Shown here: positions 1-64,000 of the stretch, piece after piece
Layout: each line of letters opens with the position of its first letter
How positions within the stretch are numbered: position 1 is the first letter of the stretch
DNA from: Wickerhamiella versatilis
Taxonomy: Eukaryota
DNA: 64,000 nt
Reading direction: 5' to 3'
Assembly (NCBI GenBank): GCA_030867685.1
Contig: JAQOWU010000008.1
Span: 3,472,001 to 3,536,000 of the forward strand
Program-made: the position numbers and the translations under genes
Notes under the pieces: generated by a model
Seen by the model: only the letters and a program-made list of their open reading frames with translations
Databases searched by the model: none
Told to the model about the DNA's origin: nothing

Positions 1-3000
1 ACTTGTGGTTCACGAATACTCTTGCGGGCCATCTTAAGATAAGGAACGAGGTCCTCATCCTTTCCTGAACGAGAAGCTATTTCAATAGTCTCAGCAAAAT
101 TAGATGGGTCTTCGGCACGAATGTAGGAATTCAAAGCATCGGTTATACGAAGACCATTAAGCTGGGCCTTTGCTAGTTGGGACCACAACTGCTTGGTATC
201 ATACTTCTCAACGAAATCAGTTGCACGGTCCAGTGACAACACGTGATCAGTGAGTACCTCCAACGCTTCCTTATATTGCTCGTGCTTCACGTATATCTGG
301 TAAGCCTCCTCATTGAGCTCATGCTCTTTGCATATCTTCGCAATTTCTTCAACGTCATATTTGTCTAGGCGATCAATGAGTTCGGAAACTTTCTGCTGCT
401 GGGCATTTATAGCAGTAAGAATGAGAAGATTTTGCAGAGATTCGTTATCACTGAAGGGACTAGGCTCCAGAACGATTTTCTCAAGAAGCTCAATAAGCTC
501 CACTGGTAGATTAGCGGCCATGAATGCCTTAACTACAACGCTGACGTCCTCTGCATTCGGACATTGGGGCACTGCAACTCCCACAACCTGGTCAACAAGT
601 TGACGTCTGTGGATATTCTCATCGCTAAGTACGGCTTCCCAAAGATTGATATCCGCACGACCCACCAGATATCGAGCTTGATACTTGTACATCGAATTTT
701 CGTTTGTGATTGCTATGAGTTCAGCATCGTTATGTCCCTTCTCATAGGCAATGAAAGCAAGATATGGATCCCGTGTTTCGCAGTATTTACCAACATCCCG
801 GGTGTTATACAAACTGTTTTCACGAAGGAATTTCTCCGGATTGTTGTTGCTGTCAATGTGAACCTTAGCAAGTGTGTCATAAACAGCAGCCTCTGTGCTA
901 CCAGCTTCAATGGTTTTCTCAAGGAATGGAAGGAGTAATTTCAAACGATTACGCTTCTCCACCTCAGCCGCTAGGGGCCCTACAGGCACCTGACCAACAG
1001 CTGAATCAAGCAGGGATTTGATTTTGTCCTCGTCACAATCAACATCTAGTAGACCAGCAATAACCTGTGCAGTAGCCCCTGGATTGACTTGTTGAACATA
1101 GACCTGAATAAAGTTGAACTGCTTGTTTTGATACAGATAAAGCACAAGCTCATGGATAAAACCAAATCTATCGCATAGGGTTATCAAAGGCAACTGGTCT
1201 GCTAAATGAGCATCTTTCAGGAAATTCTTCACCTTTTCCGGCTGGTAAACGTTATTGGTGGAAATTATGCGTTGAATTTCGCTGAACTGACCAATTGAGG
1301 CTGCAGCCTGAATGTATTTGAAAACGACTGCTGGCTCTTCGCTCAAATTCACGATAGATTGCAAGAAGTAATAGAGACCCTCCGCACTCTTAAATTCTTC
1401 GAACAACGAGATGAGACGAAGCGGGCCGACCAGCTCACCATATTGAATCGCAACTTGTATAACTGTCTGCAAGTTGGCCTTGAGGTTTGTCTTAAGCATC
1501 TCGCGAAGAACCTCCAACGTCTGTTCCGTTGTAAGCTGCCCGAAGTAGGCCACAAGCCATTCAGCAGGTAGTTGGGAGTGGACTATGACTCTCTTTATAT
1601 CCTTAAGATCGTCATAGTTTTCTAGGGCCCTCAAAGGCAACCCAGCCTTCTCCGCCAGTTGAGCAATACGCGATCGGTTATATTGTGTGAAAATATGGTT
1701 ACCGAGAATAGCATCTGCTACCTGAGGCGCATTCAACAAATTTGTCTCCAAAAGACGGGTCTGAAGGTGAGAATGAACTGGGTCGTTGTCCTTCAAAGCA
1801 TCAAGCAAAAATGCTGTAGCTTGCTGGATAAGGTTCTGAGACAAGAATACATCAGTAACGCGGTCCAGATCAACCTTATCTTTGGTTTCTGGATTGGAGA
1901 TAAGCTGAATGGCGAATTCGGAAGCCTTATCAGGGTTGACTCGTGCAATAGACTGCAAAAGCACCACATAGTCAGGATTATAGCTCGCCTGCGAACAATA
2001 TGGGAGAATCTTGTCAAACTCTCCAAGTTCAGCCAAACCCTGTACCACTTTGAAAGGAACCTGAGCACGGAGGTATACTGCCACAGCAAGACGTGTATCG
2101 TAGGGGCGAATTAGATCACCGAGCTGTTCACTAGGCTCCAATTTTGATTCACCTATCCACTTTTCAAGCAGTTGCTTGCGGTTCTGTTGTAGCACAGGTG
2201 TTGCAAGCTCGACAGATTCGAACTTATTAAGGGTTCCACGGTCCAACAGGCTACTGAAATATGTGAGGATCGGAGAAATCTCTCCTGGTGGAGCTTGCAC
2301 ATTTTTAAGGCGCTGGATAGTGGCTGGTGTGCGTAGCAGACCTCGAGGTGATGATGCAGCAACCTTAGCGGCTTCTGTGTATTGGCCAGAGGAGAGTAGA
2401 GCCTCGAATTGTTGTGAATAAAGGTTGTCAGCACCACTTAAGCCCGCCCTAGAGGCCAAAGTCAGGGCAAGAGCGGGATTGCTAAGCTGCTTCATTATAT
2501 AGGGGACCGCAGTACTCTCGTTAAGCTGCACACTCAGAACTTGACCCTTTCGGTTTACAACCAAAAGTCCAAGATCCTGATAGCTGCATGCAGTAAATAC
2601 AGGCTCGGAAGAGATACGATTCATAAAGATACAGGACCCACTGTCCACATCATAAAGGTGAATGAAGCCAAACTTCGTAATGAGATAGATAATACCATAA
2701 TGGCTTGACAGAATACAGGATACAGGGAAGTCAGCACCGGCTTCTGGTGGGAAATAAACATCAACTTGCTTTTTATGGTATGCTGGTTGGTCTGCGGCGT
2801 GGTCGATCTCTATGATATGAAGCTTCGCACCAACTTCAGTACGGTTAACAAAAGCAATCAACTTCGTATCAGCAGTTGCACCATCCAAGCGGATTGAGCC
2901 AAACCCCCCAGCGTGACCTTCTATCGCCTGAGATATACTTCGAGCTTTGGAGTACAGCTGCATGCGGCCAACGACTCTACCACCCTCTTGGGTGATACCA

Positions 3001-3512
3001 TTCAGCAACAGCCAATTTCCCTCTGGAGACTGTTGCAAATTGATGATCTGAGTACCCGACAACGATGTGTGGCGATCAGTAACTTTGGTGGGTGAAACCT
3101 CGCTTGGGTCGGAAATGTTCCAAGTGAAGATACTGCGATCAGTAACCAGTCCCAGCGTCTGGGAGTTCAGCCATTTCCAGAAAATAATATCTTCATTCAT
3201 CACTGTATTCTTCAACCGCTGCCTCGAATCAAGATTGACAACCTGGACTGTGCGTCCTTGCGCACGCAAAGCAATTACCATTTCCTGTGATGGGCACATT
3301 ATAGCGGAATCGGCACTCATAGCCTTACGCGTAACGTTGTTGCCGTGCGCAAGATCCACGATAGCTACCTGGTTGCCCGCGCTGCTAGTCTCGCGCACGC
3401 AAACGAACCGGTCACTCTCAAGTGTGCACGAATTGAACGCTATAGCCGACTCCGGAACACCTACAGCCGTGAGCTGCAGATGCTCCTGGAACTTAATAGG
3501 GAGCTCAGCCAT
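1..3512 (-). CDS. CHC1: Clathrin heavy chain (5' part; 3' end runs off the window)
   Basis: Missing from the ORF track because it has no stop in the window. Manual translation from the ATG at 3512 gives MAELPIKFQEHLQLTAVGV...TLESDRFVCVRE...MSADSAIM, and the same frame reads EDLVPYLKMARKSIREPQ at the window edge. Confidence 0.97.
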   Translation of the reverse strand, partial: MAELPIKFQEHLQLTAVGVPESAIAFNSCTLESDRFVCVRETSSAGNQVAIVDLAHGNNVTRKAMSADSAIMCPSQEMVIALRAQGRTVQVVNLDSRQRLKNTVMNEDIIFWKWLNSQTLGLVTDRSIFTWNISDPSEVSPTKVTDRHTSLSGTQIINLQQSPEGNWLLLNGITQEGGRVVGRMQLYSKARSISQAIEGHAGGFGSIRLDGATADTKLIAFVNRTEVGAKLHIIEIDHAADQPAYHKKQVDVYFPPEAGADFPVSCILSSHYGIIYLITKFGFIHLYDVDSGSCIFMNRISSEPVFTACSYQDLGLLVVNRKGQVLSVQLNESTAVPYIMKQLSNPALALTLASRAGLSGADNLYSQQFEALLSSGQYTEAAKVAASSPRGLLRTPATIQRLKNVQAPPGEISPILTYFSSLLDRGTLNKFESVELATPVLQQNRKQLLEKWIGESKLEPSEQLGDLIRPYDTRLAVAVYLRAQVPFKVVQGLAELGEFDKILPYCSQASYNPDYVVLLQSIARVNPDKASEFAIQLISNPETKDKVDLDRVTDVFLSQNLIQQATAFLLDALKDNDPVHSHLQTRLLETNLLNAPQVADAILGNHIFTQYNRSRIAQLAEKAGLPLRALENYDDLKDIKRVIVHSQLPAEWLVAYFGQLTTEQTLEVLREMLKTNLKANLQTVIQVAIQYGELVGPLRLISLFEEFKSAEGLYYFLQSIVNLSEEPAVVFKYIQAAASIGQFSEIQRIISTNNVYQPEKVKNFLKDAHLADQLPLITLCDRFGFIHELVLYLYQNKQFNFIQVYVQQVNPGATAQVIAGLLDVDCDEDKIKSLLDSAVGQVPVGPLAAEVEKRNRLKLLLPFLEKTIEAGSTEAAVYDTLAKVHIDSNNNPEKFLRENSLYNTRDVGKYCETRDPYLAFIAYEKGHNDAELIAITNENSMYKYQARYLVGRADINLWEAVLSDENIHRRQLVDQVVGVAVPQCPNAEDVSVVVKAFMAANLPVELIELLEKIVLEPSPFSDNESLQNLLILTAINAQQQKVSELIDRLDKYDVEEIAKICKEHELNEEAYQIYVKHEQYKEALEVLTDHVLSLDRATDFVEKYDTKQLWSQLAKAQLNGLRITDALNSYIRAEDPSNFAETIEIASRSGKDEDLVPYLKMARKSIREPQ

Positions 3513-3802
3513 GATGTCTCAATGTGCCAGTTGGCTAGTTTGTTTACGTAATGCTCGTGGGGTTTGGCTGGTCAAGTGATGTCAGCCAACACCTAATTGC
3601 TCAGGCCGGAGCTTCAGTCACGCGATATCGTTGAATGGTGTGAAAAACATCATCACTAATAGCTGCTGAATTGCATTCTTGGAGAGGCCAAAATTTGGTA
3701 CGTATGAGCCAAGAGCAGTAACTGAATTCTTGATGTGTTGAATTTTAATTACAGAGAGAGACTAATCTATATGCACTACATCTATAGGGTGACCTGCGTT
3801 GC

Positions 3803-4477
3803 CTAGCAGCAGCATCCACTGCTACAGCAGCCAGAATCATCCTCACAAGGATCGTAGCATGGGTCGCATTCTTCCTCGCCTGTGTAGTTGCAATTGTTAG
3901 ATGGGCAGTAGGTATGCGGGCAGATGAGGCCAATACAGTCGGCCAAAACTCGAGCCCAACGGTTTGCGATGTTGCAAGAGTAGCCAGCAGTACCACAAAC
4001 GGCCTTGCCGCAGCAGCCATCTCCGCTGCCGCAGCAGCAGCCACCGTTTCCACCGCAGCAGCAGCCGTCGCCAGAGCAGCAGCAGCCATCATCATCACAG
4101 CTATCCTCGCATGGGTCATAGCAAGGGTCATCGCATGGATCCTCAACCTCGCATGGATCTTCAACCTCCTCGCATGGATCCTCGCATGAATCGTTGCACG
4201 AATCACCAGAGCAGCAGCCTCCGCGGTGCTTTCGTCCGCGGCGTGAGCCCCGACGATTGCAGCAGCCACGTTTTGTCAAGCTGCGGGAGGAGGTTGTGAA
4301 ATCCTCTGGAGAGGTCAGCTGAACTTTTCCTTCAGGTCCAACCCACAGGCTTCCATCATTCTTGACGTAAACGAGCGGAGTGAGATCACTAGCACCAGAT
4401 TTCCCGGCCGCCGGAGCAGGTGCACAAAAGACGGTGGACAGCAATGGAGCAGCTGCGAGGACTGTGGTGAATTTCAT
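3803..4477 (-). CDS. Orphan secreted cysteine-rich preproprotein (signal peptide, Kex2 KR site, DPC/GCCC repeats)
   Basis: ATG ORF of 224 aa. Hydrophobic N-terminus MKFTTVLAAAPLLSTVFCAP, then LTKR at aa 67-70, then 154 aa with 37 Cys. TATATATA lies about 40 bp upstream. Confidence 0.8.
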   Translation of the reverse strand: MKFTTVLAAAPLLSTVFCAPAPAAGKSGASDLTPLVYVKNDGSLWVGPEGKVQLTSPEDFTTSSRSLTKRGCCNRRGSRRGRKHRGGCCSGDSCNDSCEDPCEEVEDPCEVEDPCDDPCYDPCEDSCDDDGCCCSGDGCCCGGNGGCCCGSGDGCCGKAVCGTAGYSCNIANRWARVLADCIGLICPHTYCPSNNCNYTGEEECDPCYDPCEDDSGCCSSGCCC

Positions 4478-4870
4478 CTCTCAATTGATGGTACTTGATT
4501 GCTGTGAGAGACTCTGATATATATCGAAAATTGCCTGTTCAACATGCCTAATGCAGAAAATACTTTATCTGGACATGTTACGCAATATGGAACTATTGTA
4601 ATATTAGATGTGGACCTAGCACTTTCCTTCGTAGAGAATTTGACTAGCTCCTAGAAAATCGAGTACAGTTACTATAGTAGGTAGGTACAGTCTGATGACT
4701 TACCTTCTTGTCAGAAATTGCCTTTGATAAATTACATAACGAATCTCCTGAACACCAATCAATCCCTCGGTTATGGATGAGCTATCATTTCTATCATGCA
4801 TTGGCTTATTGCTCGTGACCGACGTAGAAGGAAAACGACTATCACTAGCTTAGCCATAAGTTACTAATAT

Positions 4871-5278
4871 ATGCCAGAGCCGGATTCTACGAGAAACATC
4901 CCCCCTGGCTTTTGGTTTGAGCCTTTTTGGAATAACAAGCCATTTGTAAATGAGGTCACAGAAGCAAGGGATCTGTGTGCTGCGGAAAGAAATTATTTGA
5001 GCATGCTCAAAATCTCAATGGCGCTAACATTAGCAGCAGGTTCATGTGTCCTGAGGTACGCAGGGTCCACCCCTCAGGATTATAGCTTGGGTTATGTTCT
5101 CCTAGTCCTTGCTGTTATCATCCCCTTTCTTGTGCTCCTCAATTACGCCAAATTCTATAATGGTATTCGAAGAAGTAATCGCCACCTACACACAAAAAAG
5201 GTATTGCTGATATCGGTAGCCCTCACAGCTACTATAACAGTTATAATAAATATCCGCGAAATTATATCGCGGTCATGA
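4871..5278 (+). CDS. DUF202 / Vtc1-like small membrane protein
   Basis: NEVTEARDLCAAERNYLSMLK matches the DUF202 ARDxxAxERTxLxW-type motif, followed by three hydrophobic segments. Confidence 0.75.
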   Translation: MPEPDSTRNIPPGFWFEPFWNNKPFVNEVTEARDLCAAERNYLSMLKISMALTLAAGSCVLRYAGSTPQDYSLGYVLLVLAVIIPFLVLLNYAKFYNGIRRSNRHLHTKKVLLISVALTATITVIINIREIISRS

Positions 5279-5373
5279 CATGTGCCGTCACGTCTTGCAG
5301 TAGAAGCCATACATGAATGAACTTATCTCCGTAAATTATACTATATATACTATATACAACAACACTTTTAATC

Positions 5374-6258
5374 TTACTCTGAATGTTCTGGTAAAGGCCA
5401 TGTCTGAGTTCCATCGGGATTAAACTTCACGCGTCTGCCATGCTTTCTGTCGTCCTTCGAGGCACCGTAGTGATAACCAACGCGACCAACCTTGGCATTC
5501 GTAAACCGCCAAAGATTTTGTTCATTTTCGTACTGTGGACCGAAGAAAGACACTGAGGACCTGCTAGCCTTATCCTGTGCGCCACTTTGTTCTTCATGAG
5601 GCTCCGTGAGACGCTTGAGAGTGTCCGTGGCAGGTTCAATACCCAAGACCTCAGCAGCATCCACTGGACCAAATGGTTGCGACTCCGCGATACTCTGGAA
5701 AATCTGTCGGTGGGTCTCTTCTGGGATAGGAATTTCCGTTAGATTATCCTTTGCGCTGCGAATAGGTTGGCCATTGTCATCTGTGGGAATTTCGTCAAAA
5801 AGACTTTCCATGGTTTTTCTTAATTTCTGCAAGTCTTTGGACAAAGAGTTTGATTCTCGCATCTTTTCTCGCACCTCGGTAAGCCTGATAATAGCATCTA
5901 TGCGGGGCACAACGATACCGTATTTGAAACTTAACTCCTGCACAGTCCTGCCAGCAGCACGGTCAGCAAGAATAGCCTCTCGCAACTTCTCTCCTACACG
6001 TCTATTCGTCCGTGTTAGCGGATTTTGTGGGAAAGGTTGACGGGTCTCCTGTACATTCCTACCGTCAAAAACTTTCGACCAGTCCGTCATACGGGCACCC
6101 ATTCTTTGTCGATCTGTAACTGGATAAGAGCCCAGAAATGCGGTCTCTCTCCGAAATTTGTGATATGCAGGCGTCCTTGCCAAAGGATTTTTTGTATATA
6201 GACCCTTGAAGTTCTTTTTGCCCAGGAAACGAGCGAAGTCCTGCTGAGGTACCGTCAT
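5374..6258 (-). CDS. MRPS35: Mitochondrial small-subunit ribosomal protein mS45 (Mrps35/Bot1)
   Basis: Motifs QPFPQNP, ELSFKYGIVVPRIDAIIRL, ESQPFGPVDAAEVLG, KVGRVGYHYGA. Confidence 0.85.
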   Translation of the reverse strand: MTVPQQDFARFLGKKNFKGLYTKNPLARTPAYHKFRRETAFLGSYPVTDRQRMGARMTDWSKVFDGRNVQETRQPFPQNPLTRTNRRVGEKLREAILADRAAGRTVQELSFKYGIVVPRIDAIIRLTEVREKMRESNSLSKDLQKLRKTMESLFDEIPTDDNGQPIRSAKDNLTEIPIPEETHRQIFQSIAESQPFGPVDAAEVLGIEPATDTLKRLTEPHEEQSGAQDKASRSSVSFFGPQYENEQNLWRFTNAKVGRVGYHYGASKDDRKHGRRVKFNPDGTQTWPLPEHSE

Positions 6259-6556
6259 GAGAACTTTCGATTATGTAAACGAAATTTAGTATTTATCACT
6301 CTTTCTCTTTCCTCAGATTCTGTTCGTGAACCGATGGCAGGGCAAGAAGGATAAGTATAATTTATACCCAATCTTAGAACTAAGCGTAAGTAGACATAAT
6401 TCACAATGCTTACAACACACAATACTATATATTAGGTTTGGACTATCGACTTTCCGTCACCGGAAAACCCGCCCCGTAGCCGACGGTCCAACCGTGCTGA
6501 ATGAAATAGAGAGACATAGCAATTCAACATTAGCGTCGAATTCGAAAAAAAGTACT

Positions 6557-7012
6557 CTAAAATAGGTGTGGAATACTTCCGACACTTGCCGGGTCGAGTC
6601 CCAGTTTAAGGCCCTTTTCACGAGTTATTTGAAACTGCTTCTTGGATTTTTCCTGTTCTTCGATCAACTGGTGTTCAAGAACTTCGAATTCCACTTTTTC
6701 CAGAGAAGACGAGCCCTGATCAAGCTCCTCTTGAGCAGACTGATCGACTTCTCCAATCATAGCCACATTTTCACCACGAATAACCCATACACCACGGTAC
6801 TTTTCTGCGTAAGCACCCTCAGTATAAAGTCTCTCATAAGTGTCCTGGATCACGATATTACCGAATGTATCGAAGCTTCGCAGAAAGCCAAAAAGGGCAC
6901 GCCCATCTCGCATAGTCACGATAATACGCTTATCTATTAACTCCAGCAGCGCAGCAGCCGTTGTGAATACCTGCAACGGCAGCTCCGCATCCTTGACACC
7001 GGGTTCTGCCAT
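6557..7012 (-). CDS. LSM1: Sm-like protein Lsm1
   Basis: FTTAAALLELIDKRIIVTMRDGR..GFLRSFDTFGNIV...IRGENVAMIGEVD. Confidence 0.93.
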   Translation of the reverse strand: MAEPGVKDAELPLQVFTTAAALLELIDKRIIVTMRDGRALFGFLRSFDTFGNIVIQDTYERLYTEGAYAEKYRGVWVIRGENVAMIGEVDQSAQEELDQGSSSLEKVEFEVLEHQLIEEQEKSKKQFQITREKGLKLGLDPASVGSIPHLF

Positions 7013-7053
7013 CTATGGATGGAGTTGATTATCTAATCGACTTTAATGCCTAG

Positions 7054-8733
7054 CTACTTAGTCTTAGCGAAATGACGAGTGTAGAATGTCTCCCAAAGCT
7101 CAATGGCCTCTTTTTGACCTTCGATTGCATTCTCGAGATACAGCTCGACGGAATCTCGAAATTCGACAACTTTCTGTTTTTCAATTCTGGCTAACTCCGA
7201 GTCCAGTAGTTTAGTGGTTGCCACGGCATGCTCATGCGATTCTTTTGCGTTCTCAGAATATTGAGAAACTTCATTCTCTAGTTCCCGCATACGGTCTTCC
7301 TGGGTTGTCCCCTGGCGAAGAACACGATCGAGTGAGGCCTGCTTCTTCTCCAAGTCGTTTGACGCTTGTTCAGCGGCAGCACATGCACGCTGGCGTGCGG
7401 TAAGCGCCCGCCTTATACTACCAACTATGCGCAGATGTTCGTCCAATGTCGCCTCAAGGCTAAGCAAGTCCTGCTGGCGTTGACGTGAGTACAATTGCGA
7501 AAGCTGCTCGTGGACCTCACTGAACGACCTCAGCACTTCACCAAGACGCGGAGTTGGCTGAACATTTGCCAGGGCCTCCGATGCACTGGCAAATTCTCCA
7601 ACTGCGTCGCTGAGCTCTTTGCGTTGCGCACTCACCGCCTCAAGGGCCCGTAGTGCACCACGTAGCTGGGTCTCAATCATATCTAAATTGGAGCGCTTAT
7701 CCATTACCCACGGATCTGGCTCCTCACTTCGACCTAGGAGGGACCCCCAGGTAGACGACTCTTCAATCTCCTCTTCAGTCAACACTCGTGTCTTGAGATG
7801 CTCATTGAAATCTTCAGCGGTCAAAAAGGCTACTAGATCAGGATCTTTCTGAAGAGCAGGGTGCGCGACAATGCTGGTCAACATTTTCTCCAGGGCGGCC
7901 CGCCGCTGCTGGATGAAATCATCATTGAATCTGCCCACCGCTTGCTTTTCCGGGGGAGGTGGAATTATAACACCTGGATGCGTATTGTGAAGAGCATTAT
8001 AGAGCCACCTGAAGTCACGGTAACGCCGTGAAACACTCGACGACTCTTGTGGGTACTCATCTAAGTCTGTATCTGTATTGATGGTATACACCGTGTGGGC
8101 ATTGCCGAAGTCGCCGACTTTACTAGGATCACCCACGTGAACCTCGAGCTTGGGTTTATGTACCTGCATGTCATGGTCACCTCGACTCGAGTAAGTACTA
8201 CTTTCCAAGTATTGATTTGGTTCCGGAAAGCCGCTACCAGTCCCTTCGTCCCTTTCCTCAAGCGTTGTGGAAGGTGCAAGAGAGATGTCATCTAATTCGG
8301 GTGCTGTGGGCGCTGGTGCGGCTAATGGATTATCATCAACCACCTCTTTTTTGGCAGCCTGTATAGGACGACGCCGGCGAGACGACCGCGAGCCGAGGTC
8401 GGATGGGGTGGTGGACGCTGCCGTGGCCAAAACTTCGCCACCCGCTTGATATGGAGATTCTGATGGGACAAATTTCAAACTGTCCTCCACTCGTGGTGCT
8501 GTTAGCTCGTTTAATGCACCTGCAGAATCATCTTTCGTCTCCTCGGTCTCCTCGGCCTCATAAACAGGCTGTGCTGGCTGCGGAGATAAGGGAGGCGATT
8601 GCGTCGGAGATTCAGGAGAGCTAGGAGCATCTTCATCTGGCTGAGCCCAGGGAGATATTCCTGCAGGCTCAGCAAAACCTGACACACCTAATGGCTGAGC
8701 CCAAGGTGACTCTTCCTCGGCGAAGTCCCCCAT
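7054..8733 (-). CDS. VPS5: Retromer sorting nexin Vps5 (PX-BAR)
   Basis: PX motifs VGDPSKVGD, RRYRDFRWLY, PPPPEKQAVGRF; BAR C-terminus QKEAIELWETFY. Confidence 0.92.
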   Translation of the reverse strand: MGDFAEEESPWAQPLGVSGFAEPAGISPWAQPDEDAPSSPESPTQSPPLSPQPAQPVYEAEETEETKDDSAGALNELTAPRVEDSLKFVPSESPYQAGGEVLATAASTTPSDLGSRSSRRRRPIQAAKKEVVDDNPLAAPAPTAPELDDISLAPSTTLEERDEGTGSGFPEPNQYLESSTYSSRGDHDMQVHKPKLEVHVGDPSKVGDFGNAHTVYTINTDTDLDEYPQESSSVSRRYRDFRWLYNALHNTHPGVIIPPPPEKQAVGRFNDDFIQQRRAALEKMLTSIVAHPALQKDPDLVAFLTAEDFNEHLKTRVLTEEEIEESSTWGSLLGRSEEPDPWVMDKRSNLDMIETQLRGALRALEAVSAQRKELSDAVGEFASASEALANVQPTPRLGEVLRSFSEVHEQLSQLYSRQRQQDLLSLEATLDEHLRIVGSIRRALTARQRACAAAEQASNDLEKKQASLDRVLRQGTTQEDRMRELENEVSQYSENAKESHEHAVATTKLLDSELARIEKQKVVEFRDSVELYLENAIEGQKEAIELWETFYTRHFAKTK

Positions 8734-10067
8734 CTCTCAACCGCTTAGATGACTAACAAAGATGCCACTAGTTTCGATAAACCGGTTGAGAACAGGTGCA
8801 AACATATCAGCAAGTTAGCATTGATATTGAATCCGCCAGCTTTGTTCCTAAATTTCTTCCCTACATGAGAATTATGGTCAATGGTTGGTCCATAATTTTT
8901 TTTTAAGCTATAGAAGGTAGGATCTTGCTCTGCATTTCGTAAGTATAAGTCGACGACAGATTCTGGATCATTGCAATGCTATTATTATTGCCATGAAACC
9001 TGAATATATATTATGGATGCACGGACAATGTGAGTCACTCGTCGATCATAAGCACATAAATCTTGCTTACCCAGTGATAAAGGCCAATTCAGTAATCTAA
9101 AATTGCTATATACTGGATCATAAGTCATTATTACGCTCGATCTGCATCCTTTGTGGGGATCATTGGCGTAATTAGTCTTATTTGTAACATTATATCAGTG
9201 GCAACCACCATGTAACCCCTGAACAGTGCTATCATGGAATAGCATAGGCTTTGTCACACTCATATAATTTTATCAGCTTTAATTACGGCATGGCTTTTAG
9301 ACACTTAATTAATTTTGCGGCTTATCTCTGAAAATCAATTCATTCTAGGGATACCATCCTTGATAGGAATCATGATTGAGGCTTACTATTGATCCTTGAC
9401 ATTTTGCATCACCGTTTAAGTCAAGTCCGCAGTTGCTGATTCAAGACCGGCGAAAATTTTTGCGCTTTCCGGTCTTCGTATACCCTGGAGCAACATATTC
9501 ACTTGCAGGTCCCATGGCGATCTATTTGGTAATCAAGAGGGGTCTAAGCAAGGGCACCTGGTCCTCAGGACTTCTGTTGATGAACGCTCTAAATCTTAAA
9601 AGCTGGAGTCACAAGAAAGAATATTCAAGTTTTAAATCATGATATATCTAGCCCGATATGATTTACTTTATAATCGCTGGGATCCCATCCCCTCCCCAGG
9701 TGCCCAGTGATCCCGACATGCATAGGGTACGATGTATTAGGAAATGTCATTACGTGAAATTTAGGACAACGGCATAGCGGAATCCGACACGCCCGTAGAA
9801 ACAATCGAGATTGAAACAATTGTGATTTTTTAAAATTCCCAGGTACATAGCATTAGCGTAATAATGATTATTTGCCCTTTGGGATGGAAACAGGGCCGGA
9901 ACCAGTGCTTATTGTCCATTAGTATGTATTTTTACACCCCAACCCTTGAAACGAAACCTCCCGCCATATGTACATATATGGATCAGCCCAAGCGTCAGGG
10001 AACTAATTCACCTTCCTTACCATATCGAGGACCACCATTGACTATTCGATAGTAACTCTGTCATTGT

Positions 10068-10343
10068 ATGACGGTGGCTTATATTCACCAATCCTCTGTT
10101 AATTGCTTGAAGAAAGTGCCGTCACTAGATAACCAGACCGGCTGTTCACCTGAAGCTGACAATCACACGATTGTTGAGTGGATGTGCTGCCAATGTGGCT
10201 GTTTCGAATACCCATTTGCCCGCCCAGATTGTTCTCGATGTCATCACCTCCTTTGCCCCTACTGCCCCCGACGCCGCATTCAAGACCTGAAGAATAAACA
10301 GGCGGAAGAGAACCAAGCTATCGATATAGAAAGTGAAGACTAG
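10068..10343 (+). CDS. Small putative zinc-ribbon protein of unknown function
   Basis: ATG ORF of 91 aa with W-x-CCQCG ... CSRCHH-x2-CPYC. It fills the gap before the TRZ1 stop and faces it convergently. Confidence 0.6.
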   Translation: MTVAYIHQSSVNCLKKVPSLDNQTGCSPEADNHTIVEWMCCQCGCFEYPFARPDCSRCHHLLCPYCPRRRIQDLKNKQAEENQAIDIESED

Positions 10344-10374
10344 CAGGCCTAGTTCCATAATTAAATCTCTTAAG

Positions 10375-12321
10375 TTATTCATCGTCAGTAATAAGTTCTC
10401 GAATTTTTGGTATTGCCATTCTCAGGTCATTGATCTCTGAAAGCCTGGAGCGCATGCAGTCGAAGCCGAAACAGGATGTCATAACTGTTGGTAACTCGGG
10501 CAACCTTGGATATCGCTGGCTTATATGGGTAAGGACGACATTACGTGCATTCATTTGATTAGCTATGTCCAACGCCTCAGATATTGTTGAATGCCGCTTA
10601 GAGACCGCGTCCTCCTGTAGGTCATCGCCATGGGTTGCCTCATGAATGAGCAGGTCACAATGCTGTCCAATCTTGGCAAAAAAGGGATTAGGACGGGTAT
10701 CCCCTGAATATGCAACTTTGAAGCCATTATTATTACTGTTACTGTCATAGGTGATTGCCACATTATAACTGTAAGGACAATGTATAGCCCGACAGGTCTC
10801 TACCGAAAAACCAAGCTCAGAGCTTGCCTTGGACCTCTGCTCCTCACTCACTCTACCTTGGTAGCCCTGACCAACAACAGTTGTTTCGAGATCCACAAAT
10901 TTGATGCGGTTTGTATCAATTTCGTCGGCCCAATCGTTTATAAACAGAGCAAGCCCCCGAGGACCCAACAGTATCAAGGTGCCAGTCGGATTGACCTTGA
11001 GCCATTGCTGGACCACTGAAAGGGTTCCAAGGTGGTGGTCAGCATGCATATGACTTATATACAAAGCCTCCAGTTCCCCCAAGACATCTTTTGCACCCTT
11101 CGGGCCGTATAGACGACCCAGTGTGCCCCAAGTGCCCTCCCCGCAATCAAACATTATAGCTTTGCCTGAAGGCAGGCGTACCAGCGTACTAGACACATTC
11201 CGGTACTTTGACGGTGCTGATGCTCCCGTACCCAGGGTAACGACTTCAGGCTCAGCTACCTTCTGAGGCCCTGTCGCAGTGACTTCCCTGCAATCTGCCA
11301 AGGATGCGTCCTCAAATTTCAGCGGTTCAATGAGTCCCTGGGTTTGGCCAATGACCATAGGCCGACCAACACACAATTCAGTGTCGGGTTTCTTGGCAGG
11401 TGCCGAATGCAGTGCTGAGAAATGCTTGGGGAGTTCGGATTTCAGTGCATTTTCAAACTCGCAAAAACTATCTAGAGTTATCCAATCAGGGGAAAAGTCT
11501 GGATGTGAAATGAACAGCTTTGCATTGGGGAACTTATTCGCAAGATGCTGCAGCTCCTCCGGATCAACTTTCTCGCCGAGAAAGCAATATATGACCCGCA
11601 CAACAATATCACATTCAAGTACTTCACGCTTGCGCTTCAAAGGAACGAGCCATTCCGCCGACTCAATCGCTTCTGAGAGATGCCGTTGTTCAGGTGCGTC
11701 GATTATAAGCACCCGGGAAGGCTTTGGAGGCGTGCCGAGAACCTCTTCCGGGTAAACAACACGGCTCTCCGGGGTTGTCACACTACGACCTGCGCTAAGA
11801 TCGGCAAATAATTTTCCAGCCGGAACGCCGAGTGCTTTTGCCTTGTCCACGAGGAACTTGCCCCGGGTCGGTAGCATTTGTAGAACGTAAGACGTTGAAT
11901 CACCGCCAAGTACAACAGGCCTAATTTCAACATTTGTATCTCTAAACACTTCTGAAGTAACACCGATCTGCAGAGGGGCATGAGTGATGAACCTACGCCA
12001 TGAATTAATGACTTTCTCGGCCTGACTATGAATACCAGTGTGAATTACACGGGGTGCTCCAACCTGCTCATTGAGAGAAAGCAAATAACCTGGCAGGCCC
12101 CCTACGCTTTCCCACTCAAGCGAACCTGTCAGAAATATCCCAGCCAATTTTGTTCGACGAATTTTTTTTTGGTTAAGCGTACGCTGGAAACCCTCGGCAA
12201 TACGTCCAAAAATATACCGTTTTCCATCACGTGTTTGAAGCATCAGCGATGGATGCTTGACATCGGTGCATATATGTGACAATACAGTTATTCCAGGCAT
12301 GATCAGACGAGATTTAGCCAT
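10375..12321 (-). CDS. TRZ1: tRNase Z (long form, ELAC2)
   Basis: LGTGASAPSKYRNVS, DCGEGT, SHMHADHHLG, SGDTRP, HEAT, THISQRYP. Start placed at the first in-frame ATG (12321); a second lies at 12300. Confidence 0.95.
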   Translation of the reverse strand: MAKSRLIMPGITVLSHICTDVKHPSLMLQTRDGKRYIFGRIAEGFQRTLNQKKIRRTKLAGIFLTGSLEWESVGGLPGYLLSLNEQVGAPRVIHTGIHSQAEKVINSWRRFITHAPLQIGVTSEVFRDTNVEIRPVVLGGDSTSYVLQMLPTRGKFLVDKAKALGVPAGKLFADLSAGRSVTTPESRVVYPEEVLGTPPKPSRVLIIDAPEQRHLSEAIESAEWLVPLKRKREVLECDIVVRVIYCFLGEKVDPEELQHLANKFPNAKLFISHPDFSPDWITLDSFCEFENALKSELPKHFSALHSAPAKKPDTELCVGRPMVIGQTQGLIEPLKFEDASLADCREVTATGPQKVAEPEVVTLGTGASAPSKYRNVSSTLVRLPSGKAIMFDCGEGTWGTLGRLYGPKGAKDVLGELEALYISHMHADHHLGTLSVVQQWLKVNPTGTLILLGPRGLALFINDWADEIDTNRIKFVDLETTVVGQGYQGRVSEEQRSKASSELGFSVETCRAIHCPYSYNVAITYDSNSNNNGFKVAYSGDTRPNPFFAKIGQHCDLLIHEATHGDDLQEDAVSKRHSTISEALDIANQMNARNVVLTHISQRYPRLPELPTVMTSCFGFDCMRSRLSEINDLRMAIPKIRELITDDE

Positions 12322-12393
12322 GCATATGACTAAACCTAAGGGAACCACCAGTCTTCCAAACTAATACATTAGCAGTCTCTAATTTTCTATAAA

Positions 12394-13464
12394 TTATGCA
12401 ATTTTACGGCTCGCGCTAACGAAACCAGTACCCTTCAAAGCAAAGTTCACACCATCCTCACTCTCAGTCGCAATAACCTGGGTTCCACCCCAAAATACGT
12501 TGAATAGGCGGAGCAGACTTACCACTTGTGCACTCATAGCTTTTTCTCCAATAAGAATACGGCCGATGTCTTCGGATCCCAGCACCATAAGAGTCAGCAC
12601 CATTGGAATCACTGGCCTTGAAACGGCTCCTCGCACTGATATCTCGTAGAGAAGCTTCTTTGCAACTTCTGCGCCCAGATCTTCCGGAGTTTGGCCTGCT
12701 GCACCAAACCCCTGCGCACCAATAGGCCAGCCACTGCGGGTTTCTGCTACAAGGGTTATGCCAAAGCCCGGGGAGCTACCACTCTCTGCACCTTTTGTAA
12801 CATCAGCATAAATAAATGTTTCAACTTCAGTCGCTTTTAGCACCGCACGCGCAGACTCAATGCACCGGGTTACGGATGCGGGACTAACCCTCGTGGAAAA
12901 AGAAACACCCCGTATGCGGGCAACCTGATTGGGTTGTGTGGCATGCAAAGTCTTAGGCTGTAAAACACAATGCGGGATCGAGAGCACTACCTCCCCTCCT
13001 CCCTGGGGTGGCGAGCCTCTCCGAACAATACGAAGTTCAGAGTTGTCGATACCTAGTTTTGATAACGCGGGAAAATATACCGTACGTATTAAATCGACGC
13101 CTGCATCGAGGTCATTAGAAGTAACACCGCGTAAAGTTATTGTGGTTGGCTTTTTTGCGAACGGGGCCAGGAGCAGAAGAGGCTCTATGAAGTAGCCCAC
13201 AGCCCTCGACACTGGACAAATGTGGGTATGTGCTCCACCACTTATCAAACCTGGCCTATATATTATAGTTGTACCGGTATATGAGATCTCCATTACTCCA
13301 CCATTAGTTATGGACTCGAGAAGACGGAGGAAACTCACCTCATAGTCCTTGAGTCCTGGATTCACATCGTCAGGACGAATATCTGTGATCCTTATGGGCT
13401 TAGCAGAAAGCGTAGAAAGGACAAGCCGATAGCGGAAATCTTGATGACCCTTGAGCTCGATCAT
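12394..13464 (-). CDS. RCL1: RNA 3'-phosphate cyclase-like protein Rcl1
   Basis: FRYRLVLSTLSAKPIRI..IR.DDVNPGLKDYEVSFLRLLE; RRGSPPQGGGEV. Confidence 0.96.
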   Translation of the reverse strand: MIELKGHQDFRYRLVLSTLSAKPIRITDIRPDDVNPGLKDYEVSFLRLLESITNGGVMEISYTGTTIIYRPGLISGGAHTHICPVSRAVGYFIEPLLLLAPFAKKPTTITLRGVTSNDLDAGVDLIRTVYFPALSKLGIDNSELRIVRRGSPPQGGGEVVLSIPHCVLQPKTLHATQPNQVARIRGVSFSTRVSPASVTRCIESARAVLKATEVETFIYADVTKGAESGSSPGFGITLVAETRSGWPIGAQGFGAAGQTPEDLGAEVAKKLLYEISVRGAVSRPVIPMVLTLMVLGSEDIGRILIGEKAMSAQVVSLLRLFNVFWGGTQVIATESEDGVNFALKGTGFVSASRKIA

Positions 13465-13675
13465 GATGTAATCTTTTTTTTTGGGTGAGAAGTCAAATAT
13501 GGCGCTGATAACTGGGTTTGTAGGGTCCCTTGTTATTGTTGATTTGCACTAAGAATGCTTACACCATCTCGATTAGAACGCGATCTTTGAATCCTGGGAA
13601 TTTCAACAGACTTTTCTAGACAGCACCTGTTGGTCCTCTTTGTTATAAATCAGTGAGTAATCGAAACGGTAGGCC

Positions 13676-14542
13676 ATGTCCAAGCGGCCATCTCCTACGT
13701 CGGCTGGTCCGACAACGAAACGAGCTCGTGATGGCACAGAGATTCCAGCATCTCAGGTGCAAGGGCAAACACAGGGGCAAGGACAGGCGCAGGCGCAACC
13801 TTCCCAGAGTATGGACCCTGAAGAACTTAGTGATGCTCTGCATTCGGCGGGTGTGAATCTCAAGGAAGAGGAGAACCTGTTAAGCTCTAGCTTGCAGGGT
13901 TTCACGCAAGCCAGCTATGCACCGAAGAATGCAGAGGACTTATTTTTAGATTTGAATGGTCTTGTGACGCGCATTGCTCGGGTGGCGCAAGCGGAGGGCG
14001 TCAGGTTCGGTGCTGATCAAGATAATGATGCTATCCTGGAGGCGGTTGGGCTACTCTCGGCGTCTTGTCAGGAGTGGATTGCTGAAATTTTGACAGAAGC
14101 CGCTATCTTTTCTCGACACCGGCGAATGTCCAAGAACGACCAGCCCAGCCAGGTTAGCCGCGCCCTTCGTTTGCTTGCACAGAAAGATCGCGAAAGTGAG
14201 CAACGGCATGCCACCCTTAGGCTCTCTCTAGGGTTCAACGAGGACCAGAATGCGTCCAAGAAACAACAGGAAAGTGAAGAGATTCAGCACCGGGCGGCAA
14301 ACGACACGGCACGTATGATGACGGCAGGCAAGAAGAGATTCTCCTGGTTGAATGCCGGCTCTGGTGGCAATGCTAGACAGGCAGCGGGCCCTGTGAGACG
14401 AGGTAACAGTGACCCTCTACGTTTTAAAGAAGTGAAAGAAGAGCCCGGTTTGGTGATGCGTGACCTGCTTGCCGCCCTGGAAGAAAAGCATATGGGTGTC
14501 AAACGCGCCATCATCAAAGGTTATATAAAGCAACGTGATTGA
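13676..14542 (+). CDS. TAF4: TFIID subunit Taf4
   Basis: LSDALHSAGVNLKEEE, SRHRR, HRAANDTARMM..GKKRFSWL, MRDLLAALE. Confidence 0.9.
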   Translation: MSKRPSPTSAGPTTKRARDGTEIPASQVQGQTQGQGQAQAQPSQSMDPEELSDALHSAGVNLKEEENLLSSSLQGFTQASYAPKNAEDLFLDLNGLVTRIARVAQAEGVRFGADQDNDAILEAVGLLSASCQEWIAEILTEAAIFSRHRRMSKNDQPSQVSRALRLLAQKDRESEQRHATLRLSLGFNEDQNASKKQQESEEIQHRAANDTARMMTAGKKRFSWLNAGSGGNARQAAGPVRRGNSDPLRFKEVKEEPGLVMRDLLAALEEKHMGVKRAIIKGYIKQRD

Positions 14543-14696
14543 TATTTTGATGGCCTGTATTCACCGGTTTTAGTTTTTATTTTCAAAATATTTACATTAT
14601 AATTCTTTCCCTCCCAGTGCAGGTAGTGAAGTGGTAAAATAGTAAGAGGCGATGTGGATCGTGTTACGTAATAATATTTCCTAGTGTTTACACTCT

Positions 14697-17600
14697 ATGT
14701 TTGATGTGGCACGAACTCTAGAGACGTTTGCACAGGATCCGGACCAGTATTTGGAGCAGCCACTGCCTGAAGATGTCACTGTTGATGATATTATCAGCAT
14801 ACTGTCATCGGATCCCAGGGCAATTCTTGAAACTAACGTTTGGGAAGCGTCCTTAGGGACCCAGAAATATAGAGATGAGGAATGGGTTGACGCAATTGCT
14901 GGGGGCGTGAAGTTTTATCTGAACGAGGCTGTGGAAGCTCTGAACGCGTCAAATGTCAATGAGTTCGAAGAGATAGGCGACGCGATAGCCAAGTATTGTG
15001 TGCTGATCCATATCCAGCTCTCTCGGTTTCACACTATTTTTTCGAGCTTGGAACAAGAAACCCACGGGAGCACCACGGCAGCTATGGCTGGTCAAAGCGA
15101 TAGAAAGCGTCAGCAGGCCATATTGCAAAATGAACGATTTCGATCAACAAGCATGAGCACCCGTAGTCTCCTACGAGCTGGTTCTCATTTGTTAAGTCTG
15201 CAAGGGCTCGAGAGAATTCTGAGTGTCAGGTCGGTCCGCAGTTCGATAGTACGCGAAGGCCTTGTCAAGCCCACCCTGACTCTTTTCGCCCAGGAAAGCG
15301 CAATTGCAGACAATCAGCTCCATAAGGAAATAACTACTTTGTTGAGTCTCAGTATCAAACTTCACAAGATGGTGAGCCCAGTACAAATTCAGTGTTTACA
15401 TATGGTGCTCAGCTCTGAGACTAGCGTAGATGCCGTTATTCAATTGTGCCGCGAGGTAATGGTTGAATACGACAGTAGGACATTGGTCGATAATTTATTG
15501 CGCGATCTAGGTGAGCACGAGTGGGATGACCAGCGCCAGGCCAAGGGTGCTTCAGCTTTCCTTCAAAAGGTGGTGGAAATAATGCCCGAGGTGATCATAC
15601 AGCAATTACCTATTATCCAGTCATTCTTCACTGCTGGGAGTCCCCAGCTGCGCCAAGCGGCCCTAGAGGCGGCAGGTGCTGTCATTAAGTCTTTAAGTAG
15701 ACTTGATGAGGAGGAGACTTCCCGCAAACAGCTCGATGTACTTGTTGCCTTGGTGGAGGAACACACTAACGACGTCGCACATTTCTGTCGGTTAAGAACC
15801 CTCACAATCTTGGCTCAGCTCGTCGATTTTAGCCGTATCCGCCGCTATCGTCACGGAATAATGGATCTTGCAGTGCAAAAGATGTCCGACCGAAGTCAAC
15901 AGGTTCGTGCCGCTGCTATGCGTTTGGTTCAGAAACTCCTGGAGACGCATCCATTCAAGTTATCTGGCACCCAGTCGCTCTTAACGGCGACAGATTGGTC
16001 CAATCGTCTTGAGGCCTTAAGAGAGCGCATTAATACTTTGGGATTTTCGACTGAGTCCGAAGATAATGAGAGAATGCAACTGGAGATGATGGAAAAATTC
16101 CATGAAGATGCCCTTGAATTCATTGGCCAGCTTGACCAAGCCATGGATTTAGCACGTTCACTGTTGAGGTCGAAGTCTAAAAGTGATATCATTGATGCCA
16201 TTGACCTGCTTGTCTACGCCGACGCATTTGGCGTGGAGTCAACCAGGGCAGGTATTAACCAAATGGTACATCTCGTTTGGACAAAGGCCGACAACGATGA
16301 GACTAATGCAGTATGCAAGCATGCGGTCAAAAGTTACTGCGACTTGTTCCTCTCAGCTAATCCTGAACTCGCACCAGATGCTCGCGCGTGGGCAGTTGCA
16401 GAAAATTTAGTTGGTCAGGCAAAAGATGCCAGTGATGCCCGTATGACGAGCATGCAACAGCTCCTTGGATATGCAATGAACGAAGACAGGATTGAACCTC
16501 GGGTATTGACATGTTTGTGGCGAATGTACCAGCAAGCTGGTACCAGTTCATCGCGGGCTGCTGGTGCTGTTATGGTCTTGAGTATGCTGGCCGCTCATAA
16601 CCCACAAATTGCCCTCACTGGTTTAGATGAGGTCATTTTGACTGGGCTTGGTCCAGCTGGTGAGAATGACTACAAATTGGCAAAATTCTCTTGCGCACTG
16701 ATACGGCGTGCAATCACACCGGCAGCATTCAGGGATGGCACTGCTAGTAACCATCAACTATCGTCTTCACATCAGTTATTTTCTAGGTTGAGACACATCC
16801 TGTCCCAGCCTGCTAAAACCTTTGCTTGGTTTGGTATGGCTAAAGAAGCCATTGGTGTTATGACAGATGTATGCGTGAACCCAGAGGATGCCTGGTCTGG
16901 TTTATTGAAGAACCTTGTTGCTAATATATGGCCCACGGACGAAATTACCCTTAGTGACAATGATCGCCAGGTTCTTCTTGCTCAATTGGCTTATTGTGCA
17001 GGGGAGGTATGCATTAGTATGATCATGCTCCTCGAAAGGTTACAAGCAGCATATAAAAAGTCTTACTCTGAAGCCGAAGAGTTAGAAAAACAACGGCAAG
17101 CATCCAACGAGCCTGACGATGATGAACTTGCAAAAATGGGGGGTGGTTCCCTCGAGGAAACGTTCGCAGAAATGTTACGATATATCCGTGAGCGAGAAGT
17201 TTTGTACTCAGATTCCGCTCTTTTGCGACCATTTGCAAAGCTAATCTCTCGGTTGGTTTTTGATGAGTGTGAACAAACAATGAATCACCCTTTTCTTTCC
17301 ATTGCGATATGTCAATCGCTTCCAAAGTTCATGTGTGTTTCTGACACCTTCTGTAGGGAGCATGCCGATGTGGCCGTTCATCTTATGGCCACACATTCCT
17401 CACCTGTTGTGCGTTCAAACCTAGTCATTGGTCTCAGCGATACTGTTGTTTGCTTCAATAATATCATGGACGTTCACATGGGAGAGCTTTATGGGAGACT
17501 TAATGACGAGATACCGATGGTCCAGCGTACCACTATTGTGGCTCTCACATTCTTAATTCTGGCTGGAAAGGTGAAGGTGAAAGGAAGGCTCGGTGAAATG

Positions 17601-18077
17601 GCCAAGGCTATGGAAAATCCTGATCCAAAGATTGCTGCTCTTGCTACAATGTTCTTCCGAGAACTAGCTACGAAAGAGCGATCCATATACAATGCAATGC
17701 TTGATCTTCTCAGCAGTTTGGCAAATGATGATTCGTTGATGGAACCTGCGATGCGTAAAATACTTGCTTTCTTGGCAAAATTTGTCGACAAAGAGCGGCA
17801 TGTTAAGAGTCTTGTGGAGAAACTAGTAGCGAGATTACCCAAATGTACATCGAGAAGGCAGTGGAATGCTACCGTTGCTGTTCTTGAGAACCTTCCTGGT
17901 AAGCTTGACGATTCAGTTGTCGAGAAGATCAAGCAGGGTTACCGCAGCCTGCCTGGTGAAGCAGATGATGAGGATGTAAAACCAATAATTCATGAAGAGC
18001 CCGTCACTCAGCAGGTAGAACAATTCACCGAAGATGTTCAGATGCCTGATCTTGAAGAGCCTATCGCATCTCAGTGA
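14697..18077 (+). CDS. YCS4: Condensin HEAT subunit Ycs4/Cnd1
   Basis: 1126 aa. C-terminal Cnd1 motifs KFMCVS..FC, VRSNLVIGLSD, LTFLILAGKVKVKG, FFRELATK. Confidence 0.92.
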   Translation: MFDVARTLETFAQDPDQYLEQPLPEDVTVDDIISILSSDPRAILETNVWEASLGTQKYRDEEWVDAIAGGVKFYLNEAVEALNASNVNEFEEIGDAIAKYCVLIHIQLSRFHTIFSSLEQETHGSTTAAMAGQSDRKRQQAILQNERFRSTSMSTRSLLRAGSHLLSLQGLERILSVRSVRSSIVREGLVKPTLTLFAQESAIADNQLHKEITTLLSLSIKLHKMVSPVQIQCLHMVLSSETSVDAVIQLCREVMVEYDSRTLVDNLLRDLGEHEWDDQRQAKGASAFLQKVVEIMPEVIIQQLPIIQSFFTAGSPQLRQAALEAAGAVIKSLSRLDEEETSRKQLDVLVALVEEHTNDVAHFCRLRTLTILAQLVDFSRIRRYRHGIMDLAVQKMSDRSQQVRAAAMRLVQKLLETHPFKLSGTQSLLTATDWSNRLEALRERINTLGFSTESEDNERMQLEMMEKFHEDALEFIGQLDQAMDLARSLLRSKSKSDIIDAIDLLVYADAFGVESTRAGINQMVHLVWTKADNDETNAVCKHAVKSYCDLFLSANPELAPDARAWAVAENLVGQAKDASDARMTSMQQLLGYAMNEDRIEPRVLTCLWRMYQQAGTSSSRAAGAVMVLSMLAAHNPQIALTGLDEVILTGLGPAGENDYKLAKFSCALIRRAITPAAFRDGTASNHQLSSSHQLFSRLRHILSQPAKTFAWFGMAKEAIGVMTDVCVNPEDAWSGLLKNLVANIWPTDEITLSDNDRQVLLAQLAYCAGEVCISMIMLLERLQAAYKKSYSEAEELEKQRQASNEPDDDELAKMGGGSLEETFAEMLRYIREREVLYSDSALLRPFAKLISRLVFDECEQTMNHPFLSIAICQSLPKFMCVSDTFCREHADVAVHLMATHSSPVVRSNLVIGLSDTVVCFNNIMDVHMGELYGRLNDEIPMVQRTTIVALTFLILAGKVKVKGRLGEMAKAMENPDPKIAALATMFFRELATKERSIYNAMLDLLSSLANDDSLMEPAMRKILAFLAKFVDKERHVKSLVEKLVARLPKCTSRRQWNATVAVLENLPGKLDDSVVEKIKQGYRSLPGEADDEDVKPIIHEEPVTQQVEQFTEDVQMPDLEEPIASQ

Positions 18078-18398
18078 TATGGCCTTCTATAATCTTATAG
18101 CCTATTTAATCAGGAGTGCCAATCCAGGAATAATTCTTATCCTTAATATCTATTTTGTGTAAGGCGATGTGAGTTAACTTCATGATTGTGTGATTTGACT
18201 CTGGTAGTGAGGGGAGAAATCCATATGATCCCTAGTTAACTAGCATAAGATAACAAGAGTTGAAAATGGATAAACTACCGCTGAAGAATGCTGGCCATGC
18301 AATATAAAGAAAGAAAAAAAAACCTAAAGTACATCTATGATCACAGAGTAGGCTGCTATACTAGCCTACCTCTGAGGTTTATTACCCTTATTATTCTT

Positions 18399-18914
18399 TT
18401 AGCGACGTCCACGGTGCGACCGTCCACGAGCACGTGTCTTGGAAACTTTTACATTCGCGTCTCGGACTGCCATAGCCCCGAAACGTTTGATACGCTTCAG
18501 TTGTATTTCAAGGTCCTCGGTAGACTCATTAAATTTCTTTTTGCGAGAAATACGCGTTTCTAGGTCTGCAAGCGCCTTTTCAGTAATTGACTCTTCGGAT
18601 ACAGGTTTTGTGGCTTCTTGGGGCTCACTTGACGTGGCCTCCGGCTCACGGTTAGACTCCGCACTAATTGGCTCAGCAGGTGCCTCTCCCGAGGGTTCCT
18701 TGGCTGCTTCTTCGGAATTCTCCTCGGCAGTTGGCTGTGCCTCCTCCTCTTGCGGTTTATCGCTTCCAGCGCCGTCATCCTGTGTAGTGTCATTATCTTC
18801 CAGTCGCGAAATTAACTCAGTCTTTGTGCCACTTGTGGAGAGACCTCGTTGTTTGAGCAGCTCCTTGAGCTCGCTAACCTTATAATCCTTGTAAACCTTT
18901 GTTTCCTCGGCCAT
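18399..18914 (-). CDS. THO1: SAP-domain protein Tho1/SARNP
   Basis: N-terminal SAP motif KVSELKELLKQRGLSTSGTKTELISRL; C-terminal R..KF and R.KRFG motifs. Confidence 0.8.
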   Translation of the reverse strand: MAEETKVYKDYKVSELKELLKQRGLSTSGTKTELISRLEDNDTTQDDGAGSDKPQEEEAQPTAEENSEEAAKEPSGEAPAEPISAESNREPEATSSEPQEATKPVSEESITEKALADLETRISRKKKFNESTEDLEIQLKRIKRFGAMAVRDANVKVSKTRARGRSHRGRR

Positions 18915-19171
18915 TCTTCCTTGAGACCTAGCGTGCGAGGAGAGATGGGGAACGAGTAGTCAGCGCTGCGGCAAGTTGCGTGGTGAGACGAGCGACTGAA
19001 AAGGCTAATACGATGATTATAATCTACCATAATATCTGAGATTAGACTGCTCATGAATGAAGAATTATTTACTGGTGCGTATTAAGGAGAAGGGCTGAGG
19101 GGTTAGGATTCGGATTGTGCAGTATATATGTTCTTGTGCTATACACGATTGAATTAAGTAAGCATCACGGT

Positions 19172-21418
19172 ATGCCAGGGTCTGGGTCTGCGGTGCTCCA
19201 GCTCATTGATGAAGAAAAGCGTTTCAATCCAGCGACGTCCAAGTTTTTCAAGGATATTGGAATAGAGAATAATGGTCTTGACTATCACCTAGTTTCGGTA
19301 TTTGGATCGCAAAGTACAGGCAAGTCAACATTATTGAACGCAATGTTTGGCACGAATTTCGACGTTATGAATGAAATGAAGCGGGCGCAGACTACAAAAG
19401 GTATGTGGCTGGGATCCTGCCCAGACGAGCATAGACTCCTTGTTCTTGATGTGGAGGGTTCTGATGGCAGAGAGCGTGGTGAGGATCAGGATTTCGAAAG
19501 GAAGGCTGCATTATTTGCCTTAGCTACGAGTGAGGTGCTAATTGTTAATATGTGGGAACACCAAGTTGGTCTTTATCAAGGTGCAAATATGGGACTTCTG
19601 AAAACAGTATTTGAAGTGAATCTGTCATTATTTCAAACAGGCGGCCGTTTGCCTGCACGCTCTGAAATATTCTTTGTTCTTCGAGACTATACGGGCCTGA
19701 CTCCCCTCTCGAATCTTGCCCAAACTTTAACCGAAGATCTTGAGAGACAGTGGAGCGCCATTGCGAAACCTACGAAGGAGCTGGAGAACACGAGCATCAC
19801 TGAATTCTTTGACCTTAAGTTTGCGACATTGCCCCATAAAGTCCTTCAGCGTGAGCAATTCATGTCTCAAACCTCGGAACTCCGAAAGCGGTTTGTCAAA
19901 GGTGATGCATTTCGCCCTGAGTATCATCGCAAGGTACCAATAGATGGATGGCCAATGTATGCGGAACAGGTTTGGCAACAAATAGAGGAGAACAAAGATT
20001 TGGATCTTCCCACCCAACAGATTCTGGTGGCCCGGTTCCGTTGTGACGATATAGCCGCGGAAGCATGGAATGAATTCAACAACAAGTTGAGCGCACTTGA
20101 CCTCAAAGGATTTATACCAGACTTTGGCAAGACATTTGGGAAAATTAGATTGGATGCCTTGGAGTTCTACGATAATCTTGCTGGCAAGTATTATCCCCAG
20201 GTCTACAATGAGAAGAGGTTTGAGTTGCTTGGAAAGGTTGACGGCTTTTTAACGCAGCAGTATTCTTCCCAGCTGGCGGAAATTCACAATGAAGCGATAA
20301 AATTGTTCAAATCCGAATTGAAGAAAGGAAATGGCTCTTTTGTGGTATCACTTGCTGCGGCCTTGGGAGCTGCGCGTGAATTCTTTCTTGAGAAAGCAAA
20401 CGAAGCAACAATTGATCCTAGCTTCTATTCGTTTTCGGAGAAACAGGTTGAGTTCGAAGGAGAATTGGAGAAGGAGGTGTCCAATGCACGCAAGGCAGAA
20501 ATTTCCCGGACCAAACAGCGGCTTGGAAAGCGGTTGAACAAGCAATTCGACGATATTGGACTGTATTTTGACACAACCGAAGAGCCATGGGATGCTATAA
20601 AGGCGAGGTACGACACCGTTTTAAAGGAAGCATTAGCGATGGACTTCCAGCTGGGAGAAACCGAAGACGTGATGCTACCAGTCCAAGCTATGGTTGAAAC
20701 GACCGCATGGGATACCCTGCTAGTTAAAATACGTGAAATAGTCCGTGAAGATGCAGTAGTCCAAAGGCTCCGTGATCGTTTTGAGGAAAGCTTTCGTTTT
20801 GATAAAGACGGCCTGCCTCGTGTTTGGACAGCGAAGGATGATGTTGAAGGCGCTAATTTAAAGGGCCGCGATGCTGCATTAAGGATCTTGCCAAAGTTTA
20901 AGGCAGCAGTTATGTCTGATGGGAAGATTCTGGAAGGGCCCTCACAATCTGAAGAAGACTCAGATGGAGAGGATGATGACGACAAACTAGATTTAGCTGA
21001 GCTATTGTCTGAATCTCAGCTAGATGCTATCAAGAAGAAATTTATACGGTTCACGAATGCTGCGTTTGTTGAGGCCAAGAATTCAGCATCGCGGTCATCG
21101 ACCCACATACCCACCTGGATGTATGTCCTATTGATCGTGCTTGGCTGGAATGAGTTCATGACGGTTTTGCGCAATCCTCTACTTGTCATTCTATGTCTTT
21201 TGATATTAGCAGGTGCTTATACACTCAATTCTCTACATCTGACTGGAACTGTGCTGAACACTGTTCAAGCATCGTCCAAAAGTTTCATAAATGAATTTAA
21301 AGCATGGCTTCGCAAACAACTTGAGGAGCCACATCAGCATCCCCAAAAAGTCACTGCAAGCCCAAGTCATCACGAGGGTAATGATGAGAGTTTCCCCATA
21401 GACCCACCCAGTAGCTAA
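19172..21418 (+). CDS. SEY1: ER fusion GTPase Sey1 (RHD3 family)
   Basis: VFGSQSTGKSTLLN, QTTKG, DVEGSDGRERGEDQDFERKAALF; C-terminal TM hairpin LGWNEFM.VLRNP. Start placed at ATG 19172. Confidence 0.97.
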   Translation: MPGSGSAVLQLIDEEKRFNPATSKFFKDIGIENNGLDYHLVSVFGSQSTGKSTLLNAMFGTNFDVMNEMKRAQTTKGMWLGSCPDEHRLLVLDVEGSDGRERGEDQDFERKAALFALATSEVLIVNMWEHQVGLYQGANMGLLKTVFEVNLSLFQTGGRLPARSEIFFVLRDYTGLTPLSNLAQTLTEDLERQWSAIAKPTKELENTSITEFFDLKFATLPHKVLQREQFMSQTSELRKRFVKGDAFRPEYHRKVPIDGWPMYAEQVWQQIEENKDLDLPTQQILVARFRCDDIAAEAWNEFNNKLSALDLKGFIPDFGKTFGKIRLDALEFYDNLAGKYYPQVYNEKRFELLGKVDGFLTQQYSSQLAEIHNEAIKLFKSELKKGNGSFVVSLAAALGAAREFFLEKANEATIDPSFYSFSEKQVEFEGELEKEVSNARKAEISRTKQRLGKRLNKQFDDIGLYFDTTEEPWDAIKARYDTVLKEALAMDFQLGETEDVMLPVQAMVETTAWDTLLVKIREIVREDAVVQRLRDRFEESFRFDKDGLPRVWTAKDDVEGANLKGRDAALRILPKFKAAVMSDGKILEGPSQSEEDSDGEDDDDKLDLAELLSESQLDAIKKKFIRFTNAAFVEAKNSASRSSTHIPTWMYVLLIVLGWNEFMTVLRNPLLVILCLLILAGAYTLNSLHLTGTVLNTVQASSKSFINEFKAWLRKQLEEPHQHPQKVTASPSHHEGNDESFPIDPPSS

Positions 21419-21482
21419 AGCGTTTAAGTATATGAGTATCAGATTTCCGTGACAACCTAACCCTACCGGCTGCTTCGCGAGC

Positions 21483-22160
21483 ATGCCGCCAATCCAAGGT
21501 GTAGCTGCCTATAGCTTTGCATGGGCAGCTGCTTCTGCTGCACTAATCTATAACTGGAAAGCTATTCGGTCACCATGGTTTAGGAATAGCCAGGGACACA
21601 CGATTAGCTTGTGGCATTACTGCAGTGCTCCCGGCAGATGTACAGAATTTCCAGAGAGAAGTCTATGCATCAATTATCAGGGATTTTGCGCAAGTTGGCG
21701 AACTGCATCTTTCTTCTTAACATTGGCACTCGTACCTGAGATGCTTGCTGTGCTAGCTGTTTTGTTCAGCTGGGCATTTCGCCATCGAAGGAAGACTGTA
21801 CAAGTTTTGCGCTATGTTGTTGCCAGTGCACTAGGATTCCAAACTGTAGCGTTGCTGTCATTTTTGGCGCTATATTATAATTCTGATGATATTATGCCGT
21901 CAGGGTCCTGGGTGCTGGTAGGCGGGTGGGACTATGTACTGATCGCCCTTAGTGCGCTCGTGATCCTGATATTTTTCACGCTTCCGTTCCGCAGGCTAGT
22001 TAAAGGGGTCGAAGAACCGGAAGATTACGAAAGTGATGAAGAAGATGAGCTTGATGTTGATGCTGTGTCTAGTGATGAAGACGTCCCAGAGGAGGAACGA
22101 GATTTTCAGATGTTCAACAAGCAAGCAATTCGAAATGCGATAAGAATAAGAGGAGGCTAA
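21483..22160 (+). CDS. Four-TM fungal membrane protein (claudin/SUR7-like) with acidic tail
   Basis: W...SLWHYC...C..FP...C....FC.SWR extracellular-loop pattern and four hydrophobic helices. Confidence 0.65.
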   Translation: MPPIQGVAAYSFAWAAASAALIYNWKAIRSPWFRNSQGHTISLWHYCSAPGRCTEFPERSLCINYQGFCASWRTASFFLTLALVPEMLAVLAVLFSWAFRHRRKTVQVLRYVVASALGFQTVALLSFLALYYNSDDIMPSGSWVLVGGWDYVLIALSALVILIFFTLPFRRLVKGVEEPEDYESDEEDELDVDAVSSDEDVPEEERDFQMFNKQAIRNAIRIRGG

Positions 22161-22310
22161 GTTATCTCCAAGTAATATATGAACTATTGAATTATATGCT
22201 ATATATATATATGCCAATAAAGGTTCAGGGTCACGTTTCAAAAGGCCCAATTTCTGAATAAGCAGGGGCTCGTCACCTATTTATTTACTTTTAACCGAAC
22301 AGGTGGAGGC

Positions 22311-23909
22311 ATGGATACCAGAAGTAGCTGGTCAGGGAGAAGCATCTTTGCAGATAGCTCTTCAATTCAGAATTCGCAAAATTCTGGCTACGAAGAATCA
22401 ATCACTAGCGAAGATGATGAGATGCCGACCCTGCGACATTTAAGTGATTATAGGAGTGCCCCGACGCACGTATGTGCAGAATTGACTCACGAGCCACAAG
22501 CGGTAGTACCTCTTAGGCCCGTCGATAGCTTCAGATCTTCAAGTCGCAGCCTGCATGGGGCTCAGAGTGAATCAAATGAAGTGAGGAGGAGAAGCCCAAA
22601 TAGGAGTCCTACCCGCAAGGTACTTACTCCCTGTCCCGATAGCAGACGCGAAGATTTAACTCGTGAATTTGGCCGACTAAATGAGTTACCAACTGGAATT
22701 CATGATGGCTTACGATTTGCCGAGCCTTCGATAAATTCTCAAGGAGATACGAATGGTCAGTCGTTTGACGACTTCGATTTTGAGAATAAAGCGACTGGGA
22801 ATGCAGACCAACCCAGTCATATCGACTCGTCTCAAGATGAGATGCTTCATGCAATTTATTATCCAGCACCAATTCCTAAACAACTGAAGCGACCTCCAAT
22901 TTTGAGTTCTCGTAACAAAGATCAGACACAGGACTCAGGCGCGAGCAGTAAGCCAAGAAAACGCTCTAGTCAGATTGGAATTGATAGCATGACAACCCCA
23001 ATTCCTAACTGGGAGCCAGTCCCTCTGACAGACGAGGTTACTTTTTCAATGGAAGACTGTGATAGCGATATGGAAAGTGTACTCGACAACGTCAGTGACC
23101 GAGCCACAATAATGAGTGGGGAAGAATTAAGAAGCGATGATAATGAGGATGATGAGGATGAGCAGTCGAACAAGAAGCGCCCTGGTAAACGAAGATCGTG
23201 GTTCGAGTCGGCTTGGGGAAAACTTATTGGTAAAGACGGCAATGTGGACGGAGAGCGGGAATATGACGATGAAAACCAGAGTATGGCGGAGGATGATCTC
23301 GCATTCCTTAAGTATGATCATGACAAAATTCAGCAGCATTCAGGTATGTTTCGCGTTGGCGGTGCGTACGACTCAATTGTCCCACATCGAGGGAATAGGA
23401 CATCACTTGTCGAAGAAATCCAAATTCGTAAGTTAGGCCGCAAGCTTCAGCACCAGACACTACTGAACGAGTCCCACGGGTTTGAACAACAACGCCTCGA
23501 GGAGAAGAATAATCATGCGCATCCTCTAGATATTACGTCGCATCCAACTCTTTTGCAAATGCAGCATTATGCTGATACGGAATACAAAAACAGGGTGGGT
23601 TGGCATACCAGGACCTTAAACCCAGGTGGATCTCAGGGCACAAATGAAACACTTGCAGAGCGCCGGGCTCGTCTGAGAGCGCAAAAAAAGCTTACAGGAC
23701 AAGATAACTCGACTCAAGAGACACTTGCGCAGAGAAGAATTCGGTTACGTGGTCTGCGGGAATCAATTCGTCCTGCTAAACCCGCACTTGATTTGGAGGA
23801 TGAACATGATTCAGATTCAGGCAAACCCCAGTCATTTATTGAGGGTTGTAAGTCTCTGGACTCAACAAACCTTTCGCATTCGGATATTGACAGTACCGTC
23901 ACAGCATGA
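22311..23909 (+). CDS. Hypothetical largely disordered fungal protein
   Basis: ATG ORF of 532 aa. Short conserved-looking blocks YYPAPIP..L..PP.LS and a duplicated ETLA(E/Q)RR.RLR. Confidence 0.75.
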   Translation: MDTRSSWSGRSIFADSSSIQNSQNSGYEESITSEDDEMPTLRHLSDYRSAPTHVCAELTHEPQAVVPLRPVDSFRSSSRSLHGAQSESNEVRRRSPNRSPTRKVLTPCPDSRREDLTREFGRLNELPTGIHDGLRFAEPSINSQGDTNGQSFDDFDFENKATGNADQPSHIDSSQDEMLHAIYYPAPIPKQLKRPPILSSRNKDQTQDSGASSKPRKRSSQIGIDSMTTPIPNWEPVPLTDEVTFSMEDCDSDMESVLDNVSDRATIMSGEELRSDDNEDDEDEQSNKKRPGKRRSWFESAWGKLIGKDGNVDGEREYDDENQSMAEDDLAFLKYDHDKIQQHSGMFRVGGAYDSIVPHRGNRTSLVEEIQIRKLGRKLQHQTLLNESHGFEQQRLEEKNNHAHPLDITSHPTLLQMQHYADTEYKNRVGWHTRTLNPGGSQGTNETLAERRARLRAQKKLTGQDNSTQETLAQRRIRLRGLRESIRPAKPALDLEDEHDSDSGKPQSFIEGCKSLDSTNLSHSDIDSTVTA

Positions 23910-24084
23910 TTTTATCTGGTATCCTCATGCTATAAGACCACATCGACTTAGTATCCTTAACTAGAGGATATATCTCATTCATGCATAGCGACACTAAATA
24001 CGTAGTTCACGGCCCTATTTTAGCACTTTCTGCACTAAAAAAATTAAAAATACACTTCAGAAATCGATCTAAATCAGTAAAAAA

Positions 24085-24169
24085 TCTCACGGGTGTGACT
24101 CGAACACACGATCCTAGGATTACGATGAACCATTACAGTCCTATGCCTTACCAGCTTGGCCACCGTGAG
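24085..24169 (-). tRNA. tRNA-Tyr(GTA) with 12-nt intron (24121-24132)
   Basis: Acceptor CTCACGG/CCGTGAG plus discriminator A (C1-G72, A73), D-arm GCCAAGCTGGTAAGGC, anticodon stem TAGGA/TCCTA with CT-GTA-A, intron after position 37, T-arm GTGTG-TTCGAGT-CACAC, and a downstream T-run terminator. Confidence 0.97.
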
Positions 24170-24584
24170 GGATCTTCTGAAATTTGGCCATTAGTATATA
24201 CATATAGATAAACTTAATCTACACTTTTTTAAGCTTTATTCTGGCGCTGTCTTGCCAAGTAGTTATGTAGCAGGGTACATATAAACTCCCATCAGGACGG
24301 TCGAAGTACACTTCAGAATGATGATTTCCTTCATTAAATATACTTTATTCAAGTTTGAGGATTATAGTGGTTTAGTCAAACGCCAGGTTCCCTTATTTAA
24401 TTTCCACTTGGCGATGGTGATATTACTTTCAAAAAAGCTTCCTACGAAGCCTGGACATAAAAACTCTTAGGCGGAAATCATGGGTTTGAACATCAGCATA
24501 ATAGTGGTCAATCCAAGATAAAATTAAGCTAGTATCAATTCATAAGGATTAGTGCATCGATCTCTATGAGATTATGTCATTGGC

Positions 24585-25217
24585 ATGAGTGTACAGGAGG
24601 TTAAAAGAACACTACGAAAACAAATTGGGGCTCGGCTTCGCAGTATGGATCCTAATGTCATTTTTCAAGAAAGTAATTTAGCTGCCACTGTCCTACGGAG
24701 GCTGGAAGCTTACAGAAAAGCTCGAACGGTGGCCTTCTATATGCATATGGACCAAGGGGAGCTGAGAACGGATAAGATGCTTGAGAACGCATTTGAAGAT
24801 AGAAAAAGAGTTTTCCTGCCGAAAATTGTGCCGTTGTCGAAAGAACACAGGCAATTCGAAGCGCAAAAATCGCACTTGCAAATGTTGGAGATGCCAAATA
24901 TTGGAGCTGTCCGAAATCTGAAACCTCGAGGAAAATACGGAATCAAGGAGCCTACAGAGGGTGTTGATGCACTCAGTTGTGGACTGGACCTTATAGTATT
25001 ACCGGGTGTTGCATATACTTGCCAGTGTGACCGCCTTGGTCATGGTGCAGCCTATTACGACGGCTTTATCGAAGAACACTTCGAAAAACTAGGTGCCGAA
25101 CCAGTTTTGGTCGGCGTGGGACTTACACCCCAACTGTTACCATCAGTACCGGTGGAGCCCCATGATAAAACTCTAAATGCAGTAATTATTGGTGATCATC
25201 TTTACTCAGGGCTCTAA
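24585..25217 (+). CDS. FAU1: 5-formyltetrahydrofolate cyclo-ligase
   Basis: KRTLRK N-terminus, YGIKEP, LDLIVLPGVAY...RLGHGAAYYD, PVEPHD. Confidence 0.93.
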   Translation: MSVQEVKRTLRKQIGARLRSMDPNVIFQESNLAATVLRRLEAYRKARTVAFYMHMDQGELRTDKMLENAFEDRKRVFLPKIVPLSKEHRQFEAQKSHLQMLEMPNIGAVRNLKPRGKYGIKEPTEGVDALSCGLDLIVLPGVAYTCQCDRLGHGAAYYDGFIEEHFEKLGAEPVLVGVGLTPQLLPSVPVEPHDKTLNAVIIGDHLYSGL

Positions 25218-25463
25218 ACTTGAAATTAGAGTTATACAATCACCTTTCAGCATTATAGAACCTAATTCGCGCTTCTTGCCTGAGTTCATATCGATCTCAC
25301 AGGCTTCGCTTAGCACAACATTCATAAATTCGTCAAAACCATCGATAATACCTTGAATTCGCACATCAACCTGTTCAGCTAGCCATATGTTTACAGAGGT
25401 TCGTCGCTCCATGTATAAGAATACAACATTAATTGGTGGAAGGTTACGCACCGCATGGCTCAT
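25206..25463 (-). CDS. SME1: snRNP core protein SmE
   Basis: PPINVVF, IWLAEQ...RIQGIIDGFDEFMNVVL, LGSIMLKGDCITLI. ATG at 25463. Confidence 0.95.
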   Translation of the reverse strand: MSHAVRNLPPINVVFLYMERRTSVNIWLAEQVDVRIQGIIDGFDEFMNVVLSEACEIDMNSGKKRELGSIMLKGDCITLISSLEP

Positions 25464-25689
25464 TGACGATGTGACAAAGTTTGTCAGCCCCAAGTAATCC
25501 ACATTCTTAGCTTCTCTGCTCTATAATGTAAACATGAGATGATACAGAGTGTATTTAACACTATATGGAGAACGAAGAATACCGGAACTTCTCCAATATA
25601 ATGTTTAGTCTAGTTATACAGTGGAGTGAACTTATAGCAGCAGCCTACCGGTATAAACAAGGAAGAGAACTATGACGTAACCGTTCCAA

Positions 25690-26412
25690 ATGTCGCTGCC
25701 TGCCCTGAAGACAAACCCGAAGATTATCCTATTCACAGACTGGGATGGAACTGTGACTCTCCAAGATTCTAATGATTATCTCACAGACAATTTTGGGATG
25801 GGGTTAGCTCAACGTCGAGCTCTAAACCAAGATGTGTTGGCAGGTCGTAAAACCTTCCGCGATATATTTGTAGAAATGCTGGATTCGGTCACTGTTCCTT
25901 TTGACAAATGTATTGAGATCCTCTTGGAGAATATTGAGCTTGATCCTGGTTTCGCAGATTTCTATGCCTGGTCGAAAACCCAAAATATACCTGTTGTTGT
26001 TGTCTCAAGTGGGATGATTCCAATCATTCGCGCCCTGCTCACAAAACTTGTTGGTCAGAGTGCTGCCCAAGAAATTCAGATCATTGCAAATGATGTTGAT
26101 ATCAAGCCAGATGGTTCCTGGCATATAATCTATCGCGACGAGAGTCCCCATGGCCACGACAAGTCAAGAGCGATACGACCATATGCTGAAGTTGAAGGAC
26201 GCCCCACCATGCTTTATGCTGGCGACGGTATTTCAGACCTTAGCGCGGCAAGTGAAACCGACCTGCTTTTTGCCAAACAAGGTCGCGATCTAGTTACTTG
26301 GTGCAAAAAGGAGAACATCCCGTTCCACGAGTTTTCCACGTACCGTGACATTCACAACCTTGTAGCGGAATTGAACGCTGGCAAGGTGTCCATAAACGAT
26401 TTGCGGGAGTAG
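25690..26412 (+). CDS. PYP1: HAD-family (MtnX-like) polyol phosphate phosphatase
   Basis: FTDWDGTVTLQDSND, VVSSGM, GHDKS, YAGDGISDLSAA.ETDLLFAK (YNL010W family). Confidence 0.85.
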   Translation: MSLPALKTNPKIILFTDWDGTVTLQDSNDYLTDNFGMGLAQRRALNQDVLAGRKTFRDIFVEMLDSVTVPFDKCIEILLENIELDPGFADFYAWSKTQNIPVVVVSSGMIPIIRALLTKLVGQSAAQEIQIIANDVDIKPDGSWHIIYRDESPHGHDKSRAIRPYAEVEGRPTMLYAGDGISDLSAASETDLLFAKQGRDLVTWCKKENIPFHEFSTYRDIHNLVAELNAGKVSINDLRE

Positions 26413-26458
26413 TAGGGACGGAAGTTTTATTCTAAATATAGGTTTACTTGAAAATATG

Positions 26459-26941
26459 CTAAGCCATTAATCTTGAGACTGCTGAGGTACTCTCTTCCTC
26501 GGCTTCTGCGACTTCGAGGGCATCCTGCTGGCTGATCCTCCGAATCACATCACGGCGTGACGACTCTTGAACCTCACCTGCCAGCAGTAACTCGTCCAAG
26601 ATGTAGTATGCCTTCTGAAAGTTGAAAATGATATCGAGTTCGCAAACATTACCATAATACTTATCCATCTGTTCCACATAACGATGAAGTATTTCTAGTA
26701 CAATAAGCTCATTATCATCCTCCTCCACACCTGCAATAAAAAATAGAGATGCATATCGTCGATACACGACTTTCGACTGGCGATATTCAAGAAAGTTACA
26801 CATCCGCGTGCGCCGGGCAAGCACAAGCGTTGTGACATCTTTAATGATCTTATTACGGTCTTTCACCGTATGCGTCTCAAACCACTTTGAAAGACGCACT
26901 TTGCCTTGGCGTGACAACAACAGGACATACTGGATAGCCAT
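26459..26941 (-). CDS. APS1: AP-1 adaptor sigma subunit
   Basis: LLSRQGKVRLSKWF, YRRYASLFF, NVCELDIIFNFQKAY. Confidence 0.95.
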   Translation of the reverse strand: MAIQYVLLLSRQGKVRLSKWFETHTVKDRNKIIKDVTTLVLARRTRMCNFLEYRQSKVVYRRYASLFFIAGVEEDDNELIVLEILHRYVEQMDKYYGNVCELDIIFNFQKAYYILDELLLAGEVQESSRRDVIRRISQQDALEVAEAEEESTSAVSRLMA

Positions 26942-27008
26942 CCCTTGAACGCTGACAAAGATACGGAAAGGTATATTGTCTGGGTAGGCATCAGCATAGT
27001 TGCACGTT

Positions 27009-27734
27009 TTATGTTAGGTCTATAATATCTATGGGAACATTAGTATTATGGTGAGATTTTTGTTTAACATTCTCTAGGAACTCGTCCAAGGAAATCTCCT
27101 CAACACCAAGATCTTCAATGTTGATGTTTTCGATGGCTTGCGAACTGGCACAGACTTTATCAGCTTGGGAGCGTCGCATTAAGGCTTCTACTCTTCGCTT
27201 CCGAAGTCCCTGAAGGGATGAAGGTCGCGATCCGGGTCCTAAGCGGTAGCCTCCATTCACAATGAGATCCCCGTTGGACTTTGGCAGAGCGCCTTTGGGT
27301 CTTGCGCCAAGACGATATCCTTGGCCGATAAACCCTTCACCACGGAACCCACGTGCCATCATATCCTCCAATTCTGTATTGAGCTCATCAAGAAGCTTGT
27401 GGAAAGCTGAATTATGAGGGCCATGTGTATTGTGGCACAACTCGTGCAGCATTGTTCCTAGCACCTCGTTGAACGGCAGAAAGCTGGTAGGATCATGATG
27501 AAAACGGAGTCTCAAACAAATTTTCAAGCCATGTCCTACATTTAAACCAAGTAAATCACGACTTTTGGGTAAAAACTCCATCACTTTGTGTACACGATAA
27601 TTGTGTCGCCGCATGATGGGTTGCACATACGAAGAAACACTTTCTAGAATCTTTTGGGCCGTTTCGGCTTGTGACTGTCGTTTGAGGGCATTAATTTCTC
27701 CAATGACCGGTTGTCTGCCATCCCATCTGGGCAT
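27009..27734 (-). CDS. WSS1: WLM-domain DNA-protein crosslink metalloprotease Wss1
   Basis: LLGLNV.HG.KICLRLR, TMLHELCHNTHGPH (HExxH), G.GYRLG, C-terminal SIM-like IIDLT. Confidence 0.93.
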   Translation of the reverse strand: MPRWDGRQPVIGEINALKRQSQAETAQKILESVSSYVQPIMRRHNYRVHKVMEFLPKSRDLLGLNVGHGLKICLRLRFHHDPTSFLPFNEVLGTMLHELCHNTHGPHNSAFHKLLDELNTELEDMMARGFRGEGFIGQGYRLGARPKGALPKSNGDLIVNGGYRLGPGSRPSSLQGLRKRRVEALMRRSQADKVCASSQAIENINIEDLGVEEISLDEFLENVKQKSHHNTNVPIDIIDLT

Positions 27735-27764
27735 TCACCTGTTACTCAGCATAGCACCTTCAGT

Positions 27765-29042
27765 ATGTCATCGTGGGGCGATACTTTTGATGCTGCTTGG
27801 CAACGAATTGTCAGTGCTACCGGTGACTTCACGGGCAGTGTTGCGCAGACGGCAGCGAATGCTACAGGAGAGGTAAGCTCCCTTTGTGATCAAGTTTCTT
27901 CTGCTGTAGCAAGGCAATTACCGTCGTCTTTCGGTGGTGCAATGTCAGAACCTCCCCCACCACCCCATTTTTTTGAGAGGATACAGAAAAAATGGTTGAT
28001 AGCGACTGGGGTCATAGGAGGAGGTATAGCAGCGGTGACGCTATGGAAATTGCGTGCAATGCCTGCTCCTCAACGAAGACGGAGAAGAATGGCTCGTCGA
28101 GCTCCTGATGGAGGCCGCAAAGATGTTATATTAATCGTAGCCTCGCCACATGAGCCATTGGTACGAGTGATTGCCCAGGATCTCATGATTCGTGGCTTTA
28201 TTGTCTATATCACATCAGCCTCTCCCGAGGAGGATGAAACAATATACCGCGAGAAATCTAGTGACATACGTACACTAAGATGCAACATGAACAACCCAGG
28301 GTCAACAGAAAGGGGATTGCACGAGCTTGAAGTACTGCTTCAGACTCCGGTTTCTTCTTTTGCTGGCGCTGAGAGCCGTTTCCTAAGTCTTGCAGCGGTA
28401 ATCCTCATTCCAGACCTGTTTTATCCGACAGGACCACTCGAGGCAACATCTCCACAGCAGTGGGCGCATACTCTTCATACGAAGGTTCTTGGGCCTGTGA
28501 CTTTTTTGAGTTGTGGGGGCCTCGACATGGTTCGCCAACACGCTTCTCGCATAATACTCATGACCCCGTCCATCATAAGTTCTTTGAATCCTGCTTTCCA
28601 TGCAGCAGAGTGTATATGTGTTGCTGCACTTAGCTCACTGGCTCTAGTTGTCTCCCGTGAGGTCGCCTCACAGCATGTCACGATGTCACACTTAAAACTA
28701 GGGTCATTTGACACAAGCCACGGCGGGCCCGAGGCTGTAAGACTTGGAAGTGAATATCAAATCAAGCGAAATATGCGGGCGGATGTGCTATCTTGGCCGG
28801 AGCATTTGCGTCATCTCTATGCGGGGGCTTACGCTTCTTCTGCATACTTGCAGACCAAGCGTACGCGAGGGTCAAGGCTGAGGCATCTTTTCTCGGTTTT
28901 GTTCGATACTGTCACTATGCCATCTCCTCCTCGTGTTATTCATGTGGGGAAAGGAAGTTATGCATACGATCTCCTCACAAGTTTACTTCCTGAGTGGCTT
29001 TTAACGTTAGTTTTGTCTACATCTGCTTCAGTTAAGAAATAA
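27765..29042 (+). CDS. DUF1776 (Ysc83-like) SDR-fold protein
   Basis: RRRRMARRAPDGGRKDVILI...HEPLVR.IA.DL..RGFIVY; YPTGPLE; GSRLRHL. ATG at 27765. Confidence 0.8.
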   Translation: MSSWGDTFDAAWQRIVSATGDFTGSVAQTAANATGEVSSLCDQVSSAVARQLPSSFGGAMSEPPPPPHFFERIQKKWLIATGVIGGGIAAVTLWKLRAMPAPQRRRRRMARRAPDGGRKDVILIVASPHEPLVRVIAQDLMIRGFIVYITSASPEEDETIYREKSSDIRTLRCNMNNPGSTERGLHELEVLLQTPVSSFAGAESRFLSLAAVILIPDLFYPTGPLEATSPQQWAHTLHTKVLGPVTFLSCGGLDMVRQHASRIILMTPSIISSLNPAFHAAECICVAALSSLALVVSREVASQHVTMSHLKLGSFDTSHGGPEAVRLGSEYQIKRNMRADVLSWPEHLRHLYAGAYASSAYLQTKRTRGSRLRHLFSVLFDTVTMPSPPRVIHVGKGSYAYDLLTSLLPEWLLTLVLSTSASVKK

Positions 29043-29057
29043 GCTAAGATATTTAAA

Positions 29058-31670
29058 TTAAAGATTGTGCGAAGCTTTTGTCCTACGTAGTCCATGGGCA
29101 TTGTTATAGCGGGAGAGATGGCTCGCCATGGATGTTGTGCTTCGGGCAATAGATGGGCTGCGAGAGAGGATGGCGGGGCTTTTGTCTTGATGTGTGTCAG
29201 GCAAAACTTCTGGAACAGGGGTTTCAGTAGATTCTTGCTCATCATCCGGCAAGAAGCCACCTCTGCGGCGTAGTCCGACTGTTCGTGGGTCGTTAGTGGG
29301 CTTATGAGAAATCTGATGGTCCAAATTGACTTGATAAACAGGGAGTGCAGGGTCAGTGCTGGTGTCATCACGGCGTGGTATAATGAGGGGTATTTCATTG
29401 ATACATCTGGACAGGAAATTGTAGAATTTTGTACAGACTTCGCTGTACAGAACAATATCATCTTGTGAACAACGCGTGTTGGCACAGACAGTGAGAGAGA
29501 TTTTATCGAGATCTGCCTGCTCAGTGATTTGCACAAAGGGTGCCTGCATGAACTGCCGAGGATTCTCATCAATAAACTGACTGATCCGTACGATCAATTC
29601 GTGAATGTCTTGCATTTTTGTCTCAGGTAAACCAAGCGTTAATACAGTAGAAACTTGTGACCCGCCGGAGCGCGACAAGTTATCGATGAAAATAGTATTT
29701 AGAACAGAATTCGAACACTGTCTTATGATATTGGATCCAACCTCGGAAAAAGTAGAGTGCAACAAGGCTATTTTAACGACTTGCATTCTTACATAGCCAG
29801 GCCCGGCTACAGAGATTTTGACCCAGTCACCAACGTCATAAGGATGCTTCACGAACAAGAAAATACAGGAAGTGAAAACTTCACTGGCAGTAGAAGAGAA
29901 TAGGAACGACATACTAAGAATAGTTGAGCCCAGCGTGGCTAGTACGGTCGCACTCGATGGGGCAAGCATACCCACGAAAATGATGATAACTATAATAAGA
30001 CATAAGAATAAGAGCAGGTAATGGAGTTTGGTTATTGCCCCGTCCATATCAACGAGAGATTTTGAGATATCTTTACGCTCTCTACCAATATCTTGCACAC
30101 TTTTTATCATCTCTTCGAGGTCAATGGTAGAGCCACCGTCAATATCGAGAATTTCAAACATGAAGAGGACCTCTTCCTGGCGATCTCGACCAATTGCTTC
30201 AAGCAATTCTTCATAAGATAGACTGTCAGAGTCCTCCATGACCAGGCTTTTCCAGATACGGCATGCTAGTACTTCGGCACAGTGCTTCGACGCCAGCGCA
30301 TCTTTCACAGTTCCAGATATGGATGGCGTTTGCTTGGTCCTCATAATTTGGTTTGTCACGTCGACCGAGTTATGCACCAATTTATTGATAACGTCGAGAG
30401 GCTTAAACTTGGAGGCCATTTTTGCAGTGCGATTCTGTACACTCTGCAACCCGGTAGACTCCAAAATTTCATCCTCTTCTTCGAATTCTTCACACCCATA
30501 AGGGAAGTAATGGTAAGAGAGCCCTAAAAGTACCGTAAGTACCTTAATTGCTTTCTTGCTGCGGGCTATTCGGATTGACATTCTAGCACGGTGGAAACTT
30601 ACAGACAATAAATGGATGAAAACTTGCTCGCAGAAAAATATCAAAGAACTCACCAAAAATGCCACAAGAATATCCTGAATGATCACCTGCCACTTAGGCA
30701 TATTTCCATCATCATCCCTTAAGGCATCCTTATTGTCGTGCAATAATGGCCCAAAGGTGATAAAACTCACGAAAGTCCATACCACCAAAGTCACAGCCAA
30801 TTCTAAAGAAAAGGCGAGATCAACGAACTTGAAATATCTTGGCGCCACAACCGCAATAATAGCAGCTAGAACTTCGGGGAAGTACCGCGCCACCACCCTA
30901 CCAATTAACAGGGAAGCCCAAACAACCTCAAGCCAAATAAATATCCACATGACACGCGTACTACCCAATGTCATATCAGGATTCTGCCACGCTCCCACCG
31001 CTAAGGGAACGAACAAAATTGCAGCGAGAGGAAACCACCAGCAAAAGAGGCGAGTGACCAGCGTTCTTGACATGTAATCTGTGTACAGGCTCTTCAAAAA
31101 ATCTAGGACTTTTGATCCCTGGGCAAAACGACGAATCTTCCTTCGCCGTTCTAGGTTCTGACGGTAACCTTTGCGCCTCGAGGTTGCCGCACTATCATCT
31201 GGTTTGTGCTCAGAGCTCTGACCAGGAGTACCACCAAAGGCAAGATCTGTCGCAGCTTGATCGATACCTAGAGCCTCATCCGACGGATCTTCCTCCAAAA
31301 TTGTATCCAAAATATGAGTGGGATCATCTTTCAGCCGGTCCTCCATTTCCATCTCTTCCTTAACGCTCATATGACTCTTGCCAGATTTGAGAGAGGGCTC
31401 CCCTGGTGGTGCTGCGCCTGATTGACTACGGCGACCAGTAATATGCAAAAGTGACCGAAGACTACCGGCTGATGATTTATGAGAGGTTTGAGAATGACGT
31501 CCACTCATATGAGATCTCGCATCTGTATAAAGACCCTCTTCTGCAGCAGGTCCATCATGGTAGCTTGGGACACCTCTTGGTGAACGGGGAGAGCGGGTGG
31601 CATATATAGACTCTCGGTCACTTCCCGCCGCTGTCTGTGGTGGATGAACATGTTGATCATGGGAACTCAT
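29058..31670 (-). CDS. MscS-like mechanosensitive ion channel (Msy1/Msy2 type) with EF-hand
   Basis: Multiple TM segments, EF-hand DIDGGSTIDLEE, MscS signature SCIFLFVKHPYDVGD, and NSVL...IDNLSRS. Confidence 0.9.
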   Translation of the reverse strand: MSSHDQHVHPPQTAAGSDRESIYATRSPRSPRGVPSYHDGPAAEEGLYTDARSHMSGRHSQTSHKSSAGSLRSLLHITGRRSQSGAAPPGEPSLKSGKSHMSVKEEMEMEDRLKDDPTHILDTILEEDPSDEALGIDQAATDLAFGGTPGQSSEHKPDDSAATSRRKGYRQNLERRRKIRRFAQGSKVLDFLKSLYTDYMSRTLVTRLFCWWFPLAAILFVPLAVGAWQNPDMTLGSTRVMWIFIWLEVVWASLLIGRVVARYFPEVLAAIIAVVAPRYFKFVDLAFSLELAVTLVVWTFVSFITFGPLLHDNKDALRDDDGNMPKWQVIIQDILVAFLVSSLIFFCEQVFIHLLSVSFHRARMSIRIARSKKAIKVLTVLLGLSYHYFPYGCEEFEEEDEILESTGLQSVQNRTAKMASKFKPLDVINKLVHNSVDVTNQIMRTKQTPSISGTVKDALASKHCAEVLACRIWKSLVMEDSDSLSYEELLEAIGRDRQEEVLFMFEILDIDGGSTIDLEEMIKSVQDIGRERKDISKSLVDMDGAITKLHYLLLFLCLIIVIIIFVGMLAPSSATVLATLGSTILSMSFLFSSTASEVFTSCIFLFVKHPYDVGDWVKISVAGPGYVRMQVVKIALLHSTFSEVGSNIIRQCSNSVLNTIFIDNLSRSGGSQVSTVLTLGLPETKMQDIHELIVRISQFIDENPRQFMQAPFVQITEQADLDKISLTVCANTRCSQDDIVLYSEVCTKFYNFLSRCINEIPLIIPRRDDTSTDPALPVYQVNLDHQISHKPTNDPRTVGLRRRGGFLPDDEQESTETPVPEVLPDTHQDKSPAILSRSPSIARSTTSMASHLSRYNNAHGLRRTKASHNL

Positions 31671-31882
31671 GAGCCACTTACGACAAATTAGGTAGTGTCA
31701 CACCCCTTAATTGAGAGATTAAAATGTATGTGTAAGCTAAAGCTTTAGGATGCACCTGACGGGTGATTAGTCCGTCTGACCGAATACGCGTCCTGAGTCA
31801 CGAGGAAAAAAAAGCGTAATCACGTGGGCTGCTCTCAAGCTGTAAGAAAATTGCTGTCAGTAAGTAACCTTGCGACATTATA

Positions 31883-31919
31883 AAATGTATATATTAAGAA
31901 ATGTATATATTAAGAAATG
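31883..31919. repeat. 16-bp tandem duplication AAATGTATATATTAAG (2 copies plus AAATG)
   Basis: Read directly: 31883-31898 is identical to 31899-31914. Confidence 0.9.
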
Positions 31920-32150
31920 GTATGTGGCTTGATTCACTAAAACAAGGTATTTAAGTGCATAATTGAAACCAAATCTATCTATATGGCTTAAATACGTTTA
32001 TATATCGCATACATATTATGCTCAGATACATGTTATGTGTGTGATCCAATCAGATATATGTTACACGGTATGTGGGAGGCGTAGCGTATCACTCACATGA
32101 CGTGCTGACGTCATCTTGTAATCTTTTTTTTTCGCTGAGAAGTCGAGACG

Positions 32151-32261
32151 GTATGTTTTGATCGATGGGGAGGATTATAACCTGTGTCTGAGGATGTATA
32201 TGCAGGACCATTGTGAAATTAGGAATTCTTCGTTTATGACCCAGCGTACTAACTCATCTAG
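32151..32261 (+). other. Spliceosomal intron hosting snR57
   Basis: GTATGT donor at 32151, TACTAAC at 32247-32253, TAG acceptor at 32259-32261. Confidence 0.85.
32166..32243 (+). ncRNA. SNR57: C/D box snoRNA snR57 (18S rRNA 2'-O-methyl guide), intronic
   Basis: Guide AGGAATTCTTCGTT (complementary to 18S AACGAGGAATTCCT) before a variant D box ATGA. Internal CTGAGGA.GTATATGCAGGAC as recalled for yeast snR57. TGGG/CCCA terminal stem. Confidence 0.9.
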
Positions 32262-32272
32262 AATGCTCAAAG

Positions 32273-32392
32273 GTAGGTACCTACCGGAATGATGAATCTT
32301 TCCACAGTTTTTGTTCGGTGAAACCATAATGAGCATAGAACACATTACATGCATCACCATCTGACTGGATCACGGACTACTAACACGTAAAG
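32273..32392 (+). other. Spliceosomal intron hosting snR55
   Basis: AG|GTAGGT donor at 32273, TACTAAC at 32378-32384, probable AAG acceptor at 32390-32392. Confidence 0.75.
32284..32369 (+). ncRNA. SNR55: C/D box snoRNA snR55 (18S rRNA guide), intronic
   Basis: Box C ATGATGA at 32289-32295. Guide CATGCATCACCAT pairs with 18S GUGGUGGUGCAUG with G-U. Box D CTGA at 32361-32364. Confidence 0.9.
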
Positions 32393-32465
32393 CATAACTC
32401 AAAGTAGAATTTCGGGTGGAATTCTCCAGTGCCTTTTGATCACTGGGGTGCTCACGAGGCACTGG

Positions 32466-32560
32466 GTGGCCGCTGATGATACATAAAAATCAGTTCTGCT
32501 TCTGACCCACAAACGTGAAGAGAACTACATACCAAGCTCTTCTTTTATTTCTGAGGCCAC
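32466..32560 (+). ncRNA. SNR61: C/D box snoRNA snR61 (25S rRNA Am guide)
   Basis: GTGGCC/GGCCAC terminal stem, box C TGATGA at 32474, guide CAGTTCTGCTT (complementary to 25S AAGCAGAACTG) before D' CTGA at 32502, C' TGAAGA, D CTGA at 32551. Confidence 0.93.
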
Positions 32561-32725
32561 ACTATATTCAACCCTTAGTGACTGTAACGTATTAATAAAT
32601 GTCTAAAGCTTTTTGGTAGTTGCGGCAAAATATGCCTATTGCGATTATCGCTTATTAGTCACCTATCGGTGCCCACCAACCCACACTTGCGCGGAAACAG
32701 TTGTTTGTTCGGAAAAAATCATCCA

Positions 32726-33673
32726 ATGATGGAACTGGATATCGAATGGGGGGTTGTTTCAGAGATTATGGGCGTGTCATCTGTTGGGATATGGATGTGC
32801 GCGCAAATGCCCCAGGTCCTTGAGAATTGGAAGCTCAAGAGTGTCGATGGCTTATCTGTAGGCTTTTTAATTGCCTGGATAGCTGGAGATATTTCCAACT
32901 TGGCTGGCTGCCTCATGACAGGGCAGCTAGGTGTCCAGACCGTGCTCGCATGTTACTATGTCACGATGGACTTCATCTTATCTTGTCAATTCTACATGTA
33001 CCACAGGCCATCTGACCATGTATCGCTAGAGGACTTCACACCAGTTTATTCGCAACATGATAATTCTAATCGAAAGCGATGGGGTAAGTTTGGAGCTGTA
33101 CGTAGTCGACTTCTGTCCTTTGCCTCCGTCCTATCTGGTTCATCGGCTGCGCCAATCAGACCAAATATGCTTGAATCAAATAGTAGCTTGCAAATTAATT
33201 GGGGATATGTTGTGGCTTACTTCTCCATGGCTATGTATCTTGGGTCGCGTATACCACAGATTTGGCACAACTGGCGACGCCAGTCAACGCAAGGGGTGTC
33301 CATGCTCCTTTTCACTGCAGCTCTGTTGGGAAATTTCACATATACGCTTTCCATTGTTCTCAGCCCTGAAGCACTTGGTCCCAACTCGCGCCAGTTTCTC
33401 CTCAATGAGCTCTCTTATATCCTAGGTGCTGCAGGAACAATGGTATTTGATATTATGATTCTTATACAGTACTATATCTATCAGTATGAGCCAGAGGAGC
33501 TTATGGGTGAACCACTGATTCCAACCCCTGATGATGGCTCTTCTCCCGGCCATCCTAACTCAAGTTCGGATCTCGCTAGGCTCAGGTCAATGTTGCAAGG
33601 CAAGCCTAGTGACAAGTCAAAGCTCATTTTAAGCCATCAGTCTATTTATTCTAGCAATGCTATTATGGATTGA
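32726..33673 (+). CDS. Vacuolar PQ-loop amino-acid transporter (Ypq family)
   Basis: Two PQ loops (WMCAQMPQVLEN..LKSVDGLS and YLGSRIPQIWHN...STQGVS). ATG at 32726 or 32729. Confidence 0.9.
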   Translation: MMELDIEWGVVSEIMGVSSVGIWMCAQMPQVLENWKLKSVDGLSVGFLIAWIAGDISNLAGCLMTGQLGVQTVLACYYVTMDFILSCQFYMYHRPSDHVSLEDFTPVYSQHDNSNRKRWGKFGAVRSRLLSFASVLSGSSAAPIRPNMLESNSSLQINWGYVVAYFSMAMYLGSRIPQIWHNWRRQSTQGVSMLLFTAALLGNFTYTLSIVLSPEALGPNSRQFLLNELSYILGAAGTMVFDIMILIQYYIYQYEPEELMGEPLIPTPDDGSSPGHPNSSSDLARLRSMLQGKPSDKSKLILSHQSIYSSNAIMD

Positions 33674-33766
33674 CCAAACCATCCATTATATCTTTTTTTT
33701 TCCTACTATACACGTCCCTAGAAATTAGTTCGCAGCCTGCTGATTACATCAGCACAACCACCTGGC

Positions 33767-35296
33767 ATGTCGATTCTTGCCGCGTCTGTCTGCACGCGAG
33801 GCGGGAAGGCACTGTTATCCAGACAGTTTCTGGATATTAGTGGAGAAGACTTACAAGAGATGCTTACCGGCCTTTCACAGTTGGGCCATAACAGCTCACT
33901 CCAGCATACAACTATTGAGAATGCCAAGTTTCGCTACATCTACGAGCCGCTTGAAGACCTTTATGTTGTTCTTATAACCGACCTTAGCAGCAACATTCTC
34001 CAAGATATCAAAACACTCAGGCTTCTGGCCCAGTGCATTAAGTCCCAAGTACCAGAAATCGACGAACGACACGTGGTTGAGGAGGCTTTCTCGATTATTG
34101 ACGCATTCGATGAGGTTGTTTCCATGGGCTTAAGCGAAGATTTAACTTTGACCCAGGTTGAAACATTCTTGCAAATGGAGTCTCACGAAGAAAAAATTCA
34201 GGAGATCATCGAGCGCAACAAGCAACTTGAAGCTGCCGAGGAACGGAAGAAGAAAGCTAAATTACTTGAAGCTCAGAGAAAAATGGCCCATGGTCCCCAG
34301 GCAGGCTTTCCGGATGCGTCTCCCTATAGCAGAATGGAGAGTCCCATCATGCCTTCCTTAACCCAGCCGGCACCGGTACCAACGTTTGAGCAGCCTTCCT
34401 TGTCAAGATTTAACGATAGGAAGTCTGCAAGTGCTCCAAAGGGTAAAGGATTGAAACTTGGTAAGGTCAAGCAACAACGGGACACCATGCCGATGCCATT
34501 GCCGGCCGATTTAGAGCCGGTTCCTTCGCGCGCCTCGTCGACCCCTAAGTCTAGTTCACATCCTCAAGATGTTGACAGGGGAACGGAAGTTATCATCAGT
34601 GAGAATATCCACGTCGAGATGAATCGTGACGGTGGTATAAGGAGTAGCCGTGCCTCTGGCACACTCACGCTTTTCGCTGGAGACCGGGAACACTCGCGTC
34701 TTCGCATAAAGGTTAGCGGGGCTGGCGCTGGAAATTCGAAGCCGCATCCAAAAATGGACAGAACGCAGTTCTCCAGCTCTGGAGTCCTTGGTCTTAAAAA
34801 TGCTCAGGAGGAGTTCCCAGCTACCAACGTTCTTTTGGTCAAGTGGAGTGTCGATAATGTGGAAGTTCCGATTAAAGTTAGCTGCTGGGTATCTGAGGCT
34901 GCAGATCCGGGATTTGTGAACGTCACGATCGAGTACGAAGTTGTGGAATCTGCTTGCAGTGGTGAGTTGGAAAATGTTAACATTGCTGTTCCTATACCGA
35001 CATCGAATGCACATGTGATGGATCCTACCTCTAACTTTGAGCAATTTGACGATCAAATTATATGGACCATCCCGTCGGCAGGCCCCGGCGAGACGGCCAC
35101 AGGTAGCTTCGAGTTCACAGCAGAGGCAGATTCGGAGGACGATTTTTACCCCATCAGTGTAGCATTCAGTATGGTAGACTCCGATAGGTCGTTTGGCCAT
35201 TTGGATGTCGACGAGATAGTCGACATACCATCTGGATCGCCGGTGGAATTCTCTAAGGCTATTGAAGCGCGTGCAGACAACTATATAATTTCCTAA
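33767..35296 (+). CDS. RET2: COPI delta subunit
   Basis: LAASVCTRGGKALLSRQF, SNILQDI.TL, MESHEEKIQEIIERNK; C-terminal MHD. Confidence 0.96.
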   Translation: MSILAASVCTRGGKALLSRQFLDISGEDLQEMLTGLSQLGHNSSLQHTTIENAKFRYIYEPLEDLYVVLITDLSSNILQDIKTLRLLAQCIKSQVPEIDERHVVEEAFSIIDAFDEVVSMGLSEDLTLTQVETFLQMESHEEKIQEIIERNKQLEAAEERKKKAKLLEAQRKMAHGPQAGFPDASPYSRMESPIMPSLTQPAPVPTFEQPSLSRFNDRKSASAPKGKGLKLGKVKQQRDTMPMPLPADLEPVPSRASSTPKSSSHPQDVDRGTEVIISENIHVEMNRDGGIRSSRASGTLTLFAGDREHSRLRIKVSGAGAGNSKPHPKMDRTQFSSSGVLGLKNAQEEFPATNVLLVKWSVDNVEVPIKVSCWVSEAADPGFVNVTIEYEVVESACSGELENVNIAVPIPTSNAHVMDPTSNFEQFDDQIIWTIPSAGPGETATGSFEFTAEADSEDDFYPISVAFSMVDSDRSFGHLDVDEIVDIPSGSPVEFSKAIEARADNYIIS

Positions 35297-35320
35297 AGTA
35301 ACAGAACTAGACCCGCTAGA

Positions 35321-36112
35321 CTAGGCTTGTTGTTGACTACCAAAGCCTTTGACTTGCTCAGCCATTTTCCAATTCATATTCTTGCAACGAACATCCTTCT
35401 CAATACGAACACCCTCACTCTTGGAGATTGTGGCAACGGTATATTTATCAAGAGCCCTTCCGTCACGATAGAATAACACCTTCATTGCCTCATCAATCGC
35501 ATTACGCGCTTGTTCTTCAGTTACGTGTGCAACGTCTTTTTCATCCTCTACGGTTCGACGTAATAAAGGTACGGCAAGGTAAGAGCCAAAGCCTGTAGCA
35601 ACGGCAGGTGCCTTGTACGTTACGCCTAGAAGATCCACATATGCCAGGTATGGCTCATTGTCGGCGCCGAGACCCGCAACGAGCAAAGCATTCCAATATG
35701 GGTCTAGTTGAGACCGCTGGTGATACATAACTTTCTGGAGATAGGAATGAACTGTTGGTGTTGTCAATGGGCCCGTGGGGTCATCATAGCTTTCCTCTAT
35801 CTCCAACTTTTGTAAAATTTCCTGCAGTGTCTGCAAGTCAGAGGTGTCACCACCTATGCCGACTGCAGTATTCTTACCTACAGTTATTATCCTCTCTTGG
35901 TCGATAAAGCGTCGTAGTGACCCATAAGAAGCGAGATTATCGGCTGCGATGATAACCCCGTTGTTATACTTTATTCCAATCACCGAAGTACCAGTCACGG
36001 TAGGAACCTGGGTATGCGTAATAGGCTCTTGCCCTGCATTATGAATGCCATAGTCATATTGGCCATAGATGTCGTCTCGCGGACGGCCCCAGTTCACCTG
36101 GTGGTGCTCCAT
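35321..36112 (-). CDS. PRE4: 20S proteasome beta7 subunit
   Basis: TQVPTVTGTSVIG, AADNLASYGSL, ATGFGSYLAVPLLR, KVLFYRD. Confidence 0.97.
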   Translation of the reverse strand: MEHHQVNWGRPRDDIYGQYDYGIHNAGQEPITHTQVPTVTGTSVIGIKYNNGVIIAADNLASYGSLRRFIDQERIITVGKNTAVGIGGDTSDLQTLQEILQKLEIEESYDDPTGPLTTPTVHSYLQKVMYHQRSQLDPYWNALLVAGLGADNEPYLAYVDLLGVTYKAPAVATGFGSYLAVPLLRRTVEDEKDVAHVTEEQARNAIDEAMKVLFYRDGRALDKYTVATISKSEGVRIEKDVRCKNMNWKMAEQVKGFGSQQQA

Positions 36113-36138
36113 GCCAATTTGATTACGTATTACTTATG

Positions 36139-36146
36139 TTGCCACT
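36139..36146 (-). promoter_or_regulatory. Rpn4/PACE-like site (AGTGGCAA) upstream of PRE4
   Basis: TTGCCACT on the + strand, about 27 bp upstream of a proteasome gene ATG. Confidence 0.65.
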
Positions 36147-36303
36147 TGAGAAGTAATGCCAGATATTGTTTCCCCCAAAACACATAAAGGTCAAGAATCG
36201 AAAATGGATATTAATTCCCATCAATATTCTGTTTTATATCCATGATATAACTATATATGCACTGTTATTCTATGTCTATGTAAGACTCAGCGATAACTTA
36301 CTC

Positions 36304-36570
36304 TTAGAAGATAACCTCTGCTCCGCCAGAGTTTATGTTGTCCATTTCCTGCTCGCTGAATGGAGGTGCCTGAAACCGTTTAGGGAGTTCCTTTATGGAG
36401 TTGAAAACTCCCCCCGAGCCAGATGCTCCTTGCAGGAAAGAGGAAGGCAGCTCTGGGACTGTTGACAGGGGATGCAACCGCGGAGAATGATCAATATTTT
36501 TTGGGATCACCCTCTTGCCAAGAAATTTAATTGAAGGAGTGAACTTCGCGGCTATGGTTGTGGGACGCAT
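36304..36570 (-). CDS. KGD4: Alpha-ketoglutarate dehydrogenase adaptor Kgd4/Ymr31
   Basis: PSIKFLGKR ... ELPKRF..P.SEQEMDNINSGGA. Confidence 0.88.
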   Translation of the reverse strand: MRPTTIAAKFTPSIKFLGKRVIPKNIDHSPRLHPLSTVPELPSSFLQGASGSGGVFNSIKELPKRFQAPPFSEQEMDNINSGGAEVIF

Positions 36571-36669
36571 AGCGAATTACTCTCGTTGGTGCGGAACTAA
36601 ATTACATAACCAGTTGTATTTGATCAATAAACGTCTAGAATCAGGGAGATATATATATGTACAGGTTAA

Positions 36670-37923
36670 TTAAACGTGGCTAATATGATAGCGCTTTCCA
36701 CGAAAGCCGAATATCTTCTGGTTAAGTTGGTAGAGCTCTTGTGGATTCAGATCGTTGAACTCCCATTTTGTTGACCGGAACCGATTTGATGTTGGCTCAA
36801 TGATCACATCAAACTCACCAGCAAAATTCGAGTTAAGCCAACTCCAATCCTGCATAAGGTCTGCGTCATGGAATCCCGTCACATAAATTGGACACTTGGA
36901 CTCCAGCAATCCTGGCACACTCTTCACCCATTGATCCATTGCCTCAGGCGCTCCAAGTCCTGGATGGAACATAAAAAACGCATCTAGATATGGGTCGTAT
37001 GGGAAGAAGTCACCCATATCATTGAGAACATGGAAATAATTAGTATAATACTTCAGAGACACGTTAGGTGTAATGTGCTCCTTAAAAGGAACGTCCAACT
37101 GGACATAGCGATTTCTTCTTCGATCATAATTTGACTCAGGTCCGATAAAAATAAGTTCAAAATTCACATTGGGAAGTAAAAAGCTGAGCTGCAGCCATGC
37201 GTGATAAGGCAGCTGGCTCTCCATGCGGGCACCCAGAATAAAGAACCGCATAGGCCTGTCTTGCAATGCCAAGGATCGGTCTACAGGAAAGAGCGTGTAC
37301 CGGAGTGCTGCTGCTGATTTCAGGCCTTCAAGAGTCAAAGGTCCTTTTGGCTTAAGATGATACGGAGAAAGTTCCGTCAATATGCTACCAATAGTCAAAG
37401 GATAGCTGAGAACTTTTGTTACAATAGCAAGATTGAAGTCGTTGTCCATAGAATAGAAATCCCTGGTGTAGAAAAACGTGTCCCAGTTAAAGAAGTTGAC
37501 GACCTGATCACTCTCCTGTGAACCGGGAAACTCCAATTCTGGAAACTCACGTCCACTGCGTAGATCATGTTCGTACATGTTAGCCTTCTTTAAAAGTTTC
37601 CATCGTTCAGCGTTCCAGTATTCTGTATCACTCTTCCATGCATCCTCATCTTGATGTGTTGGGACCCCCGACTTAGGACAAACAAAATTTATGTTCCCAC
37701 CAGTAACGGGACAGCGTGCACGGGCTTTGATAAATGCTGCACGTTTCCGTATAGCCTCTATTGGCGACTGATCCATCGGAAAAAACCTGTTTTCCTCAGA
37801 AGGTGCGCTGGGGTCATCCCTGGTATCAAGGCCCAAAAGGTCCCGGAAGAACCCTCTCCTCAAAGCACTGGATGCAAAGGAACATTTTGAGCCCCTTGTG
37901 CTGATGCCGAGGTTCCTTAGCAT
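36670..37923 (-). CDS. MSS51: COX1 translational activator Mss51
   Basis: ENRFFPMDQSP, NMYEHDLRSGR, NWDTFFYTR.F, LEGLKSAAALRYTL, LGARMESQLP. Confidence 0.95.
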   Translation of the reverse strand: MLRNLGISTRGSKCSFASSALRRGFFRDLLGLDTRDDPSAPSEENRFFPMDQSPIEAIRKRAAFIKARARCPVTGGNINFVCPKSGVPTHQDEDAWKSDTEYWNAERWKLLKKANMYEHDLRSGREFPELEFPGSQESDQVVNFFNWDTFFYTRDFYSMDNDFNLAIVTKVLSYPLTIGSILTELSPYHLKPKGPLTLEGLKSAAALRYTLFPVDRSLALQDRPMRFFILGARMESQLPYHAWLQLSFLLPNVNFELIFIGPESNYDRRRNRYVQLDVPFKEHITPNVSLKYYTNYFHVLNDMGDFFPYDPYLDAFFMFHPGLGAPEAMDQWVKSVPGLLESKCPIYVTGFHDADLMQDWSWLNSNFAGEFDVIIEPTSNRFRSTKWEFNDLNPQELYQLNQKIFGFRGKRYHISHV

Positions 37924-38110
37924 GGAAAATGGGTGTGTAAGAAATAAGCGGCTTACATCATAAAGACATATATGTTCAAAGAGAGCTCCAATCCAAAGGT
38001 TTTAGGAGCACCCCTACAGCTAAAGATTCCTATTTTATGTTCATCAAACAACTATACATGTAATCAGTATGAGGCAATATGAGAACTCGAACTAACCTTA
38101 CATTAGTCAT

Positions 38111-39139
38111 ATGATTGATCATGCTGTTTCGGCAGTATTAGAGCCACTCCCTGGCCATGAGGGGCGGACTCTTGTAATAAAGAATCTCCCTTCGAACTCC
38201 ACTGTATCAGATCTAAAGCAAGTTGCACAGCGGGAATTGGGAGTTCCACATCAATCTTTAACTTTGAGTTGTGACCACGTAACATTGGCGCCACACGAAT
38301 GGCTTTCGGATATTTTGGCTGATACTGGACATAATCGTATCACGTATGTGTTAGAGAAAGTTCCAAGTCTTACCATAACTTTAGGTGATGGACTTGCTTT
38401 AAAGGTGGATAGTCGCGAATTCGAATTACGCGATGGTGCCATTGCGCTATCTCCGAAAGTGCATTCTCTATTACAAAAACTAGATACGACAAGAGGTCCC
38501 TTATTTGGAGTTGCTGAACGGTTGGAATTGTTATGGCGGTCGACAAGGTCAATTTCTCATCGCACATACCTTGCTGCACTAGAGCTCAACCATGCTGGTG
38601 TGGTTGCAGCAGTCATTGCATTTGCGATGGCAGAGGTTGTAAGGATGGAGGGAATAGCTCCTCTATGGATGCAAGTCCTTATGTGGACCTATTTTGTTGG
38701 CTGTTTTACTTACTTCTGGGGCAGGTATGTGAGAGGTGTAGATTTGGCTCAAGCAATTTGCAATTACCTACCAAAGGTTTATCGAGCCACCGCTCAACCA
38801 CAGGAACTTGCAAAGTTTATACCACCAGCTTCTTTGGGATACATACAAGATACAGAGCGAGTCGTTAATGATATGATCATACCAGCCACGTGGCTTGAAT
38901 CTGCTACAATATTTATCGCTAGTATGATGCCTAGTGTTTACAGAGAATGGAATAATCGAGTGAAGGCCAGAAAAAGTTTGCATATGGACGCAGTTCGCAT
39001 TATTCAACGCCAAACTTCTAATGAAGCTGAAAGAATAGCATCATCAACTCAAGGAGCCAATCCACCCCTTAATGCGCAACACCCAGACTCTGTTGGATCA
39101 GATAACGACGTCTACCTAGAAGCAATGGAGCACTTATAG
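38111..39139 (+). CDS. Ubiquitin-like-domain membrane protein (possibly Usa1/Herp-like)
   Basis: N-terminal UBL-like block (NSTVSDLKQ...LGVP...TL), two hydrophobic helices, and FIASMMP.VY..W near the C-terminus. Confidence 0.55.
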   Translation: MIDHAVSAVLEPLPGHEGRTLVIKNLPSNSTVSDLKQVAQRELGVPHQSLTLSCDHVTLAPHEWLSDILADTGHNRITYVLEKVPSLTITLGDGLALKVDSREFELRDGAIALSPKVHSLLQKLDTTRGPLFGVAERLELLWRSTRSISHRTYLAALELNHAGVVAAVIAFAMAEVVRMEGIAPLWMQVLMWTYFVGCFTYFWGRYVRGVDLAQAICNYLPKVYRATAQPQELAKFIPPASLGYIQDTERVVNDMIIPATWLESATIFIASMMPSVYREWNNRVKARKSLHMDAVRIIQRQTSNEAERIASSTQGANPPLNAQHPDSVGSDNDVYLEAMEHL

Positions 39140-39173
39140 TCACACCAATTAAAACTAAAGTAGTCACCTAGCT

Positions 39174-39689
39174 ATGTCATCACAGGTGGTGAAGTTCGCC
39201 GGGTTTAATGTCACGAATCAGGTATTCTATATGACTCCACTGAGTTTTGCTATAGTGAATATACGGCCAATTCTCCCAGGGCATGTACTGGTGTGTCCCT
39301 TAAGGACTGTGACCAGGTTTAATCATCTGGCGCCTGATGAGGTCTGCGACTTCTTTCTAGCAGTACAGAGAGTATCAAAAGCTATTGAAAAAGTGTATAA
39401 GGCAGACTCTTTGAATATCGCTATTCAAGATGGTCCTCAGGCAGGTCAGAGTGTTTCTCACCTTCACTGTCACATTATCCCACGCAGGCTCGATGATCTT
39501 GAGCATGTAGATGACATTTATGACCTTTTGAATAAATTCGATTTGGATTCAGCCTTTCACCTCATTCGCGAGCGAGCGGCATCTGAGTCTTCTTTCGGTG
39601 TTGATAACGAGAGACGCAAGAACCGATCAGAGGAAGAAATGGCGTCAGAGGCACGTGTGTTACGTCAAGCCATAAACGATACACCATAA
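39174..39689 (+). CDS. HNT2: Fhit-family dinucleoside triphosphate hydrolase
   Basis: VNIRPILPGHVLVCP, IQDGPQAGQSVSHLHCHIIPR (HIT motif), RSEEEMASEA. Confidence 0.95.
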   Translation: MSSQVVKFAGFNVTNQVFYMTPLSFAIVNIRPILPGHVLVCPLRTVTRFNHLAPDEVCDFFLAVQRVSKAIEKVYKADSLNIAIQDGPQAGQSVSHLHCHIIPRRLDDLEHVDDIYDLLNKFDLDSAFHLIRERAASESSFGVDNERRKNRSEEEMASEARVLRQAINDTP

Positions 39690-39704
39690 TATGTTATATG
39701 CTAT

Positions 39705-40064
39705 TTAAAAATTAGATTTGCGTTCTTCAGCGTGCTTTCTGCCATAAAATGCTGCCCGACTTGCCCTAATTTTTCGTTCACCACCCCAGGGTTTTTTTCC
39801 ACGGGGGTAATATGTGGGAGAGACTCCTCGAGAATATCGATCCAGCCATCCAAGCAGATATCGCCGGTCTCTTGTTTCGATGCCTTTCTCTTTGAGCTCA
39901 GCACTTGATGAACCAACTAGTTGTTCCCATGTCTCGAAGTGTTCCTTGTACTGCGCCATGTTTCGGCCTATTTTATTCAAGAACGCCTCAACATCCGGGA
40001 CCTCGGCATTTGGTCGGAGGGCTTTCCTAGGTATGGTTGCAAATGTTCTGGCCAAGAACCACAT
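39705..40064 (-). CDS. FYV4: Mitochondrial ribosomal protein mS41 (IGR domain)
   Basis: DVEAFLNKIGR, LKEKGIETRDRRYLL, KPWGGER. ATG at 40064. Confidence 0.88.
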   Translation of the reverse strand: MWFLARTFATIPRKALRPNAEVPDVEAFLNKIGRNMAQYKEHFETWEQLVGSSSAELKEKGIETRDRRYLLGWLDRYSRGVSPTYYPRGKKPWGGERKIRASRAAFYGRKHAEERKSNF

Positions 40065-40135
40065 AGGCAATGCAAAAACCACTGACTAACCAGAGTGGTA
40101 TCTGTGGTTGTCACGCACCCCACCTTGGGACTACA

Positions 40136-41296
40136 ATGCATTTAACAATCGGTAATTCATGGCTTCAGAGGTCTCAAATGGTGGTAATGTTAGCCCATGT
40201 GTTCAGCATTCCATTGTTCGTAGGAACATTCTGTTTTCTGTGTGCCATTCCTCCTATGTGGCCTATAGTTTCAGGATACATTATCTGGGCCATTTTTCTA
40301 GATAAAAGGCCGGCAGGTGGTATGATGTTGACTAGATTCCAGAGGGCTTGCCGACAAATGTGGTGGTGGAAGCTTTTTGCAGATTATTTCCCTGTTGAAG
40401 TGCACAAAACAGTAGACCTTGAACCTTGCTTTATTGCTGCTAAATTAGGAGAGCAGACATCAGAATTGGCTTCAAGAAAACCACGTTATTGGTTTATACG
40501 GTGGTTTTATTGGTGGATTAAGTGTCTTTTCTGGTGGGCTTATGTCTTAAAGAACTTCGTTTCAGAATCTAACGACAAAGACAAATTTTTACCAACTGGA
40601 AAGCGATATTTGTTTGGTTACCATCCTCATGGCATTATAGCAATGGGGGCTTTAGCGGCTATCGGTACAGATGGAGCGGCGTGGTCTCGCAAATTTCCTG
40701 GAATCCCCACCCGTCTTTTAACTGTAGCAAATAACTTCTACCTGCCAATACATCGGGAGTACCTTTTATCTGTTGGAATTGGTAGTGTCTCAAAGGAGAG
40801 CTGTCTCAATTTTCTTCGAAATAACCAACCCATATGCATTGTTCTTGGTGGTGCGCGTGAGAGCTTGCTAGGGAAACCTGGTGGTGACATGTCTTTAGTG
40901 CTGAATAGGCGGAGGGGGTTTGTCAAAGTTGCATTGGCAACAGGGGCGAGTTTGGTACCTGTAATTGCCTTTGGTGAGACCGAGATTTACAATCAGCTGC
41001 AGTATGACAAAAGTACTTGGTCAGGCTATTTCCACGACTTCATGGTACACAATTTCGGATTCACTGTTCCAATATTCTGGGCTCGGGGTATTTTCAACCT
41101 TGATTGGGGAATTTTGCCATATCGGAGACCTATCCATGTTGTGGTTGGTGAGCCGATTGATGTTCCTTTGTTAGGTGGTAAGGTCACTGATAATTGCATA
41201 GATCACTATCATGATCTCTATAAGGAAAATTTGCGTAATCTATGGGAAGAAAATAAAACGAGATATGGCGGGAGGTCATTTAGCATAGTAGCTTGA
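40136..41296 (+). CDS. DGA1: Diacylglycerol O-acyltransferase (DGAT2)
   Basis: YFP, FGYHPHG, GGARESL, RRGFVKVAL, VPVIAFGE. Start uncertain (ATG at 40070 or 40136). Confidence 0.95.
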   Translation: MHLTIGNSWLQRSQMVVMLAHVFSIPLFVGTFCFLCAIPPMWPIVSGYIIWAIFLDKRPAGGMMLTRFQRACRQMWWWKLFADYFPVEVHKTVDLEPCFIAAKLGEQTSELASRKPRYWFIRWFYWWIKCLFWWAYVLKNFVSESNDKDKFLPTGKRYLFGYHPHGIIAMGALAAIGTDGAAWSRKFPGIPTRLLTVANNFYLPIHREYLLSVGIGSVSKESCLNFLRNNQPICIVLGGARESLLGKPGGDMSLVLNRRRGFVKVALATGASLVPVIAFGETEIYNQLQYDKSTWSGYFHDFMVHNFGFTVPIFWARGIFNLDWGILPYRRPIHVVVGEPIDVPLLGGKVTDNCIDHYHDLYKENLRNLWEENKTRYGGRSFSIVA

Positions 41297-41310
41297 GCAA
41301 AACGTATTTA

Positions 41311-44300
41311 TTAAGAGGAACTATCTGAATCTTCTGAGTCGGTCATGTCATGTCCATGCTCGACATCTGTCAAGCTCTCAGCTACCTCTTTAAGCTCAAC
41401 ATGATAACCAATCCTTTCAAGGTAATTGGTAAGAGCAATTTGTTGAGATGGGTTTCCTACGACAAAAGCCAGACTCGTAGAGGCGTCAAAGAGCGGGAGT
41501 ATATAACAGTTTAAGGCCATCATAAACTCCTGCGGTTTAACTTTTTGCACATCAGTTATTAGTTTGTGCACAAAATTAGGACCATGGCATTTAATATAAT
41601 CGTCGAAATACTTCGAGCTAGAAGCAGCGGCCGGGGTTGCGAGACGCTGAGCCAGATCATTCACAAGACTCGAAATAGCACCAATATATAATTCATTATC
41701 AATGGGTGTAGCTCCTGTGGCGAGTTGTGAGACAATGTTCTTTGTCACTTGATAAGAACCTGCGACATCTGCTGCGCGGTAAAACTGACAAAATTGTTGA
41801 CCAGTGGAGACGCTTGTACTGACAGTTGCACCATAGGCCAATCCCGCTCCACGAACGGCCTTCCACAAAGGCCCCTCAGTAACCTGCAAATACGCGTTAG
41901 CCAAGTACAAACTGGGCAATACTGGATCATTGTAATCTTTGGGAGCTGGGCCAACCAATGAGAGATATGACGACTCTGTAGCAGGACAAAGAGTAAAATA
42001 AGCTCTACCAACTTCTGGAGTACTAAGATATTGAGATGAAGTAGGTATATGTGTCAGAGATCCAGTTTTGTTTGACGATAGTAATCTTGACCAGATAGAC
42101 TGCCACATCGACACAGGATTTTCGATACGAGGAATATCTCCAGTAACTAGGATGCGCATGTTATTAGCCCAAAACAATTGCGACAGTAACTCAGTAGTTT
42201 TGCCCGCTAGATCAACAGGATCAAAGTTCTCAAATAAATCCTCCGTTACGAGACCTTCGCTTTGCCTTCTAAGAGACTTCGGCAATAATGTTTCCTCAGC
42301 TACAGAAGAAGCTAATACAACATAGCCATCACGCTTCATTTCTGCAAGACTACTCAGATGTCGTCCAACAAAGATTCCCACTCTCTGAGGGTCAAATTTA
42401 ACGGCAAATATCACACGTTCAACCCATTTCACAGCATCGTGGTATGCTGCACGATGCACTCGCAGTTGAAGCATAACTAGCTCTTGGTTTGTTCCATTTG
42501 TACCTATGAAGTTAGACAGTGTCTCTCGCTTCACACTCTGAGAAACCTCCTCATGACTTAGTTCCGAACCGTCTTCAAGGATCATTGGCATGGAAAACAC
42601 CTCAGTTAACACGACGTCAATTAGTGGTAGGTATTCTGAATTCACTACCCCAGCATTTAGGTATATCTTTATGTTGACAAATTCGGACGGATAACTTTCA
42701 AAGTGAATAGGGAGCCCGAAATTAGCAGGTGTATCTGAATCAATAACTGACTGCAAGCTAGGGTCTGCAGATATACATGCTGAGGCTGGTGTAGAGGCTG
42801 ATTTTGTCTCAATAAACTTTATCTTGGCATAGTCAGGTGTCGGAAATTTTTCTAAGACAGAATCTGGAATGGGGATATCATTAGCTTTTGTCGCGTCTTC
42901 CAAGATTTTGCCCTGCTTTTTTAAGTCGAAGTTCTCATGGATATATTTGGAGCGTGCTTTATTCTGCTCTGCAAGCTGCTTGAGCTTTTCTCTACTTGGA
43001 ATACCGAGAACAGTTGCATGACAGTTGGCTACAAAGTACCTATGAACGAACTCTTGCCATTGTTCTCTGTTCCATTCGGCTAAAATATCATATTCAGAAA
43101 TATCAGACAGCCATTCGCGAATGGTAGATCCATCACGCTTTCCATACATAAAGACATCAATCGCCATATATGCGAAATTTTCGGGGTCATTTTCAACATT
43201 CTGAACCACCTTAGCACGTGTTCTTTTTATAATGTCGCGAACTAATTTTAAGTCAAAGTCTTTCACACACTGCTTTATCGTTTCCGTAATTAAAGGGTCA
43301 ACACTTTCAAGCTTTTCAGTCGGTACGCCCTCTAAATAGATATTAATCACAGTATTCAGATAGTCATTCGTATAAAGATAAATGTCCGATGCCAGCGGAT
43401 CCTCAACATCAACGAACTTAGCAAAGAGTTTTCCAACCCCTTCCATAGTGAGATAAGACTTTAAAACTTGAATGGCTGTATTCTCCACAATATCACTAGC
43501 TGGTGGACCAACCCAGCACTGTAGTGCTTCACCAAATGCTTCATCTTGTTCGGGAAATTCTATCTTACCTATCTTGGATGACTCCAATGGCGAATCCTGA
43601 ATTGGTGAATCTAGGAATGGACGAGGCATTGTACTGAAGCTTTGTTGGGAATCAAAGGGTTCAAGAACCTTTATGAGGTCTGTAGGCTCCACATCACCCG
43701 TGACAATTACACAGAGGTTGGAAGGCCGATACATTTTAGAATGATAGTCTCTAATTTCTTGCACAGATAGATTCCTTAGTGCACTCATTAAGCCACCAGT
43801 ATTTGATGCATATCCAGAATGCTTTTTATAGAGGAGCCTCTGCGCTTCACCTGTCATCAGTTCTGCCGACGTGTTTTCGACCGCTTGCATTTCACTGAAA
43901 ACCACGCCCTTTTCTTGGCCTTCTCCATCGATATGATAGACCTCAGTGGTACAAGCTTCATCAGTGATTGTAGCATTTAAGATATGATCAAGGTATACTG
44001 GTAACAGATTTGCAAAGCCTTCCCAGCCTGCGGTTTGTAAAGTGTAGACAGTTTGATCTTGGCTGGTCCATGCATTTGTGGAGCTCAGTTGTTTATTTCC
44101 AAGAATATCAAGCAAACCTTTGTACGGATAATTACGCGAACCCATAAAGACAAGATGCTCTAATGTGTGAGGGCACCCACTATCGTCATTAATTTCTGTT
44201 GGAACAGTAAAGTATCCATTGACAGCTGGGGTCTGCTGCCGTATTAGGACCACTTGCAATCCTGTTAGAGATGAATTCCAATTGTAGATAGTCGCGGATG

Positions 44301-44340
44301 GACAATATTTCGGGTGGATCTCTGCCAAAAGATTGAACAT
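41311..44340 (-). CDS. M16 zinc metalloprotease (YOL098C/Sdd3-like)
   Basis: DSGCPHTLEHLVFMGS..YPYKG.LD, TNAWT.QD.T.Y, GVVFSEMQ, EGPLW.AVRGAGLAYG. ATG at 44340. Confidence 0.88.
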   Translation of the reverse strand: MFNLLAEIHPKYCPSATIYNWNSSLTGLQVVLIRQQTPAVNGYFTVPTEINDDSGCPHTLEHLVFMGSRNYPYKGLLDILGNKQLSSTNAWTSQDQTVYTLQTAGWEGFANLLPVYLDHILNATITDEACTTEVYHIDGEGQEKGVVFSEMQAVENTSAELMTGEAQRLLYKKHSGYASNTGGLMSALRNLSVQEIRDYHSKMYRPSNLCVIVTGDVEPTDLIKVLEPFDSQQSFSTMPRPFLDSPIQDSPLESSKIGKIEFPEQDEAFGEALQCWVGPPASDIVENTAIQVLKSYLTMEGVGKLFAKFVDVEDPLASDIYLYTNDYLNTVINIYLEGVPTEKLESVDPLITETIKQCVKDFDLKLVRDIIKRTRAKVVQNVENDPENFAYMAIDVFMYGKRDGSTIREWLSDISEYDILAEWNREQWQEFVHRYFVANCHATVLGIPSREKLKQLAEQNKARSKYIHENFDLKKQGKILEDATKANDIPIPDSVLEKFPTPDYAKIKFIETKSASTPASACISADPSLQSVIDSDTPANFGLPIHFESYPSEFVNIKIYLNAGVVNSEYLPLIDVVLTEVFSMPMILEDGSELSHEEVSQSVKRETLSNFIGTNGTNQELVMLQLRVHRAAYHDAVKWVERVIFAVKFDPQRVGIFVGRHLSSLAEMKRDGYVVLASSVAEETLLPKSLRRQSEGLVTEDLFENFDPVDLAGKTTELLSQLFWANNMRILVTGDIPRIENPVSMWQSIWSRLLSSNKTGSLTHIPTSSQYLSTPEVGRAYFTLCPATESSYLSLVGPAPKDYNDPVLPSLYLANAYLQVTEGPLWKAVRGAGLAYGATVSTSVSTGQQFCQFYRAADVAGSYQVTKNIVSQLATGATPIDNELYIGAISSLVNDLAQRLATPAAASSSKYFDDYIKCHGPNFVHKLITDVQKVKPQEFMMALNCYILPLFDASTSLAFVVGNPSQQIALTNYLERIGYHVELKEVAESLTDVEHGHDMTDSEDSDSSS

Positions 44341-44372
44341 TCTTTGACTCAGCGACAAATCAGGCTCGGACC

Positions 44373-44957
44373 ATGGAGGTCGAACTTGATGAAGTCCAGT
44401 GGCGGGCGCCCGAGTTTGTACGGGCTATGGGGCTTCGTACGGATAATGTCTTAGACTATTTCGCTCTGAGCCCATTTTTTGATCGCTCGAGTAACAATCA
44501 AGTGTTAAAAATGCAATCGAATTATAACGAATTGCAGATGCAGAATCTCAGCGATAGGCTGCAAAATATGAAGGGGATAGAATTTGTTGTTGCATATGCT
44601 CAAGAACCAGACCTGTGGATCATAAGGAAACAGAACCGACATAGTCCAAGCGATGCAGAGATTATAGCTACTTACTTTGTGGTGGGTGAGAACATACATC
44701 AAGCACCTTCTGTATACGGGATAGTAGCATCTCGACTTCTAGCGTCTACTTTAAGTTTGAAGGAGGGCTTTTCAGTAGCACAGCAGCTCCCTCAATTTTC
44801 AGCGGCAAACTATAACTATCTTGACGATCAAAATTACCAAAAGCAATCAAAACATAGTAGCGCAAAGATAGTTGAAGAACCTAAAGAAGAAGCGAAAGAC
44901 TTCGAAAGGTCTTTTGATATTGCATTAAAGCCTGCACAGTATTTAAGCGAAAATTAG
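44373..44957 (+). CDS. MED6: Mediator subunit Med6
   Basis: LDEVQWRAPE, NVLDYFA.SPFFDRSSNN, GIEF, WIIRKQ.R, QAP. Confidence 0.95.
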   Translation: MEVELDEVQWRAPEFVRAMGLRTDNVLDYFALSPFFDRSSNNQVLKMQSNYNELQMQNLSDRLQNMKGIEFVVAYAQEPDLWIIRKQNRHSPSDAEIIATYFVVGENIHQAPSVYGIVASRLLASTLSLKEGFSVAQQLPQFSAANYNYLDDQNYQKQSKHSSAKIVEEPKEEAKDFERSFDIALKPAQYLSEN

Positions 44958-45049
44958 AGTAGGCAGATTATTAAAATCTACATATATACAGCCGTTGAGG
45001 ATGTTAAATAGTGTTGAATTATACATATTTTTGAGTCAAAAGCTTCAGT

Positions 45050-47338
45050 TCATGCCTTAGCTTCTTTTTCACGGAACACCTTAGCAGCATTTACCATGTT
45101 CTCCAGCTGCTTGCGTACTTCGTCCCATTTACGTGTTTTGAGACCGCAATCAGGGTTAATCCAAAGTTTCTTGGCGGGGTAGACAGCAAGAATGTCTGCG
45201 ATACGCTTCTCGAATTCTTCCTGGGGAGGCACACGGGGGCTGTGGATGTCGAAGAGACCAAAACCGATATGGTTGGGGTAGTCCTTGAAGTTCTCAATGT
45301 ACTTGTCTGAAGCCTTCTTCGAGAACTCAATTGATACAACATCCGCATCAAGTGCCTTGATATGGTTCGGATCGAGGTCAGAATAACAGAAATGAGAGTG
45401 CACTTGGGTACTATCCTTCACTCCTGAAGTTGCAATCCTGAAAGACTGAGGAGCCCATTCCACGTATGCATTCCTCTCGTCACCTTCACGCAAAGGAAGA
45501 CCCTCGCGAATTGCAGGCTCGTCAACTTGGATGACTGTGACACCTGCAGCTTCAAGGTCAAGAACCTCGTCGCGAAGTGCAAAAGCGAGCTGTTGTGCCT
45601 GCTCCTTCTGACTCACATCGTCACGCGGGAAGGACCAACGCAAGATAGTGACAGGACCAGTCAACATACCCTTCATTGGCTTCGAAGTCTGGGTCTGAGC
45701 GTACTTCGACTCCTTGACAGTCATTGGGCTAGGACGGCTCACATCACCATAGATGATGGGTGGGCGTACGTAACGAGAGCCGTAGGACTGTACCCAGCCA
45801 TTGACAGTGAATGCGAATCCCTTAAGCTGTTCTCCGAAATACTGTACCATATCGTTACGCTCTGGTTCACCGTGTACGAGCACGTCAAGACCAACCTCTT
45901 CCTGGAATTTGATCACATCACGAATTTGCTCCTCAATGAAGGCATCATACTCCTGAGCAGAAATTTCGCCCTTGGTGAACTTGAGGCGTTGTCTACGGAT
46001 CTCAGGAGTTTGTGGGAAAGAACCAATGGTCGTTGTAGGGAACAAGGGCAGATTCAAAGCCTTTTGAGCAGCATCGCGCGCCTCGAAAGGCGATGCACGG
46101 CGGTGATCTTTTTCCGTGATGCCAGCAACACGCTTCTGCACAGCACCGTCGTTAGTAAATTCAGATTTAGCGCGGGCCTCAACGCTCTTGGCATTGGCTT
46201 CGAGCTCCTGCTTGACATCTTCACCAGAGAAGGCTTTGGCCACAACAACGACTTCCGCAAGCTTCTGCTTGGCGAATGAGAACCAATCCTTGATAGTCGC
46301 ATCAAGTTTTGGCTCGTTGTCAAGGTCGACTGGTGTGTGCAACAAACTTGACGATGTGGAAACAATCAAGTTGTCCTTTCCACCGACCTTGGCAGCAGCA
46401 TCTTCAAGAATCTTGAGGGACTTAGCGAAGTCGTTCTTCCAAATATTACGACCGTCCACAACACCAACACTCAATACCTGGTTTTCACCGATGAGACCAG
46501 CGACCTCACCCAGCTGTTCAGGAGCACGCACGAAATCGAAATGATATCCAGAAACAGGAAGGCCCTTAATTGCCTCCAAGTTTGGTCTAACGTCTCCGAA
46601 ATAGGAGGTCAGCAACAACTTAGCCTTGGGAGCCTTTTCAGCCAAATATTCAAAGGCCTTCTTGTATGCTGCCTGCACATCCTTACTGAGATCAGTTACT
46701 AGAATGGGTTCATCGATTTGGATCCATTCAGCACCGGCCTCTACCAGTTTGTTCAACAGTTCCGCATAAACTGGGAGCAGTTTATCAAGAAGAGACAAAG
46801 GCTCAAGGTCCTTGGAGTCGGCATCAGCCTTACCCAAAACCAGGTAGGAGACTGGGCCTATTATGACTGGTCGGGTGGAGACGCCGAGTTCCTTGGCCTC
46901 CAGATACTCATCGACAGGCTTCTGGCCGTTCAACTTGAACTCAGTAGAAGTCGAGAAAGTTGGGCGGACGTAGTGGTAGTTACTATCGAACCACTTTACC
47001 ATCTCTAGCGCCGGCACATCCACACCGTCGCGCTGAAGTCCACGACCCATGGCGAATAGAGTGTCGAGGTGGGAAAGGCCATATTTAGAATATCTTTCCG
47101 GGATCGCATTGAAAAGGAATGACGCATCCAAAATTTGGTCATAATACGAGAAGTCGTTGGATGGGATGATGTCTACACCTGCATCCTTCTGAAGCTGCCA
47201 GTTCTGAGTGCGAAGGTCTTTGCCGACTTTCTCGAGGTCATCAGCAGTGGTCTTGCCAGACCAATACGACTCAGTAGCCTTTTTAAGTTCTCGCTTCGCG
47301 CCAATGCGTGGAAATCCTAGTACGCTGCTCTCCACCAT
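45050..47338 (-). CDS. MET6: Cobalamin-independent methionine synthase
   Basis: LGFPRIG..RELK, KWFDSNYHY, PTTTIGSFPQT, HGEPERNDMV, HFCY, NPDCGLKTR. Confidence 0.98.
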   Translation of the reverse strand: MVESSVLGFPRIGAKRELKKATESYWSGKTTADDLEKVGKDLRTQNWQLQKDAGVDIIPSNDFSYYDQILDASFLFNAIPERYSKYGLSHLDTLFAMGRGLQRDGVDVPALEMVKWFDSNYHYVRPTFSTSTEFKLNGQKPVDEYLEAKELGVSTRPVIIGPVSYLVLGKADADSKDLEPLSLLDKLLPVYAELLNKLVEAGAEWIQIDEPILVTDLSKDVQAAYKKAFEYLAEKAPKAKLLLTSYFGDVRPNLEAIKGLPVSGYHFDFVRAPEQLGEVAGLIGENQVLSVGVVDGRNIWKNDFAKSLKILEDAAAKVGGKDNLIVSTSSSLLHTPVDLDNEPKLDATIKDWFSFAKQKLAEVVVVAKAFSGEDVKQELEANAKSVEARAKSEFTNDGAVQKRVAGITEKDHRRASPFEARDAAQKALNLPLFPTTTIGSFPQTPEIRRQRLKFTKGEISAQEYDAFIEEQIRDVIKFQEEVGLDVLVHGEPERNDMVQYFGEQLKGFAFTVNGWVQSYGSRYVRPPIIYGDVSRPSPMTVKESKYAQTQTSKPMKGMLTGPVTILRWSFPRDDVSQKEQAQQLAFALRDEVLDLEAAGVTVIQVDEPAIREGLPLREGDERNAYVEWAPQSFRIATSGVKDSTQVHSHFCYSDLDPNHIKALDADVVSIEFSKKASDKYIENFKDYPNHIGFGLFDIHSPRVPPQEEFEKRIADILAVYPAKKLWINPDCGLKTRKWDEVRKQLENMVNAAKVFREKEAKA

Positions 47339-47400
47339 GTATCGTTAGATGCTAGGAGTGATGATGTGTCAACTAAAATTTGGAAGAATGAACAGAATAT

Positions 47401-47410
47401 GTCACGTGAT
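47401..47410. promoter_or_regulatory. Cbf1-type site GTCACGTGAT upstream of MET6
   Basis: RTCACGTG about 63 bp upstream of the MET6 ATG; Cbf1 sites are typical of yeast MET genes. Confidence 0.65.
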
Positions 47411-47899
47411 ATGTTGTCAACATTCCTTAAAATGTATAGTTCTTAGAGACTTGTCTAGATGGACATTAGACTTAAAATAAATTGAATAATACGTGATAGA
47501 CTAGTTCATTTCGCGATTTACCATCATTTCACGCAAGAAATAACAAACATAATCAGAACAAGCCTAACGGTTAAAACGTCATGTTAAATTCTTGAGGATA
47601 AAAAAATGACAAAAATACTGATCAAGCCGAGCGCTCGATAAGTTGCTCGCTTAAACTTTTCGCTTCCTGGATCAAGACAAAAACTCGGATTTACTCTGAA
47701 AAACAACCCGTACCCATGAAAACTTCCTGTTTTACCTCCTTATTGTTCTATAAGACAAAGAGAGGGCCCAGAGGAGGATTTATTCATTTTTATTAACTAG
47801 TATTTCATCAATTGTGTACAATGACAGCGTTTGACTGTTAAGTTTTTGGTTTAATTAGATTTGAAATAATGGTCGTCTAAGTATTCTCGTGAATATTCA

Positions 47900-48075
47900 C
47901 ACGTGCTAAAGAGTCACTGGACCTAACCCTGAAGAAAAAAGCTAAATTTACCACTAAAAAATACATTAAAGTCAATATAATTTAAATGAGAACACTAGAA
48001 ATTAAGTTTCCCACGTTATCAGGTGGCTGATATCTTGAGCTATTCGCCCAAACTTACTCTGGCACCAATCACGTG
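47900..48075. promoter_or_regulatory. Cluster of bHLH (Pho4/Cbf1-type) boxes upstream of the glycerophosphodiesterase gene
   Basis: CACGTG at 47900, CACGTT at 48012, CACGTG at 48070. Confidence 0.45.
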
Positions 48076-48169
48076 GTTAGTCTTTCATAGTAGTAATAAA
48101 TAATAATCCGGGACCTTCCGACTTCAACTAATAAACTTTTTACCCGAGTTTTATTTTTCATCCAGACCA

Positions 48170-49102
48170 ATGTCAATAATTGGAAACTCACAATTTCAAG
48201 GTGTCCAGGCTAAGCCTAAAATCATTGGACACCGTGGATTCCGTGGCAAGTATCCTGAGAATACTATCCTCGCCATGCGTCAAGGTGTCGCGGTGGGCGC
48301 GCAATTCATAGAGACTGATATTCAATTGGCAAGTGACGGAGTTGTTGTCATGTGCCATGACATTGACACTGGAAGGTGTTTTAATAAGAACTATGAGGTT
48401 GAGAAGACACCTTATCACGGCGTTCTTGATCAACTGCACACTAAGGACAAATATCAAGAGCCAATGCCTACCCTGCATGAAGTTGCTAGTATGTTTATGC
48501 ACGATGAAGCCTTTAAGGATGTTACACTTATGATTGACGTTAAGAGGAGTAATGGTCCACATGTCGTACCTTACATGGCAAAAGTACTCGAGTCTATCGC
48601 TCCTTTGGAGAAGTGGGCAACGAGATGTACGCTCGGAGTGTGGCGTCTTTCTGTTCTTCGTGCTGTAGAGGAGGTATGCCCCATACTCCCTGTCACTTTT
48701 ATTGGGTGGGAGCAGCGCACTGCGCGGGCCTTCATGCAACACAACGTTGTCAAAGGCATTTCAGTTTGTTATGCATCGCTCGCATGTGCTGGTGGCCCAG
48801 AGCTCATGGAAGAAGCCAGACAAAACGGTGTGAAACTTTATTCTTGGACAGTTAATGACCCTGAACCCATGAAATGGTCAGTTGCCGCTCGACTTGAGGG
48901 ACTTATAACAGATTACCCTGATGTCTTGGCCCATTTCTTATCTACCATTAGTGAAAAAGATATGATGTCGGAATATTTCACCTCTGAGCCTCGACAGTTT
49001 TATTCTCCATTGTATATGGTCAAGCTTTGGTCGATGTACCTAGCAGCCACTTGGTACTTGGTGGTTGCAGATACCTTCCCAACATTTTTTACACGAGCAT
49101 AA
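48170..49102 (+). CDS. PGC1: Glycerophosphodiester phosphodiesterase / phosphatidylglycerol phospholipase C
   Basis: IIGHRGF...YPENT, ETDIQL..DG..V.CHD, WTVN, ITDYP; hydrophobic C-terminus. Confidence 0.85.
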   Translation: MSIIGNSQFQGVQAKPKIIGHRGFRGKYPENTILAMRQGVAVGAQFIETDIQLASDGVVVMCHDIDTGRCFNKNYEVEKTPYHGVLDQLHTKDKYQEPMPTLHEVASMFMHDEAFKDVTLMIDVKRSNGPHVVPYMAKVLESIAPLEKWATRCTLGVWRLSVLRAVEEVCPILPVTFIGWEQRTARAFMQHNVVKGISVCYASLACAGGPELMEEARQNGVKLYSWTVNDPEPMKWSVAARLEGLITDYPDVLAHFLSTISEKDMMSEYFTSEPRQFYSPLYMVKLWSMYLAATWYLVVADTFPTFFTRA

Positions 49103-49163
49103 TTAGCAAATACGTTATAGTAAAGACCTAATTCCTTCTTCTTCACACACACTAACTTCGTTG

Positions 49164-50309
49164 TCACATATTAGTCTTGAAAGCTACGCTTCTATTCGAC
49201 ACAGCGTTTAATAGCACCCACGCTATAGATGACGCAGGCGGGACAGTGAAATCAAGATCTTGAGCAGGATTCTTCATAGATTCTGTAGTTTTAACCTCAA
49301 GACATGCCTTGCTAAGATCCTTCAGAGGAACCCATCGTGCATCTGCAAGTTCCGGGTCGTGTTCCAGATGAATTTGATGCGATTCCTCGGCGGAGTCCGC
49401 GATCTCTGCAATACAACCAATCATCAAGTTTGCCGGATAAGGCCATGGTTGGCTTGCATAAAGCAATACTCTGCCCACATTAACACCCGCTTCTTCAAAC
49501 GACTCCCTGCGAACACAATCCTCGAGACTCTCGCCACTTTCCAGAAACCCAGCAATGCATGTATACATAGGTAGTTCTTTTGCACGCTTGTGGCGTCCTA
49601 TGAGTACTTTTTCTCCATCATGGGACAATATCGCGACAATTATACAACAATCGGTACGTGGGAAGCATAGATTGGATACGGACGTCTGGGTACGACAGCC
49701 AGAATTTTCACAAGACAGTTTCCACCCCCCATGCACGACTTTATTTCGTGTACCACAACTAGCACAGAATCGAACACGATTTATCCAATCTAGAATTGTA
49801 CGGCTTTCAGCGAAAATGGCGTAATCGCTTTCTGATAGGTTAGGTCCCCACATTATAGGCATAAACTCACCAGGGAGTGAGCTGTTGATTTGCTGGAGGG
49901 ATTCTTGCAATTTAGCCGTAGCATGTGGATAAGGTGTTGTGTCGATAGCAAAATATGGGCGGCCTCGATAACCTTTGTACTCAAAGACATCTGATTCCTT
50001 CTCATCGAGGCCCAGAAAGATGACTTGCGCATGGTTAACTCCACTAACATTTGCATGGCTAAATGCATTGTCGGCAATTACACTTTCAAATTCACTGTAG
50101 CTAAATGCAAGAAGACGATTTTCTCTCACCAGAGGCTGGAAACTACGAAGGGGGTATAATCGACTCGACGGTGAGGTAAGAGCACTATTCAAAAAAAAAG
50201 TATCATCCCTTAAAAAAGATAGACGATTTAATGGGTTTCCTGAGTACGTGGTAATAACTTCCGTTCCATATTGGGCGGTTAGCGGGCCCATCCTACCGGG
50301 ACCAGTCAT
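49164..50309 (-). CDS. NPY1: NADH pyrophosphatase (NudC family)
   Basis: NPLNRLSFLR, FCASCG, FPRTD, AGFLESGESLEDCVRRESFEEAGV, SQPWPYP. ATG at 50309 (or 50291). Confidence 0.93.
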   Translation of the reverse strand: MTGPGRMGPLTAQYGTEVITTYSGNPLNRLSFLRDDTFFLNSALTSPSSRLYPLRSFQPLVRENRLLAFSYSEFESVIADNAFSHANVSGVNHAQVIFLGLDEKESDVFEYKGYRGRPYFAIDTTPYPHATAKLQESLQQINSSLPGEFMPIMWGPNLSESDYAIFAESRTILDWINRVRFCASCGTRNKVVHGGWKLSCENSGCRTQTSVSNLCFPRTDCCIIVAILSHDGEKVLIGRHKRAKELPMYTCIAGFLESGESLEDCVRRESFEEAGVNVGRVLLYASQPWPYPANLMIGCIAEIADSAEESHQIHLEHDPELADARWVPLKDLSKACLEVKTTESMKNPAQDLDFTVPPASSIAWVLLNAVSNRSVAFKTNM

Positions 50310-50564
50310 ATTATTAAAAATAGGCCTCCCAGAGAAAAGGAAAGGGTGATGTGGTTTTACCCTCCAAGGGAAAGTTTTGAGCGAAATAATAGCCAAAGCA
50401 GAAGCCTATAGTTCTTAGGTTAGGTTCCTTTGAAAGTTTTAGATGGCACCCAGTATAGAGATGTTCTGGATAGTGCCTTGGCGCAAAGGGTGTTTTGTCA
50501 GCTTAGGGAAGGCCGCTTTCGTAAAGTAGAAACACCTTCTCCCGCCCAGAGAGCATCGCGCACT

Positions 50565-52904
50565 ATGGCGTTTTGGAACCTTGGTTCCTCGATTCAGTCT
50601 GTCTCTGCGGTGGATAAGGTTTTAGAAAAACCAGAGCATACTTTGGAAGATGTTCTCGATGCTGGAGACCTGATACAACAACTCCAAGACCCTAGTCTTC
50701 GACTGGTTGAGTACCTGTGCCAAACTGATGTGATTCTACAGCTTGTTGAGTATGTAGTCAATGATGGATCCACTTCCGTTGAAAATGAGGGCGGTAGTGC
50801 AGAGGGTTCGGCAGCAGATCGTGAGCAGGGGTCTAGTGATGAAACCAGCGACGAACATCGTGAAGAGGGTGAGAGCCCTCTAGATGACAACGAAAGTACA
50901 GATGAGGATAGCAGAAGTGATTTCTTGCAAATCGGGTATCCGAAGTTGGCTGCACACATTCTAAGCGCAAATATTTGGGATGTTCTTGATGCCTTGGTTT
51001 CCAACGAAGAGGCAATGAGAAGGCTTTTCGATATTCTTGATAGTGAGGAAGAAGCTTCGTCGCAGCAGCTCTCCAATTTTACTCGAATCGTGGAAAACCT
51101 ACTTGAACGTCGACTCGAAGTGACTGTAGAGTTCATTAAGACGCTACCCCGATTCGTCGACCACTTCATTAAGTATGTTGATAATCCTCCACTGATAGAT
51201 TTCCTTCTGAAGGTAATATCTACGGATCATCCTGATTCCCCCTCGGACGTCATAGATATGCTTTATGATCAGCAGCTTGTCCCCAAAATGATAGCTTTAT
51301 TGAAACCTGATGTTTCAAATTCCCGACAAACGGCCGCTGGTGACTTCTTGAAGGCCTTGGTAACCATTAGTGGGGGAAATAAAGCAGAAGCATGTAGTAT
51401 TGGACCCAATGAGCTGACCCGACAATTTGTGAGTGAGCCCTGCATATCTGAACTAGTCCAGATTATGCTTTGCGGTGGCTCAGGCATGTGCATTGCAGTA
51501 GGGGTAATTATCGAAATCATTCGAAAAAATAATACGGACTATGACTATGTTCAGGTTTTGTCTACCACTCTACAGTCGCATCCTCCTAATCCTCGCGACA
51601 GTATTCATCTTGGATCTTTGGTCAAGGCATTTGCAAAGGCCATCCCTGATTTTCAAGCTATGCTGACTCGTGAGCATACGGAGACTATGCAGATGCCGTT
51701 TGGCACGATACAACCTCTTGGTTTCGAGCGGTTTAGAATATGCGAGCTCTACGCAGAACTATTACACTGCTCGAATATGGGACTTTTGAATGATGTGCAT
51801 GGGGAAGAAATCGTAAATCTACGTGATAGTGAAAGGCAGCGTAGATTTCATGATGGAAGCAAGACCAACGCTTCTACCGACGCAGCGACAGCTCAGAATA
51901 CGCCTGCTGAGTCCTCACCTGGGAATGCCAGCCCGGAAGCATTTGCTCCAGTGCCAGAGGAGGGACAGAAATCACCAGAGCTTTCGTCAAGTGATGAAGA
52001 AGATGCCAACCGGACTGTTAGTCTGGATGGTGCGGAATCCCCGCCATTCTACCAGACTGTGGATTCTTTCAACGAGGACGAGGATGCCATTCAATCACAA
52101 GCCGTGGGAGATCTGGAAGGGCCGGAGTTGGAACGTGCCCTTGAAGAAAAGGAAAGAGCTATTAGAGAACATCCTTTGATTGGCGATCAGCTTAAGCTTG
52201 CACTGAATGATAATGGGTGCATAAAAACTGTATTCAGCATGCTATTTGAATTTCCATGGAACAATTTCCTGCATAATGTTGTCTTTGATATAGTGCAACA
52301 GATTTTTAATGGCGCAATGAATGCGACCTACAACAAATTCCTCGCAATACATTTGTTCACTGAAGAGAATATTACGAGCTTTATTGTCCGTGGCCAGCGG
52401 GCTAACGATGAGTACGAAAAGGCTCACAATATTAGACTGGGTTACGTCGGCCATCTCACCCTGATTTCTGAAGAGGTTGTCAAGTTCAGCGGTAGTTATC
52501 CACCATACTTGGTTAGTCCAAAATTGGTAGAGGCATTTGAGGATCCCGAGTGGAATGAATATGTTCAAAATTCTCTTTTGAAACTTCGTGAACAGTACAA
52601 CCAGCTATTAGGAGGAAGACAGGAACAAGTGGATGGTATCGAGGTCGTTACGGTTGGAGATACAGATGAAGAAGAGGACGTCGATGACGGTCTTGGCTCG
52701 AGACCTATAGACTTCGACGATGATTCAGAGGGGTTTCAGAGGTACATGAGTCGTGAGTTATCGGGCTCACTTACGAACCTTGGATCCAGTGATGAGGAGG
52801 ATGAAGATGAGGCATGGGTGCCCGTGCCGGATCGCGAGCACCAGTACAAAGATGCAGAGGAACATGATAGCGACGAAGGTGAGTCTAATGACTTGGGGAA
52901 GTAG
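50565..52904 (+). CDS. Sit4 phosphatase-associated protein (SAPS family)
   Basis: MAFW start, IGPNELTRQ, PLGFERFRICEL.AELLHCSNM, FPWNNFLHNVV, RLGYVGHLTLI. Confidence 0.93.
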   Translation: MAFWNLGSSIQSVSAVDKVLEKPEHTLEDVLDAGDLIQQLQDPSLRLVEYLCQTDVILQLVEYVVNDGSTSVENEGGSAEGSAADREQGSSDETSDEHREEGESPLDDNESTDEDSRSDFLQIGYPKLAAHILSANIWDVLDALVSNEEAMRRLFDILDSEEEASSQQLSNFTRIVENLLERRLEVTVEFIKTLPRFVDHFIKYVDNPPLIDFLLKVISTDHPDSPSDVIDMLYDQQLVPKMIALLKPDVSNSRQTAAGDFLKALVTISGGNKAEACSIGPNELTRQFVSEPCISELVQIMLCGGSGMCIAVGVIIEIIRKNNTDYDYVQVLSTTLQSHPPNPRDSIHLGSLVKAFAKAIPDFQAMLTREHTETMQMPFGTIQPLGFERFRICELYAELLHCSNMGLLNDVHGEEIVNLRDSERQRRFHDGSKTNASTDAATAQNTPAESSPGNASPEAFAPVPEEGQKSPELSSSDEEDANRTVSLDGAESPPFYQTVDSFNEDEDAIQSQAVGDLEGPELERALEEKERAIREHPLIGDQLKLALNDNGCIKTVFSMLFEFPWNNFLHNVVFDIVQQIFNGAMNATYNKFLAIHLFTEENITSFIVRGQRANDEYEKAHNIRLGYVGHLTLISEEVVKFSGSYPPYLVSPKLVEAFEDPEWNEYVQNSLLKLREQYNQLLGGRQEQVDGIEVVTVGDTDEEEDVDDGLGSRPIDFDDDSEGFQRYMSRELSGSLTNLGSSDEEDEDEAWVPVPDREHQYKDAEEHDSDEGESNDLGK

Positions 52905-53014
52905 AGGTTAACACTGGCTCATGACTCAACTAACTGCTATTTTGCGAAATACCAATGGCTATGTTTTTTATATAGACCTAATCCAGTTTATTTTTATCTA
53001 GGCGGCTTTTGTCT

Positions 53015-53812
53015 CTAAGACACTTTTTTCTCAGAACGTTGCTTAAGCTTCCTACCTGACTTTTCACTCGTTGTGCCCACAGAAGGGGTGTCTTCCGAAA
53101 CCTTGGTGCTAGTAGCAGGTGATGAGCCACTTACCTTTGTCACCAAAAGGCCTAGCCAAGTATCTGACCAAGTTGGTAGCGGAATATCTGTAGGATCAAC
53201 GCTCAATTCTTCACTTCCCTCAAGTAGGGCAACATTACCAGCGGGGTATACAACAAACTGGTGCCCATTTGCTAGCTTGACCTGTTTACGCATAGTGACA
53301 ACACCCATGGGGCCGGAGGCCGTAGCCTTTGCCTCGTCGACTATGCTCTGAATCTTTGCACGTTGCTGGTGAGCGGTGGAGTACAGATACGCGAATTGCA
53401 ACGCGGTAGTCACCCCTGCAAGTAAAATTACTGCAGTGATGAAACCGGGCTTCCATCTAGAAAACAAATACTCGCCATCCTTAAGTTCGGGAAAGCCCTT
53501 TTTAAGATAGAAATCGTATCGGTCTCGATTGGGGCTTCGTAGGATCTTATGAACGTTGTTCAGCCTTGCAAAACGCTCGGTTGCTTCCTTTCCGGGGTTG
53601 CGATCCGGATGAATAGCACGACTCAGCTTGCGGTAAGCCTTATTGATGGTAACCGCATCCGCATTTGCTTTAACGCCTAGCCAAGAATAGAATGTCGTGT
53701 CAGGACCAAGGTCCTGAATGATATTTTCGCGCAACTTGAAGATGTCAAGATCTGCATTTGACCAACAAGTTACCACCGCACACAGTAAAGGCAATACGAA
53801 CAAAAGATTCAT
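53015..53812 (-). CDS. ERJ5: ER DnaJ protein Erj5
   Basis: Signal peptide, W..DL.IF, J-domain AYRKLSRAIHPDRN, RYDFYL..GFP, TM segment. Confidence 0.88.
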   Translation of the reverse strand: MNLLFVLPLLCAVVTCWSNADLDIFKLRENIIQDLGPDTTFYSWLGVKANADAVTINKAYRKLSRAIHPDRNPGKEATERFARLNNVHKILRSPNRDRYDFYLKKGFPELKDGEYLFSRWKPGFITAVILLAGVTTALQFAYLYSTAHQQRAKIQSIVDEAKATASGPMGVVTMRKQVKLANGHQFVVYPAGNVALLEGSEELSVDPTDIPLPTWSDTWLGLLVTKVSGSSPATSTKVSEDTPSVGTTSEKSGRKLKQRSEKKVS

Positions 53813-54183
53813 TTCGCCACGTAGCTCTGTTAGCTCTGGATGATCAAACGGGAGACACGCGTGGGTAAGGGTATATATATGTGAATTATTTCGGCTGTGA
53901 ACCAGCTATAAATTGCAGCTACTGAGTACTTCAAAGTGACTCTAAACCGGAAGTCTTTCGTGTGATAAAAACCATTAAAGAGAATCTATCTCAACCCGCG
54001 CTTTCTCGTTTATGACGGTCTTCATAGCTATTATAGTCATTTTTTTGTTTTCGGAGTCATAGTCGCTAGTTCTAGAGTTAAGCGTAAGTTTTCGCAAGTT
54101 CTATTCGAAGCTGACTGGTAAGATACTTGAAACATAGAGGATAGAATACTTATGGCGAACAATGCGGGCATCTTAGTAATCAT

Positions 54184-55847
54184 ATGTTCTCTGCGGCGAA
54201 ATCAGATACGCTTTTCCTCAACGGAGAGCGCATCAGTGGAGATGAGATTCGAAGCCAAAACGTTCTTGCATGCACAGCACTAGCGAACGTTGTTAAGTCT
54301 TCGCTTGGACCAGTTGGTTTGGACAAGTTTCTTGTTGATGATATAGGCGATGTCACCGTCACTAATGACGGCGCTACGATACTTTCGCTACTCGAAGTTC
54401 AACACCCAGCTGGACAAATTTTGGTTAACTTGGCGCAGCAACAGGATCGTGAGGTTGGTGATGGTACAACCTCTGTTGTGATTTTTGCAACAGAGCTCCT
54501 GAGACGGGCCAGTGACTTGGTAAAAACGCATATTCATCCTACCACTATTATTACAGGTTATCGTTTGGCACTTCGTGAGGCTGTTAACTACATGAATAAT
54601 ATTCTTGCTGTTCCAGCTGAGAGTTTGGGAAAGGAAGCATTGGTCAATATCGCGAAGACGTCAATTTCATCAAAAATCATTGGCAGCGATTCAGACTTTT
54701 CAGCAATATGGCTGTAGATGCTATGTTGGCTGTTAAGACGACCGATTCCAGGGGAGTAACAAGATACCCTGTTAAGGCTGTTAATGTCTTAAAAGCAACG
54801 GGAAAATCATCCACCGAAAGCGTCCTTTTACGTGGGTATGCTCTTAATTGTACTATAGCGAGCCAGGCGATGAAGCGTTCGGTAAAAGGCGCTCGCATTG
54901 CTATTCTTGATATGAATCTCCAGAAGGCCAAGATGAGTTTAGGAGTCAATGTCAAAATCGATGATCCCGAACAGTTGGAGGCAATAAGGAAGCATGAACT
55001 TGATATTGTAACAGATCAAGTACAGAAAATCATCAAGTCTGGTGCCAATGTGGTTCTAACAACTAAGGGTATTGATGATCTTTGCCTCAAGCTGTTTGTA
55101 GAGGCAGGCGTTATTGCAGTACGTCGCGCCAAGCGTGAAGACTTGCGAAGGATCGCTAGAGCTACAGGTGCCACAATGGTGACCTCTCTGTCAAATATGA
55201 ATGGCGATGAGGTCTTTGAGTCTACCTCGCTGGGCAATGCCGAAAGTGTGGAGCAGGTGCCCATCGGTGACAACGAATGCATTCTTGTGCGAGGCACCAA
55301 GGTTCACTCAAGCTCCTCGATAATACTTCGTGGCTCAAATGAATTTCAACTAGATGAGATGGAACGCTCTCTTCATGATGCTCTGGCAGTTGTTAAACGG
55401 ACGCTGGAATCAAGCAGTGTGGTACCTGGTGGCGGCGCCGTGGAGACAGCTCTCAGTAATTACCTGGAAACATTCTCCACCACTCTAAGCTCTCGTGAAC
55501 AAGTGGCCATCGCAGAATTTGCAGCGGCATTGCTTATTATTCCCAAAACTTTGACAGTTAATGCTGCAAGAGACTCCAGCGATTTAGTTGCGAAACTTCG
55601 ATCTTACCATGCAGCGGCCCAAACTGCGGAACCTACTGATACGAAGCGTCGGTCATATAAATATTTTGGGCTCGACTTGTTCCAGGGCAAGTGTGTGGAC
55701 CAGATGAAGGCTGGTGTACTAGAGCCAAGCATGAGTAAAGTCAAGTCACTCAAAGCTGCCGTGGAAGCATGCATTGCAATTCTTAGGATTGATACCATGA
55801 TCCAAGTCAACCCAGATCCGCCTCAGGAAGACCCCCATGCCCACTAG
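54184..55847 (+). CDS. TCP1: Chaperonin CCT alpha subunit, split by a one-base frameshift at 54697-54700
   Basis: Two ORFs (54184-54717 and 54708-55847) encode the N- and C-terminal parts ([32 protein letters not shown]). Adding one T restores [10 protein letters not shown]. Confidence 0.95.
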
Positions 55848-55954
55848 GAGCAAATAGAAAAAATACGGGGTTAGTGGATAAATCGTTCTAGGTTCTATCA
55901 AAACTTTATAAATCATAGGAGAGGGACATAACGTTAGATTTTGAAATCAAATGT

Positions 55955-57934
55955 TTACAACGGCATACCATCATCTTGGTCAAACTCGAGACTGGCGTTG
56001 CCGTAGGTATCTTGAAAACCCATATCTGGGTTACCATATCCCGAGCCACCTAAGAAAGATAAACCACCGCTATTACGAGAGGTGCTTGACATAAGACCAG
56101 GCATGATTCCTACACCCATTCCAGGCGGTGAGTTGCCATAAGTGGGAAGGCCACTATTTCCCGGATTATTCCCCAACCCACCGGGTCCGCCTGGCATTCC
56201 CAGAGGATTTCCTCCAATTTGGCTCAGCGGATCATCAACCAAGTTGTTACCGTAACTGTCTCCCCCTAAATTAGAGTCCTGAGATGTATATGTGCTGAGA
56301 GGAAGCATGTCTGGAACTTGTGAGTTGACTCCGAGGCTTGGTCCCATAACTGGTGTTGACACAACTGAAGCGGGGTGTGATGACTGCTGTGTTTGAGTCT
56401 GAGGCAAGTTATTAGGATTCATAAAAGCTTGTTGAGCTGATTGCTGTCGCCTCTGACTAGCAGCGCTCCTGCGAGTATTTTGTCCGTTTTCAGCACCAAT
56501 ATCAAGCATGGCGAACATAGCTGCCTCGGCTTCGTTGTTGCCTTCAGCGAATGAAGCATCAAACCTCGCTAATATGCTATCCACACTCTGCGACACGGGT
56601 AGTGCATCATTCACAAATCCTAGGCCTCCGAATTTACTATCCGTGTCAATGGGAAGCACTTTAGATACGCCCTGCAAAAACCAGAGCTGGCCCTTCATTT
56701 CGTTGCAGTATGACCGAACCAAGGAATAATAAACCGCTACGATTCTTCTCGCCCAAGTGTCACCACGAGCAAGGAGTTGCACAAATTTGCCATCCATCAA
56801 GGCTGGGAACGAGAAAACCCTTAATATGAAATCAGGTCGCATTCTCTGCTGGAGCAGCTTGTCTAAGAACGCAAGGGATGGATAATAAGGGGACGAGAGG
56901 TGCACCGGGTATAAATCAGCGAGTTCAGGCGTGAAACATCTCATCGACGAAAAGCCCTGGGCATTATGAGGTGCAACACAGTTAGCAAGATCAAGCAGAT
57001 CTATTCCCATGAACGCATAAAACTTGGACGTAGGCGGCAAGGTTCCAAGTGCAAGAAGAATTGTTGCAGCACCACGTACATGATGTAGCCATGTGGATGC
57101 TGGCAGCGAACATTGAACCATTTCTGCCGGAGGTGCCGCATTTGCCATCGCATCCAAAATGAGCAATACAGATGCTGCAACCAATGCATCAACATTATCT
57201 CCATTAATCTTTTGTACCTCAGACCTTAGAAGGCTCAAAGCCTCACCACGATGTTGGGTTACAACACTTCCATACGTCTTGGGATCTACCTGAGCAAGAT
57301 GTGTTGCAGAAAACATTAAAATAGCGTGCATCAAAAATGGATACTTGAAACCCATCTCAGGGACGTCAATCTGCCAGATGGACAGAGTTGATATACCTGA
57401 ACTGGCAATAGTCTGAGCGACCTCACATACATAATGGTGAAGCAATCGAAGATTCATTATTTGCAGGTCGGCGCACCCGAGAGTGGCAGTAGAGGCATAG
57501 CGACACTCCAACCTCAGGTTAGTACAGTTTCGGCAGACTGGGCGGGTCTCATCGCATTTCACACGTCTTCTCTTACAGGTCATACATCCGTTACGGCTCT
57601 TCGTGTGCGGGCGTCGTTTCTGCTGTCTGTGGTGATCACTATCACCTCCCACCCCTCCAGGGCCACGTGTGTGTATATCAGAAGTAGCAGAGTAAGGATG
57701 TGCTCTTCCGTGTATAGTGTTGTTAGGCGGCGAGTGGCTCTGCACTGAGGGTGGATGAGAAGACCCATCACCAGGAATCTGGTTAGGCGTGACTGCCGTG
57801 GAACTATTTGCCGATATTTGAGATGGAGAATGAGCACTAAAGATCGGGGACGGCCTTGTACTGTCTATATCAAGATTTTCAGCTTTAATAGCGATGTCGC
57901 CGATATCAGGCTCTTCCGAAAGATCTTCCCCCAT
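55955..57934 (-). CDS. UPC2: Zn2Cys6 sterol regulatory transcription factor (Upc2/Ecm22-like)
   Basis: RRPHTKSRNGCMTCKRRRVKCDE.RP.C.NC; LRLLHHY, FLMHAIL.FSATHL, DALVAAS..LI.D..AN, W..HV.GAATIL, FILRVFSFPA. Confidence 0.88.
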   Translation of the reverse strand: MGEDLSEEPDIGDIAIKAENLDIDSTRPSPIFSAHSPSQISANSSTAVTPNQIPGDGSSHPPSVQSHSPPNNTIHGRAHPYSATSDIHTRGPGGVGGDSDHHRQQKRRPHTKSRNGCMTCKRRRVKCDETRPVCRNCTNLRLECRYASTATLGCADLQIMNLRLLHHYVCEVAQTIASSGISTLSIWQIDVPEMGFKYPFLMHAILMFSATHLAQVDPKTYGSVVTQHRGEALSLLRSEVQKINGDNVDALVAASVLLILDAMANAAPPAEMVQCSLPASTWLHHVRGAATILLALGTLPPTSKFYAFMGIDLLDLANCVAPHNAQGFSSMRCFTPELADLYPVHLSSPYYPSLAFLDKLLQQRMRPDFILRVFSFPALMDGKFVQLLARGDTWARRIVAVYYSLVRSYCNEMKGQLWFLQGVSKVLPIDTDSKFGGLGFVNDALPVSQSVDSILARFDASFAEGNNEAEAAMFAMLDIGAENGQNTRRSAASQRRQQSAQQAFMNPNNLPQTQTQQSSHPASVVSTPVMGPSLGVNSQVPDMLPLSTYTSQDSNLGGDSYGNNLVDDPLSQIGGNPLGMPGGPGGLGNNPGNSGLPTYGNSPPGMGVGIMPGLMSSTSRNSGGLSFLGGSGYGNPDMGFQDTYGNASLEFDQDDGMPL

Positions 57935-58993
57935 ATCCAGCAAAAAAGTAAAAAATTCTCTCTAAATCAGTATGACTGCTACCGATATACTCAGAGAATG
58001 GTGTGAGAAAATCTCTTTTTTGTTATATGAAGCAAGAGAAGTTCGCTGAGTGGATAAGCTTGTAGGTGTACCTTGGGATAGCTTACAGCTATGTTTGTAA
58101 TAATAGAGGTCTGTATAGTCATCTACCTGTTTCGTATCGAAATACGATGATGATGAAGAAAGCATTCGGCTAGCCGGAGTTTTATCCGGCGAGGAATTTG
58201 TGGTATGATTATATTCAATTTATGATTTTGGAGCTATAGAAAAGAGTTAAGTCATTTCTGTAAAATTATTTCGCGCTATTGATTTCTCGTATTCTCTCGC
58301 AATACTTCTCCCAATTGTGTTGAATGTTGCACGAGTTCCACTAGATGGTGGTGTGGGTTTGATTTGCTCGATTGTGTGGTTAAATGATGTTTGCCTAACT
58401 ACTCCATTACAAATAAAAGTTGGCCATTTATCTGACACGATGCTGCAATGGGAACGAAATTGAGGATGAGAATAAGAATTATAATTATGACGCTATGTTA
58501 CGTCAAGGAAACATAATATGCATGAAGCACGGCGCGTAGTCAATAATTTAGACAGTGATATTGCCACCTTTGCGCCTTTAAGCTTTTTCCCTGGAGGTAG
58601 ATTTGTTACTCCATTACATCCTGGTTGTGATAATCCTGTTAGTTCGAAACTAGTTGTTCTTCAGTGCTAAGCTTGAATGGAATTCCACATTTAGGGTTCA
58701 CTGATACCGTGATTAAATTATTTACTAGGGCTAAATAGAGCATGACTTATAAATTATTTCTGTTGTAACCCATATATTCATATATTAGCACTTAACATGA
58801 CAGTTAGCAGATAGCCATGATGCGCTTGACTAGGCACTGAACTGGCTATTGACTCTAATATATGTGAGACATTTCCTTATGAAAAGTAAGGTCTTCACAC
58901 ATCGCAAAGAGTTATCCACTATTTTTCAAGCACCTATGGGAAAAGAGGAGGACCTACTGCTCTCCACATCACGTGCCGCACTTAGTCATCAGA

Positions 58994-59006
58994 TTCTCGA
59001 GCTTTC
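58994..59006. promoter_or_regulatory. Heat-shock-element-like array upstream of AHA1
   Basis: TTC-tc-GAG-ct-TTC (three nGAAn units, one mismatch) about 64 bp upstream of an Hsp90 co-chaperone gene. Confidence 0.55.
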
Positions 59007-59069
59007 CATCGAATATCGTTATATACCTGATTGACTTGCTTAATCCCCCCTTAGATAGCCGATTCAACG

Positions 59070-60041
59070 ATGGTTTTGCATAATCCAAATAACTGGCATT
59101 GGGTGGATAAAAACTGCATTTATTGGGCCCGCGAGTACTTTGCGCAACAATTAACTGGGCTGCACGCCAAGAATGATGATGGCACTGAAGTCGGGACTGT
59201 TGAGGTAAAATCTGTTGATGGTGACGTTGAAGTCTGTCAGCGAAAAGGAAAGGTCATAAGTCTCTTCGATGTTAGTATTGAGGTTTCATACAAGGGCAGT
59301 ATACCTGGATCAGAGGATAGCGTTACGGGCAAGATTAAGATCCCTGAATGTGCTTATGACACTGAAAAAGATGAGTTTCAATTTTTGATTTCAATTGATA
59401 ACGATTCAGCAAGCAAATCACCCGTGAAAAGTCTCATTCGCGCTAAAATTGTACCTCAGTTGCGTGAGCGGCTAGCTCAATTTGGGCCTGACCTGATCAG
59501 AACACACGGGAATGATATTCAACATCCTCCTAGTGATGCGGCCAAGCAAGCTTCCGCATCTGCTGAGAGAAAGCAGGCCGAACAGAAGCAAACGGATCAA
59601 GAAAAAAATGTAGTTGGCCAGAGTACCTATAACACAACATCGCTGAATTTGAAGCCCGTGTTTACCGCGAGTGCAGAACAACTTTATAACGTATTTTTGG
59701 AGCCGAATTTGGTTTCAGTATGGACCCGTGGTCCTGCTAAAGTAGAACCAAAAGTAGGTGGTGAGTATTCACTCTTTGGTGGCAACGTTTCGGGCAAGTT
59801 TCTCAAGCTTGAGCCAAATAGTAAACTTTCGATGACCTGGAGGTTGCGTGACTGGAAGCCAAACCATTATGCACATGTCACTTATGAGTTTTCGCAGGGA
59901 TCGAGCGAAACGTTGCTTGATGTTAAGTGGGATGGCATTCCTGTTGGACAAGAGGAAATAGTAGAATCCAACTTCCAAGAGTATTATGTACGTCCTATCA
60001 TGATGACATTTGGCTATGGAATTCCAACAGATGCATTGTAA
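59070..60041 (+). CDS. AHA1: Hsp90 co-chaperone Aha1
   Basis: MVLHNPNNWHWVDKNC, QRKGKVISLFD, C-terminal AHSA1 domain LFGGNVSG...WRL. Confidence 0.97.
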   Translation: MVLHNPNNWHWVDKNCIYWAREYFAQQLTGLHAKNDDGTEVGTVEVKSVDGDVEVCQRKGKVISLFDVSIEVSYKGSIPGSEDSVTGKIKIPECAYDTEKDEFQFLISIDNDSASKSPVKSLIRAKIVPQLRERLAQFGPDLIRTHGNDIQHPPSDAAKQASASAERKQAEQKQTDQEKNVVGQSTYNTTSLNLKPVFTASAEQLYNVFLEPNLVSVWTRGPAKVEPKVGGEYSLFGGNVSGKFLKLEPNSKLSMTWRLRDWKPNHYAHVTYEFSQGSSETLLDVKWDGIPVGQEEIVESNFQEYYVRPIMMTFGYGIPTDAL

Positions 60042-60075
60042 TAAATAGATAGTTAAACAGAAAAAAAATCTAGGT

Positions 60076-61353
60076 TTACGCGAAGCCCTCGGGAACTCCT
60101 TTGGCTGCTCTTTGTACGCCTCCACGGGGTGAGAGAAATACTCCGCCTAGCTGGGGGTACCACTCGATCTCCTGGTCTCGTATCATTTTGAGGACTCTAT
60201 TGGCACCAAATGAACGATAGGCCACTCTCGTGCTAGGATCCAGGAACCGAGCTGGTAGACCAGTAAATGGACATAACCGCTTCGGAGGTGGCGAAACAAC
60301 TTCAGTAGCCATAGGACCCATAACAAGCTGTCTTATTGCCGCTTTGTTATGTGGTGAAATTCCGGGAAACTCATGTGCGGTCACAAAATTGTACGTGCGT
60401 TCGAGCGGCGGGCCTGCAACGTCGCGTATATCGGTGCCACCCTCTGCCTCTTCATCATTATCATTCTCAGTCCCTTCTTTCCAAGGCGCTATCTCCACTT
60501 TTTCCTCTGTTTCCTGTTTGCTATCCTCGGTGGTAGTCTGCTTTTCCTTAGGTTCCTGCTTGACTTTCGGTAGATCTACAAGCGGATAGGATAGCACTGC
60601 CGCAGATGTATACCTGATAAATTCCGTAAGTTTCGGTCGTCTCCCCAGCATTGCTAGACGCTGTTGCTGTTTGCGTACCTCTTCAAGTTCAACAAATCGG
60701 TTAAGCGAAGCCAGGTTTTTCTGTTCCGTAACTTGTGCTTCTGCGAGTCTCTGCGCCTGCGTCATTTGTGGCTGCTTTTTCCGCTTGGGCGGCTTATATG
60801 CCGCATGTCGTTGTTCTTGCTCCATGAGACGTTCAATCAGATGTTCTCTATTGCGAATAGCGGACGTACGTTGAGAAACTCTGCGATGCTCCGTATCAAC
60901 AACTTCATCTACTGAGACATGATACTTTTTACGAGGTTGAGAAACCTTGGGCTCTCTCTTTTTTATTGTGAACATTTTCTGGCGCTCGAGTTTACGTTTT
61001 TCTCGAGCACTCTCACGTTCTTGCCGCTTTAACTCTTGCTCTCCAGCATCTTCAGGCTGTGCAGCTTCTTCTTCCTCAATTCCAGAGCTTTCAGAATCAC
61101 TGAAATTCGACGCATCTGACGACTCATTACTATCATCTCCACTAGATTCGCCACCTGACTGGCCATCATCTGCAGATTCGGCCTTTTCAGCATCGAACTC
61201 CTCATCATCTGGTACTTCGGCGAATATATCCGCATCCTCCTCTTCGACAGGCTCTTCACCAGCTAGAAGTGCTTTAAGCCGGTTTCCAGCATTTGTCCGT
61301 CTTGATCTAGTGTGAATGATTCCATCCTTCAAGCTAGCTTCATCATCCGACAT
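60076..61353 (-). CDS. VPS72: SWR1 complex subunit Vps72/Swc2 (YL1)
   Basis: RSRRTNAGNRL..LL, MTQAQRLAEA..TE..N..SL, CPFTGLPARFLDP.T. Confidence 0.92.
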   Translation of the reverse strand: MSDDEASLKDGIIHTRSRRTNAGNRLKALLAGEEPVEEEDADIFAEVPDDEEFDAEKAESADDGQSGGESSGDDSNESSDASNFSDSESSGIEEEEAAQPEDAGEQELKRQERESAREKRKLERQKMFTIKKREPKVSQPRKKYHVSVDEVVDTEHRRVSQRTSAIRNREHLIERLMEQEQRHAAYKPPKRKKQPQMTQAQRLAEAQVTEQKNLASLNRFVELEEVRKQQQRLAMLGRRPKLTEFIRYTSAAVLSYPLVDLPKVKQEPKEKQTTTEDSKQETEEKVEIAPWKEGTENDNDEEAEGGTDIRDVAGPPLERTYNFVTAHEFPGISPHNKAAIRQLVMGPMATEVVSPPPKRLCPFTGLPARFLDPSTRVAYRSFGANRVLKMIRDQEIEWYPQLGGVFLSPRGGVQRAAKGVPEGFA

Positions 61354-61386
61354 CGTCTGAGATGATGGTAATTACATAAGAATTCC

Positions 61387-62253
61387 ATGATTCAAAAGTC
61401 GTTAGGCACTCTGTTTAAAAGGAGTTTCTCATCAGGATCGCATTCAAATGCAGAAGAGCTGGCACATTTTGCTAAGTTAGCCTCGTCATGGTGGGATGCC
61501 GATGGGCCTCAGCGTATTCTACATAAAATGAATCTCATGCGCATGGACTTTATTCTAGAGACACTTCAGAAATATAACAGCAGTGCACCTGGTTACTCTT
61601 CTGATCTATTACCTCCAGCATATAGGCCAAGGTATAATCCACCCGATAGGCTCTCGATTCTTGATGTAGGGTGTGGGGGAGGACTGCTCAGTGAAAGCCT
61701 TGCCCGCTCGAGGCTTGCAAAAGACATTGGAGTCCTTGGAATTGATGTAACACCAGAAGTCATTGCTGTGGCAAAAGCTCATCAGGCCCTTGATCCTACA
61801 CTTCATTCGAGACTGGAATACGCTAATGCTAGTGTTGAGGACCTTGATCCGAACATTGAGGTGGATATTCTCACCATGTTTGAAGTTTTAGAGCACGTTG
61901 ATAATCCATCAGAAATGCTTCATAACTCCCTAAAACATGTGAAGAAAGGGGGCTGGGCATTTTTTTCTACAATTAACCGAACACTACTGGCTTATCTATC
62001 CACGATATTTATGGGAGAGTACGTCTTGAAAATTGTTCCAAAAGGTACGCATACGTTAAATAAATACATTAACGAGTACGAAATGCGGAAATTCATAGAA
62101 AAGTTACCAGATTGGCAGTTTGCAAGGTCTCAAGGATGTATTTATGTGCCAACACAGGATTGGGTGCGTTTCGATGATAGCACTCCAGTACTTGGATGTA
62201 CTATTGGGAAGTCAGGAGGTAACTATTTAATGGCAGCATACAAACCACTTTAA
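61387..62253 (+). CDS. COQ3: Ubiquinone biosynthesis O-methyltransferase
   Basis: HFAKLASSWWD..GPQRILHKMN..R, LDVGCGGGLLSESLAR, FEVLEHV, STINRT, VPKGTH. Confidence 0.96.
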   Translation: MIQKSLGTLFKRSFSSGSHSNAEELAHFAKLASSWWDADGPQRILHKMNLMRMDFILETLQKYNSSAPGYSSDLLPPAYRPRYNPPDRLSILDVGCGGGLLSESLARSRLAKDIGVLGIDVTPEVIAVAKAHQALDPTLHSRLEYANASVEDLDPNIEVDILTMFEVLEHVDNPSEMLHNSLKHVKKGGWAFFSTINRTLLAYLSTIFMGEYVLKIVPKGTHTLNKYINEYEMRKFIEKLPDWQFARSQGCIYVPTQDWVRFDDSTPVLGCTIGKSGGNYLMAAYKPL

Positions 62254-62888
62254 GCGGCAGCAGCCTTATCGGGATTCTCTAATGTTGATGGCGCAGTCTC
62301 GTCGATGAACTGAGGAGGAGCCTCATCCATCAGGTAGCTTGGCGCATCCTGGGGCTGTTCTAGCTCTACATCATCACCCAATGCCTCGAGTTCTGCGTCT
62401 AGCTCTGTCTCGTCAACATCTTCAGGTAGCGAATAATTACGTGACATAGTGTCTTGAAGCTCATCAGCAGTATCAAGCAATTCTGCCATCTCATCTTGCA
62501 TGTCTTCGATCTTGTCGATATTTACCTTGCCGTACTGCTTTTTCAACTCCTTGTTAGCGGTTTTCATTGCATCAATTGTAACCATCGTATTTCGTAGATT
62601 GTCTTGTGTCATAGAAGCCTGCTCCATATTCCATGTTTGGGATTCCAACTGATCTTTTTGGGCCTCCACTTGTTTGCGTTGCCGAAGTACTTTCAGGGCC
62701 CTCTGTTTGATTGCCTGCTTACCAGGTCCTTCGCGCATATTAGCCAGCTTGCGCTGATACTGGGAAAGTTCTCCATTGATCTTAGCTAGTTTCACGTCAA
62801 TCTCAGATATCCTCGTTTCGACGTTTCCAATGGCATCCTTTAGGCCAGGCTTTGGCACCTTAGAGCGTGAGCCAAAAAGTCGGTTCAT
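62250..62888 (-). CDS. VPS60: ESCRT-III-associated Vps60 (CHMP5)
   Basis: MNRLFG, KQRALKVLRQRK, WNMEQA, IDKIEDMQDEM, ELDAELEAL. Confidence 0.95.
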   Translation of the reverse strand: MNRLFGSRSKVPKPGLKDAIGNVETRISEIDVKLAKINGELSQYQRKLANMREGPGKQAIKQRALKVLRQRKQVEAQKDQLESQTWNMEQASMTQDNLRNTMVTIDAMKTANKELKKQYGKVNIDKIEDMQDEMAELLDTADELQDTMSRNYSLPEDVDETELDAELEALGDDVELEQPQDAPSYLMDEAPPQFIDETAPSTLENPDKAAAA

Positions 62889-63247
62889 ATGCCTTACTAA
62901 TTAATGAGAGTAGGAGATTCGTACTAAAGTGCCTGTCAAAGAGCAGTATTGTCGTTGGACAGTAACCGCCATTAGGTTGCGTAATAATAAAGTACATCAA
63001 AAAGAGACCTATCAGAGAATACAGCGGAAACCCTTTTGATATGCCACTACAGGTGGCTCATTTCTGACAATCAAGCTAATAAAATCCCTTATAATGCTTA
63101 TGCACACTAATATTCGAATGCTGCTATCACAATTGTCACCCGTTGGTGAAATTATAATTAAGGTGTCCGAGGTAATAGAGTTATTCGGTGTGACTATATA
63201 AGATTTGTCATCGTCAAGTCTCCATCAAAGACTGCATATTCCTACGA

Positions 63248-63862
63248 ATGAATTCGTTTAATTCAGTTCCTGAGGCCTTGGAAGCTTTTTCAAAAGGAGA
63301 ATTTGTCGTAGTGATGGATGATGAAGGTCGTGAGAATGAGGGCGATTTAATAGCCGCAGCCTCAGACATGACAACGGAAAAAATGGCATTCCTGGTTCAG
63401 CATTCCTCAGGCTACGTGTGCTGTCCCATGACAAATGCGATAGCAGACAAGCTTAAACTGCCTTTAATGGTTGAAAAACTCGAAGATCGCCATGGCACAG
63501 CATATACAGTAACCTGTGATGCTTTGGAGGGAACGACTACGGGTATTAGTGCCCACGACAGAGCATTGACGGCACGAAGATTGGCTGATCCAAGTAGCAC
63601 AGCGGCAACATTCAATCGCCCTGGCCATGTGCTACCTTTACGAGCCCGTGATGGCGGGGTGAAAGTCCGTAGAGGTCATACAGAGGCTTCTGTCGATTTG
63701 TGCAAGCTAAGCAACAAGGAACCTGTTGCAGTGATATGTGAAATAGTTAAACAAGAGGATGGCTCAATGGCACGCCGCGACGACTGTCTGAAATTTGCTC
63801 GAGACTATGGTCTAAAATCTTTAACTATCGACGCATTGGTGAGCTATATCCAAGATAATTAA
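63248..63862 (+). CDS. RIB3: 3,4-dihydroxy-2-butanone 4-phosphate synthase
   Basis: VMDDEGRENEGDLI, TAYTVTCD, TTGISAHDR, RPGHVLPL, RRGHTEA. Confidence 0.97.
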   Translation: MNSFNSVPEALEAFSKGEFVVVMDDEGRENEGDLIAAASDMTTEKMAFLVQHSSGYVCCPMTNAIADKLKLPLMVEKLEDRHGTAYTVTCDALEGTTTGISAHDRALTARRLADPSSTAATFNRPGHVLPLRARDGGVKVRRGHTEASVDLCKLSNKEPVAVICEIVKQEDGSMARRDDCLKFARDYGLKSLTIDALVSYIQDN

Positions 63863-64000
63863 TTTACGCTATACCATTGTTGAACTTTTTTCCTCCCCAC
63901 TCGTAGCGTCGCTTCGTGTCTGCGAAATATGCGACTGTATCATCCGTAACCTCAGACCTACGTTTTTGGAACTCACCAACAACACCTTGCAGTATTTTTA

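Follow-up and report, generated by a model that had tools for sequence, protein, structure and literature searches.

A cysteine-rich secreted precursor of Wickerhamiella versatilis as a candidate disulfide-linked surface protein, with a probable antisense RNA across its gene

When a yeast genome holds a reading frame whose product appears to be secreted, and in which about every fourth residue of the processed chain is a cysteine, the question arises of what kind of protein this is and in which circumstances it is made. Such a frame lies in the 64,000-nucleotide stretch of contig JAQOWU010000008.1 of Wickerhamiella versatilis that was analysed here and is referred to below as the window. The original prediction described its product as an orphan, Kex2-processed protein that could chelate metal, be cross-linked into a structure or be cut further into peptides.

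Gene and predicted precursor

The frame occupies the minus strand at 3803..4477 and encodes 224 aa (P0001) without an internal stop. Cysteine accounts for 16.9% of the whole ORF, compared with 0-5.2% in the other 42 of the 43 window ORFs of at least 120 aa. The gene is present in a single copy in the genome (9.88 Mb, eight contigs), where no paralogue was found; five of the nine matches to the DPC pattern fall outside the locus, and none lies in a Cys-rich frame of at least 50 aa. Among the neighbours, Pfam identifies a Bot1-family gene and a DUF202 gene, and further ones, judged by their sequences, are presumably those of clathrin heavy chain, Lsm1, Vps5, Trz1 and Rcl1. With regard to codon usage, cysteine is encoded by TGC in 32 of 38 cases, while the long ORFs of the window favour TGT (63%), and the GC3 of the frame (0.55) is above that of all 22 long window ORFs (0.34-0.53); this bias could stem from translation selection or from repeat expansion. 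The parts of the precursor are the following:

3803..4477, minus strand: ORF of the secreted Cys-rich precursor, 224 aa, single copy in the genome
4424..4477, minus strand: putative signal peptide (residues 1-18) with a probable cut between V-F-C and A-P (hydropathy, alignment)
4268..4423, minus strand: pro-region, residues 19-70 (52 aa), ending in LTKR, which is invariant in 3/3 proteins
4316..4384, minus strand: pro-region motif L-x-PL-[VI]-Y-x3-DGS-[LI]-W-x-G-x-E-x2-[VI]-x-L, residues 32-54 (alignment and shuffle test)
4268-4273, minus strand: Kex2-type site at the end of LTKR (from sequence; cleavage predicted)
4223..4255, minus strand: basic patch RRGSRRGRKHR between CC pairs, residues 75-85, absent from the relative P0003
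4097..4207, minus strand: acidic run of eight xD[PS]C units, residues 91-127, mostly C-x3-C (translation, alignment)
4010..4087, minus strand: Gly-rich block, residues 131-156, with GCCC at 131, 138 and 146 and GCC at 154 (translation)
3869..4009, minus strand: six-Cys spacer, residues 157-203, with CPxTYCP at 186-192 (translation, alignment)
3806..3868, minus strand: C-terminal DPC-type pair (204, 208) and terminal GCCSSGCCC, without a GPI-type tail (translation)

The prepro layout that had been described, namely a signal peptide, a pro-region up to LTKR and a chain of 154 aa with 37 cysteines, is readily seen in the translation and in the hydropathy of the ORF, and each module of the mature part could be located by residue in the order claimed. 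The N-terminus is hydrophobic, with a nine-residue hydropathy of 1.2-2.1 over residues 1-24, and the cut after residue 18 was placed according to the (-3,-1) rule; in the alignment, the corresponding region of P0003 reads A-L-A followed by A-P. In the window allele residue 18 is Cys, and it is Ser (variant at 4425) in all four RNA runs examined and in the second relative, P0002. A gene with a proprotein-convertase P-domain (a 766-aa open frame) is present in the genome. The chain that follows LTKR (residues 67-70) is 24.0% cysteine and contains 23 Gly, 19 Asp and 11 Glu; its acidic residues (Asp/Glu) number 30 and its basic ones (Lys/Arg) 10, and of the 154 aa 15 are Ser/Thr, six are aromatic and none is Gln. 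P0001 has two N-glycosylation sequons, and its polar C-terminus ends in CCC and lacks the hydrophobic tail of GPI-type proteins. AlphaFold gave no confident fold from the shallow alignments available (mean pLDDT of 34 with the alignment, and of 49 for residues 71-157).

When considered from the point of view of known families, the protein stands apart. Pfam, searched at E values up to 10, returned no family for any of the three proteins (P0001-P0003), metallothionein families included; neither these Pfam searches nor the PDB gave a profile or solved-structure match to a hydrophobin, CFEM protein or killer toxin, and the Atlas held no usable match for P0001 or P0003. The PDB yielded one match, to the signal peptide with an E value of 3, which is ascribed to chance; the profile search returned nothing. 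A match to an already characterised family, which would have spoken against novelty, was thus not encountered in Pfam, the PDB or the Atlas, and the claim of a secreted Kex2-type precursor without a known family stands, with signal, pro-region and KR also kept in P0003. In the literature searched, no description of the protein was found.

Relatives and variation of the frame

A full phmmer search against 1.84 billion representative proteins revealed two relatives, P0002 and P0003. A near-length search with the single protein gave one match among 1001 candidates, and a three-sequence profile found no relative among 8000 longer proteins; the third of its three matches among 7399 proteins, archaeal, at E 0.93 and covering 30% of the query, was dismissed as chance. 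P0002 is identical to P0001 in 217 of 223 aligned residues (97%), comparable to four neighbouring proteins, which show 96-99% identity (287/294, 147/151, 129/135 and 553/559). P0003, a protein of 218 aa recovered with E 6e-4 in the search of 1.84 billion proteins, is more distant, with 36-40% identity (36% over the main BLASTP alignment). It has in common with P0001 the signal, the pro-region motif, LTKR and CPxTYCP, as well as the DPC pair at the C-terminus and a C-x3-C DPC run that closes with GCCC. The pro-region motif (residues 32-54) is the best conserved non-repetitive part of P0001: its local score against P0003 is 71, where shuffled sequences average 21, peak at 48 and in 0/5000 cases reach it, and the match is, by this test, independent of low complexity.

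Two modules fare less well in this comparison. The spacer had been proposed as a possible folded six-Cys domain, a proposal that its weak conservation leaves unsupported (score 50, reached by 31 of 5000 shuffles), only L/ICPxTYCP being alignable; P0003 carries two CPSTYC units where P0001 has one CPxTYCP. Likewise, further cutting at RR/RK sites into peptides loses its support: P0003 lacks the basic patch and, beyond that, any dibasic site in its mature part.

Among strains, both indels listed for the ORF preserve the reading frame: an insertion of 3 nt at 4146 in 4/4 runs, which falls in the DPC run, so that the length of this run varies among strains in frame, and a loss of 24 nt in run X1, by which a unit with three cysteines is missing from the Gly-rich GCCC block. 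The insertion and Ser18 occur in all four runs, so the window allele represents the rarer form among those seen. Because P0003 keeps the motifs, the pro-region match surpasses its shuffles and the listed indels are in frame, the Cys-rich frame is under selection. Among the SNPs listed, three of four are silent on the minus frame and two of four on the plus frame, a difference that does not separate the strands. A side observation concerns the cysteine number, which is exactly 37 in the mature parts of P0001, P0002 and P0003 despite the different spacing in P0003; the X1 version would have 34.

The term "orphan" reflects in part an effect of gene calling. In the protein collection 6/6 neighbours are present, each on 12-15 contigs, whereas exact P0001 is absent and the 90% cluster of P0002/P0001 has one member. 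Gene callers thus seem to skip the frame, and the family may extend beyond two species. In the JGI metagenomes, 0/335 candidate stretches were confirmed as relatives, and a DNA pattern of the pro-motif gave three metagenomic matches, none of them Cys-rich or with the prepro layout. A search of prokaryote genomes (0/81) gave no sign of a bacterial origin.

RNA across the locus and the upstream region

Four of the 12 listed runs were examined, among them three raw-read RNA runs from two studies, all with unstranded libraries. In the three raw-read runs, reads span about 3600-4600 at a depth similar to that of clathrin: 126-208 over the ORF against 151-208 over clathrin in run X7, and 66-99 against 32-69 in run X10. 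Two libraries retain on their RNA 5' ends an adapter that we take to be the template-switch adapter, and these ends carry information on direction. Of 48 loose-end rows 15 are listed, and ten of these are 5' ends of this adapter type. Seven of the ten mark the starts of the clathrin, DUF202 and Bot1 genes, each in its own gene's direction, and the other three lie on the plus strand, before 3603 in X10 (11 reads) and before 3595 and 3603 in X12 (seven reads each). No 5' adapter end occurs near the Cys-rich gene's own start among the rows listed. The plus-strand ends appear in both adapter-bearing runs, which come from one study and are unstranded, X7 alone being ambiguous; their start sites, 3595 and 3603, show a pyrimidine followed by A, with no GGG upstream. 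At the other side, a read pile in X12 ends at 4593 (17/79). The two terminal bins agree with this orientation, as the left one has about 30 inward reads, resembling known 5' ends (19-33), and the right one 77-96, resembling known 3' ends (90-150 for DUF202/Bot1, more for Lsm1). In addition, run X1 has a contig starting at 3585 that is distinct from its clathrin contig, whose end lies at 3527. Two features result from this region and the one upstream of the gene:

3595..4593, plus strand: probable antisense RNA of about 1 kb over the whole ORF (adapter ends, read pile)
4516..4525, no strand: palindrome GATATATATC, with TATATA 41-46 nt upstream of the ATG (putative role)

In view of the adapter ends at 3595/3603, the main RNA over the Cys-rich ORF is probably antisense, starting from the clathrin promoter and reaching to roughly 115 nt beyond the ATG on its upstream side; a share of sense RNA may exist alongside it. 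The original prediction had taken a transcript as a check on the gene: RNA does cover the locus, but it looks antisense. As a practical consequence, unstranded RNA-seq would wrongly score such a gene as expressed. Rfam (3400-6600, E up to 0.1) gave no match.

Several details of neighbouring transcripts emerged from the same reads. The starts of the clathrin heavy-chain gene (3546/3552, minus strand) are only 43-57 nt away from the plus-strand starts, which makes for a very compact bidirectional promoter. The mapped 5' end of DUF202 lies 2 nt before the first ATG (4869-4871), just past the TTACTAA palindrome at 4861, and its true start codon may be a later ATG. Around a shared TATATA-rich stretch (5343-5360), the 3' ends of the convergent transcripts of DUF202 and the Bot1-family gene seem to overlap. 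At the Lsm1-like gene (6275-6430), reads pile up at 6355, 6372 and 6422, which hints at several poly(A) sites; the left-facing pile at 6430 may belong to a short plus-strand RNA from the Bot1 promoter.

The TATA box claimed for the gene holds only in part, in that TATATA is present at 4518-4523 inside GATATATATC but does not fit the consensus TATA[AT]A[AT][AG]. Of the 43 window ORFs, 7 have a TATATA less than about 150 nt away on the upstream side and 10 on the downstream side. Lying about 70 nt before the antisense end, this stretch may be a 3'-end signal besides or instead of a TATA box, and the palindrome as a whole is a possible TATA-like element of the Cys-rich gene, a 3'-end efficiency element of the antisense RNA, or both. 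The 393 nt upstream contain no MSE, and a search of the upstream region for URS1, PRE, Ace1, Mac1, Zap1, Aft, STRE, Rlm1, HSE, Met31 and Cbf1 motifs gave none. The upstream region that the gene shares with its neighbour contains a Yap-type TTACTAA at 4861, one of three such sites in 11,127 intergenic nt; it lies 2-8 nt before the start of the neighbouring DUF202 gene.

Candidate functions and known cysteine-rich systems

Extremely Cys-rich or Kex2-processed proteins are known from several systems, and the likeness of P0001 to each of them is limited. Cnidarian minicollagens, whose Cys-rich domains (CX3CX3CX3CX3CC) are joined into a wall polymer through the reshuffling of disulfides according to excerpts of PMC4863159 and PMC4195985, resemble P0001 in being secretory precursors with a cleaved propeptide before a C-x3-C run that ends in adjacent cysteines. 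However, their exact pattern is absent from P0001, whose closest stretch is C115-x3-C119-x3-C123-x3-C127-x4-CCC, and P0001 further differs by its acidic DPC units and the lack of a Gly-X-Y stretch and of polyproline; with no sequence match, the likeness would be one of analogy and not homology. Avian EDCRP and the mammalian cysteine-rich keratin-associated proteins, which reside inside cornifying cells and have neither a signal nor a pro-peptide, share with P0001 a very high Cys content and DPC-containing repeats, seemingly by convergence. The portion of PMC4423139 consulted describes CCDPCQ repeats in feather EDCRP, varying in number between close species, and disulfide cross-linking.

Among fungal surface proteins, the Ser/Thr-rich stalk and GPI signal of Hwp1 and other GPI adhesins are absent from P0001, and no sequence match to Hwp1 was obtained. 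Hwp1, a stage-specific and Kex2-processed protein, is Gln-rich, with 10-aa repeats and a GPI C-terminus, whereas P0001 has 4-aa units, CC/CCC clusters, no Gln in its mature part and no anchor. For the N-terminal repeats of Candida albicans Hwp1 ([EVIQ]-P-[CDT]-D...), disulfide cross-linking is proposed (PMC10884116, in part). Yarrowia lipolytica Ywp1, presented in a section of PMC7730094 as an unglycosylated, partly disulfide-bound protein of one growth form with neither GPI nor Pir motif, is similar to P0001 as a wall protein without these attachments, a comparison made by description, since the protein searches showed no homologue; the same section links Candida Scw1 to disulfide wall attachment. 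Pir wall proteins, which that source characterises by a signal, a pro-region, a Kex2 site, internal repeats and C-terminal cysteines, share these features with P0001 (Kex2-type cleavage being predicted). The Gln-containing Pir repeat, the four-Cys domain and a Pfam match are lacking in P0001.

Fungal metallothioneins are cytosolic and have no signal peptide, whereas P0001 has a prepro leader with KR; moreover, they are built of CXC blocks, and P0001 and P0002 have no CXC at all, P0003 four. Tremella TmMT, with 57 cysteines in 257 aa arranged in CXC-rich 7-Cys blocks (PMC4755600, excerpt), and Cryptococcus CnMT1/2 nevertheless resemble P0001 in length, Cys density and tandem Cys modules. As for Kex2 repeat-peptide precursors, P0001 has one conserved KR only, and its repeats are not separated by dibasic sites. 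Since defining features of metallothioneins, minicollagens, Pir proteins, GPI adhesins and repeat-peptide precursors are in each case wanting, P0001 is filed in none of these groups; its family is a new protein family of a known functional kind, and by analogy P0001 probably works like a disulfide-cross-linked structural protein.

To the more specific reading of P0001 as a lineage-restricted, inducible, disulfide-linked structural protein of a surface or coat, most likely that of a non-vegetative cell type such as an ascospore or a cell in a mating or stress state, we assign about an even chance. Placing it on the spore or in a sexual-stage coat is a tentative choice, and assigning it to another inducible wall or surface layer is an unlikelier one. 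In such a scheme, the signal peptide would direct the chain into the ER, and the conserved pro-region might provide solubility or sorting until the cut by Kex2 after LTKR in the late Golgi. The cysteines would be oxidised, and the C-x3-C acidic repeats together with the CC/CCC clusters could then form many intermolecular disulfides and hence a cross-linked mesh. Given that GPI tail and Pir repeat are lacking and that there is little room for glycans, the mature chain would be held at the surface through its cysteines. Repeat-number variation and the loss of a three-Cys unit in X1 are easier to reconcile with such a network than with a single, fixed pattern of disulfides, while the count of 37 in all three proteins could reflect a constraint on number, which counts against the network reading. 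With regard to timing, in the cultures sampled the probable plus-strand RNA from the clathrin promoter crosses the gene and its start, and would probably keep the gene silent until induction; the apparently opposite direction of this RNA is the reason for expecting that the protein is made only on certain occasions. A parallel is found in Schizosaccharomyces pombe: according to a passage of PMC3253116, 116 genes combine much antisense with little sense RNA in vegetative cells, and 106 of them rise in meiosis. If the strand derived here from adapter ends is right, an antisense RNA would cover the P0001 gene as it does those mid-meiotic genes in growing cultures.

A bolder version, which we consider rather unlikely, holds that the family forms, after the design of cnidarian minicollagens and of feather or hair Cys-rich proteins, a disulfide-polymerised outer layer on the ascospores or another dormant form of this lineage, is silenced in growing cells by the antisense RNA from the clathrin promoter, and perhaps replaces the dityrosine layer. 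The replacement is suggested by the absence of a Dit1-family match in a first-look search of the genome, in which a SPO11-type frame was found and the Ndt80, Mnd1 and Dit1 families were not; if these weak negatives are real, the meiotic and spore-wall gene set would be reduced. Against the coat reading, and its spore part in particular, speak the lack of a mid-sporulation element upstream and, weakly, that of Ndt80 and Mnd1 matches, and in general the distance of the yeast from which the link between antisense RNA and meiosis is drawn, and the fact that the animal analogues are look-alikes.

The same anatomy could also serve metal binding, P0001 being a metallothionein-like chain that passes through the secretory pathway to the wall, the medium or the vacuole, binds Cu, Zn or Cd and is induced by metal or oxidative stress. 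Its Cys content of 24% matches that of long modular fungal metallothioneins (PMC4755600, in part), an excerpt of PMC2441471 speaks of "small secreted metallothioneins" in a rust fungus, and the CC/CCC clusters, the acidic excess (30 Asp/Glu vs 10 Lys/Arg), the want of a fixed fold in AlphaFold, the variable unit number, the four CXC of P0003, two copper-fist regulators in the genome and the single Yap-type TTACTAA at 4861 are all consistent with it. On the other hand, none of the 36 Cys-Cys intervals of P0001 is a CXC, no metallothionein family matches in Pfam at E up to 10, no Ace1-type, Mac1 or Zap1 site lies upstream, and the Yap-type site abuts the start of the neighbour. The ER oxidises thiols, and the secretory route would therefore do so here, while aromatic residues, of which the mature part has six, are unusual in metallothioneins. 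We thus judge metal chelation, the main rival, to be unlikely; on the sequence evidence it appears less likely than the disulfide-linked structural reading, which seems to fit the anatomy best.

A role in adhesion or mating recognition, with P0001 as a subunit disulfide-tethered to a GPI-anchored partner after the model of the a-agglutinin Aga2 and induced by pheromone or partner contact, would agree with secretion without an own anchor, the Kex2-type site, the likeness of the acidic Pro-Cys repeats to the Hwp1 repeat, probable repression in the sampled cultures and fast divergence between species. Yet 37 cysteines are far above what a tether needs, no folded binding domain is predicted and no pheromone-response motif lies upstream, which makes such a subunit quite improbable. 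More improbable still is a precursor of antagonistic Cys-rich peptides of the killer-toxin or antifungal type, further cut at RR/RK: the prepro layout with KR, the RR/RK sites of the basic patch and the contrast between a conserved pro-region and a variable mature part suggest it, but P0003 has neither the patch nor a mature dibasic site, KR does not separate the repeats, the mature chain is strongly acidic and of low complexity, and no family or PDB match exists. Finally, the functional unit could be the plus-strand RNA, non-coding or translated from a 91-aa frame (3914-4189), with the Cys-rich frame as a silent relic or by-product. The mapped 5' end is indeed on the plus strand and gene callers mostly skip the Cys-rich frame; however, the minus frame is conserved as a protein in P0003 and 97% identical in P0002, like its neighbours, both listed ORF indels are in frame, six short ATG frames precede the 91-aa frame, which has no Pfam match, and Rfam gives none at E up to 0.1. 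To this reading we accord a very slight probability, and an equally slight one is left for other roles of P0001.

Clearly, a secreted protein that is conserved but matches no family, profile or structure is of interest in itself, and since gene callers mostly miss the Cys-rich frame, such yeast proteins may be under-counted. If P0001 does form a disulfide-linked coat, it would provide a fungal case of the convergent design seen in nematocysts, feathers and hair, and would open a first molecular way into the ornamentation of spores or surfaces in this lineage; a review passage (PMC10833146) calls it unknown what the shapes of ascospores do ecologically. If it binds metal instead, it would be an unusual secreted chelator of metallothionein-like kind. 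Elsewhere in the window, a 91-aa ORF at 10068-10343 on the plus strand has several Cys pairs (CCQCGC...CSRCHH.LCPYCP) and no Pfam match, and is possibly a small zinc-binding protein.

Follow-up and report, generated by a model that had tools for sequence, protein, structure and literature searches.

Two spliced snoRNA introns and an exonic snR61 behind a candidate RNase III hairpin in the snR57-snR55-snR61 cluster of Wickerhamiella versatilis

In Wickerhamiella versatilis the snoRNAs snR57, snR55 and snR61 lie in this order on the + strand and share one host RNA. The first two are carried by spliced introns with a micro-exon kept between them, and snR61 is exonic, with a poly(A) end nearby. 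We consider it probable that all three box C/D snoRNAs come from this single polyadenylated RNA (approximately 32120-32607) along two routes, RNase III cutting of a hairpin ahead of snR61 (hairpin 2) being a likely part of the second. The cluster fits the polycistronic-mixed class, with intronic and non-intronic snoRNAs on one precursor and the exonic one last. Mixed intronic/exonic clusters have already been described (PMC12508059, PMC5033589), as has de-intronisation, and the advance is incremental, with all components already known. Positions refer to the window, a stretch of 64,000 nucleotides (GCA_030867685.1, contig JAQOWU010000008.1, 3,472,001 to 3,536,000), and count from its first letter.

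Identity of the snoRNAs and layout of the cluster

The cmscan results placed all three snoRNAs in their Rfam families (Table 1). The scores of snR55 and snR61 were under the gathering score, yet both had E values of about 1e-4 or better and the gene order is conserved. Each guide paired with the rRNA of the same genome, over 16 nt of 18S for snR57, 13 nt of 18S for snR55 and 12 nt of 25S for snR61. In the Rfam alignment the box C of snR57 is a variant and its box D reads ATGA, the boxes being otherwise in place. An earlier sequence-only reading had named the same three snoRNAs, and these matches and guide pairings support the names; its coordinates for the splice signals, micro-exon, GTAGAA, stem and loop all agree with the sequence. 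Upstream of the cluster an AT-rich 16-mer forms a direct repeat (31888-31918, + strand), and RNA run X1 lacked 12 nt there.

Table 1. Features of the snR57-snR55-snR61 host RNA in window coordinates.
Feature	Position	Strand	Details
Exon 1, non-coding host RNA	32120-32150	+	
Intron 1, 111 nt	32151-32261	+	GTATGT 32151, TACTAAC 32247-53, TAG 32259-61; junction reads
snR57, box C/D snoRNA, intronic	32154-32246	+	Rfam RF00474, 60 bits against a gathering cut-off of 50 (cmscan)
Micro-exon, 11 nt	32262-32272	+	present in doubly spliced RNA
Intron 2, 120 nt	32273-32392	+	GTAGGT 32273, TACTAAC 32378-84, AAG 32390-92; junction reads
snR55, box C/D snoRNA, intronic	32284-32367	+	RF00472, 40.4 bits against a cut-off of 50, E 6e-5; cmscan hit 32285-32366
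snR55 boxes	C 32290-95, D 32361-64	+	
Exon 3, terminal	32393-32609	+	holds both hairpins and snR61
GTAGAA, probably the decayed donor of a former third intron	32404-32409	+	
Hairpin 1, 8 bp, GGGU loop	32406-32425	+	predicted pair probability 0.74-0.93 unspliced, 0.84-0.98 spliced
Hairpin 2, 16 bp, two 1x1 mismatches	32426-32465	+	UGGG loop 32444-47
snR61 terminal stem, 6 bp	32466-71/32555-60	+	predicted fold
snR61, box C/D snoRNA, exonic	32469-32557	+	RF00476, 43.3 bits against a cut-off of 45, E 7e-5; cmscan hit 32468-32557
snR61 boxes	C 32474-79, D' 32502-05, D 32551-54	+	
TTCAAC followed by TAG, possibly remnants of a branch point and acceptor	32567-32578	+	fails the branch-point test; chance possible

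Splicing and ends of the host RNA

RNA evidence from four of the 14 runs listed was compared with positions 31600-33100. X9, X12 and X13 supplied raw reads from two studies and X1 supplied contigs from a third. The runs were chosen by species label, and most raw reads were at least 99% identical to the window; splice joints were reported from a floor of 3 reads with 2 different starts. The main 5' end was found at about 32120, with template-switch adapter ends at 32113-32124. The main place had 124 such reads in X12 and 72 in X13; a length difference in a T run moves its listed position by approximately 4.

Intron 1 was spliced out in 2, 38 and 19 reads of X9, X12 and X13, respectively, and intron 2 in 20, 27 and 12 reads as well as in one X1 contig. 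Both introns were removed, with the micro-exon present, in 0, 35 and 15 reads, and no joint that skips the micro-exon was among the listed joints of the four runs. The junctions 32150^32262 and 32272^32393 and the 11-nt exon retained in doubly spliced reads of X12 and X13, all proposed in the sequence-only reading, were therefore seen directly. Both introns are of the U2 type by their GT..AG ends, branch point and removal from RNA, intron 2 in three studies and intron 1 in two. Because singly spliced reads of both kinds occurred, with shorter sides of up to 42 and 58 letters, either intron can go first and the order varies by molecule. Unspliced reads predominated over both introns (73 and 62 skipping reads in X12 against a depth of about 215-260), so splicing may not be the sole route to snR57 and snR55. 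In the spliced molecules these two snoRNAs would mature from debranched lariats by trimming, as in known pathways.

The X1 contigs diverged from the window by approximately 1-2%. Their donor 2 has A at +4, which makes it a consensus donor, and a change in the snR55 guide replaces a G-U pair by a G-C pair against the 18S of the W. versatilis genome. A 5-bp hairpin that could form over donor 2 (32272-32285, + strand) had a z score of -0.96, short of significance, and would be less stable with the X1 allele at 32276.

At the other end of the host RNA, 3' ends were found at 32590, 32597 and 32609, and poly(A) followed 32607 in 3 reads, which places the end 35-55 nt beyond snR61. The 5' end of snR61 was marked by 11 adapter-linked X12 reads at 32468/9, 5 nt ahead of box C; this end comes from one run and lies 3-4 nt off the base of the hairpin, a structure that can halt reverse transcriptase. 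Template switching prefers capped ends, and the same reads could thus point to a promoter of snR61's own with a start at 32469, the hairpin then belonging to an upstream transcript. However, read depth was continuous from exon 1 to snR61, spliced reads ran into exon 3, no 3' ends between snR55 and snR61 were among those listed, and the intronic snR55 showed a similar adapter-linked end (32284, taken from 4 fold-back reads). We find such a promoter barely credible. On the preferred reading, in which snR61 is part of the shared host RNA, its 3' end would be made by trimming from the poly(A) end.

The hairpins of exon 3 and the release of snR61

Since snR61 has no lariat, its 5' end would be released by an Rnt1-type RNase III at hairpin 2. 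This stem had a z score of -4.40, with none of 200 shuffles equally stable. Of 7045 candidates examined over the two strands of the window, 13 qualified as tetraloop stems, 5 of these with NGNN loops, and hairpin 2 ranked first in stability among the 13. The predicted fold gave pair probabilities of 0.92-1.0 in spliced and unspliced RNA alike. The NGNN loop (UGGG in the window and in X9, X12 and X13) sits on 18 stem positions, long enough for the 14/16-nt spacing between loop and cuts that Rnt1 uses (PMC13183374). The predicted cuts fall after 32429 and 32463, within the basal stem of 10 bp, and an exonuclease working 5'-3' would then have 5 nt to remove before the snR61 end at approximately 32469. 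No read ends at 32429 or 32463 were among the ends listed.

The hairpins fold whether or not the introns are removed, and the structure accordingly does not enforce an order of processing. A long hairpin across the exon 2/3 junction was sought by folding, and just a 5+3 bp stem crosses it. Nor does the window hold a long tetraloop stem before snR57 or snR55.

The X1 contigs (contig depth 69) carry one G fewer at 32445, which turns the predicted loop into a UGG triloop and leaves the stem intact. This counts against a strict NGNN requirement, and it weakens the standing of hairpin 2 as a G2-loop substrate, not its working as an Rnt1-like site. Together with the lack of cut ends among those listed, the variant favours a route in which snR61 is exonic and RNase III is dispensable: a decapped, spliced host RNA would be trimmed 5'-3' to the snoRNP, or another endonuclease would act, and the hairpin would be a helper or incidental. 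There are precedents in the maturation of S. pombe snoU14 without Pac1 (PMC12508059) and in certain S. cerevisiae C/D snoRNAs whose 5' ends are made by trimming alone (PMC5934358). On the other side, hairpin 2 outranks every other qualifying tetraloop stem of the window and stands at the exact Rnt1 distance from snR61, Rnt1 also cleaves some triloops in vitro (PMC4334505), and so strong a stem would be expected to impede plain trimming. We judge the RNase III-free route unlikely, and continue to favour cutting at hairpin 2.

A second stem, hairpin 1, was absent from the sequence-only reading. It had a z score of -1.8 and pairs 4 of the 6 bases of GTAGAA, and it is too short to be cut by itself. 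GTAGAA lies 11 nt past acceptor 2, which mirrors the position of donor 2 relative to acceptor 1. When exon 2 with donor 2 was compared with the GTAGAA segment, only 9 of 5000 random 17-mers scored as high, and 71 of 5000 did so for the exon part alone, although exon ends in AAAG are frequent ahead of donors in the W. versatilis genome. The distance from GTAGAA to box C is 70 nt, 60 of which are filled by the hairpins, against 8 nt for snR57 and 17 nt for snR55.

A putative intron 3 showed no donor match, no branch-point match and no listed RNA joint. A weak third intron could nevertheless be active, running from GTAGAA at 32404 or from donor 2 to TAG 32578, so that snR61 would come from a lariat after all. 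The donor-like GTAGAA 11 nt past an acceptor and the TTCAAC..TAG beyond box D are in keeping with this, and the last exon past 32578 would measure just 12-30 nt, which makes its joints hard to call. In contrast, no joint from 32404 or spanning snR61 was listed in the four runs, at a depth of about 180-300 in three read sets; the branch point has no match and the donor is predicted to be paired; and the reads of poly(A) libraries that start at the snR61 5' end fit a molecule extending to the poly(A) site. We regard an active third intron as very unlikely and treat snR61 as exonic.

The main structural claims of the sequence-only reading for this region held up. The UGGG-capped stem lies directly 5' of snR61, the likeness of the two post-acceptor segments exceeds most of what chance gives, and the TACTAAC said to be missing after snR61 is indeed missing, the sole two + strand copies in 64 kb serving introns 1 and 2. 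Its placing of snR61 outside a functional third intron agrees with the listed joints, within the detection limit set by the short downstream exon. Its Rnt1-type hairpin stands as to stability, loop and cut geometry; cleavage by RNase III itself did not appear as cut ends among those listed.

RNase III genes and classical Rnt1 places

The genome search found three genes with an RNase III domain in W. versatilis. Two of them (415 and 439 aa) had yeast RNase IIIs including Rnt1 as their best PDB matches (5t16, 4oog; E 1.7e-32 and 4.3e-28), over an alignment that covers the nuclease domain and one dsRBD and includes the dsRBD helix-1 region. Helix 1 reads NAKTELYRK and NAKAELYAL here vs NAKRQLYSL in Rnt1. 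The Rnt1-like paralogues lie at L002:1135-2382 (- strand) and L003:850-2169 (+ strand), in the G000 C1:688538 and C3:668146 regions, the second with the altered signature ERLEYKGD.

The classical places of Rnt1 action include rRNA and U4 (PMC3579876) and U5 (PMC4334505). In W. versatilis the 25S 3' end carries a GGGG-capped stem (z -2.98; L168:1545-1605, - strand) and the U5 3' extension a GGGU-capped stem (z -2.79; L140:1601-1660, + strand). The U4 3' extension showed no NGNN loop and folds with GUUU and UCGA loops, so that NGNN stems were present at two of the three places examined. The NGNN loops found, UGGG of hairpin 2 among them, were all G-rich and none was AGNN. Judged from these loop sequences and from helix 1, the RNase III of W. 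versatilis may possibly have a shifted loop preference. The two paralogues and the 25S and U5 stems favour RNase III cutting at hairpin 2; the U4 loops, the changed helix 1 and the weaker binding of UGNN than of AGNN by the S. cerevisiae enzyme (PMC13183374) speak against it.

Metagenome loci and the history of the third intron

A pattern scan of metagenomes returned at least 119 loci, 81 of which lacked the snR55 motif in the available sequence; one duplicate was dropped and 37 snR55-snR61 loci remained, near-identical ones being kept separate. A donor stood ahead of snR61 in 34 of these 37 listed loci, and in 30 it was accompanied by a branch point and acceptor after snR61, vs 115 of 1850 shuffled sequences; the window has neither signal. 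Intron signals round snR61 at this frequency suggest that an intronic snR61 is ancestral. The ancestral cluster would have had three introns, the third donor decaying to GTAGAA in the W. versatilis lineage, with 60 nt of hairpin now lying between the relic donor and snR61 and the branch point gone; this would have happened separately from the loss in Saccharomycetaceae.

Both signals were missing from three of the 37 loci (L055, L060 and L033). L055 and L060 are intron-less three-gene clusters, and the Saccharomyces-like L060 showed no stable local hairpin ahead of snR61 (z +1.56). L033 (657-1100, - strand), on an AT-rich yeast-like contig, has a donor and TACTAAC round snR55, whereas its snR61 is exonic and follows a stem with an AGUC loop (z -2.07 and -1.75), with no snR57 within 700 nt upstream; from its sequence it is possibly a second mixed cluster II. 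L024 (395-830, + strand) presents the reverse mix, with a short empty intron at the place of snR57, an snR55 without nearby splice signals, and snR61 between GTATGT and TACTAAC.

A single-gene tree of Aha1 was built from 32 of 120 listed proteins, picked by name or closeness. W. versatilis grouped weakly with Trichomonascus and Nadsonia (83/74). Komagataella, Saccharomycopsis, Pachysolen and the CTG yeasts formed a clade (100/99) that excluded it; the tree had no Saccharomycetaceae row. The Saccharomycetaceae fall within that clade.

The sequence-only reading had called the cluster an intermediate state of de-intronisation. As a description of its structure this stands; as a stage on the path of S. 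cerevisiae it does not agree with the tree, with the introns of Candida or with the positions of the S. cerevisiae loops. A surviving stage of S. cerevisiae's own de-intronisation would entail a homologous hairpin and a common history, for which the identical gene order and the decay of splice signals described in Saccharomycotina (cited in PMC3596301 and PMC4202332) can be named. Besides the Aha1 position, Candida keeps all three introns, with nested splicing (PMC5033589). For S. cerevisiae, tables S1 and S7 of PMC4334505 list Rnt1 loops at snR57 and snR55 and none at snR61, whose best loop scores 0.62 and which is not a known substrate there, though it is raised in rnt1 cells. The absence of a stable hairpin at L060 also speaks against it, and we hold a shared history to be highly improbable. 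Tree position, Candida introns and loop positions together argue for a separate loss of the last intron, and the W. versatilis state is most simply a separate, single-intron loss and not a stage toward S. cerevisiae.

A fuller reading joins these observations, and we put it forward tentatively, as possible but rather doubtful. The RNase III site would have arisen in intron 3 between donor and snoRNA, the small second hairpin would have hidden the donor, and the splice signals would then have decayed; L033 would be a separate, similar swap, donor 2 would be drifting among strains now, and the RNase III of the lineage would read G-rich loops (UGGG, GGGG, GGGU and even the UGG triloop) instead of AGNN.

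Comparison with known clusters

Cluster II is intronic in most fungi and unspliced in S. cerevisiae and its kin, and in other hemiascomycetes "most" of it is intronic (PMC3596301); Y. lipolytica has a single exonic snoRNA, left unnamed in PMC5033589. The clusters of Candida, Debaryomyces and Yarrowia have the same snoRNAs in the same order on a non-coding spliced host with tiny internal exons (PMC3596301; PMC5033589). In those clusters all three snoRNAs are intronic (stated for Candida), exons are of zero, one-base or negative size, and splicing is ordered, nested or recursive, whereas W. versatilis has a true 11-nt exon, both splicing orders, two introns and an exonic snR61. The S. cerevisiae polycistron shares the order and the exonic snR61, and its reliance on RNase III is established (PMC3596301), where that of W. 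versatilis would follow from the hairpin. It is intron-less with loops at snR57 and snR55, whereas the sole long loop of W. versatilis precedes snR61 (PMC4334505).

The closest parallels in arrangement are S. pombe snR107/snoU14 (mamRNA) and human SNHG25, in which one or more intronic snoRNAs are followed by an exonic one freed by an RNase III hairpin (PMC12508059); the same source gives this intronic-then-exonic polarity for 10 of 12 mixed clusters surveyed. The mamRNA/SNHG25 hairpin bridges two exons and can form only once splicing has joined them (PMC12508059). In contrast, all of hairpin 2 belongs to exon 3, at 33 nt from the acceptor, and it folds in spliced and unspliced RNA. It resembles the engineered S. 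pombe "constitutive stem" mutants, which trapped some intronic snoRNA (PMC12508059). A natural mixed cluster with a constitutive hairpin, a design mis-processed when engineered in S. pombe, would therefore test the need for an enforced order.

Candida cluster I is also a budding-yeast polycistron that mixes intronic and exonic C/D snoRNAs, although a different cluster, and the available portion of PMC5033589 gave no description of an RNase III hairpin for it. Rnt1 processing of C/D 5' leaders proceeds in the way proposed here, with a stem-loop cut 14/16 nt from the loop and subsequent trimming; the loop consensus in those leaders is AGNN, against UGGG at hairpin 2 and GGGG/GGGU at 25S and U5 (PMC5934358; PMC13183374). 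In the literature at hand we found no cluster II in which snR57 and snR55 are intronic while snR61 is exonic and preceded by an RNase III hairpin; Mitrovich et al. 2010, or the figures or supplements of Luo et al. 2013, may show a partly intronic cluster II.

De-intronisation has so far been proposed from end states, fully intronic vs fully exonic clusters. At this native locus only one of the three snoRNAs has switched, and donor and loop vary by strain, which makes direct tests possible. The locus lets one ask whether an RNase III site renders an intron dispensable.

Other introns and snoRNAs in the window and genome

The two confirmed introns had been described as the only clear ones in 64 kb. 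At the level of consensus signals this agrees with our scan, the reads having covered 31600-33100 alone. A relaxed intron scan of the window gave 20 candidates including the two confirmed introns; three others are alternative upstream donors to acceptor 1 with no listed joint, and none of the remainder was convincing by eye.

Elsewhere in the genome snR38 lies in an intron directly ahead of an open reading frame, and two further predicted introns carry an snR190-like RNA and U14, respectively (L013:1480-1770, - strand; G000 C8:758137-758403). The first acceptor and second donor of the snR190-U14 pair share one G, giving a nested arrangement with an exon of negative size, and U14 has a variant box C. 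As the sequence places U14 in an intron just as it does snR190, the last snoRNA of a cluster is not exonic by rule in W. versatilis. Searches for clusters I and III in the genome gave no match over the cut-off for RF01181 and none for RF01185, blanks that do not prove absence.

The donor-plus-box-C pattern gave 24 matches vs 12 in the control, and cmscan on 20 of the 24 returned a weak snR52-like hit as the sole name. Further intronic C/D snoRNAs are probable on L145, L153, L155, L160, L147 and L165, near position 1500 in each; within this set Rfam named snR13 and snR38, and L160 is the weakly snR52-like one. An H/ACA RNA of the snR30/U17 type lies at L011:865-1140 on the - strand (Afu_309 47 bits, SNORA73).

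In the window, a tRNA-Tyr with GUA anticodon and an intron lies at 24085-24169 on the - strand. The TCP-1/CCT chaperonin gene (54184-55847, + strand) is split into two overlapping open reading frames (Pfam 1-140 and 144-487), and the frameshift at a T run (approximately 54697-54701) is probably an assembly error in a homopolymer. Just ahead of its start, GTAAGT, GCTGAC and AAG/TAG (54084-54137, + strand) could mark a short 5' UTR intron.
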